Positions 1-48,285 of a stretch of DNA of 48,285 bases are shown here, one piece after another. Made by a program: the position numbers and the translations under genes. The notes below the pieces were generated by a model. That model saw only the letters and a program-made list of their open reading frames with translations, was not told where the DNA came from and made no database searches. Position 1 is the first letter of the stretch. Each line of letters opens with the position of its first letter. Origin of the DNA: an uncultured Candidatus Midichloriaceae bacterium (GTDB lineage: Bacteria > Pseudomonadota > Alphaproteobacteria > Rickettsiales > Midichloriaceae); the NCBI GenBank assembly GCA_964547795.1, contig CAZJPD010000001.1, positions 1 to 48,285 of the forward strand, written 5' to 3'.

Positions 1-339
1 ATATAAGGATAGGGGAATTAGTGTATACCCCTTCCTTTTTACTAACCCTATTAGTTTTTTTATTTCTTTTTTATGTAATAACAACTTTCTTTGTCGTCTA
101 GGATAATGACTAAATTTTTTTGCTTTACTATACTCATTGATATTTGCACCTAATAAGAAAATCTCATCACCTATTTTGTCTGCATAGGATTCAGCAATAC
201 TAGCTTTTGAACACCTCAATGACTTCACTTCTGTTCCCTTTAATACAATACCCACCTCTATTTTATCTTCTATACAATACTTGTGATAGGCTTTTTTGTT
301 TTGAACAATAATCTTGATGTCTTGGTTGTTTTTCTTCAT
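1..339 (-). CDS. smpB: SsrA-binding protein SmpB, N-terminal 113 codons; C-terminus lies beyond the window start
   Basis: Found by hand, not in the ORF track because it has no stop in the window. ATG at 339..337 gives MKKNNQDIKIIVQNKKAYHKYCIEDKIEVGIVLKGTEVKSLR...PRRQRKLLLHKKEIKKL...GYTLIPLSLY, the typical SmpB pattern. It starts immediately after the kdsA stop. Confidence 0.85.
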   Translation of the reverse strand, partial: MKKNNQDIKIIVQNKKAYHKYCIEDKIEVGIVLKGTEVKSLRCSKASIAESYADKIGDEIFLLGANINEYSKAKKFSHYPRRQRKLLLHKKEIKKLIGLVKRKGYTLIPLSLY

Positions 340-1176
340 TTACTCAATAAATTTTTTGGCAAGATTATCAAATTCGGTAATTTCCTTAAGTAATTTGCTT
401 AACTGGTTTAATGGAAGCATACACGCTCTATCACTTGGTGCTTTATCTGGATTCTGGTGTATTTCTATAAATAGTGCTGCAATGCCAATAGCCACAGCTG
501 CTCTTGCCAGCGGTTTTATAAACCTTCTCTGACCACCACCCCCTATACCTTGTCCCCTAGGTTGTTGTACTGAATGGGTAGCATCAAACACAACTGGATA
601 ACCTGTATCCCCCATTAATTCCAAGCCCCTCATGTCGTTAATAAGCGTATTATATCCAAATGACACACCACGCTCAGTAAGCATGATTCGCTCATTTCCT
701 ATAGATGCTAATTTTTTTACGATATTTTTAACATCCCAGGGGGCTAGAAACTGTCCCTTTTTTATATTAATAACCCTACCTGTTTCCCCAGCTGTTAGTA
801 ACAAATCTGTCTGCCTACATAAAAAAGCTGGTATTTGGAGTATATCAACTACTTCTGCTATAGGATGACATTGTTCTGAAGAATGAACATCTGTCAATAC
901 TGGACATTTTATCTTTTCCCTTACCTCCTGAAATATCGGTAATGAGGTTTTCAATCCAACACCCCTCTTACTATCAATGGAGGTTCTGTTAGCCTTATCA
1001 AAAGAAGTTTTAAAAATGAACTTGATGTTGTATTTCTCTGTTATTTCTTTAATACCCATTGCTATTTCCAATGTATGATCTCTTGACTCCATTTGGCATG
1101 GACCTGCGATTAGGACGAGGGGCAAATCATTAGAAATAGATATATCTCCAAGTGATATTTTTTTAAATTTTTTCAT
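340..1176 (-). CDS. kdsA: 2-dehydro-3-deoxyphosphooctonate aldolase (KDO-8-phosphate synthase)
   Basis: 278 aa, with LVLIAGPCQMES and FKTSFDKANRTS near the N-terminus and DATHSVQ later; length is typical of KdsA. Confidence 0.9.
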   Translation of the reverse strand: MKKFKKISLGDISISNDLPLVLIAGPCQMESRDHTLEIAMGIKEITEKYNIKFIFKTSFDKANRTSIDSKRGVGLKTSLPIFQEVREKIKCPVLTDVHSSEQCHPIAEVVDILQIPAFLCRQTDLLLTAGETGRVINIKKGQFLAPWDVKNIVKKLASIGNERIMLTERGVSFGYNTLINDMRGLELMGDTGYPVVFDATHSVQQPRGQGIGGGGQRRFIKPLARAAVAIGIAALFIEIHQNPDKAPSDRACMLPLNQLSKLLKEITEFDNLAKKFIE

Positions 1177-1265
1177 AACTATTTCGCCCCAAATTTAAGA
1201 GATTTTTATAATTGTTATTGTATGCTAAGTTGATGACTAGCTCAATATATTTTAGTTATTATAAT

Positions 1266-2555
1266 ATGGTAAAAATGCCCCATTGGCCAAAACCCTTTTG
1301 TAAAAATTTTATTGATCTGAAATTAGGGGGGGTAAAGACCTTATTAAGTAGAATAGGTAACCCCGAAAGAAAACTACCACCAGTAATTCACGTAGCTGGG
1401 ACGAATGGCAAGGGTTCTACTATAGCCTTTTTAAGAACTATACTAAAGGTTGCAGGATATAAAGTTCATCAATACACATCACCACACCTTATAAGGTTTA
1501 ATGAGAGAATTGTACTTGCTGATAAAAAAATCACTGACAAACAATTGTTTGAAATCATCGAAGAGTGCAGAACCCATGCAGAAGACCTTAAACTAACCTT
1601 CTTTGAGGCAACAACTATCGCTACATTCCTGGCTTTTTCAAAACATCCTGCAGACATAGTGCTATTAGAAACTGGTCTTGGAGGAAGGCTAGACGCAACC
1701 AATGTAGTAAAAAATGTTATATTGAGTGTAATAACCCCCATCTCTTATGATCACATGGAATTTCTAGGGGATTCTTTGTTGGAAATAGCAAGTGAAAAGG
1801 CAGGTATAATAAAACCAAATTCAAAATGCATTATTAGTTGGCAAGAAAAGGGGGTGCTTAATTTTTTGGTTCGAAGGTGTAAACAAATGGGGTGTCAAAA
1901 TTATGTATGGCAAAGGGATTGGAACTTTGTAAAAATTGATGATGGGTTTTCTTTTATAGATTTGTTAGGGGGAGAGGGGGTTGATTTCCCTATACCAAGC
2001 CTCAGGGGGATACACCAAATAGTAAATGCCTCAACTGCAATTGCAGCCATCAAGGTTATCAATACTGATTTTAATGTGAGTGATACGCATATAAAGCAGG
2101 GTCTGACAAAAACATATTGGGCTGCGAGAATGCAAAAAATTCAAAGTGGTACACTGTCATCTTTGTTGCCTAAAAAATGCGAGCTGTGGCTTGATGGTGC
2201 ACATAATACCTTTGGAGCAGAGATGCTATCAGCAACCTTAAATACACTTCCGCCTATGCCAACTTTTTTAATAAATGGCAGAACCAAAGACAGGGATATA
2301 GAGGGATTTTTAATGTGTTTTATAGGTAGGGTTGAGCATATGATTGCAGTTCCAGTAGAATGGGAGCCACTTAGTGAGAATCCAGAAAAAATAAAACAAG
2401 TGGCAGAAAAAATAGGATTTAGTGCTACTACATCTGAATCGTTGATTGAAGCGGTGCAAAAATGCTTGGAATTAGCAAAAGGAAGAACTATAAGAATACT
2501 GATATGTGGCTCCTTATACCTTGCTGGAGATGTGATGGAAGCTAGGTCAAGATAG
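1266..2555 (+). CDS. folC: Bifunctional folylpolyglutamate synthase / dihydrofolate synthase
   Basis: P-loop HVAGTNGKGST, ETGLGGRLDATN and DGAHN motifs. The track ORF starts at TTG 1212; ATG 1266 fits the family N-terminus better. Confidence 0.85.
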   Translation: MVKMPHWPKPFCKNFIDLKLGGVKTLLSRIGNPERKLPPVIHVAGTNGKGSTIAFLRTILKVAGYKVHQYTSPHLIRFNERIVLADKKITDKQLFEIIEECRTHAEDLKLTFFEATTIATFLAFSKHPADIVLLETGLGGRLDATNVVKNVILSVITPISYDHMEFLGDSLLEIASEKAGIIKPNSKCIISWQEKGVLNFLVRRCKQMGCQNYVWQRDWNFVKIDDGFSFIDLLGGEGVDFPIPSLRGIHQIVNASTAIAAIKVINTDFNVSDTHIKQGLTKTYWAARMQKIQSGTLSSLLPKKCELWLDGAHNTFGAEMLSATLNTLPPMPTFLINGRTKDRDIEGFLMCFIGRVEHMIAVPVEWEPLSENPEKIKQVAEKIGFSATTSESLIEAVQKCLELAKGRTIRILICGSLYLAGDVMEARSR

Positions 2556-2640
2556 TTTTTTCCATATTTTTAGAAATTCCCAAAATTTCCGATTGAAAGT
2601 ATTTTAATAATGTGATACTCATTTCAGCAATATCATGCGA

Positions 2641-2717
2641 TGCGGGGTGGAGCAGCTAGGAAGCTTATCAGGCTCATAACCTGAAGGTCGCAGGTTCAAA
2701 TCCTGCCCCCGCTACCA
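2641..2717 (+). tRNA. tRNA-Met (anticodon CAT), probably the initiator
   Basis: 77-nt cloverleaf with anticodon loop CTCATAA, T-loop GGTTCAAATCC and encoded CCA. The 1:72 mismatch and A11:T24 pair are initiator hallmarks, and the sequence closely resembles E. coli tRNA-fMet. Confidence 0.85.
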
Positions 2718-3075
2718 GAGTTTGGGCTAGATACAGGGGATTAGAGAAAAAGGTAGAATTTTATGTTTCCGCACTGTTTCCGAAAAATAACTAAGATAGG
2801 GACGCCTTAAAAAGAAAATTGTTTATCTATAAAGATTGATAAAAGGCTTTTTAAGCTTACTAATGGGGTGTTGGGTAAAAGGAAATAAGCTAAAAAAGGG
2901 GCTTCTACAAAATCATTTAATCAATGAATTACAATCCATCTACTATTAGGTTTACATAATCCATGGATAATATAACATTTCATCTATCTCTAGGCAATAT
3001 TTCCAAAATTCTTACCTTTACAGAATGACTTTTTTTGTATATACAATCTATATTAGCTTTAATATATGGTTGCTT

Positions 3076-3528
3076 ATGACAGTAAAAATTAGGTTAGCAA
3101 GATTCGGAGCTAAAAAGAGACCTTGTTATAGAATGGTGGTTGCTAATTCAAATGCATCAAGGGATGGAAAATTTTTAGAAAAGGTTGGGATATATAATCC
3201 AATGCTATCCAAAGAAGACGAAAATAGGGTTGTTCTTAATCAAGATAGGATAAAGCATTGGCTATCAGTCGGTGCACAACCAACAGAGAGGGTAAGTAAG
3301 TTTTTGGAAAAAACAAAAGTTATCAAGATTAAAACCACTATAAAAAGGGGTGTGAGAGCTAAAATCACTACAGATATACCCGCTAAAAAAGAACTCAAAG
3401 AGAAAGACAAGGTAGTTGCAGGTAAGTTTGTTGAGAAGGGGGTTGAAAAGGACAAAGTAGTTGTAGATAAGCCTGTTGAAGAAAAACTGGAGAAAAATAA
3501 AAAAGCAGAAGACGACAAAGATAAATAA
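3076..3528 (+). CDS. rpsP: 30S ribosomal protein S16 with a long Lys/Glu-rich C-terminal extension
   Basis: [25 protein letters not shown]...GIYNP is canonical S16. ATG 3076 was chosen over the track start at 3025. The tail carries a repeated EKDKVV motif. Confidence 0.9.
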
Positions 3529-3567
3529 TTCTACCTATCAAGTAAGCTTGATATTAGAGGTAAGAAA

Positions 3568-4290
3568 ATGTGGTGGGTAAATATCTTGACATTATTTCCT
3601 GAAATATATCCAGGTCCGATACAGTATTCAGTTCATGGCAAAGCGTTAGATGCAAAATTATGGGATATAAAGATCAAAAATATAAGAGACTTTGCTTTTA
3701 ACAAGCATAAAACCATAGATTCCCCACCTTACGGAGGGGGGGGGGGAATGATATTAAGAGCAGATGTTTTGGGTGAAGCAATAGAAAAATTCTTTTTGCC
3801 TAATAGATTTCCCATTATCTATTTGTCCCCTAAAGGTAGATTATTTAACCAAAAAATGGCAAAAATTTTTGTCCAATCAGCCGATGGGATAAATATTTTA
3901 TGTGGACGCTTTGAAGGTATTGATGAGAGAGTAATAAAAGAGTACAAAATAGTTGAAATTAGCATAGGAGACTATATACTATCTTCTGGTGATATAGCTG
4001 CATTAGCTATTATAGATTGCTGTCTAAGGTTGTTACCTAGGTATTTAGGAAATGAAAAGTCGCTGAAAGAAGAGAGTTTTGGAGAAGGTTATTACGAAAA
4101 CCTACTGGAGTATCCGCATTATACCAAACCTGTTGTGTGGAAATCTAATGCAGTGCCTGAGGTATTGATTTCAGGTCACCACGTTAAGGTTGATGAATGG
4201 AGACTGAATAAAGCAAAAGAAGAGACAAGGAATAAGAGACCGGATTTATGGAGCAAATACTTAAATGGAGTTAAAAATGAACTTAGTTGA
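3568..4290 (+). CDS. trmD: tRNA (guanine37-N1)-methyltransferase
   Basis: Motifs LTLFPE, PPYGGGGGM, GRFEGIDERV and SIGDYILSGG-like; follows rpsP as in the conserved operon. Confidence 0.9.
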   Translation: MWWVNILTLFPEIYPGPIQYSVHGKALDAKLWDIKIKNIRDFAFNKHKTIDSPPYGGGGGMILRADVLGEAIEKFFLPNRFPIIYLSPKGRLFNQKMAKIFVQSADGINILCGRFEGIDERVIKEYKIVEISIGDYILSSGDIAALAIIDCCLRLLPRYLGNEKSLKEESFGEGYYENLLEYPHYTKPVVWKSNAVPEVLISGHHVKVDEWRLNKAKEETRNKRPDLWSKYLNGVKNELS

Positions 4291-4648
4291 AAAATACATC
4301 AAAAAACAAATTACTACCCTTGTGAAGGGCAAGGATTTGCCTGATTTTAAACCAGGGGATACAGTAAAAGTACACAATAAAATTATAGACGAAACTAGTG
4401 AACGTATACAGATTTTTGGGGGGGTTTGTATTGCAAGAACCAATAGCAAGTTGGGTTCTACATTTAAAGTAAAAAAAATCAGTGGAGGTATGTGTTTTGA
4501 AAAGACATTTCCTCTTTATTCCCAATTGGTAGCAAAAATAGAGCTGATACGAAAAGGTAATGTTAGAAGGGCAAAGTTGTATTATATGAGAGAGTTGGTG
4601 GGCAAAGTAGCTAGAATTAAAGAAAGAATAGAGTTGGGTAGCAATTAA
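4277..4648 (+). CDS. rplS: 50S ribosomal protein L19
   Basis: Contains PDFKPGDTVKVH and ERIQIFGGVCIAR..., typical of L19. Overlaps the trmD 3' end; the start could be 4265 or 4277. Confidence 0.9.
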   Translation: MNLVEKYIKKQITTLVKGKDLPDFKPGDTVKVHNKIIDETSERIQIFGGVCIARTNSKLGSTFKVKKISGGMCFEKTFPLYSQLVAKIELIRKGNVRRAKLYYMRELVGKVARIKERIELGSN

Positions 4649-4653
4649 AAAAA

Positions 4654-4670
4654 GACCCAATAAGTGGGTC
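4654..4670. terminator. Perfect 6-bp hairpin (GACCCA-ATAAG-TGGGTC) flanked by an A7 run
   Basis: Read on the minus strand it is a hairpin followed by T7, which is terminator-like for murB-side transcription. It also sits directly after the rplS stop. Function is inferred only. Confidence 0.4.
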
Positions 4671-4864
4671 AATCAGATTATTCGTGTAAATAGAAAAATT
4701 TTATTTATCAATTAAATCATATTTTAAACCCCCACATAAAGGTTCAAATTGATTAAGAGCAAGAATCCTATTTTAGCTTCGCTGCTTTCAGCATTTGATG
4801 GACCAACCCATAAGATTAGCTCATTTACTAATTTTTTACTTACTATTGACCTTTTTTAGATAGT

Positions 4865-5755
4865 TTATCCAATAATTTTTATCTCCTCTTCCAGGTCAAT
4901 ATTGAATTTTTCCTTTACTCTTTCCTTAGCAGTTTTTATCAAAAATTCTAAATCTGAGGTTTTGGCATTTCCCTCATTTACCAAAAAATTACAATGCAAT
5001 TCTGAAAATTTTGCATCGCCTTGTCTCATACCTCTTAATCCACATTGGTCAATCAACTGCCAAGCTTTATGATTGTTTGGATTTTTAAATGTAGAACCAC
5101 CTGTTTTGGATTTTATAGGCTGAGTTGATGATCTTTGCTTTTGAATATTTCCAATTACCTTTAGTATTTCAGCTTTATCTCCCTTTTGTCCCCTCAGCTT
5201 TGCTTCATAAAATATCCATTCATCGCTTAGATTTTTTCCTCTATAGCGATAACCAATCTCTCTGTTTTGAAAAGTTTTCATTTCTCCAGTCAGCATACTA
5301 ATTACCTTAGCTTCAATTAAACCCGATGATGTATCCTTATTATAAGCACCTGCATTCATAGCCAAAGCTCCTCCTATACTTCCTGGAATCCCAGCAAAAA
5401 ATTCAAGTCCTGCTATTGAGTTTTTTGCTGCATAAGTAGCAAGATTTAAATCCAAACATGCACCTCCTACCACAATATCGTTACCCCCATACTCAATATA
5501 ATTAAATCCTGATCCAAGCTTTATCATAACACCCTTTATTCCACCATCACGAATCAATAAATTAGAGCCTGCACCCATAATATAAACAGGCAAATCTCCA
5601 GGCTTATTCAATAAAAAACATTCTAAATCTTCAACATCTTGTGGAATAAATAAAACCTCAGCGATAGCAGTTGTTTTAAACCAACACATCTTGCCAACAT
5701 CAGCATTTTCTCTGTACTTTCCTTTAATCTCTGGTAAACTATCGGTGGTAAACAT
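4865..5755 (-). CDS. murB: UDP-N-acetylenolpyruvoylglucosamine reductase
   Basis: 296 aa; GAGSNLL FAD-binding motif, GGSTFKNP, and a typical MurB C-terminal domain. Confidence 0.9.
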   Translation of the reverse strand: MFTTDSLPEIKGKYRENADVGKMCWFKTTAIAEVLFIPQDVEDLECFLLNKPGDLPVYIMGAGSNLLIRDGGIKGVMIKLGSGFNYIEYGGNDIVVGGACLDLNLATYAAKNSIAGLEFFAGIPGSIGGALAMNAGAYNKDTSSGLIEAKVISMLTGEMKTFQNREIGYRYRGKNLSDEWIFYEAKLRGQKGDKAEILKVIGNIQKQRSSTQPIKSKTGGSTFKNPNNHKAWQLIDQCGLRGMRQGDAKFSELHCNFLVNEGNAKTSDLEFLIKTAKERVKEKFNIDLEEEIKIIG

Positions 5756-5771
5756 TTAAAACGAGTCTTAT

Positions 5772-6903
5772 ATGAATACTGAAATTCTAGGTATCAAGGA
5801 TAGCATAGAAAAGTCATTAGAACTACTAAGAGGTTATCTTTGACCTGGAAGAGGCTGAGAAAAAATTAAAAGAGTTATCAAAAAAAGTTGAAGATCCGAA
5901 TTTATGGTCTGATCAAAACAAGGCTAAATCCATATTGAGAGAAAAAAATTACCTAGAGGCTAATATAGGGAAAATTGCATCCATAAGTGATGATTTAAAA
6001 TCTTATCTGGATATGATTAAATTGTCAGAAATTGAAGGGGATGAAGAGATTTATAATGAGACCTTACTTCAACTAAAGGAGTTAGAAGATTCAGCAAAAA
6101 AACAAGAGATAGGATGTTTATTTAGTGGTGAGTTAGATGAAAATCATTGCTTTCTGGAAATTCATTCAGGGGCTGGTGGGACAGAAAGCGACGATTGGGC
6201 TTCTATGTTAATGCGAATGTATACTAGATGGATAGAGAGACATAATTTTCAATATGAGATCATCGATACCTTAATTGGTGATGGGGTGGGTATAAAATTC
6301 GTTACATTTAAAATAAAAGGAAAGAATGCTTTTGGTTGGTTAAAAACAGAGAGAGGTGTACATCGTTTAGTAAGAATATCACCATTTAACAGTGCAGGGA
6401 AACGCCATACTAGTTTTGCAAGTGTTTGGATTTATCCAAAGATTGATAATAATGTCTCTGTTGAAATCAAAGAATCTGATTTGAGGATTGATACATATCG
6501 CTCATCAGGAGCAGGAGGACAGCATGTTAATACCACAGATAGTGCAGTTAGAATAACGCATTTGCCTACAAAGATTATTGTACAATGTCAGAATAATAGG
6601 TCGCAACATAGAAATAAAGATGAGTGCATGTCTATGTTACGATCTAAGTTATATGAAATTGAGTTAAAGAAACTAGAGGATAAGGATGATAAGAAAAACT
6701 CGGAAAAAACAGAAATCGGATGGGGGAATCAAATTCGTTCTTACGTTCTACATCCATATAAGATGGTGAAAGACTTGCGTACCCAGCACCAAACCACCAA
6801 TATTGAGGCTATTTTATATGGTGATATTGATGACTTTATCCAAAAGGCTTTAAAAGACTCTGTTAGTGGGAAAGGCTTGAAAAAACTCCAAGTAAAAAAA
6901 TAA
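5772..6903 (+). CDS. prfB: Peptide chain release factor 2, expressed through a programmed +1 frameshift
   Basis: The frame-0 ORF (ATG 5772) runs 23 codons to CTT TGA at 5838..5843. The +1 frame from GAC 5842 is continuous with the long track ORF, which contains SPF and GGQ (SGAGGQHVN) motifs. Confidence 0.9.
5829..5844 (+). promoter_or_regulatory. prfB recoding site: internal SD-like AGAGGT, then TAT CTT TGA C
   Basis: Near-identical architecture to the E. coli prfB shift site (AGGGGG TAT CTT TGA C). Confidence 0.8.
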
Positions 6904-6970
6904 AAACTTGAAGAAAATTGCTAATTCTACTACAAGTTATTATAACTTTTATGATGAGCAATATAATATA

Positions 6971-7516
6971 ATGAATTATCCTTTAATGCCAATAGCAACA
7001 GCTATATGGTTAGTTGAGAATACAACACTTACTTTTGAGCAAATTGCAATTTTCTGTGGATTGCACATACTTGAGGTTCGAGGCATTGCTGATGGAGGGG
7101 TTGCACAAGATATTAGGGGGGTAGATCCAATAACTCATGGGCAACTGACTAAAGATGAAATTAAAAAATGTGAAAAAGATAGTACTGAGAGATTAATTTT
7201 ATCAGAATTAGCTGTTAAGCTTATAAAAGAACAACAGAAAACTAATAAAAGGGGGAGTTACATTCCTATTGCAAGAAGGCAAGATAAACCTAATGCTGTA
7301 ATGTGGTTGCTTAAAAATTGTCCTAAAATGACAAATGCTCAGATTTCTAAATTGATCGGGACAACAAAAAATACGATAAATTTAATACGTGAAAAAACAC
7401 ACTGGAATTATAGTAGCCTTCGTGTTAAAAACCCCGTTTTACTTAGTCTTTGTACACAAACTGAACTGAACTATATACATGAGGTAGCCAAGAAAAAAGC
7501 AGAAGATGATAAGTAA
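6971..7516 (+). CDS. DUF1013-family protein (alphaproteobacterial TrcR-like regulator)
   Basis: PLMPIATAIWLVENTTLTFEQIAIFCGLH..., KRQDKPNAVMWLLKN and ISKLIGTTKNTIN...THWN match the conserved alphaproteobacterial DUF1013 pattern. ATG 6971 is preferred to the TTG at 6908. Confidence 0.75.
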   Translation: MNYPLMPIATAIWLVENTTLTFEQIAIFCGLHILEVRGIADGGVAQDIRGVDPITHGQLTKDEIKKCEKDSTERLILSELAVKLIKEQQKTNKRGSYIPIARRQDKPNAVMWLLKNCPKMTNAQISKLIGTTKNTINLIREKTHWNYSSLRVKNPVLLSLCTQTELNYIHEVAKKKAEDDK

Positions 7517-7635
7517 GTAAAATTGGCACTGTTGCAAAGTGTATATGTGTCAAGTTAAGGGATGTAAGGGTGGTAAATTGAGGGATTGAAATGTAGAAAG
7601 TAGCCTTTTCCTATCTTTTTTAGTTTATCTCAATC

Positions 7636-7890
7636 TATAGCTTATTTCACCAAAGTGTGGAGATTGTTGTAGCTGTACATCTTGGTCATTGCGAGCCTAC
7701 AGCAGTAGGCTTGGCAATCCACCCCCCTGCCCTGTCATTGCGAACTCACAGAGTGAGTATGACAATCCCTGGATCACCACAGTCGCTTTCACTCCATCGT
7801 GATGACGGAATAAAAAAGTCGAAATATAATTATCCCTATATGAGCGAGAATGCGATGCTGTAGATACCTAAGTGTACTAAGTTATATTAT
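7636..7890 (+). repeat. GC-rich palindromic intergenic repeat, composite copy A (RPE-like)
   Basis: Contains two GTCATTGCGA-[6-bp hairpin]-GGCAATCC modules, a GGATCACCAC...CGTGATGAC hairpin, and a 56-bp tail module. Homologous copies lie at 9254..9430 and 18100..18298 (reverse), with the tail repeated at 39851..39906. Confidence 0.7.
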
Positions 7891-8001
7891 GCAAGAAAGT
7901 ATGTATTTTTATATAGTAGGAATTATGATATATAACTTATTGTATATTATTTTTGATATTTAGCATTATGCTATAATATGAAGTTTTAACCTATCTTCGA
8001 T

Positions 8002-9207
8002 ATGAGTATTGTACGGAAAGCTTTTCCTTTTTTTAGTCGAGACAATAATACTGCTTTTTTTGATTCCGCTGCAAGTACACAAAAGCCGAAAAAAGTAATA
8101 GACAAGTTAAATGAAATATATTCATACGATTATGCAAATATCCACAGGGGGCTTTATGATTTAAGTGCAAAGCTGACAGCTGATTTTGAACAAGTTAGGG
8201 AGAAAGTCGCAAAATTCATCAATGCTAAATTCACACATGAAATTGTCTTTACAAAAAACGCAACAGAAGCAATCAATTTGGTTGCTCACTCTTATGGCAT
8301 CCCCTTTATTCATAAAGGTGATGAGGTACTAATTTCCACTATGGAACATCATTCTAATATCGTCCCATGGCAACAACTCTGTAAAGAAAAAAATGCTGTA
8401 CTGAAGGTTATACCCATTACTAAAGCTGGAGATATTAAATACAATGAACTTGAGAAAATAGTATCTAATAAAACAAGGATGTTAGCAATTACACAAATGT
8501 CTAATGTTTTTGGCTCAATAGTTGACATCAAAAAAACTATTAGTATGGCAAAAAAGGTTGGGGCAAAGGTTTTAGTTGATGCCTGTCAATCGACTGCACA
8601 TATTAAGGTTGATGTTCAGAATTTGGATTGCGATTTTTTAGTCTTCTCATCACATAAATTATATGGTCCTGCTGGAGTTGGTGTTCTATATGGTAAGGTT
8701 GCATTGCTTGATAGTATGGACTTATACCAAACAGGGGGTTCTATGATAAAAGAGGTAACCTTCGATCATACAACTTTCTTGAAAACACCACATAAGTTTG
8801 AGGTGGGTACTCCTGCAATTGTTGAGGTGATTGCATTTGGGGTGGCATTGGATTACCTACATTCAATTGACTTGCCACATATTTGGCGGGAAGAAAAAAA
8901 ACTTGCAGAATATATAAGGGGGGAAATAGGAAAACTGGGAGGTTATGAAATATTAGGAAGCGATAATAGTATTATCTCTATTTTGCATTCCCATGCACAT
9001 CATTCTGATATTGGAGAGGTATTGAATCAATGTGGAGTTGCAATTAGGACAGGACATCATTGTACACAACCACTGATGAGTTATTTGGGTATTACAGGTA
9101 CTGCAAGAATCTCTTTAGGAATATATAATAACTTTGAAGATGCAGACAGGCTACTTGAAGCTCTCAAAAAAGTTAATAAAATTTTTGACATTACTAAGCA
9201 AACATAG
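8002..9207 (+). CDS. sufS: Cysteine desulfurase, SufS/CsdB-like (class V aminotransferase)
   Basis: FFDSAASTQKP, ANIHRG, SSHKLYGPAGVGVLYG (PLP lysine) and RTGHHCTQPLM (active-site Cys loop). Confidence 0.85.
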   Translation: MSIVRKAFPFFSRDNNTAFFDSAASTQKPKKVIDKLNEIYSYDYANIHRGLYDLSAKLTADFEQVREKVAKFINAKFTHEIVFTKNATEAINLVAHSYGIPFIHKGDEVLISTMEHHSNIVPWQQLCKEKNAVLKVIPITKAGDIKYNELEKIVSNKTRMLAITQMSNVFGSIVDIKKTISMAKKVGAKVLVDACQSTAHIKVDVQNLDCDFLVFSSHKLYGPAGVGVLYGKVALLDSMDLYQTGGSMIKEVTFDHTTFLKTPHKFEVGTPAIVEVIAFGVALDYLHSIDLPHIWREEKKLAEYIRGEIGKLGGYEILGSDNSIISILHSHAHHSDIGEVLNQCGVAIRTGHHCTQPLMSYLGITGTARISLGIYNNFEDADRLLEALKKVNKIFDITKQT

Positions 9208-9253
9208 GTTTGAAGAAGAAATGCAAATAAAGTGACAGCTCTAGCATATTCAG

Positions 9254-9430
9254 TATAGCTTATTTCAGTAAGGTATGGAGATTATTGTAGTTGTACATCT
9301 TGGTCATTACGAACCTACCAATAGTAGGTGTGGCAACCCACCTTTTATAAGGGATGCCTGGATCACCACGTTTGTTGTTGCTCCCTCGTGATGACGACTT
9401 GGTTTTATGTTTGCTCCTTCGTGAGATGAC
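9254..9430 (+). repeat. GC-rich palindromic intergenic repeat, copy B
   Basis: Same 5' leader as copy A (TATAGCTTATTTCA...GGAGATT.TTGTAG.TGTACATCTTGGTCATT), plus the hairpin module, GGATCACCACG...CGTGATGAC, and a partial duplication of the 3' end. Confidence 0.7.
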
Positions 9431-9536
9431 AATATGTTACTATCTAAACATACACTCATACTTAAAGGGGGCAAGGTAGCTAAAAAGGAGGGAGATAAAG
9501 CTACACTACCACTTCAAATGATAGACTTTCCACTAA

Positions 9537-10829
9537 TTAAAACTTAACTTTTGTTCCAACTAAGAACACAGTACCTTTATTAAATTTAAGATTACTAGTA
9601 TTAGGTACAGCAAAGCTTTTATTTTCCTTAAACTTAAATCTGGTTACCTCAACATACGGCATAAATCCTGGCATTACCTGGTAATCTGCACCAACAGATA
9701 TTGCTTCTAATTTATTATACTCTGAAGTACTCTTTGCAGATGTTTCTGCTGTATTTTTATCCTTTCCAAAAATAAAACCAGCTCTTTTGCTTTGCATATA
9801 GTTAATACTAATTCCATACTGACTAGTTGAATACGCAGAGCCTAAAGACCAGTACTTAGCACCATACTTTTTATCAGCCTCCCTACCTTCTTTTTTTGTT
9901 CCTGATTTTCCAAAATCACCATAAGAACCAGCAACTGCAAACCCATTATACTCAACACTTGCACCCACTTGCCATGCAGCTAAATTCTTACGTTTTATAT
10001 TCCCTGCTGGTTTATCTGGTTTACCTTCTTTGTCCTTTTCAGCATCCCAGCTATAATCTTTAGCCTCTGCGAATTCTCCAAGTACAGCTGTTGCAAATTC
10101 AATACCACCATCAAATGTCTTTTCATATCTCACAGCTGGTTGCCATACATTTCTATATCCACCACCACAGTCTTTCAATAATTCTCTCACTTGTTTAGTT
10201 GTACCCTTCCCCTTTGAAGAAGGTGAATAACTTACCCCAAATGAAAAACCATTAATATTAGGACTGAAGTAGTTAATCTTGTTTGCTTTGCTCTCATCAT
10301 CAAACCCAATAGGCAGCTGAGGAGCTGTCAAATACCCATCCTTATAATTCTTACTGCCACTTATCACAGCACCATTTTTGAGCCAGTCATCCCAACCACC
10401 ATCTAAATCACCTGTTGCACGAGCTATTGAATATGAATTTACCTCCATTGCATTCCCTACAGGACTGGTACTACCTAGTTCAACTTCACCAAAATTTCCC
10501 TTAAAATATACCTTAGCCTCTTTTGCAGTCCCCTTAATTTCTTTATCCTTCTCTACATCGGCATTTAGCTTAATAAATGCACCATAACTTGAACCATTAT
10601 CATTTTTCTTATCAATGTCAAATTTCAAGGAATTACTATTAGTCAAGCCATTTTGGTTGTATTTTTTACCACTTTTGTCTTTTTTGAAAGCATCTTCCTG
10701 ATTTATAATTCCGTACTGTGCATCAACACCACCACCAACTTTCACAGTAAAATCACTACCCTTCCCTACAAAAACGGTGATTGGTAGAAAGCTCAATAAA
10801 GAAGCAAAAAGTATGTTTTTATTTTTCAT
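9537..10829 (-). CDS. Outer-membrane porin (beta-barrel)
   Basis: Signal peptide, alternating Gly/aromatic beta-strand pattern, and a C-terminal ...VGTKVKF ending in Phe, as in alphaproteobacterial porins. Confidence 0.7.
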   Translation of the reverse strand: MKNKNILFASLLSFLPITVFVGKGSDFTVKVGGGVDAQYGIINQEDAFKKDKSGKKYNQNGLTNSNSLKFDIDKKNDNGSSYGAFIKLNADVEKDKEIKGTAKEAKVYFKGNFGEVELGSTSPVGNAMEVNSYSIARATGDLDGGWDDWLKNGAVISGSKNYKDGYLTAPQLPIGFDDESKANKINYFSPNINGFSFGVSYSPSSKGKGTTKQVRELLKDCGGGYRNVWQPAVRYEKTFDGGIEFATAVLGEFAEAKDYSWDAEKDKEGKPDKPAGNIKRKNLAAWQVGASVEYNGFAVAGSYGDFGKSGTKKEGREADKKYGAKYWSLGSAYSTSQYGISINYMQSKRAGFIFGKDKNTAETSAKSTSEYNKLEAISVGADYQVMPGFMPYVEVTRFKFKENKSFAVPNTSNLKFNKGTVFLVGTKVKF

Positions 10830-10869
10830 AATACACTAACTAACTTTTTATGTAATACCATGATAATAC

Positions 10870-11190
10870 CTATTCATGTATATACTTGTCAAGTATTTTT
10901 ACAAAACCTTGATAATTATTTACTCCGATAATCTTGTTGCCATTGATAAAAAATGTTGGCGTAGAATTAATTTTCAAAACTTCCATTGATGTATATGCCT
11001 TTTTAAGCAAGTTACTTGCCATTTGTTTATCGTTGAAACATTCATTAACTCTGTTAGTATTCAATCCATATAACCTAGAGATATTCTTTAATATACTTTT
11101 AAAATCTTTTCTAAATATCCAACTTTCTTGTGATTCGAATAAAATATATGTTGATCTGATTGTACCCACATTGAATAATTCTTCTTTACG
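10870..11190 (-). pseudogene. DsbA/Com1-like thiol:disulfide oxidoreductase remnant (C-terminal half only)
   Basis: ...STPTFFINGNKIIG...F...L is the C-terminal DsbA-family signature. No CxxC-bearing N-terminal part exists in frame: a stop lies at 11191..11193 and the ORF begins at GTG. Confidence 0.5.
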
Positions 11191-11329
11191 CTAATTATGT
11201 TGCATTACCTTGTTTAAGGTGATTAGTATCAAATGGGATAAAGTCTATAATAATCCATACATAATAGATATCACTATAAAAATAAAATTTTAATGTTATA
11301 CTAAGTAAGGTTTTATCGTTAATTATATC

Positions 11330-11935
11330 ATGCACACTAAATTATCTGTTAATACTAATAAAATAGAATTGCCAGTTTCTGAAGAAAAGGCAAAAGAGGC
11401 GGTTCAAACAATTCTTAAGTGGATTGGAGAAGACCCTAACCGGGAAGGCTTAATAAATACACCACAAAGGGTAATAAACAGTTTTAAAGGGCACTTTTCT
11501 GGCTATAATGAAGACCCAATTCAAATTTTAAAAAGAACCTTTACTGAAACTTCGGGTTATCAGGACATGGTGCTTCTAAAAAATATTAAGATATATTCCC
11601 ACTGTGAACACCACATAGCTCCTATCAGTGGCATTGCTCATGTAGCCTATTATCCCAACACAAAGGTTGTAGGTATCAGCAAACTTGCAAGAGTAGCGGA
11701 GATTTATTCAAAACGTCTACAGATACAAGAAAGGCTAACAGTAGAGATTGCAAATGCAATAAGTTTTGCCCTCAAACCAAAGGGAGTAGCTGTTCAGATA
11801 AAAGCATACCATAATTGCATCAACAGTAGGGGTATACAGCAAAAGGATGCTAAAATGGAGACGCACAGTCTACTAGGTTGCTTTAGAAACGACCCAAAAA
11901 TAAGTGAAAGGTTTTTTCAATTAGTTATAGCATGA
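11330..11935 (+). CDS. folE: GTP cyclohydrolase I
   Basis: EDPNREGL..TP.RV, YSHCEHHIAPISG and the QIQERLT motif. Confidence 0.9.
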   Translation: MHTKLSVNTNKIELPVSEEKAKEAVQTILKWIGEDPNREGLINTPQRVINSFKGHFSGYNEDPIQILKRTFTETSGYQDMVLLKNIKIYSHCEHHIAPISGIAHVAYYPNTKVVGISKLARVAEIYSKRLQIQERLTVEIANAISFALKPKGVAVQIKAYHNCINSRGIQQKDAKMETHSLLGCFRNDPKISERFFQLVIA

Positions 11936-12040
11936 AACAGTTCCTTCACTATATCACCCCCCTTCCTAAATCCAATTTATAATGAAAAGCTTAGTCGGAC
12001 ATACCAATTTATAGCAAGTATTTATAGTAAGCACTTTTCT

Positions 12041-12910
12041 CTATAATTTATCCATCCAATGCTCTCTCACCTTTACGAACAAATATAAATGTGTTCTTTT
12101 ATTTGTTAGTTTCATTATACCTTCCCTTGCTAAAACCCCAACTTTTTTAATCTGTTCACCTTTTGCACCCAAAATGATTTTCTTTTGATTATACTTTAAA
12201 ACAGTAATTACTTGATGTATTGTAATCTCATCATTGTCTTCTTTCCAGGATTCTGTTTCAACTTTTAGAGAATAGGGAATTTCTTGATTGAGGAATTTAT
12301 ATAGCTTTTCTATTGTGATATCTTCAGCTAACTGTCTTATAGACCTATCAGTAATTTCATCTTCGTCGTATTGCCATTTGCCTTTTGGAGCATTGTCCAT
12401 CAAATAATTCCTAAAGACTTTCACCCCTTTATTCTTCAAGGCAGATATCATAAATATCTGCTCAAACCCCCTACTTTTAGCATCTTGAGCTAGTAGCAAT
12501 AATTTTTCCTTATCCTGAATTAAATCTACCTTATTGAAAATCAATATAGGCATTTTTTCTGATCTTAAATAATTGTGATCCAGTAGTGGGTTATCTAAAC
12601 AGTTCTTTTTAGCAGTATCTATTACAATACAAACAAAATCCATACCACTTACCCCTTGCAAAGCCTTTTTGGCAATTGCTTTTTCCAATTTAAACTTTGG
12701 AGATTTCAAAAATCCTGGTGTATCTATAAAGATTAACTGGGTATTATTTTCTGTCACCATTCCTTTGATGTTATCTCTTGTTGTATGAACCTTATGTGTA
12801 ACAATGGATATTTTTTGACTTAAAAGTAGGTTAAACAAAGTGGATTTTCCAGAATTAGGAGCTCCTAACAAACATACGTATCCAAGCTTTTTATTCACCT
12901 TGTACATCAA
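12041..12910 (-). CDS. era: GTPase Era
   Basis: G1 motif GAPNSGKST, DTPG, NKVD, and a C-terminal KH domain. Sits in the conserved lepB-rnc-era order. Confidence 0.9.
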   Translation of the reverse strand: MMYKVNKKLGYVCLLGAPNSGKSTLFNLLLSQKISIVTHKVHTTRDNIKGMVTENNTQLIFIDTPGFLKSPKFKLEKAIAKKALQGVSGMDFVCIVIDTAKKNCLDNPLLDHNYLRSEKMPILIFNKVDLIQDKEKLLLLAQDAKSRGFEQIFMISALKNKGVKVFRNYLMDNAPKGKWQYDEDEITDRSIRQLAEDITIEKLYKFLNQEIPYSLKVETESWKEDNDEITIHQVITVLKYNQKKIILGAKGEQIKKVGVLAREGIMKLTNKRTHLYLFVKVREHWMDKL

Positions 12911-13553
12911 TATGGTTCAGCATTTTATATGCGGCTTTCTGTTCTGCCTCTCTTTTTGTTTTACCTTGAGCTATTGTTGTATGTTCATTTAAAGAAACAG
13001 AAACTGTAAACGTGGGATTGTGAGGTTCACCGACTTTAGATTTAGTTTTATATTTTGGTAATATTTTGTACCTTTTTTGTACTAGCTCTTGTAATTGCGT
13101 TTTATGATCTTTTTGAAAAAGCTTTTCTGTATCCTGAAAAAACCCTGCCCACCATCTGTTTATTATGTCCTTAACAGTGTAAAAATCACTGTCCAAATAT
13201 ATAGCAGCAATCACTGCTTCTAATGCATTTTCAAGGTTATTTGGATTGTCCCTACCACCCCCTAACTCTTCTCCACTATCGAGGATAATTTTTTCTGCTA
13301 GATTAAGCTCTGTCGCTATCTTAACAAGGGTTTTAGAATTCACCAAATTCGCAATAATTGTTGAGAGCTCACCTTCTGAATAATCACTAAATTTGTTATA
13401 AATTATATCTGCAATTACTGCATTGAGTATACTATCTCCAAGAAATTCCATTCTTTCATAACCACTACTGTTATTTCTACTTATTGCACTTGGGTGTGTC
13501 AAAGCGATTTGCAATAATGTTTTATCTTTAAATGTGTATCCTTCTAGCTTCAC
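12891..13553 (-). CDS. rnc: Ribonuclease III
   Basis: Signature ERMEFLGDSILN plus a C-terminal dsRBD (G.G.TKREAEQKAA). Confidence 0.9.
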   Translation of the reverse strand: MKLEGYTFKDKTLLQIALTHPSAISRNNSSGYERMEFLGDSILNAVIADIIYNKFSDYSEGELSTIIANLVNSKTLVKIATELNLAEKIILDSGEELGGGRDNPNNLENALEAVIAAIYLDSDFYTVKDIINRWWAGFFQDTEKLFQKDHKTQLQELVQKRYKILPKYKTKSKVGEPHNPTFTVSVSLNEHTTIAQGKTKREAEQKAAYKMLNHIDVQGE

Positions 13554-13561
13554 TGAAAAAT

Positions 13562-14329
13562 TTACTTAATCAACTTAAAGGTTCTATTTGTCTCTAATTT
13601 AGTAACAAAATCATGAATTGAAAAGTCATGAGTCCAAAACAGTATTTTAGCCTTTCCAAGAATCCTATTTTTGGCAACAAACCCAACATCTTTTAAAAAC
13701 CTACTATCCACCGAATTATTCCTGTTATCCCCCATAAAAAAATAATGACCCTGCGGTATTTTATAGACGGGGGTATCATTAGGAAATTTTAATTTATCTT
13801 CATTGTGAGAAACATATATTAAGTAGTTTATTCCATTTAGTAATGTTTCTCGATAAATATCCTTAATGTGAAGCATGCCACTTTTCCCTATATCTATTTT
13901 CTGTCCCTGATATTCCTTCTTTACTGCAATATTATTAATATACAATTGTCCTTCCTTCATTTGAATCTTATCTCCTGGTAGTCCAATTAACCTTTTTATG
14001 TAATGAATGCTACTATCCCTAGGTAATAAAAAAACAATAACATCACCCCTTTTAGGTTCATTATAAAAAAATGCATCAGAAAAAATATCAAAGCGATTCA
14101 ACATGAAGGAAAGGGAACTGTTATTGTACCCATACACAAACTTTTCAACGAATAAATAGTCTCCAATTTGCAGACCTGGTTTCATAGAACTAGAAGGAAT
14201 TTTAAAAGGTTGATATAAGAATGTTTGAAATAAAAAGGCAAATGTAAGGGCAAAAGCAATCGTATTAAAAAACTCCTCTAGTTTTTTATATGTTAAAATT
14301 GAAAAGATAAAACCTAACAAGTGTTTCAT
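13562..14329 (-). CDS. lepB: Signal peptidase I
   Basis: N-terminal TM segment, SSSMKPGL (catalytic Ser), KRLIGLPGD (Lys box) and GDNRNNSVDSR. Confidence 0.9.
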   Translation of the reverse strand: MKHLLGFIFSILTYKKLEEFFNTIAFALTFAFLFQTFLYQPFKIPSSSMKPGLQIGDYLFVEKFVYGYNNSSLSFMLNRFDIFSDAFFYNEPKRGDVIVFLLPRDSSIHYIKRLIGLPGDKIQMKEGQLYINNIAVKKEYQGQKIDIGKSGMLHIKDIYRETLLNGINYLIYVSHNEDKLKFPNDTPVYKIPQGHYFFMGDNRNNSVDSRFLKDVGFVAKNRILGKAKILFWTHDFSIHDFVTKLETNRTFKLIK

Positions 14330-17001
14330 GACATTTTGTTTCCAACATTATACTTCCCGGCAGCGACTTTTGCAACAGGGATTCTGAAAGGAGAACATGA
14401 GATATAGTCTACCTTGATCTCATTAAAAAACTCTATTGATTTAGGGTCTCCTGCATGTTCTCCACAAACTCCTATTTTTATTTTAGGATTGGCTTTTCTA
14501 CTTTCAATGACTGATAATCTTAATAATTTTCCTACTGTACTTTTATCAATTGAAGCAAATGGATCATTTGCAAAAATACCCCTTTTTATGTATTGACGTA
14601 AAAACTTTCCTGCATCGTCTCTCGATATACCTAAACTTGTTTGTGTAAGATCATTAGTGCCAAAACTGATGAAATCAGCTTCTTTAGCTATCTCAGTGGC
14701 ATTCATTATTGCAGCTGGTAACTCTATCATGCTACCAACTTTGTATCCAATTTTTGTATCCAAGTCCCTCTCTAACATTTTAGCAGTAGTTGTGATTAGA
14801 TTTTTCATTTCCAAAAACTCCACTCTATTCATAACTAGTGGGATCATAATTTCTGGTATAATACGGATACCATCTTTTTTACCTTTGTGTGCTGCTTTTA
14901 GAATAGCCTTAACCTGCATTTGATAAATTTCAGGATATGTGATTGCCAACCTACAACCTCTATGCCCTAGTATAGGATTGGTTTCTTTGAGCATATCTGC
15001 CCTTTCTCGCATATCTTGGGCATCCATACATATCAATTTACTCATACTTAACAGCTCTTCTCCTTTGGGTAAAAATTCGTGTAGAGGGGGATCTAATAAC
15101 CTGATCGTAACAGGGTATCCATCCATAATTTTAAATAGTTGATAAAAATCTTCCCGCTGAAAAGGAAGAAGGTCATTGAGTATATCTATACGCTCCTCTT
15201 TGGTATTGGCTAAAATCATTTTTCTAAAAAGATTAATCCTATCGGTTTGGAAAAACATGTGTTCAGTCCTACAAAGACCTATACCATCAGCTCCAAAAGT
15301 TCTTGCGGTTTTAGCATCTTTGACTGTTTCTGCATTTGCCCTTACTTTTAGGTTTGCACTTTCTTCTGCAATAGTAACCAAGTCTTGAAACTCTTTATCT
15401 AACCTTGGTTGAATTGTGGCTAATTCTCCCAAAAATACCTCTCCAGTTGCACCATCTATGGTTATATATTTGCCTTCTGAAAGAACAGTCCCGTTAATTT
15501 TTAGGACTCTATCACTAACTATAATTTCAGATGCTCCTGTTACACAAGGTTTTCCCATACCCCTTGCAACCACTGCAGCATGAGAAGTCATTCCTCCTCT
15601 TGAGGTTAAGATACCAGAAGATACATCTATCCCACCTATATCTTCGGGATTGGTTTCATTCCGTACTAAAATCACCTTATCATTTTGTGCTATAGATTCG
15701 GCACACTTTGAGGATAGTACTATTTTGCCAAAAGCTGCTCCAGGAGAAGCTGGTAGCCCTTTAGTTAGTAATGTTTTTTTTGACTTGGGGTTTATATTTG
15801 GATGTAGCATTTTTTCAATTATAATAGGGTCTATACTACCTAAAGCTTGTTGTTTGTTTAAAATTCCTTCATTCAACATATCCATGGCGATTTTTACAGC
15901 CGCAGTTGCCGTACGCTTTCCTGATCTAGTTTGTAAAATCCAACATTTTCCATCTTCTATTGTAAACTCAACGTCTTGCATGTCACTATAATGATGCTCT
16001 AACTTTTGCAAAATATTTTTCAGATCTTCGTATGTTTTTGGCATTAGCTCTTCCATAGAGGGTAGATCGTCTAAATTTTGCTCCTTAGAGCTGATGTTTA
16101 TAGGATTCGGAGTTTTTATGCCTGAGACAATGTCTTCACCTTGAGCATTCACCAAAAACTCGCCAAATATCTCCCCTTTCCCAGTAGATGGATTTCTAGT
16201 AAAAGCTACCCCCGTAGCACTGTTATTTCCTTTGTTCCCGAAAACCATACCCTGCACATTGACAGCTGTCCCTAAATCATCAGATATGTTGTTTATTTTT
16301 CTATATCTAATTGCACGTGGAGTATTCCATGATTGAAACACTGCTGTAATAGCTGACAACAACTGCATTTTTATATTCTGTGGAAAATCCTTACCAAGCT
16401 GGATATGGACTAAGTCCTTATATTCAAAAATTATGTCTTTGATATTATCGACTGTTAAATCTCGCCCCTCTGCTACACCCAGCAAGTTCTTCTTATTCTC
16501 AAAGATATTTTTAAACTTTAATCTATCAATCCTCAAAACTACATAGCTATACATCTCAATATACCTTCTGTAGCAGTCATACGCAAATTTGCTGTTATTT
16601 GTGTTTTTGGCTAACCCCTCGACTGTTACGTCATTCAATCCAAAATTGAGAACCGTTTCCATCATACCAGGCATCGAAACCTCTGCTCCAGACCTGATAG
16701 ATAGAAATAGCGGATTTTCTATATCACCCAATTTTAAACCCACATCAATTTCTAATATCTGTATAGCAGATTCAATTTGCTCTTTTATGAAAGATGGTAA
16801 GTTATTGGAATTTTGATAATATTCCTTGCAAGCTTCGGTAGATATGGTAAATCCAGGAGGTACAGGGATTTGCAACTTACACATCTCGGCAAGCCCTGCT
16901 CCTTTGTTGCCTAAAATATTCTTTAACTGATCTCCACCTTCTGCGTTTTTACCACCAAAATGATATACGACTTTCTTAATAGAATTGTAGATTTTACTCA
17001 T
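14326..17001 (-). CDS. ppdK: Pyruvate, phosphate dikinase
   Basis: About 890 aa; [10 protein letters not shown]-like ATP-grasp region, [13 protein letters not shown] (phospho-His) and GLCRTEHMF. The start may be 17013 or 17001; either overlaps the recA stop. Confidence 0.9.
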
Positions 17002-18022
17002 TATCTGTTGCACTTGTAGAAATATCGTCTAATTTTTCCAGTGCTATTTCTTTTATTTCTAGTATTTTATTTTTTATCCCTTCAGCTATATCAGGATGTT
17101 CTTTTAAGAAATGTTTAGTATTCTCTTTTCCTTGACCAATTTTTTCATTATTGTAGGAGTACCATGATCCTGATTTATTGATAACACCCACTGCTGTTCC
17201 TATATCTATAAGCTCCCCTTCTTTGGAAATACCCTCTCCATACATTATGTCGAACTCAATTACTTGGAAAGGAGGTGCTACTTTATTTTTAACAACTTTC
17301 ACTTTAGTTTGATTGCCAGTTGCTTCATCTTTATCTTTAATAAAACCAATCCTCCTTATGTCCAATCTAACTGATGAATAAAACTTAAGTGCATTTCCAC
17401 CTGTTGTTGTTTCAGGGTTTCCAAACATTACACCAATCTTCATCCTTATTTGATTAATGAAAATCAATATGGTTTTAGTTTTTGAAACATTAGCGGTTAA
17501 TTTGCGAAGAGCTTGGCTCATCAATCTAGCTTGAAGCCCCATGTGACTATCTCCCATCTCTCCTTCAATTTCTGCCTTAGGAACTAATGCAGCAACACTA
17601 TCCACTATAATCATATCTACAGCCCCTGAACGAACTAAAGTATCTGTAATTTCAAGTGCCTGCTCTCCAGAATCTGGTTGAGATAATATCAACTTTTCAA
17701 TATTAATCCTCAACTTTTTGGCATACGATCTATCAAAAGCATGCTCTGCATCTATAAAAGCACAAGTACCTCCTTTTTTTTGGCACTCTGCAATCGCATG
17801 TAATGTAAGGGTGGTTTTACCAGAGCTTTCAGGACCAAATATTTCAATCACTCTGCCTTTCGGATAGCCTCCAACACCCAAGGCTATATCAAGTCCTAAT
17901 GAACCTGAGGAAATTGACTCAATGCCTTTTGTATCCATTTCACCTATTTTCATCACTGCACCTTTGCCGTATGCTTTTTCAATTTGACTCAATGCAATTT
18001 CTAAGGCTTTTTCTTTGTCCAT
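16994..18022 (-). CDS. recA: Recombinase A
   Basis: [10 protein letters not shown] Walker [17 protein letters not shown] and the [21 protein letters not shown] motif. Confidence 0.95.
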
Positions 18023-18099
18023 GAACCTGAATTTTTTTCTACCATTACTCAGTCAAAGTATAGACGAAGTATAAATGGTTGCAACTACTTTCTCCCTAG

Positions 18100-18298
18100 T
18101 TAGTAGGCATTGCTATAACATATACCACTAAGATATAGATATTTTAACTTTTTTATTCTGTCATCACGAGATCGCAACGGCGATCGTGGTGATCCAGGAA
18201 ATGTCTCACGTAAAGATGGATTGCCACGCCTGTTGCACAGGCTCGCAATGACGAAAATATATTAATAATATGTCCAAACTTTTGTGTGATAAACTATA
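18100..18298 (-). repeat. GC-rich palindromic intergenic repeat, copy C (inverted orientation)
   Basis: The reverse complement gives the same leader, GTCATTGCGAGCCTGTGCAACAGGCGTGGCAATCC, GGATCACCACGATCGC..GCGATCTCGTGATGAC, and the GAATAAAAAAGT tail seen in copy A. Confidence 0.65.
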
Positions 18299-18553
18299 AC
18301 TAAGGAGAGAGAAAATTCTACGCTATAGCAAATCTGCTGATCTAGCTTCGCTGTTTTTCACATCTCTTCACTCAACCGTTCTTTTGCTTATCTATAAACC
18401 TATCGCTTTATCTCTCTTTAGTTGACAATCCCCTGTATCATGTGTATTTTTTGTTGAATATTATCATAGACTTTAATAATCCTCTTTGTTTTTTTAAGGA
18501 AATTATACTTGAACTTATCCTACTTTATAATATTCAAGATCTAAATTTAATGC

Positions 18554-18640
18554 GGAGGGATGGCCGAGTGGACAAAGGCAACAGACTGTAAATCTGTCCG
18601 CATTTTGCGTACGCAGGTTCGAATCCTACTCCCTCCACCA
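18554..18640 (+). tRNA. tRNA-Tyr (anticodon GTA)
   Basis: 87 nt; acceptor GGAGGGA/TCCCTCC, anticodon loop CTGTAAA, long variable arm (CGCA-TTT-TGCG), T-loop TTCGAAT, CCA encoded. Confidence 0.85.
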
Positions 18641-18825
18641 TGCATCATTTCTGGGAACATCTAAAAATGGGAATGTTAGTCAAAGATAGATACAAAGTCA
18701 TTTTGTAATGAAGCAAAATTTTATTAATTGATAAAAGGCAAAATTTATTTGAATTAATTGTGTATTAATGTGTTTACTTGGTACACTAAGCTTTATTAAA
18801 AATTATCCTTATACAACAGATAGGT

Positions 18826-19748
18826 ATGATTATAAAACACATCATTGATCAACTTATTCAAAAAAAATCCATTACTTGTATCAAAGTAGAACAGGTAATG
18901 CAAAGTGCTTTAAATGGGGGAGCGACACCAGCACAGATCAGTGCTTTTTTCACTGGTATATTAATGAAAGGCATAACATACACTGAATTTGAGGGAATGC
19001 TGAAGGGTATTAAGCATAAAGAAGTACATGACTATAAACAAAATATAGATTTTATGTTTATTCTTTTACACAAAGTAATATTGTACTTTCAATCTGTTTT
19101 TTACTCTCTCAATTAAATTATTCTTTATGTGGAAAATTTAAAAATTTATACAGCGAAAATACTGAATTTTTTAATACCAATGATGCAGTTAATATGTCTA
19201 ATGAGCAAAAAGCATTATTGTTGGATAAATTTCGACTCCATTTATCTTTATCGTGTTATAATAAAATTCTAAAGAATATCCTCTTTCTAAGAACAGAGCT
19301 TGATCTTGCAGAAATACCTACTCTCTTCGAAATGTCTATTATCCCCATCAAAGATACCAAATAGGTTATTTTAGTTGATGAGAAAAATTTCCAACAACTC
19401 CAAAGTATAAATAACCCACACAATCTATTTGCCGATAAATTAATAATTGTTATGTTGACTCATGGAATAAACCTGCTCAGAATAAGAAGGTATGGTCTGT
19501 TTAAAGAAAAAACCATTAAACTACATAACTTAGAAAATTATAACTACCTTCCATTTATTTCTGTAGTAAAAAATGAGAATTTTATACATGTAACATGTAT
19601 CGTAGTGAAGGAAATTATAGCATTGTTTGGCTTAGAAAATAAACTGTTAAATGAGCTGAGTAATGATAAGAAAAAAGAATTTAGCAAAAAAATCCTTCTT
19701 TCTTTTGTGGATTATTTTAAAGAAATAAAAAACTGGGGACAGCATTGA
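18826..19748 (+). pseudogene. Possible decayed TrpD / glycosyltransferase-family-3 gene; only the N-terminal helical domain is recognisable
   Basis: Residues 1-65 (..VEQVMQSALNGGATPAQISAFFTGILMKGITYTEFEGM..) match the TrpD N-terminal helical bundle. No GTGGD catalytic motif follows, and the downstream 630 nt is split into short same-strand ORF fragments. Confidence 0.35.
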
Positions 19749-19753
19749 CTATA

Positions 19754-20413
19754 CTATTCCAGATTTAGTATTTTGTGAAGTTGCAATGATAATATTGCTC
19801 CATGTTTTTTAGCAACCTGCTGTGTCAGTATAATATTGTTTTTGTTAGCAAGTTTGTCGTACTCATCCATAGGTTGGACGTATACGGGAATATTATGCTT
19901 GTTTTGTCCTACTTCTGCAATATCAAGGTATTCTTCATTTTGTCCTGAAATGAGAAACTTCAATGCTATTGTTTGTTTTAAAATATCAGCTCTTACAGGA
20001 TAATACCTGCCATGCGATACCTTTGGTGAACATACCAACTCAACATCTCTTGGTATATCAATATAGATAGTGCCGTTTGTTTCTATCTGTACTTTGAAGC
20101 TATTCAGCAAAAAAGTTTCACATAGTAGTTTAATATTCTGCCTGAATGGTTCTCCACCTGTGATAACAACTAATTTTGCTGTACCCTTGATTGATATAAC
20201 CTTATCTAAAATTTCCTCGATACTTAAAACATCAAAACTGTCAAATTCAGTATCACAAAAAGTACAGACAAGATTACAACCACTGAGCCTAATGAAAACA
20301 GCTTGATGTCCGGAATAAGGGCCTTCTCCTTGAATTGTAGAAAATATCGAATGTACTTTAAGTTTAGTTCCATCTCCTTTTTCAGATGGCAATTTGGGAT
20401 TTTTACCAAACAT
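19754..20413 (-). CDS. queE: 7-carboxy-7-deazaguanine synthase (radical SAM)
   Basis: IFSTIQGEGPYSG, FIRLSGCNLVCTFCDTEF cluster motif, ITGGEP. Confidence 0.8.
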   Translation of the reverse strand: MFGKNPKLPSEKGDGTKLKVHSIFSTIQGEGPYSGHQAVFIRLSGCNLVCTFCDTEFDSFDVLSIEEILDKVISIKGTAKLVVITGGEPFRQNIKLLCETFLLNSFKVQIETNGTIYIDIPRDVELVCSPKVSHGRYYPVRADILKQTIALKFLISGQNEEYLDIAEVGQNKHNIPVYVQPMDEYDKLANKNNIILTQQVAKKHGAILSLQLHKILNLE

Positions 20414-20419
20414 GAGAAA

Positions 20420-20875
20420 TTAAACAGTGTTCACACCCGTTGAGCCAAATCCTGCACTACCTCTAGTTGTACTTTCTGGTAAGTTATCCACTAAACACCA
20501 GTTTATTTTATGATACTGTGAGATAATCATTTGTGCTATTCGCATCCCCCTCTCAATAACGAAATCTTTATCTCCTAAATTAATGATTGGTACTTTTATT
20601 TCCCCCCTATAGTCCGAATCTATTGTGCCAGGTGCATTGATCACGGTGATGCCATTCTTTATAGAAAGTCCGGAACGAGGTCTAACTTGTCCTTCAAATC
20701 CTATGGGTATTGCTATTGCAATCCCTGTTGGAACTAATACCCTTTCCATAGGTTTAACTAGCATATTTTCATCTGGTGCAGACAACAAATCTACTCCAGC
20801 ACTGTGTGCTGTTGCATGTTTTGGTAGAGATAAATCCCTGAAATTATCCAGCTTTATTATATTAATTTCAATCAT
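20420..20875 (-). CDS. dut: dUTP diphosphatase
   Basis: 151 aa; [22 protein letters not shown] and [10 protein letters not shown] motifs. Confidence 0.9.
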
Positions 20876-21030
20876 GGGACTTTTAACATTATCGATATTT
20901 CATGAAAGCTCATTGTCTATTAAACATTCAAGAGTTTTCAACCTTTTTTATCCTTAATCTCTAAAATATATTTAATTATGGAAGGATTTTGCCAGTTATA
21001 TGTATTGCGAAATCCAACAAAAGACCTATT

Positions 21031-21507
21031 TTACTTATCAATAAAGAGAGTTGCGGGTGGGGAGTTGATTTTAAAATCCTTCATTAGATTACGATTAGGG
21101 TCATAATACAATTTTAAGTCATCAATTTTAAGTACCTGATAGAGATTTTTTAATTTTTCAAAATCAATGGAGTTATCAGATATGGCAATTATCTCAATAT
21201 CGGTTATTTTTAATTTGTTAAGTTTTTGTTGAAGTTGATTCAAGGATTTTAACTCACTAACACACTCAATGCACCAATTTGCCCAAAAATTTAAAATTAT
21301 GAACTTACCATAAAATTCTTTAAGGTAGATCTCTTTGGCATGACCATCATAAAATTTTGCAGTTCCTGTTGTTTTCGGAGTTGCATAATTATATTTTTCT
21401 AAAATTTTTCCATACTCCTGCTGACTCTTGTTTTTTGATATAACACCTGCCGAAGAAGTCAATACTGTAAAAAGCAATATATTGACAAATAATAATAACT
21501 TATTCAC
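21031..21507 (-). CDS. Periplasmic thioredoxin-fold thiol:disulfide oxidoreductase (TlpA/ResA-like)
   Basis: Signal peptide and FWANWCIECVSE (CxxC); about 158 aa. Confidence 0.75.
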   Translation of the reverse strand: MNKLLLFVNILLFTVLTSSAGVISKNKSQQEYGKILEKYNYATPKTTGTAKFYDGHAKEIYLKEFYGKFIILNFWANWCIECVSELKSLNQLQQKLNKLKITDIEIIAISDNSIDFEKLKNLYQVLKIDDLKLYYDPNRNLMKDFKINSPPATLFIDK

Positions 21508-21520
21508 CTTACTTTTATTA

Positions 21521-21718
21521 ATGAGGATATTAATTCAAAGTATAGTGCTAAATTGTAAAAAGTATATTGTTTTTTCTTTCTTGGTCATCTTGTTCAGTTC
21601 CTTTTTAAGCGGTTGTGGCGTGAAGGGGAAGTTAGAACGTGTGGAAGATAAAGAATTAAAGAAGTCTGGAACTTCTAGTGCCTTACTTTCTTCTGAAATC
21701 AGGAAAAAAATATTTTAA
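21521..21718 (+). CDS. Small lipoprotein, LptM/YifL-like
   Basis: ATG 21521 gives 65 aa with lipobox FLSGC followed by GVKGKL, which resembles the GCG.KG.L signature of LptM-type lipoproteins. The track ORF start at 21428 would overlap the tlpA-like gene. Confidence 0.5.
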   Translation: MRILIQSIVLNCKKYIVFSFLVILFSSFLSGCGVKGKLERVEDKELKKSGTSSALLSSEIRKKIF

Positions 21719-21752
21719 ATTATGAATAACTATATACAATTGCCTCTACTGA

Positions 21753-21828
21753 GACCCCTTCGTCTAATGGTTTAGGACTCCACCCTTTCACGGTGGCAAT
21801 ACGGGTTCAAATCCCGTAGGGGTCGCCA
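21753..21828 (+). tRNA. tRNA-Glu (anticodon TTC)
   Basis: GACCCCT/AGGGGTC acceptor, anticodon loop CTTTCAC, T-loop TTCAAAT, CCA encoded; close to E. coli tRNA-Glu. Confidence 0.9.
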
Positions 21829-21853
21829 TCTTTGTATGAGCAGGCTTACGATT

Positions 21854-21929
21854 GCCCAAATAGCTCAGTCGGTAGAGCAAAGGACTGAAAATCCTTGTGT
21901 CGGTGGTTCAATTCCGCCTTTGGGCACCA
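21854..21929 (+). tRNA. tRNA-Phe (anticodon GAA)
   Basis: GCCCAAA/TTTGGGC acceptor, TAGCTCAGTCGGTAGAGC D-arm, anticodon loop CTGAAAA, CCA encoded. Confidence 0.9.
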
Positions 21930-22048
21930 CAACTTATCGTTATTATGGCAATTCTTTCAAAATTACAGCAATATCAGCTTGTACCATATTTGTACTTCAC
22001 AAGGGGGTTTTAAGCATAACCACAGATTTTAAGGAAACTAAAAAACTT

Positions 22049-23001
22049 TTAAACAAACCCCCATCTCAATAATAAGTATAGTGTTTTTTCATTTTCATCT
22101 CTCCAGACTATCTGCCCGTTTACATTGTTTCCTAAACAAAAGGATGCAGCAGCACTAGGGCTTGTAAGTATTATGTTCTTTTTTAGTTCAAAATAGGATT
22201 CATGCTCTATACAGAACTCTTCTCTTAAACAAAGTGTTCTATCTTTACCCCTATAAGAAGGGGTTGTTTCTTTACATATTTTTGACCCCTCAAGAATAGT
22301 AAATTCTTTATTTTTACCGTTATAACCCCCCCCCTTGCATAAGTACCTTTTTTTTGCTTTCACAGTAGAAAACATGTTTCTTCTTTCTGCTTGGTGTCTT
22401 GGGTTCACTTCCTTGTAAGGATATGATTTCTTTTAGAGCTTTTTTACTCTTGTTTAATCCTCTTGCATAAGTACCCTTTTTGTTCTTGGAGTAGAAAATG
22501 TGTTCCTCTTTAGAATTTGGTATATCAAAAATCTTATACCCTAATAATGAAGTGAAAAGTTTAACATCTTCAAAAAATTCCTGTAATGAGTGTTTTTTCT
22601 TTTCATTAAGTTGTTTTTCTTCTCTGGGCTGTTGTTTGTTTTCCTCCAAATCAAAGACATTTGCTTTTTTTTGCATCAGTAATTGCCAAGTATTCAAGAT
22701 ACCCTAAGTTTAATTCTTGGGGTTTAAGTGATGAAAAAATCAGAACCTCATCCCAAAAATCTTTTTTATCAAGATCACCCTTCCTGTCTGAAAAGTCCCC
22801 TGTTTGCCCTATATAGAGCCTCTTATTTTCACCAAGCAGAAAGTATAACGATGGAAGCTGCAACGCATCTCCGCTTTTAGCTTTAGTTTCATTCAGCATC
22901 TTTCTTGGTATATGCCAACATTTGATGGGTCTGTTTTCTATGTCCAACCCTATAATACCTGAGCTAGTGTTATTAAAAGGGTAAGCTTGTATGGTTTTCA
23001 T
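22049..23001 (-). pseudogene. GIY-YIG nuclease with C-terminal DUF4357-like domain; reading frame broken three times
   Basis: N-terminal part LYFLLGEN.KRLYIGQTGDFSDR (GIY-YIG). C-terminal part GTYARG...EFTILEGSKI...TSPSAAASFCLGNNVNGQIVWRDENEKTL (DUF4357-like). The three track ORFs are in three frames, and the junctions coincide with T8 (22665..22672), T8 (22348..22355) and C9 (22326..22334) runs. Confidence 0.7.
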
Positions 23002-23047
23002 ATTTCTTTTTTATAGTTGTTTATTTTTGCTATGCTTTTTCTCCATT

Positions 23048-24223
23048 TTAAACCCTCAAACCTTCCTTTATCCTCTTTGTAGCTTCAGTGATTTCTTCCA
23101 TTGTTGGAACTAGTGCGAATCTAACAAAGTTTTTTCCTGGATTGACTCCATTTACTTCATCGCTAACCAATTGACCTGGAGTCACTACAATACCCAACTC
23201 TACTAGAGCACTTGCAAACTCCATGCTATCCATATCTTCTGGCGTCTTCTGCCACAGATAAAAAGTAGCATCACCTTTTGGCTTTTCCAGTCCTTTTGCA
23301 GTAAGGGCATCTATCATCATATCTCGCTTTTTTCTATATTCTTCTCTCATGTTTACAACAAAATCCTCATCTTCAAGTGCAAGTGTTGCAACATCTTGAA
23401 TAAATGTAGGTGTACCAGAATCAATGTTATTCTTAACCTTTTTGAACCCTGATATTATCCTTTCATCACCACAAGCAAATCCAACCCTATAACCAGTCAT
23501 GTTACTACGTTTTGAAAGCGAATAAAAAGCTATAACTCCTTCCTTTTGTATCTCAAATACACTGGTTGGCTTCTTACCAAAATATATATCATTATAACAC
23601 CCCTCATCAGCAGCTATTATGATATTATGGCGATTTGCCCATGATACCAGTTCTTGCAACCATTCTTCAGGTGCTGTAACCCCAGTCGGTGAATTAGGGT
23701 AATTAGTCCATATAATCTTGACTTTATCTGCAACATCACTTGGGATTGATGAAAAATTTATTAAAAAATTATTCTTTTCAAGAAGGGGAGTAAAATACAC
23801 TTCACCTCCTCTAAACCTAGTTCCCAACTTATACAGAGGATAGCTTGGTGTTGGACAAATGACGACATCCCCTGGATTAACAAATCCTATTGGAAAGTTA
23901 AAGATAGCTTCCTTTGAACCAATAGTTGAAACTATTTCTGTATCAGGATTGAGTGCAATTGCATATTCTCTTTGCATATATTTTGCACAAGCCTTGCGAT
24001 AATTAATATCACCAACATAGCTGGGATATCCACTAGTAGCTCTGTTTCTTGCAAATTCTGAGAGATTATCAATGACGAAATCTGGCGTTGGACTTTTCGG
24101 GTCTCCCACACCAAAATCTATTACCTTAATACCCTTGTCTTTCAACTCTTGTACTTTTTTATTTATCTCAACAAACACATACTTGCCTGTACTACTAATT
24201 AGTTTTGAGTAAGTTATTTTCAT
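23048..24223 (-). CDS. dapL: Class-I aminotransferase, probable LL-diaminopimelate aminotransferase (short DapL / DapC-direct type)
   Basis: VIDFGVGDPKSPTP, IGSKEAIFNF, NYPNSPTG and SLSKRSNMTGYRVG (PLP lysine). First neighbour of dapF-dapA-dapB, with no dapD or dapE in the cluster. The function call is contextual. Confidence 0.7.
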   Translation of the reverse strand: MKITYSKLISSTGKYVFVEINKKVQELKDKGIKVIDFGVGDPKSPTPDFVIDNLSEFARNRATSGYPSYVGDINYRKACAKYMQREYAIALNPDTEIVSTIGSKEAIFNFPIGFVNPGDVVICPTPSYPLYKLGTRFRGGEVYFTPLLEKNNFLINFSSIPSDVADKVKIIWTNYPNSPTGVTAPEEWLQELVSWANRHNIIIAADEGCYNDIYFGKKPTSVFEIQKEGVIAFYSLSKRSNMTGYRVGFACGDERIISGFKKVKNNIDSGTPTFIQDVATLALEDEDFVVNMREEYRKKRDMMIDALTAKGLEKPKGDATFYLWQKTPEDMDSMEFASALVELGIVVTPGQLVSDEVNGVNPGKNFVRFALVPTMEEITEATKRIKEGLRV

Positions 24224-24231
24224 GTTTGTTA

Positions 24232-25086
24232 TTACTCCATTAATCTATTTTTCAAATCCTGAGAAAAGCTACCTTTAAAGACCCTAGCAACCTCTCCTGT
24301 TAAATATACATTTTTATCTGTTACTTCAACAGTTACTTTTCCGCCTAGCATGTGTACTGTCACATCCTTATCGACAAGTCCAAGCTTATGTGCAACGCAA
24401 CTTGTTGCTGAACTGCTCGTACCAGATGCTAACGTATATCCAGCACCTCTTTCCCAAACCTCTATCTTGATATTGGATTGATCCAATATCTCTACAATCT
24501 GTACGTTTATTCTATTCGGAAAAAGTTCGTGTACTTCCAATACCGACCCTAATTTTTTCACTAACTCTGCTGTTGCCTTTTCCTTGAAAAGCACACAATG
24601 CGGATTGCCGATGTTAACACAACTTATTTTTTCCGTTTTTCCTAACAGCTCTATTTCTTTGTTTATCACTTCTCCCCCATCCAAAAGCATTGGTATTTTT
24701 TCGGCTAAAAATGAATATCCACCCATATCTACCTTAATCAGATTTTTTTTAGGATCAATCATCTCAACCGATACCTTGCCACCTTTAGTGTATAGGTCAA
24801 AGTGCCTTTTTTCTACATACGATTGATCAAGTGCATATAGTGCAAATATCCTAATTCCATTACCACTTTTTTCTACTTCAGAGCCATCCGGATTGAATAT
24901 CTTAAAACTTATTTTATCTTTATCTATGGTTGGACCGTATAAGATTCCATCAGACCCTACGCCATAGTTTCTATCGCAAATAAGACTGATGTTCTTTTTA
25001 TTTAAGGTTGGGTTGAAAGTAACCTTGTTCAGATCAATTACTAAATAATCATTGCCCAAGCCATGATATTTGTAAAAATCAGCCAT
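24232..25086 (-). CDS. dapF: Diaminopimelate epimerase homolog with Ser at both catalytic Cys positions
   Basis: Full-length similarity to DapF (YHGLGNDYLVID, FNPDGSEVEKSGNGIR, GNPHCV, WERGAGYTLASGTSSS). Codon 74 is AGT (24865..24867) and codon 221 is TCT (24424..24426), where DapF has Cys. Confidence 0.8.
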   Translation of the reverse strand: MADFYKYHGLGNDYLVIDLNKVTFNPTLNKKNISLICDRNYGVGSDGILYGPTIDKDKISFKIFNPDGSEVEKSGNGIRIFALYALDQSYVEKRHFDLYTKGGKVSVEMIDPKKNLIKVDMGGYSFLAEKIPMLLDGGEVINKEIELLGKTEKISCVNIGNPHCVLFKEKATAELVKKLGSVLEVHELFPNRINVQIVEILDQSNIKIEVWERGAGYTLASGTSSSATSCVAHKLGLVDKDVTVHMLGGKVTVEVTDKNVYLTGEVARVFKGSFSQDLKNRLME

Positions 25087-25966
25087 TCATATATTCTTGG
25101 TAGATTTTTATTAATTCACTACGTTCCTTTTCATTCATTCTACATATTGGTAATCTGAACTCTTCCTCTATCATACCTAAATATGCCATTAGGGTTTTTA
25201 CTGGGATCGGATTACTTGCTATGGAAAGAAGTGCTTTCATTAAATCATACAATTTATAATGATATATTTTTGCTATATCAAAATTGCCTGCAGAAACATT
25301 TTGTACAATATATTTCATTTCCTTTGGCAGAATATTTGATATAACTGATACCACTCCATGCCCACCTAAACACATTATAGAATATGTCAGTGCATCATCG
25401 CCTGATAAAACAAAAAAATCTTTATCAACACTCTTAATAACATCCATAATTTGGCACATATCACCACTAGCTTCCTTTACCCCTACTATATTCTTATGTT
25501 TTGCAAGTTTTAGTAATGTCTTGGTTTCAAGATTAACTGCTGTTCTTCCTTTAATGTTATATAGTATTATCGGAATATTAATAGCATCCGCTATTTGCAT
25601 AAAATGCTGATATAAGCCATCTTGTGTTGGTTTATTATAGTATGGATTAACAGTTAATAACGCATCAACACCCAAGTCTTCTGCCTTTTTACTTTTTTCT
25701 ACTGATGACCCAGTGTTGTTAGTACCTGTACCCACCATAATCTTGATTTTGCCATTCGCAGTTTTTACAGCAAATTTTATGATTTCCTCAACTTCCATGC
25801 TACCAATAATCGGACTTCCTCCTGTAGTACCTAAAATAACTACCCCATCTACACCAGCTTCTATTTGTGCATCAATTAATTTTTTAAGTGATGGGTAATC
25901 TATGCTTTTATCACTGTAAAAAGGTGTAACTAAGGCTGTATATAAGCCAGAAAAATTTTTATTCAT
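25079..25966 (-). CDS. dapA: 4-hydroxy-tetrahydrodipicolinate synthase
   Basis: LVTPF, GTTGGS, NPYYNKPTQ.GLYQHF, ILYNIKGRT, VGVKEASG (Schiff-base Lys) and NPIPVK. Confidence 0.85.
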   Translation of the reverse strand: MNKNFSGLYTALVTPFYSDKSIDYPSLKKLIDAQIEAGVDGVVILGTTGGSPIIGSMEVEEIIKFAVKTANGKIKIMVGTGTNNTGSSVEKSKKAEDLGVDALLTVNPYYNKPTQDGLYQHFMQIADAINIPIILYNIKGRTAVNLETKTLLKLAKHKNIVGVKEASGDMCQIMDVIKSVDKDFFVLSGDDALTYSIMCLGGHGVVSVISNILPKEMKYIVQNVSAGNFDIAKIYHYKLYDLMKALLSIASNPIPVKTLMAYLGMIEEEFRLPICRMNEKERSELIKIYQEYMNG

Positions 25967-26691
25967 AAAAGTAGTTCCTCCATATAATCGTTAATACTAA
26001 AAAATCCCTTTTTGTCTTTTATCCACTTAGCACAATTTATCGCTCCTCTTGCATAAGAACTACGCCCTTTAGAATCATGAGAAATTTTGATACTATCCAG
26101 AGAGCTATCAAATACCACTTCGTGCTTACCAATAACATGTCCACCTCTCGTAGAACTAAAGTGAAGCTCATCAGTTTTTATACCCCTATCTACCTTTTCT
26201 GTGATAATATGACGTTTCCTTCCTATATTATCTATGAGAATTTGTGCTGTTGTCAAAGCTGTGCCAGATGGTGAGTCCTTCTTTTTGTTATGGTGGATTT
26301 CATGCCCAAAAACATCATATTCCTCAAATTTATCCATAATACAGGCAGCCTCTTTGACAATTTTCCAGAATATATTGACACCTATTGTAAAATTCGTTGC
26401 GTAAATAAATCCGACATTATTGGTGGCTACTATTTTTTTCACCCTCTCAATATCTTGATACCATCCCGTAGTACCACATGCTATATTAACTCCCTTCGAA
26501 GCAAGTATCTTTATATTTTGTAAACATATAGCAGGCTCTGTAAACTCTATGGCAACTTCATCATTATTAAAATTACTAGCTAGTAAATCATCTTTGTTAT
26601 CGATGGTTTTTGAAACAGAGATACCAAGATTCTGAGCCTCTTGCTCAACCATCTTGCCCATCTTGCCATAGCCTATAATTGCAATTTTCAT
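25963..26691 (-). CDS. dapB: 4-hydroxy-tetrahydrodipicolinate reductase (short form)
   Basis: MKIAIIGYGKMGK Rossmann N-terminus and HEIHHNKKKDSPSGTAL catalytic motif. ATG 26691 is preferred to the track start at 26715. Confidence 0.85.
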   Translation of the reverse strand: MKIAIIGYGKMGKMVEQEAQNLGISVSKTIDNKDDLLASNFNNDEVAIEFTEPAICLQNIKILASKGVNIACGTTGWYQDIERVKKIVATNNVGFIYATNFTIGVNIFWKIVKEAACIMDKFEEYDVFGHEIHHNKKKDSPSGTALTTAQILIDNIGRKRHIITEKVDRGIKTDELHFSSTRGGHVIGKHEVVFDSSLDSIKISHDSKGRSSYARGAINCAKWIKDKKGFFSINDYMEELLL

Positions 26692-26719
26692 TCTAGTATT
26701 CCTTTTATTATGCAAGAGG

Positions 26720-26803
26720 ATTGTATTATTCTAAGTAGCACACTGTCAATACATAAGTATTGTATTATCCTAAGTAGCATACTATCAATACATAAGTATT
26801 GTA
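26720..26803. repeat. 39-bp tandem repeat, 2.15 copies, immediately upstream of dapB
   Basis: Unit 1 is 26720..26758, unit 2 is 26759..26797 (4 mismatches by hand count), and partial unit ATTGTA is 26798..26803. Confidence 0.85.
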
Positions 26804-26990
26804 ACCCCGATATACTTTGTGCTTCAATCATACTGTTTCCAGGTTGCTTATAGTTAAACAAAGAGGGAGTATTATACCAACTACCTTAAATAAATGAATT
26901 AAGGGTAGCTGTAGCAAGAACAAGTTTCTTTGATATTTTCTTTTGTTTCATAATGTCTTGCAATGTTGCTTTGTTTGATTTATTTTTTGT

Positions 26991-27088
26991 GGTGGAAGCT
27001 AAATAGGGGCAAAGTATTTGCTAACCAGGTCAGATTTGAAAGAAAGCAGCCATAGCAGAAACCTTTGGGTCTTGTTTGCTTCCTTTTT
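26991..27088 (+). ncRNA. ffs: Signal recognition particle RNA (4.5S, small bacterial type)
   Basis: ACCAGGTCAGATTTGAAAGAAAGCAGCCATAGCAGA matches the conserved domain IV of E. coli 4.5S RNA (ACCAGGUCAGGUCCGGAAGGAAGCAGCCAAGGCAGA) with a GNRA loop. A closing helix GGAAGC...GCTTCC is followed by a T-run. The ends are approximate. Confidence 0.75.
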
Positions 27089-27117
27089 TCAATTCCTTTG
27101 TAGATACTAATTATTAA

Positions 27118-28194
27118 ATGCTTAACCAATATATTAAAATCAACTTATCGAATATCAGAAAAAATTACTTAAAACTAAAATCTATGTTAGCAAGCGAATC
27201 CGTTGTTTGTTCAGCAGTAGTCAAAGCTAATGCCTATGGCTTAGGGCTCAAGGAGATGGTAGGAGAACTATATCAACAAGGTTGTCGTGATTTTTGGGTA
27301 ACAAATTTGGAAGAAGCTTCCATTGCAAGACAAAATGCAGAATCTGCTTATGTGTATGTATTCCAAGGAGCTAATAGTGAAGAAGAACTAGGGTTTATAG
27401 TTCAAAATAAGTTTATCCCTGTTATTTCAGAAATCAGACAACTAAAAATAGTTAATGATTTTTTACAAAACCATTCTGAACATCCTTTAAATATAATACT
27501 AAATTTTGATACTGGTATGGGGCGTGATGGGTTGCAAGTGGAAGAAATCCCAGAATTAAACTTAAGGCAGTGTAATATCCATTATGTAATGAGTCATCTA
27601 TCTTGTGCTGAAAATAAAAAGCACTTTCTTAATAAGCAACAGCTGATGGCTACCAAATCGCTAAAACAAAATTTTCCTCAAGCAAAAATTACACTTGCAA
27701 ATTCAGGGGGGATATTTTTAGGAAAGGATTATCATTTTAATTTGGTAAGACCAGGGGGGGCATTGTATGGTGTAAATATTTTAAAAGGTAAAGAGAATCC
27801 CATGCTTAATGTTGTGGAATTTAAGGCTAGCATACTAAATCATAAAATCTTTTATAAAAGCCAGTACATTGGCTATGATGCAACCTATAAGGTGAATAAA
27901 GGAGATAAGGTACTAATTTTAAATGTCGGTTATTATGATGGGTATAGAAGAATGCTGGGCAATGGGTCAAGAGTTTATGCAGAAGGGTTTTATTTGCCCG
28001 TAATAGGTGTTATCAGTATGAATGCTATTGCTGTTGATGCAAACCAATTACCAGATAGTTTGTTCTTTAGAATAAAAAATGTTGAACTAATTGGCGAAAA
28101 AATTACCATTGAAGAAATTGCAAAGCTGGCTAATACTGATCAGAGAGAAATTTTAACTAGCCTCTCTTATAGTTGTAAAGGGGTTTATATATAA
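27118..28194 (+). CDS. alr: Alanine racemase
   Basis: AVVKANAYGLG (PLP lysine), typical length, C-terminal beta domain. Confidence 0.85.
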   Translation: MLNQYIKINLSNIRKNYLKLKSMLASESVVCSAVVKANAYGLGLKEMVGELYQQGCRDFWVTNLEEASIARQNAESAYVYVFQGANSEEELGFIVQNKFIPVISEIRQLKIVNDFLQNHSEHPLNIILNFDTGMGRDGLQVEEIPELNLRQCNIHYVMSHLSCAENKKHFLNKQQLMATKSLKQNFPQAKITLANSGGIFLGKDYHFNLVRPGGALYGVNILKGKENPMLNVVEFKASILNHKIFYKSQYIGYDATYKVNKGDKVLILNVGYYDGYRRMLGNGSRVYAEGFYLPVIGVISMNAIAVDANQLPDSLFFRIKNVELIGEKITIEEIAKLANTDQREILTSLSYSCKGVYI

Positions 28195-28976
28195 TGATAT
28201 TATTAAATTACATGCGAACTCTAGGCAGGGTGTTTCTGGCTTTTGTTTGTGATGTTGGGAAATTAATAATATTTTTCTATAGTGTATTCATAAAGCTATT
28301 TACTCCCCAATTATTTATCAAAAAAATACTAAAACAGTTTATTGTCATAGGCTTTTACTCATTGCCGGTGGTAGGCTTAACTGCGATATTTACGGGGGCT
28401 GTTTTGGCTTTGCAAACCTATACGGGATTCTCCAGAATGCACGCAGAGAGCTCGATGGCATCCGTGATAGTGATATCAATTACAAGGGAGCTTGGTCCTG
28501 TACTTGCAGGGTTGATGTTAGTTGGTAGAGTTGCAGGGTCTATTGCTGCAGAGATTGGAACGATGAAAATTACAGAGCAAGTAGATGTTTTGTATACCTT
28601 AAACACAGACCCTATCAAATATTTAATAATACCAAAGGTTATTGCAGGAACGTTAATGCTACCGATTTTGGTTTTAATATCGGATATAATTGGAATTTTT
28701 GGAGGTTATTTAGTAGCCGTCTATAAAATAGGGTTTGAATATCATTCATACTTGGATTCTACATTTAAGGTTTTGGAATGCCAAGATGTGGTATCAGGGT
28801 TGATTAAAGCATCCGTTTTTGGATTTATAGTGACTTTTATAGGATGTTTTTATGGTTATAACACATCAGGAGGAGCAAGTGGAGTTGGTGTTGCAGCAAC
28901 TCAATCTGTTGTAACTGCCTCTATTTTGATCTTGCTTTTCAATTATATCATCACAGGATTGCTATTCGTCCAATAA
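28194..28976 (+). CDS. mlaE: Phospholipid/lipid-asymmetry ABC transporter permease (MlaE family)
   Basis: 260 aa polytopic protein; ...REL.PVL..L..GR.GS..AAEIG.M...EQ.D.L motif (RELGPVLAGLMLVGRVAGSIAAEIGTMKITEQVDVL). Confidence 0.8.
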   Translation: MILLNYMRTLGRVFLAFVCDVGKLIIFFYSVFIKLFTPQLFIKKILKQFIVIGFYSLPVVGLTAIFTGAVLALQTYTGFSRMHAESSMASVIVISITRELGPVLAGLMLVGRVAGSIAAEIGTMKITEQVDVLYTLNTDPIKYLIIPKVIAGTLMLPILVLISDIIGIFGGYLVAVYKIGFEYHSYLDSTFKVLECQDVVSGLIKASVFGFIVTFIGCFYGYNTSGGASGVGVAATQSVVTASILILLFNYIITGLLFVQ

Positions 28977-28981
28977 AGACT

Positions 28982-29728
28982 ATGTCCAGAAATACATTAA
29001 TATCCGTTAAGCACCTCAATAAAAGTTTTGGCTTAAAAAGAGTATTAAAGGATGTAAGTTTTGATGTAGCAAAGGGTGAATTGTTTGTTGTGATGGGTGG
29101 GTCAGGTAGTGGAAAGTCAGTTCTTTTAAAGTGTGTTACAGGCTTGTTGAATCCAGATGGTAATAGCCAAGTCCTCATTAATGAAGAGGACATTACACAC
29201 AAGCATATAATAAAAAGAAAAAGCTTTCTAAAAAAGTTTAGTATGCTTTTTCAAAACAATGCTTTGTTTGACAGCTTGCCCACCTGGCATAATATTTGTT
29301 TTAGCCTTATCAGTGCTGGCATATTAGATGAAGAAAAAGCAAAGCAACATGCACTAGAGAAAATGGAGTTAGTGGGATTGAAATCGGATGTTTTAGAATT
29401 GTACCCCTCGGAATTGTCAGGTGGTATGCAAAAAAGGGTGGCTATTGCAAGAGCTATTGCAACAAATCCTGAAATTATGTTTTTTGATGAACCCACATCT
29501 AGCTTAGACCCTATTATGTCTAATACTATTGCAGATTTAATTAGTAGTATAAATAAAAAGCTAAAATCTACCACTATTACGATTACACATGACATCAAGG
29601 TGATGGAAAAAATCGCAGATAAAGTGGCATTACTCAAAGACGGAGAGGTAATTTGGATAGATAGTTTAGAAAATACTCTTAAGAGTGATAATGAGTACGT
29701 CAGGCTATTCTTAGGTAAACACAGTTGA
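28982..29728 (+). CDS. mlaF: ABC transporter ATP-binding protein (MlaF family)
   Basis: Walker A GGSGSGKS, signature LSGGMQKRVAIARA, Walker B MFFDEPTS. Adjacent to mlaE. Confidence 0.8.
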   Translation: MSRNTLISVKHLNKSFGLKRVLKDVSFDVAKGELFVVMGGSGSGKSVLLKCVTGLLNPDGNSQVLINEEDITHKHIIKRKSFLKKFSMLFQNNALFDSLPTWHNICFSLISAGILDEEKAKQHALEKMELVGLKSDVLELYPSELSGGMQKRVAIARAIATNPEIMFFDEPTSSLDPIMSNTIADLISSINKKLKSTTITITHDIKVMEKIADKVALLKDGEVIWIDSLENTLKSDNEYVRLFLGKHS

Positions 29729-29774
29729 TTAAATAATCATTTGACATTGTTACCTATCTACCCATTTAAAATAC

Positions 29775-29804
29775 TTGCAATAAGTGGTTATTCAGTGGTA
29801 TAAT
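29775..29804 (+). promoter_or_regulatory. Candidate sigma-70 promoter (TTGCAA - 18 nt - TGgTATAAT)
   Basis: -35 TTGCAA at 29775..29780 and an extended -10 TATAAT at 29799..29804, 45 nt upstream of the ImmA-like ATG. Sequence match only. Confidence 0.4.
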
Positions 29805-29848
29805 CCAAGTGTGCTGGTTGTAAAGGGGTGTTATATCCATGAGGAATT

Positions 29849-30351
29849 ATGCAAAGTGAAGCTTTAAAAGAACTATTAGAGCAGTATAGAGATGCAAAAT
29901 TGCATGACATAGATGGTGAGTTTCCTGTCCCTGTTGGCAAGATTTGCGAAAGGTTAGGTATAGAGGCTTTTTATGTAAAATTGCCAGATAATATAAGTGG
30001 AAACTTATATAAAGAAGGGGGTAAATATTATATAAAAGCTAATGAGGGGCATCACCCTTATAGAAGAAGATTTACTGTTGCACATGAGTTAGGTCATTAT
30101 CTTAAACATAAGGAATATCTGGATTCTAAGAAGGAAATACTGGAGCGAAGTGATACGATTACACCGAAAGTGAAAGGCAAATGGAAGCAGAAGCTAATAG
30201 ATTTGCAGCTGAGTTATTAATGCCTACAAGGGTTTTTATACAAAAATACCTAAAATCAAATGATTTACAGGAATTAGCAGATTATTTTTTTACTTCCAAA
30301 GATGCTATAAAGTTTAGATTAATAAATTTAGGTTATCGAATTGGGTGTTGA
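29849..30351 (+). pseudogene. ImmA/IrrE-family zinc metallopeptidase (COG2856-like), frameshifted
   Basis: HEXXH as VAHELGHYLKH in the track ORF. The conserved downstream EAEANRFAAELLMP...FRL..LG segment is in another frame (open from 30154 to TGA 30349..30351). The shift lies between 30154 and 30180. Confidence 0.7.
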
Positions 30352-30442
30352 TCAGTAAGATTTTAAAAGACTGGGGGTATTAAGTAGGATACCAGTTTTT
30401 CTGAAAAATTTTCGGGATGGCTTATTATACTTTCTTGAAGAT

Positions 30443-30697
30443 TTGAAAAAAACATTAAATTTATGTGTACGTATACTAGGTTCTTTTTTCATATCACTTT
30501 GTATTTTGAAATCTATTACATTTGTTTGGACTAATGATTTCCTTTCCTGGTTGGTCAAGTTAGTAGATATTATAAACAAACTGAATACCACCAGCGTCAT
30601 ACTCATTATTTCTATTATTGTTGCAATTACCTTATTATATATAAACAAAGCGATTATCCAATTTAAGAATAAGGTTAATATTGGGGATAAAGGTTAG
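30443..30697 (+). CDS. Hypothetical small membrane protein (two predicted TM segments)
   Basis: ORF only, with a TTG start. An overlapping antisense ORF (30352..30648) is equally unsupported. No recognisable family. Confidence 0.2.
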   Translation: MKKTLNLCVRILGSFFISLCILKSITFVWTNDFLSWLVKLVDIINKLNTTSVILIISIIVAITLLYINKAIIQFKNKVNIGDKG

Positions 30698-30713
30698 TAA
30701 TTGATTAACAAGC

Positions 30714-30971
30714 ATGGACGTTTCTATATATTTAAAATCTTTTTTTGCGTTGATTGTTATTATCGGTGTGATAGGGATTGTTGCTGCTTTTGTTAGGCTA
30801 CTGAAAAATAAAAACTTGTTTAAGAACTTTGCTACCAACAATAAATTAAAGCTTGAAGAGACGCTAAATATAGACCATAAAAGAAGGCTAGTGTTATGCA
30901 GATTAGATAAGAAAAAGTATTTAATTTTGCTAAGTCAACGTGATGTTTTAATCGATGTCATCATTGAGTAA
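30714..30971 (+). CDS. fliO: Flagellar biosynthesis protein FliO
   Basis: 85 aa; a single N-terminal TM segment, then L.L.ETL.ID.KRRLVL.R.D...YLILL...DVLID, the usual FliO layout. Lies directly upstream of and overlapping fliP. Confidence 0.65.
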   Translation: MDVSIYLKSFFALIVIIGVIGIVAAFVRLLKNKNLFKNFATNNKLKLEETLNIDHKRRLVLCRLDKKKYLILLSQRDVLIDVIIE

Positions 30972-31720
30972 TAGAAATATTGTAACCTTTTTCGCAATTT
31001 TTTTTTGTTGGTACTTTTTAAGGCTGAATTTGTAGTAGCTCAGGGCATCAATATTGATTTTGGAGGAGGCGATGATGAAAATACTTTATTTAACAATAAA
31101 GTAATCCAATTTATCGGGTTAATCACCATCTTAAGCGTTGCCCCCTCTATTTTAATTATGGTTACATCCTTTACTAAAATTACTATTGTCTTTTCTATTT
31201 TAAGACATGCACTTGGTCTTCAACAAACCCCGCCAAATATAGTAATTATCAGTTTATCACTATTTCTAACATTTTTTATCATGACTCCAACCTTTAATAA
31301 AGCTTACGAAGACGGATTGCATCCTTTAATGAATAACCAAATCAACAAAAGGGGGCTTGGGAAAATATTACTGCACCATTCCATAAATTCATGAAGGAAA
31401 ACACGAGAGAGGCTGACTTAAATCTATTTAAAGAAATTGCAAAAGAAACCAAAGTGATTGAAAAGGATGAGTTACCTCTGCATGTACTAATCCCATCTTT
31501 TATATTAAGCGAGTTAAAATGGGCTTTTGAAATAGGGTTTCTGATATATCTGCCATTTTTAATTATTGATTTGGTGGTTGCTTCTGTGCTGATGGGAATG
31601 GGCATGATGATGTTACCGCCTGTGATAATATCATTGCCATTTAAGTTAATATTCTTTGTTCTTATTGATGGTTGGTATATGCTAGCTGGCAGTTTAGTCA
31701 AAAGTTACGGAATAGGATAG
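30955..31720 (+). pseudogene. fliP: Flagellar type III export protein FliP; frame broken twice (pseudogene or homopolymer miscalls)
   Basis: Conserved LSVAPSILIMVTSFTKI.IVFSILR.ALGLQQTPPN and [36 protein letters not shown]...LPFKL..FVL.DGW. The signal peptide MSSLSNRNIVTFFAIFF starts at ATG 30955 in a third frame. The breaks fall in T9 (30998..31006) and A4G5 (31347..31355). Confidence 0.8.
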
Positions 31721-31736
31721 TAAGTCAAATAATAAT

Positions 31737-34193
31737 ATGGGTTTGCAGGATAAATTAGATATATCCAAGATTGAAGCTAAATGGCAAGAAATCTGGTATG
31801 AGAAAGGCATTTATAAATGGGATAAAAATAAAACTAGGGAAGAAACATTTTCCATAGACACACCCCCACCAACCGTATCAGGCATATTACACATGGGGCA
31901 CGTATTTAGTTATACTCAAACTGATTTCATAGCTAGGTTTCAAAGAATGAATGGGAAATCTGTGTTTTATCCAATAGGGTTTGACGACAATGGTCTGCCT
32001 ACAGAAAGACTAGTTGAAAAAGTAAAGAAAATACGTGCTAAGGATTTGCGTAGAGAGGAATTTATCAAAATCTGTCAAGAAGTAGTTTTAGAAGTAGAAG
32101 AGAAATTTAGAAAAATATTTAAAGCTTTGGGATTGAGTTTTGACTGGGAGCAGGAGTATCAAACGATCAGTACCCAGTCTCGTAAACTTTCACAAATGTC
32201 ATTCTTAGACCTGTATAATAAGGGTAAAATAATTAGGAGATTCGGTCCTAGCTTTTGGGATGTAAAAGATCAAACTGCCATTGCTCAAGCAGAAAATATT
32301 GATAAAGAACAGGTTGGTATATTAAACGATATAAAGTTCAAGATTAGTGATGGTAACGACGATATTGTCATTGCAACTACCAGACCAGAAATGTTACCTG
32401 CTTGCGTTGCAGTTTTTTATCATCCTGAAGATGAGAGATATAAACACCTGGCTGGTAAAAAAGCCATCGTTCCACCGTTTAATCAAACAATCAATATATT
32501 GCCAGATAATGATGTTGAGCAGGAGAAAGGAACAGGTCTGGTAACGTGTTGTACATTTGGTGATATTCAAGACATCGAGTGGTGGAGGAAACATAAATTG
32601 GACACTAGGGAGTGTATCAATTTATATGGTAAAATGCAAAATGCAGATTTCCTGAATGGCATGAAGATTCAAGATGCACGTAAGCTTGTGATTGAAAAAT
32701 TAAAGCAGGAGAACAAACTTGTAGGGCAAACAGAAGTAATCCAAAATGTAAAATGTGCTGAGAGGTCTGGAGGGGTGCTTGAAATCATCCCTACATATCA
32801 GTGGTACATAGAGATTTTGCCATATAAAAAGCAATTGCATGGAAAAAACGAACAATGCAACTGGCATCCTCAGTTTATGAAGGAAAGGCTAAAAAATTGG
32901 ATAGACGGATTAAATCAAGATTGGTGTATTTCTCGCCAAAGGTATTTTGGTGTTCCGTTTCCCGTTTGGTATTCTAAAAGAAAAGGAGAGGAAGGCAAAA
33001 TATTGTTAGCTGATATTAATCAATTGCCAGTTGATCCATACGTTGATTTACCCGTAGGATATTCAAGAGAGGAGGTAGAGGCTGAAAAAGATGTGATGGA
33101 TACATGGGCGACAAGTGCATTGACTCCGCAGCTTTCAAGCCTTGGTATAAGCGACGAGTTTATGATTGATAAGGAAAAATACCACAAGCTATTTCCTTTT
33201 GACTTAAGACCACAAGCTCATGAAATCATCAGAACATGGGTGTTCGGAACGATAGTAAAATCTATGTTCCACCAGGATACTATTCCATGGAAAAATCTGA
33301 TGATCAGTGGATGGTGCTTGACACCTGATAAATCCAAGATGAGCAAGTCTAAAGGTAATATTATTACACCTGAAAAATTGATTAAGGAACAGGGAGCAGA
33401 TGTCATCAGATATTGGGCATCCAATTCTAAGCTTGGAATGGATATCGTCTATAGTGAGCAGGTCTTTAAAATAGCAAAAAGGCTGATTACCAAACTTTGG
33501 AATGCTGGAAGATTTGTAGAGCCACATATTCTTAATTTCAAACCAACAACTTTAAAACAGGATGTAGCTGATGGAAGGATTTTCTGCGATTTAGATTTAT
33601 GGATTCTTTCAGGTTTATACAGGGTGATTGAGGGGGCGACAAAATCATTTGAAGAATATGGGTATAGCGATGCTAGGGTCTGCATAGAAAACTTTTTCTG
33701 GAAAGACTTTTGCGATAATTACTTGGAGTTGATAAAAACTAGAATCTATGATGAAAGCAACGAACATCCAAAGGAGAAATGCAGTGTAATCCTGACTTTG
33801 TATTATGTTTTTCAGACAGTTTTACGACTTTTTGCTCCATATATACCTCATGTTGTTGAAGAGATAAATGTTATCCTCTTTTCTAATAATGAATCAATCA
33901 CTCAAATTAATAAATGGTCTAAGCTTGAAGATTATTACTTTGATGATAAGTATTTAAAGTTGGGAAAAAATGTCATAAATATTCTTGAGTTGGTAAGAAA
34001 GTACAAGTCCATTCATAAACTGTCATTAAGAACAGAAATAGATGAGGTTTTATACTCAGGTGAGGAAATACCTACATCAGCATTAACAGATTTGCAAAAT
34101 GCCAGCAACTGTGAAAAACTAAGTTTCAGGAATAAAATCGAGCATTCTGAAAAGCTAAACTCAAGTTGTGGGAAATATAGCATCCTTTTGTAA
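31737..34193 (+). CDS. valS: Valine--tRNA ligase, archaeal-type as in Rickettsia
   Basis: TPPPTVSGILHMGH (HIGH), FYPIGFDDNGLPTE, KMSKSKGN; 818 aa. Lacks the PGTDHAGIATQ signature and the long C-terminal coiled coil of typical bacterial ValRS. Confidence 0.85.
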   Translation: MGLQDKLDISKIEAKWQEIWYEKGIYKWDKNKTREETFSIDTPPPTVSGILHMGHVFSYTQTDFIARFQRMNGKSVFYPIGFDDNGLPTERLVEKVKKIRAKDLRREEFIKICQEVVLEVEEKFRKIFKALGLSFDWEQEYQTISTQSRKLSQMSFLDLYNKGKIIRRFGPSFWDVKDQTAIAQAENIDKEQVGILNDIKFKISDGNDDIVIATTRPEMLPACVAVFYHPEDERYKHLAGKKAIVPPFNQTINILPDNDVEQEKGTGLVTCCTFGDIQDIEWWRKHKLDTRECINLYGKMQNADFLNGMKIQDARKLVIEKLKQENKLVGQTEVIQNVKCAERSGGVLEIIPTYQWYIEILPYKKQLHGKNEQCNWHPQFMKERLKNWIDGLNQDWCISRQRYFGVPFPVWYSKRKGEEGKILLADINQLPVDPYVDLPVGYSREEVEAEKDVMDTWATSALTPQLSSLGISDEFMIDKEKYHKLFPFDLRPQAHEIIRTWVFGTIVKSMFHQDTIPWKNLMISGWCLTPDKSKMSKSKGNIITPEKLIKEQGADVIRYWASNSKLGMDIVYSEQVFKIAKRLITKLWNAGRFVEPHILNFKPTTLKQDVADGRIFCDLDLWILSGLYRVIEGATKSFEEYGYSDARVCIENFFWKDFCDNYLELIKTRIYDESNEHPKEKCSVILTLYYVFQTVLRLFAPYIPHVVEEINVILFSNNESITQINKWSKLEDYYFDDKYLKLGKNVINILELVRKYKSIHKLSLRTEIDEVLYSGEEIPTSALTDLQNASNCEKLSFRNKIEHSEKLNSSCGKYSILL

Positions 34194-34434
34194 TTTATCT
34201 TTTTTCCTTTTTTTAGATGCTTCCATAGACTCTCTGCGAAAAGTAAAGTATGCAAAATTACCATCTCTCAACCATCCGATTTATGGGGATTTATTTTTGC
34301 AGATTTTGGGATTTTAGTTATTTCGTAAAGAGTTTAGTGATTTCTCTAAGGCTCTCTCCTTTGCGTATTAAAAATATTGCAACCTTAGTGCAATAAGCTA
34401 CACTATGCTGATTGACTATGTCACAGTATGTTTA

Positions 34435-36012
34435 TTAGTCAGGATAGGTATCAGGTAAAATTAACACTTCAGTTGTTGTGAAAAAGTCCATCCCTTGCAA
34501 ATTATAATGTAACTCGACAAATGATGCTTGCCATCCACCCTCTGGTTGTGGCAATAGGACTTCAATTTCACATTTATGACCGTTCTCACATGAAAAAGGT
34601 ATTTCTTTTGCAGTATAACAGGTATCACAAATTTCTCTAAAGAAATAAGAAGAAAGTTTTTTCAAGAACAAATGCCAATATTCATGGGAATTAAGAAATC
34701 TAAAGTCCCTGCTATTTTCGTTTATTGTGTTCCAAAGTTTAATTGCATGTGGTTTTGTTGTAGTTATAACTTTTATTGTATTTTTATAGAAAGTCCAATT
34801 TACCATAGGCAAGGGAACATTGTTCAGAATTAGGTAAAAATATGAATTTATAGCCTCACTTACTTTGTGCTGATTATCTGTAGAATCGCTAATAGGATTG
34901 CCTGCCATATAGTGTAATGCATTAGGCAGATACCTTATGTAGTTCTTATCGCCTGGAAGGTTTTTGAAATAAAACCTTGATGAATCTGGCACAAAAAAAT
35001 CATCCCCACTTGCATTAATTATATACTTAGGTATAGCAAGTCTTTGTTTATATTTTGGGTCATAATCAGTAGATAGGTAGCTAAATGGATCTTCTATCTT
35101 CATCAATTCAGCAAAGGCAATACTATTCACTCTTTGTGTTATGCCAGCCTCCTTATAATCTCTAAGTGCTTGAGGACACCCATCTTTGTATACACTGCAA
35201 ATATGAGATATTGTTTTTTGCACGTTCAAGATATCAATGACTATGGGGATGATTCCGGATACTCTCTGATCTTCAAGTGCTGTTAGCCAAATTGCCCACC
35301 CTCTCTTTGAAGCCCCAGCAAGAATGAAGCTTTCAATATCAATATTGTGATCTTTCTTTAAAATATCTTGTGTAGCATCCATTGCTTTAATTGCTGCTTT
35401 AACCATAGGTAAATGCCCTGCCAAATAGGCATTTTCGAGTGGAGATTCCATTACTTTTTTATATATATAAACTAGAATTTGATCTTCCTTCTTTGGTTCA
35501 CCGCTCATTAATAAAAATTGATTAGGAACATCCTGAACTTCAATGACAACTGCTTTGTTTGTGGAGGCAAATTTAATAAAATCTACTTTTTCTTTAGAGG
35601 TCATAAACTCTTCTTTTCCTTCCTTATTCATATTATAACCAGCATTCACATATAATAACGCTTGATTGAAAAAAACCTCTTTTGGTAAATAGATGAGCAA
35701 CTTATGCTTCCAAATAGCACTTGGTATATCTTCGTACTCATTTATAGGCCATTTTTATGAAGTTAAGATATAGGTTTTAATAAATATATCTGACGCCTCA
35801 GACTTTTCATAACTTATAAGTTTATAGTCAAACAATCCATCGTTGTAATTTATAAAAGAATGAAGAGCTTCATTTAAACTTAAAGGGACATGAATGTTTT
35901 GCTGAGTGTCAGCATAACACTTGTCTTGAGCAGTAAAAAAAGTAAAGACATCATAAGACATTATAAGTATAAGTTTTGTTAAACAAATCACTAATATTCC
36001 ATACAACTTCAT
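34435..36012 (-). pseudogene. PhoPQ-activated pathogenicity-related (PqaA-type, PF10142-like) secreted alpha/beta-hydrolase-fold protein, interrupted by an in-frame TAA
   Basis: The two track ORFs (35755..36183 and 34435..35700) are in the same frame. The read-through sequence is ..TYILTS*KWPINEY..WKHKLLIYLPKE.., and GASKRGW is present. A signal-peptide-like N-terminus starts at ATG 36012. Confidence 0.65.
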
Positions 36013-36239
36013 TTTTTTTTGTCTATAGCATAGTCCATTTAAGTGACAACACATATTATCATCACAAAAGGGATTATGCAATTTATTGTTATGAAAGAAC
36101 GTGTGCAAGCCTGTCATCATAAAGAAGCAATAAAACTGTAGTGATTCAATAATAAGTAACAATGAATTGACATACCTACTCACAATGGCAGGTGATATAT
36201 CTCAATCTAACTACCTCATGTTATGCCCAGTTAAAAGTG

Positions 36240-36323
36240 TACCTCTGACAGGATTTGAACCTGCACATCCATAAAGAATAGCAGATTTTGAGTCTGCTGC
36301 GTCTACCATTCCGCCACAGAGGC
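36240..36323 (-). tRNA. tRNA-Leu (anticodon CAA)
   Basis: The reverse complement GCCTCTGTGGCGGAATGGTAGACGC... has anticodon loop CTCAAAA, a long variable arm and T-loop TTCAAAT. CCA is not encoded. Confidence 0.85.
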
Positions 36324-36403
36324 TTATATTTATAATATTATATATTTTACTATTTCTAAATAACTGCTACAATAGAAAATAATTATTTTTAAGGTAAATT
36401 AAT

Positions 36404-36697
36404 ATGGGAGAATGTAAAGTTAATAGTGCTTGCAACACAGCAATGGGACATGAGCAAAAAAGCACCTGTTGTGGAAAACTGACAGATAATATAAGAGCTT
36501 TAGCAAATGATGCTTGGGCTGAATTGCTAAAAAATAAAATTAAAAAGCAGTATGAAAACAAAATAGGTGCTAAGATGGATAAAATAGCGGAAGTTGCAGC
36601 AGATGTAGCAATAGAATACTGGAAACACAAAGTAGCAGCAAAAGAACTATGCAAAGAACATAATGGTAAACTAAGTAATGTTATCAAAGCTGAGTAA
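36404..36697 (+). CDS. Hypothetical small protein, Cys-rich N-terminus and helical Lys/Ala-rich body
   Basis: 97 aa; an AAGG SD-like element lies 9 nt upstream, and the stop is 5 nt before hflK. Cys residues at positions 4, 10, 22, 23 and 83. No family recognised. Confidence 0.45.
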   Translation: MGECKVNSACNTAMGHEQKSTCCGKLTDNIRALANDAWAELLKNKIKKQYENKIGAKMDKIAEVAADVAIEYWKHKVAAKELCKEHNGKLSNVIKAE

Positions 36698-36702
36698 CAA
36701 AT

Positions 36703-37809
36703 ATGTTCAAAAATCCATGGGATAATAGATCAGATGAAGAATGGCGTACAGATATGAAAAAGGAACTGGAAGGTGTTTATAAAAAATTAGAAAGAGTTAG
36801 GAAAATGGGCATTATGGGAATGAAAGAGAATAATAAAGGCGGTAATGATTTGAGGGTGTTATATGTAGCGATCATCGCTTTAATCTTGATGTGGTTATCC
36901 ACAGGCTTTTTTACAATTGATGCCGATGAAGAGGGTGTTGTAATGAGGTTGGGAAAATATAATAGGGAAGTTATGCCAGGTCTGAATTACAAGTTACCTA
37001 CACCTTTTGAGGGTGTTGAAAAATTAAGTGTCACTAGAATCAAAAAGGAAATGATAGGAAAGATAATAAATCCTATAAAGCGTCTTAGAACAAACTCTTT
37101 AAGTGATGGTAGTCAAGATTTAGAAACTGATTTGAGTTATCCAAAGGAAAGTCAAATGCTAACAGGTGATGAGAATATAATTGATATGCATTTTTATGTT
37201 CAATGGAAAATAGGAAACGCTAAAGATTATCTTTTTAATATTAGAGATAGCGGAAGTGGTAATATAGTAAGAAGTGCAGCGGAAAGTATTATGAGGCAAG
37301 TAGTAGGTGGTGTAAGTATATCTGAAGCACTGTCGGAAAGAAGACTAGTCATCGAACAAAAAGCTAAAGAAGGGTTACAGCAAGTTTTAAATTTATATGG
37401 TTCCGGTATAGAAATTGTCAGTGTTGGCATTTTATATAGTTATGTTGGAGCAGAGGTAAGAGATGCGTATCGTGATGTTCAATCTGCTAAAGCTGATAGG
37501 GAGAGATTTATAAATCAAGCACAGGCATATAGCAATGAAGTTATTCCAAAAGCCAAAGGAGAGGCAGGTGTAGTTATAGAGGGTGCATTAGCATATAAAG
37601 AATCTGTGATTACTAAATCTGAAGGCGATGCGAAAAAATTTGATGAAATATATAAGGCATATTCAAAGAGTAAAGACATTACAAAGAGAAGAATGTACTT
37701 AGATGCTATGGAAAAAATCTATCAAGAAACCAATAAGATAGTCATTGATAAAAATGTATCTAAGGGTGTATTACCTTTCCTTCCATTAGATAAGATTAAT
37801 AATAAATAA
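36703..37809 (+). CDS. hflK: FtsH protease modulator HflK (SPFH/band 7)
   Basis: N-terminal TM segment, the SPFH core (..GVVMRLGKY...PGL..K.P) and a C-terminal coiled region. Paired with hflC. Confidence 0.85.
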   Translation: MFKNPWDNRSDEEWRTDMKKELEGVYKKLERVRKMGIMGMKENNKGGNDLRVLYVAIIALILMWLSTGFFTIDADEEGVVMRLGKYNREVMPGLNYKLPTPFEGVEKLSVTRIKKEMIGKIINPIKRLRTNSLSDGSQDLETDLSYPKESQMLTGDENIIDMHFYVQWKIGNAKDYLFNIRDSGSGNIVRSAAESIMRQVVGGVSISEALSERRLVIEQKAKEGLQQVLNLYGSGIEIVSVGILYSYVGAEVRDAYRDVQSAKADRERFINQAQAYSNEVIPKAKGEAGVVIEGALAYKESVITKSEGDAKKFDEIYKAYSKSKDITKRRMYLDAMEKIYQETNKIVIDKNVSKGVLPFLPLDKINNK

Positions 37810-37821
37810 GATGAGGTCATA

Positions 37822-38685
37822 ATGAAAGTCAAGACTATATCATTGTTTATCATTGTTGTAATCATTGTTTTCCTTTTGGCTGATTCTTTATATATATTAG
37901 ATCAAAGAAAGACTGCTATCATTATTCAATTTGGTGAGGTAATAGAGCAAAAGCTTGAGCCTGGTTTAAAATTCAAATTACCGATAATTCAGGATGTTAG
38001 ATTTTTTGATAAAAGAGTACAAAACCTTTTGTTCAATATGAGTGGTTCTAGTGAGGTTGTTGCTTTTGATCAAAAAACAATGAAGGTAGATGCCTATGCG
38101 AAATATAAAATAGTTGCACCTAAAAAATTCTATGAAGCAGTACAGAATAATGATAAATTTAGAGTAAGGCTGGAGTCCATTGTTGAGTCAGGTATAAGGG
38201 AAGTAATAGGGCAGGTGAAATTCAAAGATACTTTGGGGGTAAAAAGGAATGAAATACGTCAAAACATCATAAATTTGGTTAATGATGAATTGAAAAATTT
38301 TGGGGTAGATGTAATTGATGTCAGGCTAATTAGGCTGAATTTACCCGACAAAGCTAGAAATGCGGTATATGAAAGGATGCGTACAGAAAGGGAAAAAGAG
38401 GCAAAAGAAATTCGTGCTATAGGAAATAAAGAAGGTGAAATTATTAAGGCTACTGCTGATAAAGAAAGAACCATAATAATTGCGGAAGCAAAGAAAAAAG
38501 CCGAAATTATCAAAGGGCATGGAGATTCAGAAGCGATTAATATATATGCAAGAGCTTATGATAAGGATAAGGATTTTTATGAGTACTATAAGTCTTTAGA
38601 GGTATATAAAAATTCATTTGGCAAAAATTCATCATTAGTTCTTTCTTCTGACAATAAATTTTTGAAGCATCTTAATAACCAATAA
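37822..38685 (+). CDS. hflC: FtsH protease modulator HflC (SPFH/band 7)
   Basis: N-terminal TM segment, then LYILDQRKTAIIIQFGE..., PGLKFK.P and VIDVRL.R..LP. Confidence 0.85.
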   Translation: MKVKTISLFIIVVIIVFLLADSLYILDQRKTAIIIQFGEVIEQKLEPGLKFKLPIIQDVRFFDKRVQNLLFNMSGSSEVVAFDQKTMKVDAYAKYKIVAPKKFYEAVQNNDKFRVRLESIVESGIREVIGQVKFKDTLGVKRNEIRQNIINLVNDELKNFGVDVIDVRLIRLNLPDKARNAVYERMRTEREKEAKEIRAIGNKEGEIIKATADKERTIIIAEAKKKAEIIKGHGDSEAINIYARAYDKDKDFYEYYKSLEVYKNSFGKNSSLVLSSDNKFLKHLNNQ

Positions 38686-38704
38686 AAATACAATTTATAA
38701 CTAA

Positions 38705-39808
38705 GTGAAGAAGATTGGTGTTGGCATTTTATTTGGGGGAAAGTCTGTAGAACATGAGATTTCCATAATTTCTGCAATTTCGATTATAAAGCACTTGGAT
38801 TATACCAAATATATTGTAATTCCAATATACATTGACATTAATGGCAAATGGCATTTGCTGGATTTAAATTCTTTACATGGTAACGAAGGAGCATCACATA
38901 TTAAAAGGGAAGTTAAAAAAATACAAAGCAATAGCAGTATTAATGAAAATTTTAATATAATTAATTATATATGTTCTAACGAAGACAACAAAAAATTAGA
39001 TGTAATTTTTCCCATTCTGCATGGAACTTTAGGGGAAGATGGAGCTATGCAGGGACTGCTTGAGTTGTTAGAAATTCCATATATCAGTGCAGGTATTTTA
39101 AGTTCTGCAATTGCAATGGATAAAGAAATCGCAAGAAAGTTAGTTCAGCAATATGGAATTAACACAGCACCATTCATGAGTATAAAAGAATACGAATACC
39201 ATGCTGTCAATCGAGATGAAATTCTAAAAAAGATACTTACTAAATTTTGCTTTCCTTTATTTGTAAAACCTTCCAACTGTGGTTCTAGTATTGGTATTAA
39301 TAAGGTGAAGAATGCTACCGAATTAGAAAAGGCAATATCAGAAGCTTTTAAATATGATCAAAAAATTCTGATTGAATGGGGGATTATTGGAAGAGAAATA
39401 GAGGTATCAGTTCTTGAAAATATTAATAATTATGATAATCCTATAGTGAGTTATCCTGGTGAATTAATCCCAAATGATGAGTTTTACACCTATAAGGCTA
39501 AATACATAATGAAAGGGGGAGCAAAATTTGAAATACCAGCAAAATTATCAAATTCTGTCGAAAATTCGATTAGGAAAAAGGCTGGAGATATTTTCAAAAT
39601 TTTAGAATGTAATTGTTTGGCTAGAATAGACTTTCTTATTGAAAATAAAACAAACCAAGTTTTTTTCAGTGAAATAAACACCTTGCCAGGATTTACGGAA
39701 ATTAGCTTATACCCAAAGTTATTGGAGCATTATGGTATCGGATATACAGAGTTATTGGATAAGCTGATAAACTTGGCTATAAAAAAGCATAAAGTTCGAA
39801 TGCTATAG
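38705..39808 (+). CDS. ddl: D-alanine--D-alanine ligase
   Basis: GILFGGKSVEHEISI, HGTLGEDGAMQGLLELL.IPY, FVKPSN.GSS.GI and an EINTLPGFT C-terminal motif. GTG start. Confidence 0.9.
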   Translation: MKKIGVGILFGGKSVEHEISIISAISIIKHLDYTKYIVIPIYIDINGKWHLLDLNSLHGNEGASHIKREVKKIQSNSSINENFNIINYICSNEDNKKLDVIFPILHGTLGEDGAMQGLLELLEIPYISAGILSSAIAMDKEIARKLVQQYGINTAPFMSIKEYEYHAVNRDEILKKILTKFCFPLFVKPSNCGSSIGINKVKNATELEKAISEAFKYDQKILIEWGIIGREIEVSVLENINNYDNPIVSYPGELIPNDEFYTYKAKYIMKGGAKFEIPAKLSNSVENSIRKKAGDIFKILECNCLARIDFLIENKTNQVFFSEINTLPGFTEISLYPKLLEHYGIGYTELLDKLINLAIKKHKVRML

Positions 39809-39850
39809 CTAGTTTCGCTTTGGTATCTACAAGGAGTGACGAGCAAAGTG

Positions 39851-39906
39851 TATCCCTACATGAGCGAGAATGCGACGCTGTAGACACCTAAGTGTACTAA
39901 GTTATA
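39851..39906 (+). repeat. 56-bp repeat module, second copy of 7831..7886
   Basis: TATCCCTA.ATGAGCGAGAATGCGA.GCTGTAGA.ACCTAAGTGTACTAAGTTATA, identical at 53 of 56 positions to the tail of repeat copy A by hand alignment. Confidence 0.7.
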
Positions 39907-39980
39907 AAGAGGATAAAAGGCAAAAATTAATTGTTTTACAGAGAGTCTTTTTAAATACTTTTTCCTTTTAAATGTGAAAC

Positions 39981-40352
39981 TCATGTCTCTAAAATTACGT
40001 AAGATATGGCATGGGGGTATTCATCTGAGATTGAAACAAAGGCCTTAACCCCTTTATGAATTAATGGATGCTGATTAAAAAATGGGCATCTTTTTGCATC
40101 ATTAAAAATCTCTATAGTTTTAAATCCCATTTCTCCCCCGACACCATGCCCCGTAGCTTTTGCATAAGCTTCTTTAGTAGCAAATCTTTTTGCAAAATAT
40201 GAATAAAAATACAAAGAGTTTTTTGGATTACCTACTAACTTGACCTCATCTTTAGTAAAAACCCTTTCTAAGAATTTATTTTGATATTTTTTTATTAGCT
40301 TTTCTATTCTTCTAATATCAATAATATCGCATCCAATACCTATAATCATCAA
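39981..40352 (-). CDS. acpS: Holo-[acyl-carrier-protein] synthase
   Basis: MIIGIGCDIIDIRRI, FTKDE and FA.KEA..KA.G; about 122 aa. Confidence 0.85.
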   Translation of the reverse strand: MMIIGIGCDIIDIRRIEKLIKKYQNKFLERVFTKDEVKLVGNPKNSLYFYSYFAKRFATKEAYAKATGHGVGGEMGFKTIEIFNDAKRCPFFNQHPLIHKGVKAFVSISDEYPHAISYVILET

Positions 40353-40356
40353 AATC

Positions 40357-42177
40357 TTATTGTTTGGGTTTTATTGAAGGTATTATGCTTATATTCAATT
40401 CACGAAGCGATGCTTTGTCAATTTTTGCAGGAGCTCCCATAAGAAGGTCTTGTGCATTTTGATTAGGTGGGAAAGCAACAACTTCTCTGATATTTGGTTC
40501 ATCTGCCAATAACATAATAATTCTATCTATACCTGGAGCAATGCCACCATGAGGAGGGGTGCCATATTTTAATGCTTTTACCATTGCTGGAAAGTTTTTA
40601 TCAACTTGATCCCTATTATAACCTACATTTTCAAATGCTTTGTACATTATTGGAAGTTTATGATTTCTAATCGCTCCACTTGATAATTCAACTCCGTTAC
40701 AGATAATATCGTACTGAAATGCTTTTATAGACAACTTTTCCCCCAGTGTCTTTGCATTTAATGATTTCATTTCCCCTTGCGGCATGGAAAAAGGATTATG
40801 GAAAAAATCCAGTTTTTTTTGTTCCTTATCCCACTCATAAAGCGGATAATCTATTATCCAACAAAATCTAAACCCTTCCTTTGCAATTAAATTTAACTCA
40901 TGCCCTAGTTTATCTCTGACTTTACCTGCATTTTGTGTTGCAATCTCCTCAATATCACAGGTAAAAAATACACAATCCCCTGGATTCAATGAGCAAATTT
41001 CTTTCAACATACCCATCTTTTCGGGAGTTAAAAACTTGGCAATTGGTCCTTTGCCTTCTCTATTTTCATCAATGATGATATATGCAAGCCCCTTTGCTTG
41101 GAGATCAGATTGTGCAAAGACTATCATCTTATCATAAAACCCTCTACTTAATCCCTTGCAGTTATGAACTGGTATTGCCCTTACTATGCTACCACCCTCA
41201 ATTGCCTTATTGAATATGTTAAAATCCGACCCCTTAAATACTTTTGTTGCTTCTCTAATAATTATTGGATTCCTCAAGTCAGGTTTATCAGAGCCATATT
41301 TTAACATGGCATCGTGATAAGTTATTTTCGGGAAAGGGGGTTTTGTTACTTTCCAATTAGAAAATTTTTTAAAGGTATTAGCTAATACTGGCTCAATAGC
41401 TGCAAAAATATCCCCTTGTGTTACGAAGGACATTTCTACATCTAGTTGATAAAATTCTCCCGGTGCTCTATCCGCCCGTGCATCCTCATCTCTAAAGCAA
41501 GGAGCAATTTGAAAATACTTGTCAAACCCAGCAATCATAAAAAGCTGTTTAAATTGCTGAGGTGCTTGTGGCAGTGCATAAAACTCTCCAGGATGCAATC
41601 TACTTGGCACTAAAAAGTCTCTTGCTCCCTCTGGAGAACTAGCTGTTAGAACAGGTGTTTGAAACTCGTTAAATCCTTGTTTGTGCATTTCTTCTCTGAT
41701 ATATTTTATCACTTTGCTTCTTAGCATAATATTAGCATGCATTTTATCCTTTCTTAAATCCAGAAAACGATACTTTAATCTTAAATCCTCAGGAAATGGC
41801 TGATCTGAATTGACATTTATAGGCAATGTTTCAGCCTCAGATTCAATAGTAAATTGCTGAACGACGATTTCAACTTCCCCTGTTGGCATTTCCTTGTTTA
41901 TAGTTTCATCAGACCTTTTTACTACTTTCCCAGCAACAGTAATCACACTTTCGTAGCTAAGTGATGTGAATGTATCAAAATCCTTTGTATTAAGTGCGTT
42001 AATTCTATCATCTTGATCAGATGTAACCAATTGAACAATTCCAAAGTGATCCCTGAGGTCTATGAAATAAACCCCTCCATGGTCTCTTTTTCTATGAATC
42101 CATCCAGAAACTTTAACAGTGTTACCAATATCTTGAGCCGATAATGCACCACAGTGATGAGTTCTAAATTTATGCAC
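40357..42177 (-). CDS. aspS: Aspartate--tRNA ligase (bacterial type)
   Basis: 606 aa; [34 protein letters not shown] and the GG.A.G.DR motif 3. Confidence 0.95.
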
Positions 42178-42341
42178 TTAATTTTAACTTCATTGGTTGC
42201 AAGTTCTTGGAATGTATAGCATTTGATAGATTTTTGCAATTAGTAGTGAAAGTGTTGAGAAAGTAAGGCTATGTAGTCAATTAGCATAATAAAGTATATT
42301 GCACCCTACAGATAACAGCTCTTATTTAAATCAATTCATAG

Positions 42342-45300
42342 TCAACTTTTTTCGTTTTTACCAAATGGATCAAGCTTTTTACCGATCAGTAGTAAGCATG
42401 GCGTGAAAAACAATGTCAAAATTGTAGCAAACGTTAAACCCCCAGCTATTGAGGTTGAAAGTTGCCTCCACCACTGGCTGGAAGGAGCATCGTAAGTGAC
42501 TTCTCTTGTAAAAAAGTTAATGGTAATTCCAAATATCATCGGTGTTAAACCTAAAATGGCAGTTGTTGCTGTTAGCAAAATAGGACGCATTCTTTGAACC
42601 CCTACCCTGACTATAGAATCTCTCACATCATGCCCATTTTTTCTTAAATGCTGATAGGTATCTATAAATAATATGTTATTGTTCAACACTATACCAGATA
42701 AAGCGATGATACCTATACCACACATTACCACACCAAACGGTTGCAATGTAACGATTAATCTAATCAGTACACCTACTGTAGATAGGAATACTGCACTCAT
42801 TACAACTATGGTATGGTAAAACGAGTTAAACTGAACTAGTATTACAACAAACATCATAAGAAAAGCTAAAGAAAAAGCTTTGATTAAAAAAATTGCTGCC
42901 TTTTTTTGATCTTGGCTTTCTCCCTTAAATTTGTATGTTATACCTTTCTCAACATTTTTCTCAAGCCACTCCCTCATTTTATTTACCTTATCACTAGCCA
43001 ATATTCCTTCCTGGACATCTGCTTTTATTGTTATTACGTTTTTTCTATCAACTCTATCTATTCTACCAACCTTGTCTGTTGCTCTTTTTCTTGCGAAATT
43101 GGTAAAAGGTATAGCTTGACGATCATTGTTTACTATTTTTAATTTTTCTACCCCAGTAGTTTTTCTGTATTCTGGTTTAAATCTTAATACTATATCAACT
43201 TCATCATCTGTGTAATCTGGTCTAAAGCTTGACACCTTAACCCCATCAGTTAATAAACTAAGATTATGACCTATTTCTCCCGCACTTAACTTAAACATTC
43301 CCATTAATCCCCCTTGTCAATATCGACAATCCAATCAATACCTGGAAGAGGAGAAGAATCCCCTACATCCTTAAATCCCCCCCATCTCATCCATAGCCTT
43401 TCTAACCTTTTTTACAAAAGCTGGAACTTGTTTAAAATCTCTGGAAGCAAAGTTAATTGTTATAGGCTTTGTTTGTGAGGGACCAGATTTTGCTGATAAA
43501 ATCTCTACCTCTATACCATCAATTTCAGCAACCCTTTTCTTCATATCTGTAAAAATCACCCCTGCTTTTCTTCTAGTTTTCCAATCTACCAGTTCTAGCT
43601 CAATCACGCCTATAGTGCTTTTCGGTAAGAAATTACTCTTTTCAAAATTTCCACTCTTTGAGTAAAATACATCCACATCTGATGTCATATCTATAATTCT
43701 TTTTTCAACGGATTTAGTAACCTTGTCTTTTTCTGCAAGAGATAAGTTGCCACTGGATTTTATGACTAACATAGCACTTTCAGGTTCAATTTTGGGAAAA
43801 AATTCTACACCTGTCCCTGAAAAAACAAAAAATCCATATACTACTACCAAAATACCACACCCATATAGAACAAATGTTTTTGGCTTGTTTAATGTCTTTT
43901 CAAGTAGATAATAGTATTATTTTGCCATTCCCTTTAAATCTTCAATATTTCCTTCTTCCGCTGCTTTCATCGCCTTTACTGTACTAGCACCAATTTTTTT
44001 AGGCTTGCCAAATAATACACCAATGGAAGGTTGAAAGAATAACGCAAATATCAATGAGTTTGTAAGGATTGTTATCACTGTTATTGGCATATATTTCATG
44101 AATTTCCCTATTAATTCTGGCCAAAACAGTAGCGGAAGGAATACCAATATTTTAACAAGAGTAGAGGTAACTATTGGCCGAAACATTCTAGTAGCTGAGT
44201 CTATAAATGCTTCTTTTAGATCCATTCCTTCAATGATTTTTCTATCAGCATATTCACTTACTACTATTACATCATCTACTATCATCCCAACTGTTAATAT
44301 CAAGCTGAATAACACAACGATGTTTAATGTATAACCTGATACCTCCAGGACCAATATACCTACTAAAAAAGCAGAAGGTATAGAAAGTCCAACCAATAAA
44401 GTAAATCTTCCACCTACAGACAGTACCACCACTATGCTGACTAAAATAACAGCAAGTAAAATGCCATTTTCCAAGTCATCCACTACATCTATGATTCTTT
44501 GTGAAGCATCTTGTGCGTAAATAATGTTTAGATTATCTGGCAGAAATTTTTGTTCGGCTTTTATTACCTCCTTCACTTCGCTTACTGTAGAAATTATATT
44601 TGCACCTGTCCTCTTTGTCACTTCAAGTACTACTGTGGATTTACCATTAACCCTTGCTATATATCCTGGGTCTTTATAGGTTTTTTTGATTTCAGCTATA
44701 TCTTTTAATTTTATTACAGTGTTATTGTGGGTGAGAATAGGGAAATCATATAAATCCTCCGCTGTTTCTATAGTAGCTGGTAGCTTTACGGAAAATGTAC
44801 CCCCTTCGTTTTTAACTTTCCCAACAGCAATTAGCTTATTATTTTTGGCAATCATCTGTGAAAGCTGAGTTAAACTCAAGTTGTAGAATTCCAAAGTCTT
44901 TGGATTTACTAAAATCTCAACCACATCTTCACGATCTCCACCTATGCTAACACTTAAAACATCATGTACAATTTCTATTTTATCCCCCAATTCACGTGCT
45001 ATTTTGATTAAACTTCTCTCTGGAATATCTCCCATTAATATTACATTAAGAACAGGTAACAGACTTAAATTAATCTCTTTAACTGTGGGTTTATCAGTAC
45101 CTTCAGGCAGTTCATGTTCTGTATCATCAACCTTTGCTCTTATGTCGCTTAGTGCTTTATCAGTATCAAATCCTACATAGAATTCCGTTACTATTACACC
45201 ACCTCCTTCATAGGCATAAGACCTTAATTCTTTAATTCCAGATACTGATCTAAACGCCGATTCCATCGGCTTTAATAACAATTTTGTGAGTCCTCAGGAG

Positions 45301-45466
45301 ATATACCAGTATGTTTGATCATCGTATAGATAGTAGGTACTTTTATATCTGGACTTTCTTCCTTAGGGATTGAAATATATGAAAAACATCCGCAAATTAC
45401 CAACGTTATTAGAAGGAAAATGTTAGCCCTTTTTCTATATGTAAATGCTTCTATTAATTTTCTCAT
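42342..45466 (-). pseudogene. RND (AcrB/HAE1-type) efflux transporter, broken into four ORFs
   Basis: The four track ORFs are colinear with an AcrB-like protein of about 1040 aa. There is a frameshift near 45272..45281, an in-frame TAA at 43917..43919, and a pair of opposite shifts at C7 (43377..43383) and C5 (43310..43314). Confidence 0.8.
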
Positions 45467-45480
45467 AAGATATTTTGCGG

Positions 45481-45801
45481 TTATTTTTTAGTTGATTCAG
45501 ACGACCCTATCTTGTTTCTTGTAGATTTTGGCAAATCATCCTTGATAAAATAATATATCCACTTTTCTAAAAAATTATAGTCTTTATACCTTTTGTTTTC
45601 GTCAATCTTTATCGTATATTTTGTCTCTACGTTATCAGAAGTACTACTAAAAATGTCGGCTTGTTTTAGATATGCAGGCTTATTTCTATATTCACTATAT
45701 TTCTGAAATAGTAAATATCCCAGTAATATTAAAGCTAAATAAGCCACTATCTTACTTTTGTAAGTAATCACACCCGGTTTTTGGAAGATGTTCAAAAACA
45801 T
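45481..45801 (-). CDS. Hypothetical membrane-anchored protein
   Basis: ORF with one N-terminal TM segment. It occupies the position upstream of the RND gene where a periplasmic adaptor would be expected, but it is too short and unlike one. Confidence 0.3.
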   Translation of the reverse strand: MFLNIFQKPGVITYKSKIVAYLALILLGYLLFQKYSEYRNKPAYLKQADIFSSTSDNVETKYTIKIDENKRYKDYNFLEKWIYYFIKDDLPKSTRNKIGSSESTKK

Positions 45802-45927
45802 GCTGATAGGATATATACATTATTGCACAAAATACAATATTTTTGTATATTGCACATGCCATTTAGGAATTTTATTGTATAAATAGAAGCTCTACTCTCC
45901 ACCTTTTTTATTCCTTTCGCAGAGAGT

Positions 45928-46392
45928 TTACTTCCTATGTGGCTCTAAAAATTCTCTTGTCAATAGCTTTATACCTTGGACAAATTTTTCTTCCTGATGG
46001 TTACTTGGTTTTCTCCACCTTAAGAAATTTGGAAACTCGTTAAATATGCATACGTTCATGACTATTTTATGTGCATGTACTTTCTTTAAGATTTCAATGA
46101 TATCAGTATATTTTTTTTGTAAATTTTGTAAAAATTTTTCATCGTAACTCTTACTGTCATAAAGTTTCATTTGTAATAATTTAGACTAAATTGTAGGAAC
46201 ACCAAACCTTAGGGTATATATCCATCTTAACTTTATGCCACTCATGTGTTCAATGGGAGTTATAATATTCTTTTGAAGGCATAAATCTAGGGACTCAATA
46301 GTCAGATTGTCTTTACGCTTTCTTTGTAGTTCAATAGTTCCTTTGTCAATATTAGTACCTGTATTTTTCGGTCTACCACGCTTCCGCCACAT
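45928..46392 (-). pseudogene. Small basic protein with AT-hook-like N-terminus (KRGRPKN), split by an in-frame TAG
   Basis: The track ORFs 46186..46392 and 45928..46170 share one frame and are separated by TAG 46186..46188 plus 5 codons. No family recognised with confidence. Confidence 0.3.
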
Positions 46393-46439
46393 AGTTTTTT
46401 CTTTTAATAAAAACTACATCGCAAATTTCAGGAAGTACT

Positions 46440-46471
46440 TATAGTCAACTATATTATGGCAATTGACTATA
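46440..46471. promoter_or_regulatory. Perfect 9-bp inverted repeat TATAGTCAA-N14-TTGACTATA upstream of the 46392 gene
   Basis: Palindrome seen directly, about 50 nt upstream of the start at 46392. The operator role is inference. Confidence 0.3.
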
Positions 46472-46479
46472 TATGATTG

Positions 46480-47199
46480 TTAGCCAGTTTTACATAACTC
46501 ATTGCTATGTTTATCTATTGTTTTCTTTAAATGCTGGAGCAGCACTTTCTTATCAAATTTTTTTGTAATTGGAGGTAAGAGTTTGAATATTACCGTTCCT
46601 GGGTACTTTTGCCACGAATTTTTTGACCAAAAAAGTCCAGAATTTACAGCAACTGGTAGGATAGGAATATTTGAAAATTTATTATGCAGAGCTACAACTC
46701 CCACATGATAACTCGTTGAAGCGAAAGGCCTTACTCTAGTACCTTCTGGAAAAATAATAATACTTCTATTTTCTTTCAGTGCTTCTTCGGAGTCTTTAAG
46801 TAATTGTTTTAATGTAGACATTCCTCCTTTTCTATCAATAGGGATCATGCCCATATTTTTTAAAAACCAGCCATAAAAAGGAATATTTAATAACTCCTTT
46901 TTGATTACGTATACGGGAAATTTCAGATATTGCAGAAAAAAAGCAGTCTCAATAGCAGATTGGTGTTTGCATGCTATAATGCAAGGAAGGTTTGGCAAAT
47001 TTTCTACTCCTTGAACTTCAATTTTAATATTACAGATTATTTTTAAAACTTTCAACATTACATAAGACCAAACAGTACCTAAAATAGATATTAATTTAGG
47101 ATTTTTGAAAAAAATTAAAGGAGAAAAAAGGGTAGAACTGAACACAGTCCAAATGACTAAAAAAACATTGAAAAGTAAAGACCTAATGAAAACTAACAT
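46480..47199 (-). CDS. plsC: 1-acyl-sn-glycerol-3-phosphate acyltransferase
   Basis: N-terminal TM segment, CKHQSAIET (H(X)4-acidic box variant), FPEGTR. Confidence 0.85.
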   Translation of the reverse strand: MLVFIRSLLFNVFLVIWTVFSSTLFSPLIFFKNPKLISILGTVWSYVMLKVLKIICNIKIEVQGVENLPNLPCIIACKHQSAIETAFFLQYLKFPVYVIKKELLNIPFYGWFLKNMGMIPIDRKGGMSTLKQLLKDSEEALKENRSIIIFPEGTRVRPFASTSYHVGVVALHNKFSNIPILPVAVNSGLFWSKNSWQKYPGTVIFKLLPPITKKFDKKVLLQHLKKTIDKHSNELCKTG

Positions 47200-47229
47200 A
47201 TATACTGATAAAATGTCAACTTCTACATG

Positions 47230-47961
47230 TTAATTTTCAGCTTGTAATTTTAAATACTGTTCAGATTTTAATAAATCTTTTTCTATATCTATGCTAATAT
47301 TGGGGTCATCTACTATAGCGACTTTTATCTTCATATTGTTTTCTAAAGCCCGTAATTGTTCCAGACTTTCTTGTTTTTCCAAATGGGATTGTGGTAAGGA
47401 GACAAACTTTTCCAAATCTTTTGCTTTAAAACCATAAATCCCTATATGCTTGTAATTTTTATCCAATCTTATAGGACTTCTTGTAAAATACAGAGCTACA
47501 TTTTCATAAGTAATTATTGCTTTTACAACATTTGGATCATTAATTGATTCTGAATCAAGCATTGGTGTAATGGCAGTTGCAACATCTATGTCAGGATCAT
47601 CCTCATTTAAGATATTATCAATGGCAACAATTGTTTCTGGTTTGATATGGGGCATGTCACCTTGTAAGTTAATTATATTGTCGTACTCTTCCTCTAAAGC
47701 TTTATATCCATGAAAAACTCTGTCTGTTCCTGATTGTAAGGTAGGGTTAGTGTTAATGTAGTTATATCCATAAGACTTTACTAAAGTTTCAAGTTCCATA
47801 TCACACCCTGCAACTAATACTTTCCCTAAATTTGCCTTTGAAGCTTGTTGATAAACCCTAATTATCATCGGAGTGTTACCTATGTTTATTAAAGGTTTTT
47901 TAGGCAATCTAATAGAATGTAACCTAGCTGGGATTATTATAATTGTTTTATTCTGTGGCAT
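47230..47961 (-). CDS. kdsB: 3-deoxy-manno-octulosonate cytidylyltransferase (CMP-KDO synthetase)
   Basis: IIIIPARLHSIRLPKKPL, SGTDRV, NLQGDMP and the EQLR.LENN motif. The start is 47961 (MPQNK) or 47982. Confidence 0.9.
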   Translation of the reverse strand: MPQNKTIIIIPARLHSIRLPKKPLINIGNTPMIIRVYQQASKANLGKVLVAGCDMELETLVKSYGYNYINTNPTLQSGTDRVFHGYKALEEEYDNIINLQGDMPHIKPETIVAIDNILNEDDPDIDVATAITPMLDSESINDPNVVKAIITYENVALYFTRSPIRLDKNYKHIGIYGFKAKDLEKFVSLPQSHLEKQESLEQLRALENNMKIKVAIVDDPNISIDIEKDLLKSEQYLKLQAEN

Positions 47962-47962
47962 A

Positions 47963-48285
47963 TCATTTTCTAAGCAATTCACTATTCATTCGATTATATA
48001 TATTACTTATGATTTCTTGTATATATTTTGTGTTTATTACATTAGCCTTATTTTTTTCCTGATATTGTAATTTTATTAACAGCCCCATAATATCAAATAT
48101 GTCTTTATGCTTTTCTAATAACTTTTCTTTAGAATTGTTGAACAAATTAGCTAATAAATCAGTTTTATTTAAAAAAGAATATGATATCGACTGCATGAGA
48201 ATTTTTTTTGCATCTTCTGCAGTTAAAGACGAATCATTTAGTATTAATGAATATATATAGGGTTCTGAGTTATTGTTAAAGGCTT
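47963..48285 (-). CDS. Hypothetical protein, C-terminal 106 codons; the open frame continues past the window end
   Basis: The frame of track ORF 47963..48196 stays open upstream to position 48285. No recognisable motif. Confidence 0.35.
   Translation of the reverse strand, partial: AFNNNSEPYIYSLILNDSSLTAEDAKKILMQSISYSFLNKTDLLANLFNNSKEKLLEKHKDIFDIMGLLIKLQYQEKNKANVINTKYIQEIISNIYNRMNSELLRK

What the first reader, a model, noticed from the sequence alone, without database searches (positions are those of the whole stretch)
24232..25086. DapF homolog carries serine at both catalytic cysteine positions
The ORF is collinear with E. coli DapF. The two segments that hold the thiol/thiolate catalytic pair read FNPDGSEVEKSGNGIRIF (E. 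coli FNADGSEVAQCGNGARCF) and WERGAGYTLASGTSSS (E. coli YERGAGETQACGSGAC). On the minus strand the codons are AGT (24865..24867, residue 74) and TCT (24424..24426, residue 221), each one substitution away from TGT. Flanking motifs such as GNPHCV and ERGAG are kept, and the gene sits in an otherwise canonical-looking dapB-dapA-dapF-dapL operon. A two-base Cys/Cys mechanism is the established chemistry of DAP epimerase, so a Ser/Ser protein is unlikely to be a normal epimerase. It may be inactive, in which case LL-DAP rather than meso-DAP could reach MurE. It may have another activity, or it may recruit another residue. Cys230 lies 9 residues after Ser221, and Cys156 and Cys164 also exist.
Basis: partly seen in the sequence, partly recalled or inferred. 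Interest (0 to 1): 0.7.

Follow-up and report, generated by a model that had tools for sequence, protein, structure and literature searches.

The report
Natural Ser/Ser diaminopimelate epimerase family member
The DapF gene in this endosymbiont's lysine/cell-wall operon really has serines where every studied DapF has its two catalytic cysteines, and this is the conserved state of a large, apparently unstudied branch of the family that still looks like a working enzyme, not a defect of this genome.

Summary
ORF 24232..25086 (-) is a full-length DapF (TIGR00652 246 bits, cutoff 115) with Ser74 (AGT) and Ser221 (TCT) aligned to the catalytic Cys pair of solved DapFs.

It is not a private lesion. 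All 120 closest homologs are Ser/Ser, as are 116 of the 150 best 50%-identity cluster representatives. With the motif columns masked, the Ser/Ser proteins still form one clade. Both serine codons drift synonymously across 89 genes.

All DAP-binding residues are kept. Clade-specific changes surround the serines: K73, I80, Q196, Y217, S224.

Context points to a working DAP-pathway enzyme:
- a dapB-dapA-dapF-aminotransferase operon here and in other Midichloriaceae;
- lysA-lysC beside that operon in other intracellular bacteria;
- neighbouring DapL, LysA, DapA/B, Alr or Ddl genes in five further phyla;
- natural fusions of Ser/Ser DapF to LysA, MurE and Alr.

I found no paper describing a natural Ser/Ser DapF.

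The most likely reading is a thiol-free DapF variant that still makes meso-DAP. Activity is inferred, not shown. I could not test whether a Cys/Cys copy coexists in the same genome.

The parts
24232..25086 (-). dapF homolog (284 aa) of the Ser/Ser subfamily
   Evidence: ORF. TIGR00652 245.9 bits and PF01678. AF2 and Foldseek assign the DapF fold.
24865..24867 (-). AGT codon for Ser74, at the position of catalytic Cys73 of E. coli / H. influenzae DapF
   Evidence: The codon is AGY in 85 of 87 aligned clade genes.
24424..24426 (-). TCT codon for Ser221, at the position of catalytic Cys217
   Evidence: The codon is TCN (all four third bases) in 76 of 89 clade genes and AGY in 10.
24868..24870 (-). 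AAA codon for Lys73, a clade-specific basic residue just before Ser74 (Met/Gln in Cys/Cys enzymes)
   Evidence: K in 87 and R in 13 of 115 Ser/Ser representatives, against M in 25 of 28 Cys/Cys representatives.
24415..24417 (-). AGC codon for Ser224, a clade-specific Ser one helical turn after Ser221 (Gly in Cys/Cys enzymes)
   Evidence: S in 106 of 115 Ser/Ser representatives, against G in 28 of 28 Cys/Cys representatives.
24436..24438 (-). TAT codon for Tyr217, mostly Ser/Ser-specific (Glu in most Cys/Cys enzymes)
   Evidence: Y in 90 of 115 Ser/Ser representatives, against E in 19 of 28 Cys/Cys representatives.
25079..25966 (-). dapA (4-hydroxy-tetrahydrodipicolinate synthase); its end overlaps the dapF start by 8 nt
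   Evidence: TIGR00674 341 bits, cutoff 206. Coordinates.
25963..26715 (-). dapB (reductase); overlaps the dapA start by 4 nt. The true start is probably the ATG at 26691.
   Evidence: TIGR00036 164.7 bits, cutoff 122. Orthologs are 242-243 aa. Sequence.
23048..24223 (-). Class I/II aminotransferase, probable LL-DAP aminotransferase (DapL); starts 8 nt after the dapF stop
   Evidence: Best NCBIfam matches are NF006756 (411 bits) and TIGR03540 (398 bits), both below cutoff. Same gene order in L005, L007, L009, L010 and L012.
26720..26749 (-). Promoter-like site (TTGACA-18-TACAAT) upstream of dapB, inside a 39-bp tandem repeat
   Evidence: This is a consensus match only.

Best explanation
The gene encodes a member of an old, widespread, monophyletic DapF subfamily in which both catalytic cysteines are serines. 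In this Midichloriaceae bacterium it is the epimerase step of a translationally coupled dapB-dapA-dapF-dapL operon.

It most likely still converts LL-diaminopimelate to meso-diaminopimelate for MurE, and for LysA where that is present. LL-DAP would bind in the unchanged DapF pocket. The two serine hydroxyls sit at the N-termini of the two facing helices and would take the acid/base roles of the thiol/thiolate pair. They would be helped by the retained His163/Glu212 and by clade-specific residues around them (Lys73, Ser224/Ser225, Tyr217, Gln196, Ile80).

Shown here: the sequence state, its conservation, the fold, the retained binding residues, and the pathway linkage. Inferred: epimerase activity and the serine-based proton transfer.
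For: 1. Family membership and fold: TIGR00652 245.9 bits and a DapF fold with TM-score 0.88.

2. Ser/Ser is a clade trait. It holds in 120 of 120 closest homologs and in 116 of the 150 best 50%-identity representatives. An NJ tree with the motif columns masked puts 115 of 116 Ser/Ser proteins in one clade with no Cys/Cys member.

3. Purifying selection on Ser: AGC/AGT at position 74 and all four TCN codons at position 221.

4. Every residue I recall as DAP-binding or catalytic-support in H. influenzae DapF is at least 95% conserved in the Ser/Ser clade (N12, N65, G75, N76, N161, H163, N194, E212, R213, G222, S/T223).

5. Pathway-hole logic. In L009 and L010, true lysA (385 and 365 bits, cutoff 298) and lysC sit divergently beside the dap cluster: dapB-dapA-dapF*-aminotransferase in L009, and dapB-dapF*-aminotransferase (no dapA called there) in L010. 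The Ser/Ser gene fills the DapF slot. The dapB-dapA-dapF*-aminotransferase operon is found in Bandiella genomes with different flanks.

6. Independent linkage in other phyla:
- bona fide DapL next door in a proteobacterial MAG (TIGR03542 546 bits, cutoff 365) and an Ignavibacteriota MAG (NF004937 644 bits, cutoff 585);
- dapA-dapB in a Verrucomicrobia MAG;
- LysA in Holophaga and Ruminiclostridium;
- Alr in a spirochaete;
- Ddl in Lacrimispora.

7. Natural fusions of Ser/Ser DapF with LysA (three clusters), a DAP-adding MurE, and Alr (two clusters).

8. The window also encodes MurB, Ddl and Alr, so peptidoglycan is made.

9. Sporadic Ser/Cys, Cys/Ser, Thr/Cys and Ser/Thr members lie inside the clade. 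This suggests the two residue types are interchangeable at these positions.

10. Midichloria mitochondrii is reported to lack dapB and dapF altogether. This argues against a separate conserved Cys/Cys dapF in the family (PMC6879607).
Against: - Engineered Cys-to-Ser mutants of DapF-fold racemases are greatly slowed and are used to trap inactive open forms (PMC11602996, PMC12039745). A serine hydroxyl is a poor acid/base without activation.
- Lys73 is not invariant (K or R in 100 of 115), so it cannot be an obligatory catalytic partner.
- Three Lachnospiraceae members of the clade have Ser/Asn. In most free-living genomes the gene is not next to DAP genes; it sits beside an AraC regulator in 16 of 80 loci, or beside a GNAT. 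Part of the clade may therefore do something else.
- I could not check whether a Cys/Cys DapF or another epimerase exists elsewhere in this genome.
- No enzymology exists for any member.
Confidence: 0.62

Rival explanations
1. The Ser/Ser protein is a catalytically dead or nearly dead DAP-binding protein, for example a scaffold, carrier or regulator in the pathway. Epimerisation is then done by another enzyme, such as a promiscuous PLP racemase like the Alr encoded divergently at 27118..28194. Alternatively it is not done at all: LL-DAP goes into peptidoglycan and lysine comes from the host.
For: - Cys-to-Ser mutants are greatly slowed.
- A PLP-dependent Alr-family DAP epimerase (DapF2) exists in staphylococci (PMC9026213; bioRxiv 10.1101/2024.10.14.618325).
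- E. coli dapF mutants grow, which is attributed to a low-efficiency alternative racemase.
- Alr/Ser-Ser DapF fusions and Alr neighbours exist.
- alr lies next to the operon in this window.
Against: - Alr is not adjacent to the operon in L005, L007, L009 or L010.
- The window's Alr passes the alanine racemase equivalog cutoff (208 bits, cutoff 168) and is needed for Ddl.
- Reduced genomes rarely keep a dead enzyme in a tightly coupled operon.
- The two serines are invariant across more than 100 divergent clusters, with synonymous codon drift. That is expected for catalytic residues, not merely structural ones.
- Fusions to LysA and MurE argue that meso-DAP is the product.
Confidence: 0.17
2. 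The Ser/Ser clade is neofunctionalised. It binds DAP or a close analogue but catalyses a different reaction, such as a one-base elimination or dehydration, an isomerisation, or racemisation of another amino acid. This would parallel the proline-racemase superfamily, where replacing a Cys switches epimerase to dehydratase.
For: - Precedents recalled from the literature: Cys/Thr trans-3-hydroxyproline dehydratases, and the Thr/Cys aspartate/glutamate racemase EcL-DER mentioned in PMC8142540.
- Genomic contexts are heterogeneous in free-living bacteria: AraC, GNAT and PhzF-like neighbours, and two tandem paralogs in Chroococcidiopsis.
- Ser/Asn members exist.
- There is a fusion with a GntC/VioD-like aminotransferase.
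- Chlamydial DapF has a second activity (PMC5885031).
Against: - Every DAP-specific binding residue is retained.
- In the Midichloriaceae-type clusters the only missing step is the epimerase.
- Linkage to DapL, LysA, MurE and DapA/B recurs in several phyla.
Confidence: 0.17
3. It is a private loss-of-function, a pseudogene, or a sequencing or assembly error in this genome.
For: Each serine codon is one substitution away from TGT.
Against: - The ORF is intact and full length with a high-confidence fold.
- 120 of 120 homologs from independent assemblies, at 52-94% identity, carry the same two serines.
- Correlated clade-specific changes surround both sites.
Confidence: 0.01

Closest known systems
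Canonical diaminopimelate epimerase DapF (EC 5.1.1.7; E. coli, H. influenzae, Anabaena 9mro, Arabidopsis 3ejx)
   Same: Same family HMM (TIGR00652, PF01678) and the same two-domain pseudo-symmetric fold (TM-score 0.82-0.88). The DAP-binding residues are the same. The catalytic positions sit at the N-termini of two facing helices. The pathway context is the same.
   Different: Both thiols are replaced by hydroxyls. The conserved Cys79 of the GNG-x-RC motif becomes Ile. There are clade-specific K73, Q196, Y217, S224 and S225. Sequence identity is only 33-37%.
Engineered C73S and C217S mutants of H. influenzae DapF (PDB 2Q9H, 2Q9J) and C67S/C209S mutants of HisR
   Same: A serine at a catalytic position in the same fold.
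   Different: Those are single laboratory substitutions that cripple turnover (PMC11602996). Here both positions are Ser naturally, with co-evolved neighbours and long-term selection.
DapF-fold and Asp/Glu-racemase enzymes with non-Cys catalytic residues: Cys/Thr trans-3-hydroxy-L-proline dehydratase, Thr/Cys EcL-DER, PhzF (Glu), PrpF (Lys)
   Same: Related enzymes in which replacing a catalytic Cys goes with altered chemistry. The DapF-fold ones (hydroxyproline dehydratase, PhzF) are distant Foldseek matches, with TM-score 0.6-0.7. EcL-DER is mentioned in PMC8142540.
   Different: They share 10-18% identity, bind different substrates and lack the DAP-binding residues. None has Ser/Ser. The residue assignments for PhzF, PrpF and the dehydratase are from my memory, not tested here.
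DapF2, the PLP-dependent Alr-family DAP epimerase of staphylococci
   Same: A non-canonical solution to the same pathway step, found by genome context and confirmed by complementation.
   Different: It has an unrelated fold and a cofactor-dependent mechanism. It is a non-orthologous displacement rather than a variant of DapF.
Chlamydial bifunctional DapF (NF038284)
   Same: A DapF of an obligate intracellular bacterium that uses the DapL pathway.
   Different: It retains both cysteines (C72, C207; PMC5885031). The window protein scores 70 bits against that model's cutoff of 350.

Membership tests
DapF, diaminopimelate epimerase (TIGR00652 / PF01678) | Full-length match to the family HMM above the curated cutoff | tested here: met
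   TIGR00652 245.9 bits (cutoff 114.65), residues 3-274 on model positions 2-268. PF01678 178 bits in two domains.
DapF, diaminopimelate epimerase (TIGR00652 / PF01678) | Two-domain pseudo-symmetric DapF fold with the catalytic positions at the N-termini of two facing helices | tested here: met
   AF2 mean pLDDT 93.8. Helices start at residues 75 and 222. Foldseek TM-score 0.82-0.88 to DapF structures. Inter-residue distances could not be measured because no coordinates are returned.
DapF, diaminopimelate epimerase (TIGR00652 / PF01678) | Catalytic thiol/thiolate pair (Cys73/Cys217 in E. coli numbering). As I recall it, the PROSITE DapF signature also requires this Cys in N-x-D-G-S-x(4)-C-G-N. 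| tested here: not met
   Ser74 and Ser221 occupy these columns. No other clade-specific Cys is available.
DapF, diaminopimelate epimerase (TIGR00652 / PF01678) | DAP-binding and support residues (E. coli N11, N64, G74, N75, N157, H159, N190, E208, R209, G218, S/T219; their roles are recalled from the H. influenzae structures) | tested here: met
   All are present in the window protein and at least 95% conserved in 115 Ser/Ser representatives.
DapF, diaminopimelate epimerase (TIGR00652 / PF01678) | Genomic association with DAP/lysine/peptidoglycan genes | tested here: met
   The operon with dapB, dapA and a DapL-like aminotransferase. lysA-lysC neighbours. DapL, LysA, DapA/B, Alr and Ddl neighbours in other phyla. 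LysA, MurE and Alr fusions.
DapF, diaminopimelate epimerase (TIGR00652 / PF01678) | LL-DAP to meso-DAP epimerase activity | not testable with these tools
   This needs enzymology or complementation. No published assay of a natural Ser/Ser member was found.
Chlamydial bifunctional DapF / glutamate racemase (NF038284) | Score above the model cutoff | tested here: not met
   70 bits against a cutoff of 350.
LL-diaminopimelate aminotransferase DapL (for the downstream gene 23048..24223) | Score above an NCBIfam DapL equivalog cutoff | tested here: inconclusive
   The best matches are DapL models but fall below cutoff: NF006756 411 vs 507, and TIGR03540 398 vs 593. The operon position fits DapL.
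Other DapF-fold families (PhzF, proline racemase / hydroxyproline epimerase, HisR) | Closer sequence or structure match than to DapF | tested here: not met
   Foldseek E-values are 1e-13 or weaker, TM-scores 0.6-0.7 and identity 10-18%, against 1e-30 and 33-37% identity for DapF.

The most novel reading that the evidence does not exclude
A large natural clade of cofactor-independent amino-acid epimerases runs the DapF 1,1-proton transfer without any thiol. It would use two helix-capped serine hydroxyl/alkoxide groups, or a water/His-Glu relay organised by them. It would serve as the sole DAP epimerase in Midichloriaceae and other lineages. Such an enzyme would be insensitive to the thiol-directed chemistry (oxidation, iodoacetamide, aziridine-DAP) that defines the known enzymes.
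Probability: 0.45. Interest if true: 0.85.

Novelty: new variant of a known kind. Interest (0 to 1): 0.7.

Why it matters
- **Mechanism.** The two-cysteine mechanism is treated as defining for DapF and for the whole class of DapF-fold racemases. A widespread Ser/Ser branch that sits in lysine operons and is fused to LysA and MurE would either overturn that rule or reveal a pathway-linked non-enzyme.
- **Drug design.** DapF inhibitors such as aziridino-DAP and thiol reagents target the cysteines, so Ser/Ser enzymes may be intrinsically resistant.
- **Annotation.** These proteins are all auto-named 'diaminopimelate epimerase' with no flag that the catalytic residues are absent.
- **Cell-wall biology.** The answer decides whether meso-DAP or LL-DAP is available to the peptidoglycan of Midichloriaceae endosymbionts.
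- **Testability.** The question needs only one cloned gene and standard assays.

Tried and rejected
- **Sequencing error or pseudogene:** rejected, because 120 of 120 homologs share the state.
- **Misalignment hiding real cysteines:** rejected. The phmmer, MAFFT and structure-based placements all agree.
- **Another Cys recruited:** rejected. C37 and C164 are equally conserved in Cys/Cys enzymes, and C156 and C230 are not conserved.
- **Lys73 as an obligatory base or PLP-binding lysine:** rejected as a requirement, since 15 of 115 representatives have neither K nor R there.
- **Recent horizontal insertion:** no compositional signal. The operon is 35.1% GC against 33.8% for the window.
- **Lysine riboswitch upstream:** none found. 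Rfam finds only SRP RNA and tRNAs.
- **Literature:** nine searches found no natural Ser/Ser DapF. 'DapF2' turned out to be an unrelated PLP enzyme. Several of these searches returned only irrelevant papers.
- **Naming the Cys/Cys representatives to design a co-occurrence search:** failed, because they are unnamed metagenomic proteins. I therefore did not spend further whole-database searches on co-occurrence.
- **Unbiased neighbour clustering of 80 genome loci:** found no universal partner. The two largest apparent clusters were antisense ORF artefacts inside dapF itself.

Full report
**Observation**

The ORF at 24232..25086 on the minus strand encodes a 284-aa protein. On that strand, AGT at 24867..24865 is codon 74 and TCT at 24426..24424 is codon 221. 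The protein matches the DapF equivalog TIGR00652 over its whole length (245.9 bits, cutoff 114.65) and matches PF01678 in both domains.

phmmer alignments to solved DapFs from Anabaena (9mro), Arabidopsis (3ejx), A. baumannii (5ha4) and P. aeruginosa (8qzy) put Ser74 and Ser221 exactly under the two catalytic cysteines. The conserved flanks are ungapped. A MAFFT alignment with E. coli DapF agrees.

An AlphaFold2 model built on 59 homologs is confident (mean pLDDT 93.8). It places both serines at the N-caps of helices 75-87 and 222-234, as in DapF. Foldseek finds DapF structures at TM-score 0.82-0.88 and more distant DapF-fold families only at 0.6-0.7.

**Not a private lesion**

All 120 best database homologs, at 52-94% identity, are Ser/Ser. 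They include Candidatus Bandiella and other Midichloriaceae, Desulfosporosinus orientis, Pelosinus, Chroococcidiopsis thermalis and an Omnitrophota MAG.

A search of 1.84 billion 50%-identity representatives returned 150 best hits. Of these, 116 are Ser/Ser, 28 are Cys/Cys and 7 are mixed or other.

Of those 600 stretches, 592 encode relatives. The 80 kept loci come from Bacillota, Planctomycetota, Verrucomicrobiota, Spirochaetota, Cyanobacteria, Bacteroidota, Chloroflexota, Acidobacteriota, Nitrospirota and others.

An NJ tree with the two catalytic motifs masked places 115 of 116 Ser/Ser proteins, plus the mixed ones, in one clade without any Cys/Cys member.

Across 89 genes, codon 74 is AGC or AGT in 85, and codon 221 uses all four TCN codons (76) or AGY (10). 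The amino acid is held while the codons drift. Each codon class is one step from TGY, which fits one ancient Cys-to-Ser change at each site.

**What changed and what did not**

Every position I recall as binding DAP or supporting catalysis in H. influenzae DapF is at least 95% conserved in the Ser/Ser clade. In E. coli numbering these are N11, N64, G74, N75, N157, H159, N190, E208, R209, G218 and S/T219.

| Window residue | Ser/Ser clade | Cys/Cys enzymes |
|---|---|---|
| 73 | Lys or Arg | Met |
| 80 | Ile | Cys |
| 196 | Gln | Glu |
| 217 | Tyr | Glu |
| 224 | Ser | Gly |
| 225 | Ser (often) | Ala |

These clade-specific changes cluster around the serines. The remaining cysteines are either shared with Cys/Cys enzymes (C37, C164) or not conserved (C156, C230), so none is a plausible substitute base.

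**Context in this lineage**

The gene is the third of four tightly packed genes:
- dapB, which overlaps dapA by 4 nt;
- dapA, which overlaps dapF by 8 nt;
- dapF;
- an aminotransferase that starts 8 nt after the dapF stop.

The aminotransferase's best matches are LL-DAP aminotransferase models, but below their cutoffs. A promoter-like site lies just upstream of dapB. Operon GC content equals the surroundings.

The same four-gene order occurs in Bandiella euplotis, another Bandiella chromosome and a Rickettsiales MAG, with different flanking genes. Two other contigs from low-GC intracellular-type bacteria (one carries ATP/ADP translocase genes) have true lysA (385 and 365 bits, cutoff 298) and lysC placed divergently beside the cluster. 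One (L009) has dapB-dapA-dapF*-aminotransferase. The other (L010) has dapB-dapF*-aminotransferase with no dapA called there. In both, the only slot the Ser/Ser gene can fill is the epimerase step.

The window also encodes MurB, Ddl and Alr, so peptidoglycan is made. A published comparison states that Midichloria mitochondrii lacks dapB and dapF entirely. This argues against a separate conserved Cys/Cys dapF in the family (PMC6879607). I could not check it directly.

**Context elsewhere**

Ser/Ser DapF domains occur fused to:
- LysA, in three independent clusters. The two scanned with NCBIfam score 360 and 410 bits on TIGR01048; the third shows only a partial decarboxylase domain in Pfam;
- a DAP-adding MurE (TIGR01085, 451 bits);
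- alanine racemase, in two clusters.

Unfused genes lie directly beside:
- bona fide DapL in a proteobacterial MAG and an Ignavibacteriota MAG;
- dapA-dapB in a Verrucomicrobia MAG;
- LysA in Holophaga and Ruminiclostridium;
- Alr on both sides in a spirochaete;
- Ddl in Lacrimispora.

The picture is not uniform. In most of the 80 loci no DAP gene is nearby. The commonest neighbours are an AraC-type regulator (16 loci, mainly Lachnospiraceae) and a GNAT (Pirellulales, Desulfosporosinus). Chroococcidiopsis has two Ser/Ser paralogs 10 kb apart. Three Lachnospiraceae genes have Ser/Asn. Part of the clade may therefore be paralogs with other roles.

**Interpretation**

The most economical reading is that this is a functional DapF variant that makes meso-DAP without thiols. 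The two serines are invariant and at the canonical positions, the binding pocket is unchanged, and the gene is repeatedly tied to the producers and consumers of its presumed substrate and product.

The difficulty is chemical. Engineered Cys-to-Ser mutants of DapF-fold racemases are greatly slowed and are used to trap the enzymes for crystallography (PMC11602996, PMC12039745). The co-evolved residues next to the serines may compensate. A slow enzyme may also be enough, since E. coli tolerates loss of dapF (bioRxiv 10.1101/2024.10.14.618325).

The rivals are a non-catalytic DAP-binding protein with epimerisation done elsewhere, and a neofunctionalised enzyme. For the first, note that a PLP-dependent Alr-family DAP epimerase, DapF2, exists in staphylococci, and an alr gene lies divergently next to this operon. 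Neither rival is excluded. A sequencing error or private pseudogene is excluded.

**Novelty**

Nine full-text searches and the reviews I read describe only Cys/Cys DapFs and laboratory Ser mutants. No PDB entry is a natural Ser/Ser DapF. The held library is incomplete, so prior notice elsewhere is possible.

I rate this a new variant of a known kind. It belongs to the DapF family by sequence, fold, binding site and context, but it fails the defining catalytic-pair test.

**Limits**

- No coordinates were available to measure the active-site geometry.
- Co-occurrence with a Cys/Cys DapF in the same genomes could not be tested.
- The roles assigned to binding residues, and the PROSITE pattern, are from memory.
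- Activity is inferred only from comparative genomics.

Noticed in passing
window 26720-26803 (and promoter-like hits at 26749, 26788, 26827 on the minus strand): A 39-bp tandem repeat (2.2 copies, 93% match) lies just upstream of dapB. Each copy carries a TTGAxA-18-TACAAT promoter-like pair.
   Followed up: partly
window 25963-26715: The mechanical dapB ORF starts at TTG 26715, only 5 nt after the best -10 hexamer. The ATG at 26691 (MKIAIIGYGKMG) gives the 242-aa length seen in orthologs and is the likelier start.
   Followed up: partly
window 26992-27088 (+): A bacterial small SRP RNA (46.7 bits, gathering score 40) lies in the divergent intergenic region between dapB and alr.
   Followed up: no
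window 42342-45281 (-): Three consecutive ORFs (454, 159 and 320 aa) match successive parts of one AcrB/AcrD/AcrF transporter profile. This looks like a fragmented acrB-type pseudogene.
   Followed up: no
window 22049-23001 (-): Three overlapping ORFs of 116-125 aa lie between tRNA-Phe and the aminotransferase gene. The two scanned against Pfam (22320-22697 and 22651-23001) have no match. This is possibly a decayed gene or mobile-element remnant.
   Followed up: no
window 29849-30220 (+): A small ORF with a Peptidase_M78 (ImmA/IrrE-like) domain follows the mlaE/mlaF-like ABC genes. It may be a remnant of a toxin-antitoxin or prophage module.
   Followed up: no
L001 426-1286 (-) and 10001-10849 (+), Chroococcidiopsis thermalis CP003597.1: Two Ser/Ser DapF paralogs lie 10 kb apart in one cyanobacterial chromosome. 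One sits next to transketolase genes, the other next to cupin and glutaminase genes.
   Followed up: partly
L060, L063, L075 (Lachnospiraceae, incl. Faecalicatena), dapF* genes at about 10001-10828, 2854-3681 and 10001-10828: These members of the Ser/Ser clade have Asn at the second catalytic position (GYTMANGTGA). This hints that some branches no longer need a second acid/base.
   Followed up: no
P0126, P0151, P0153, P0156, P0173, P0177, P0188, P0214, P0240: These are multidomain proteins containing a Ser/Ser DapF domain. The partners are LysA, MurE, Alr, a gamma-glutamyl cyclotransferase-like domain, a GNAT fragment, and a GntC/VioD-like aminotransferase.
   Followed up: partly
P0148, P0152, P0226, P0210, P0178 (50%-identity representatives): Proteins with Cys/Ser, Ser/Cys, Thr/Cys and Ser/Thr pairs are nested inside the Ser/Ser clade. 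They may be revertants or intermediates.
   Followed up: no
L018, L030, L031, L035, L043 (Pirellulales / Sedimentisphaerales): In planctomycete loci the Ser/Ser dapF-like gene lies near a GNAT acetyltransferase. A neighbour I judged PhzF-like from its sequence alone, without a family scan, also lies nearby. That would be two DapF-fold genes in one neighbourhood.
   Followed up: no
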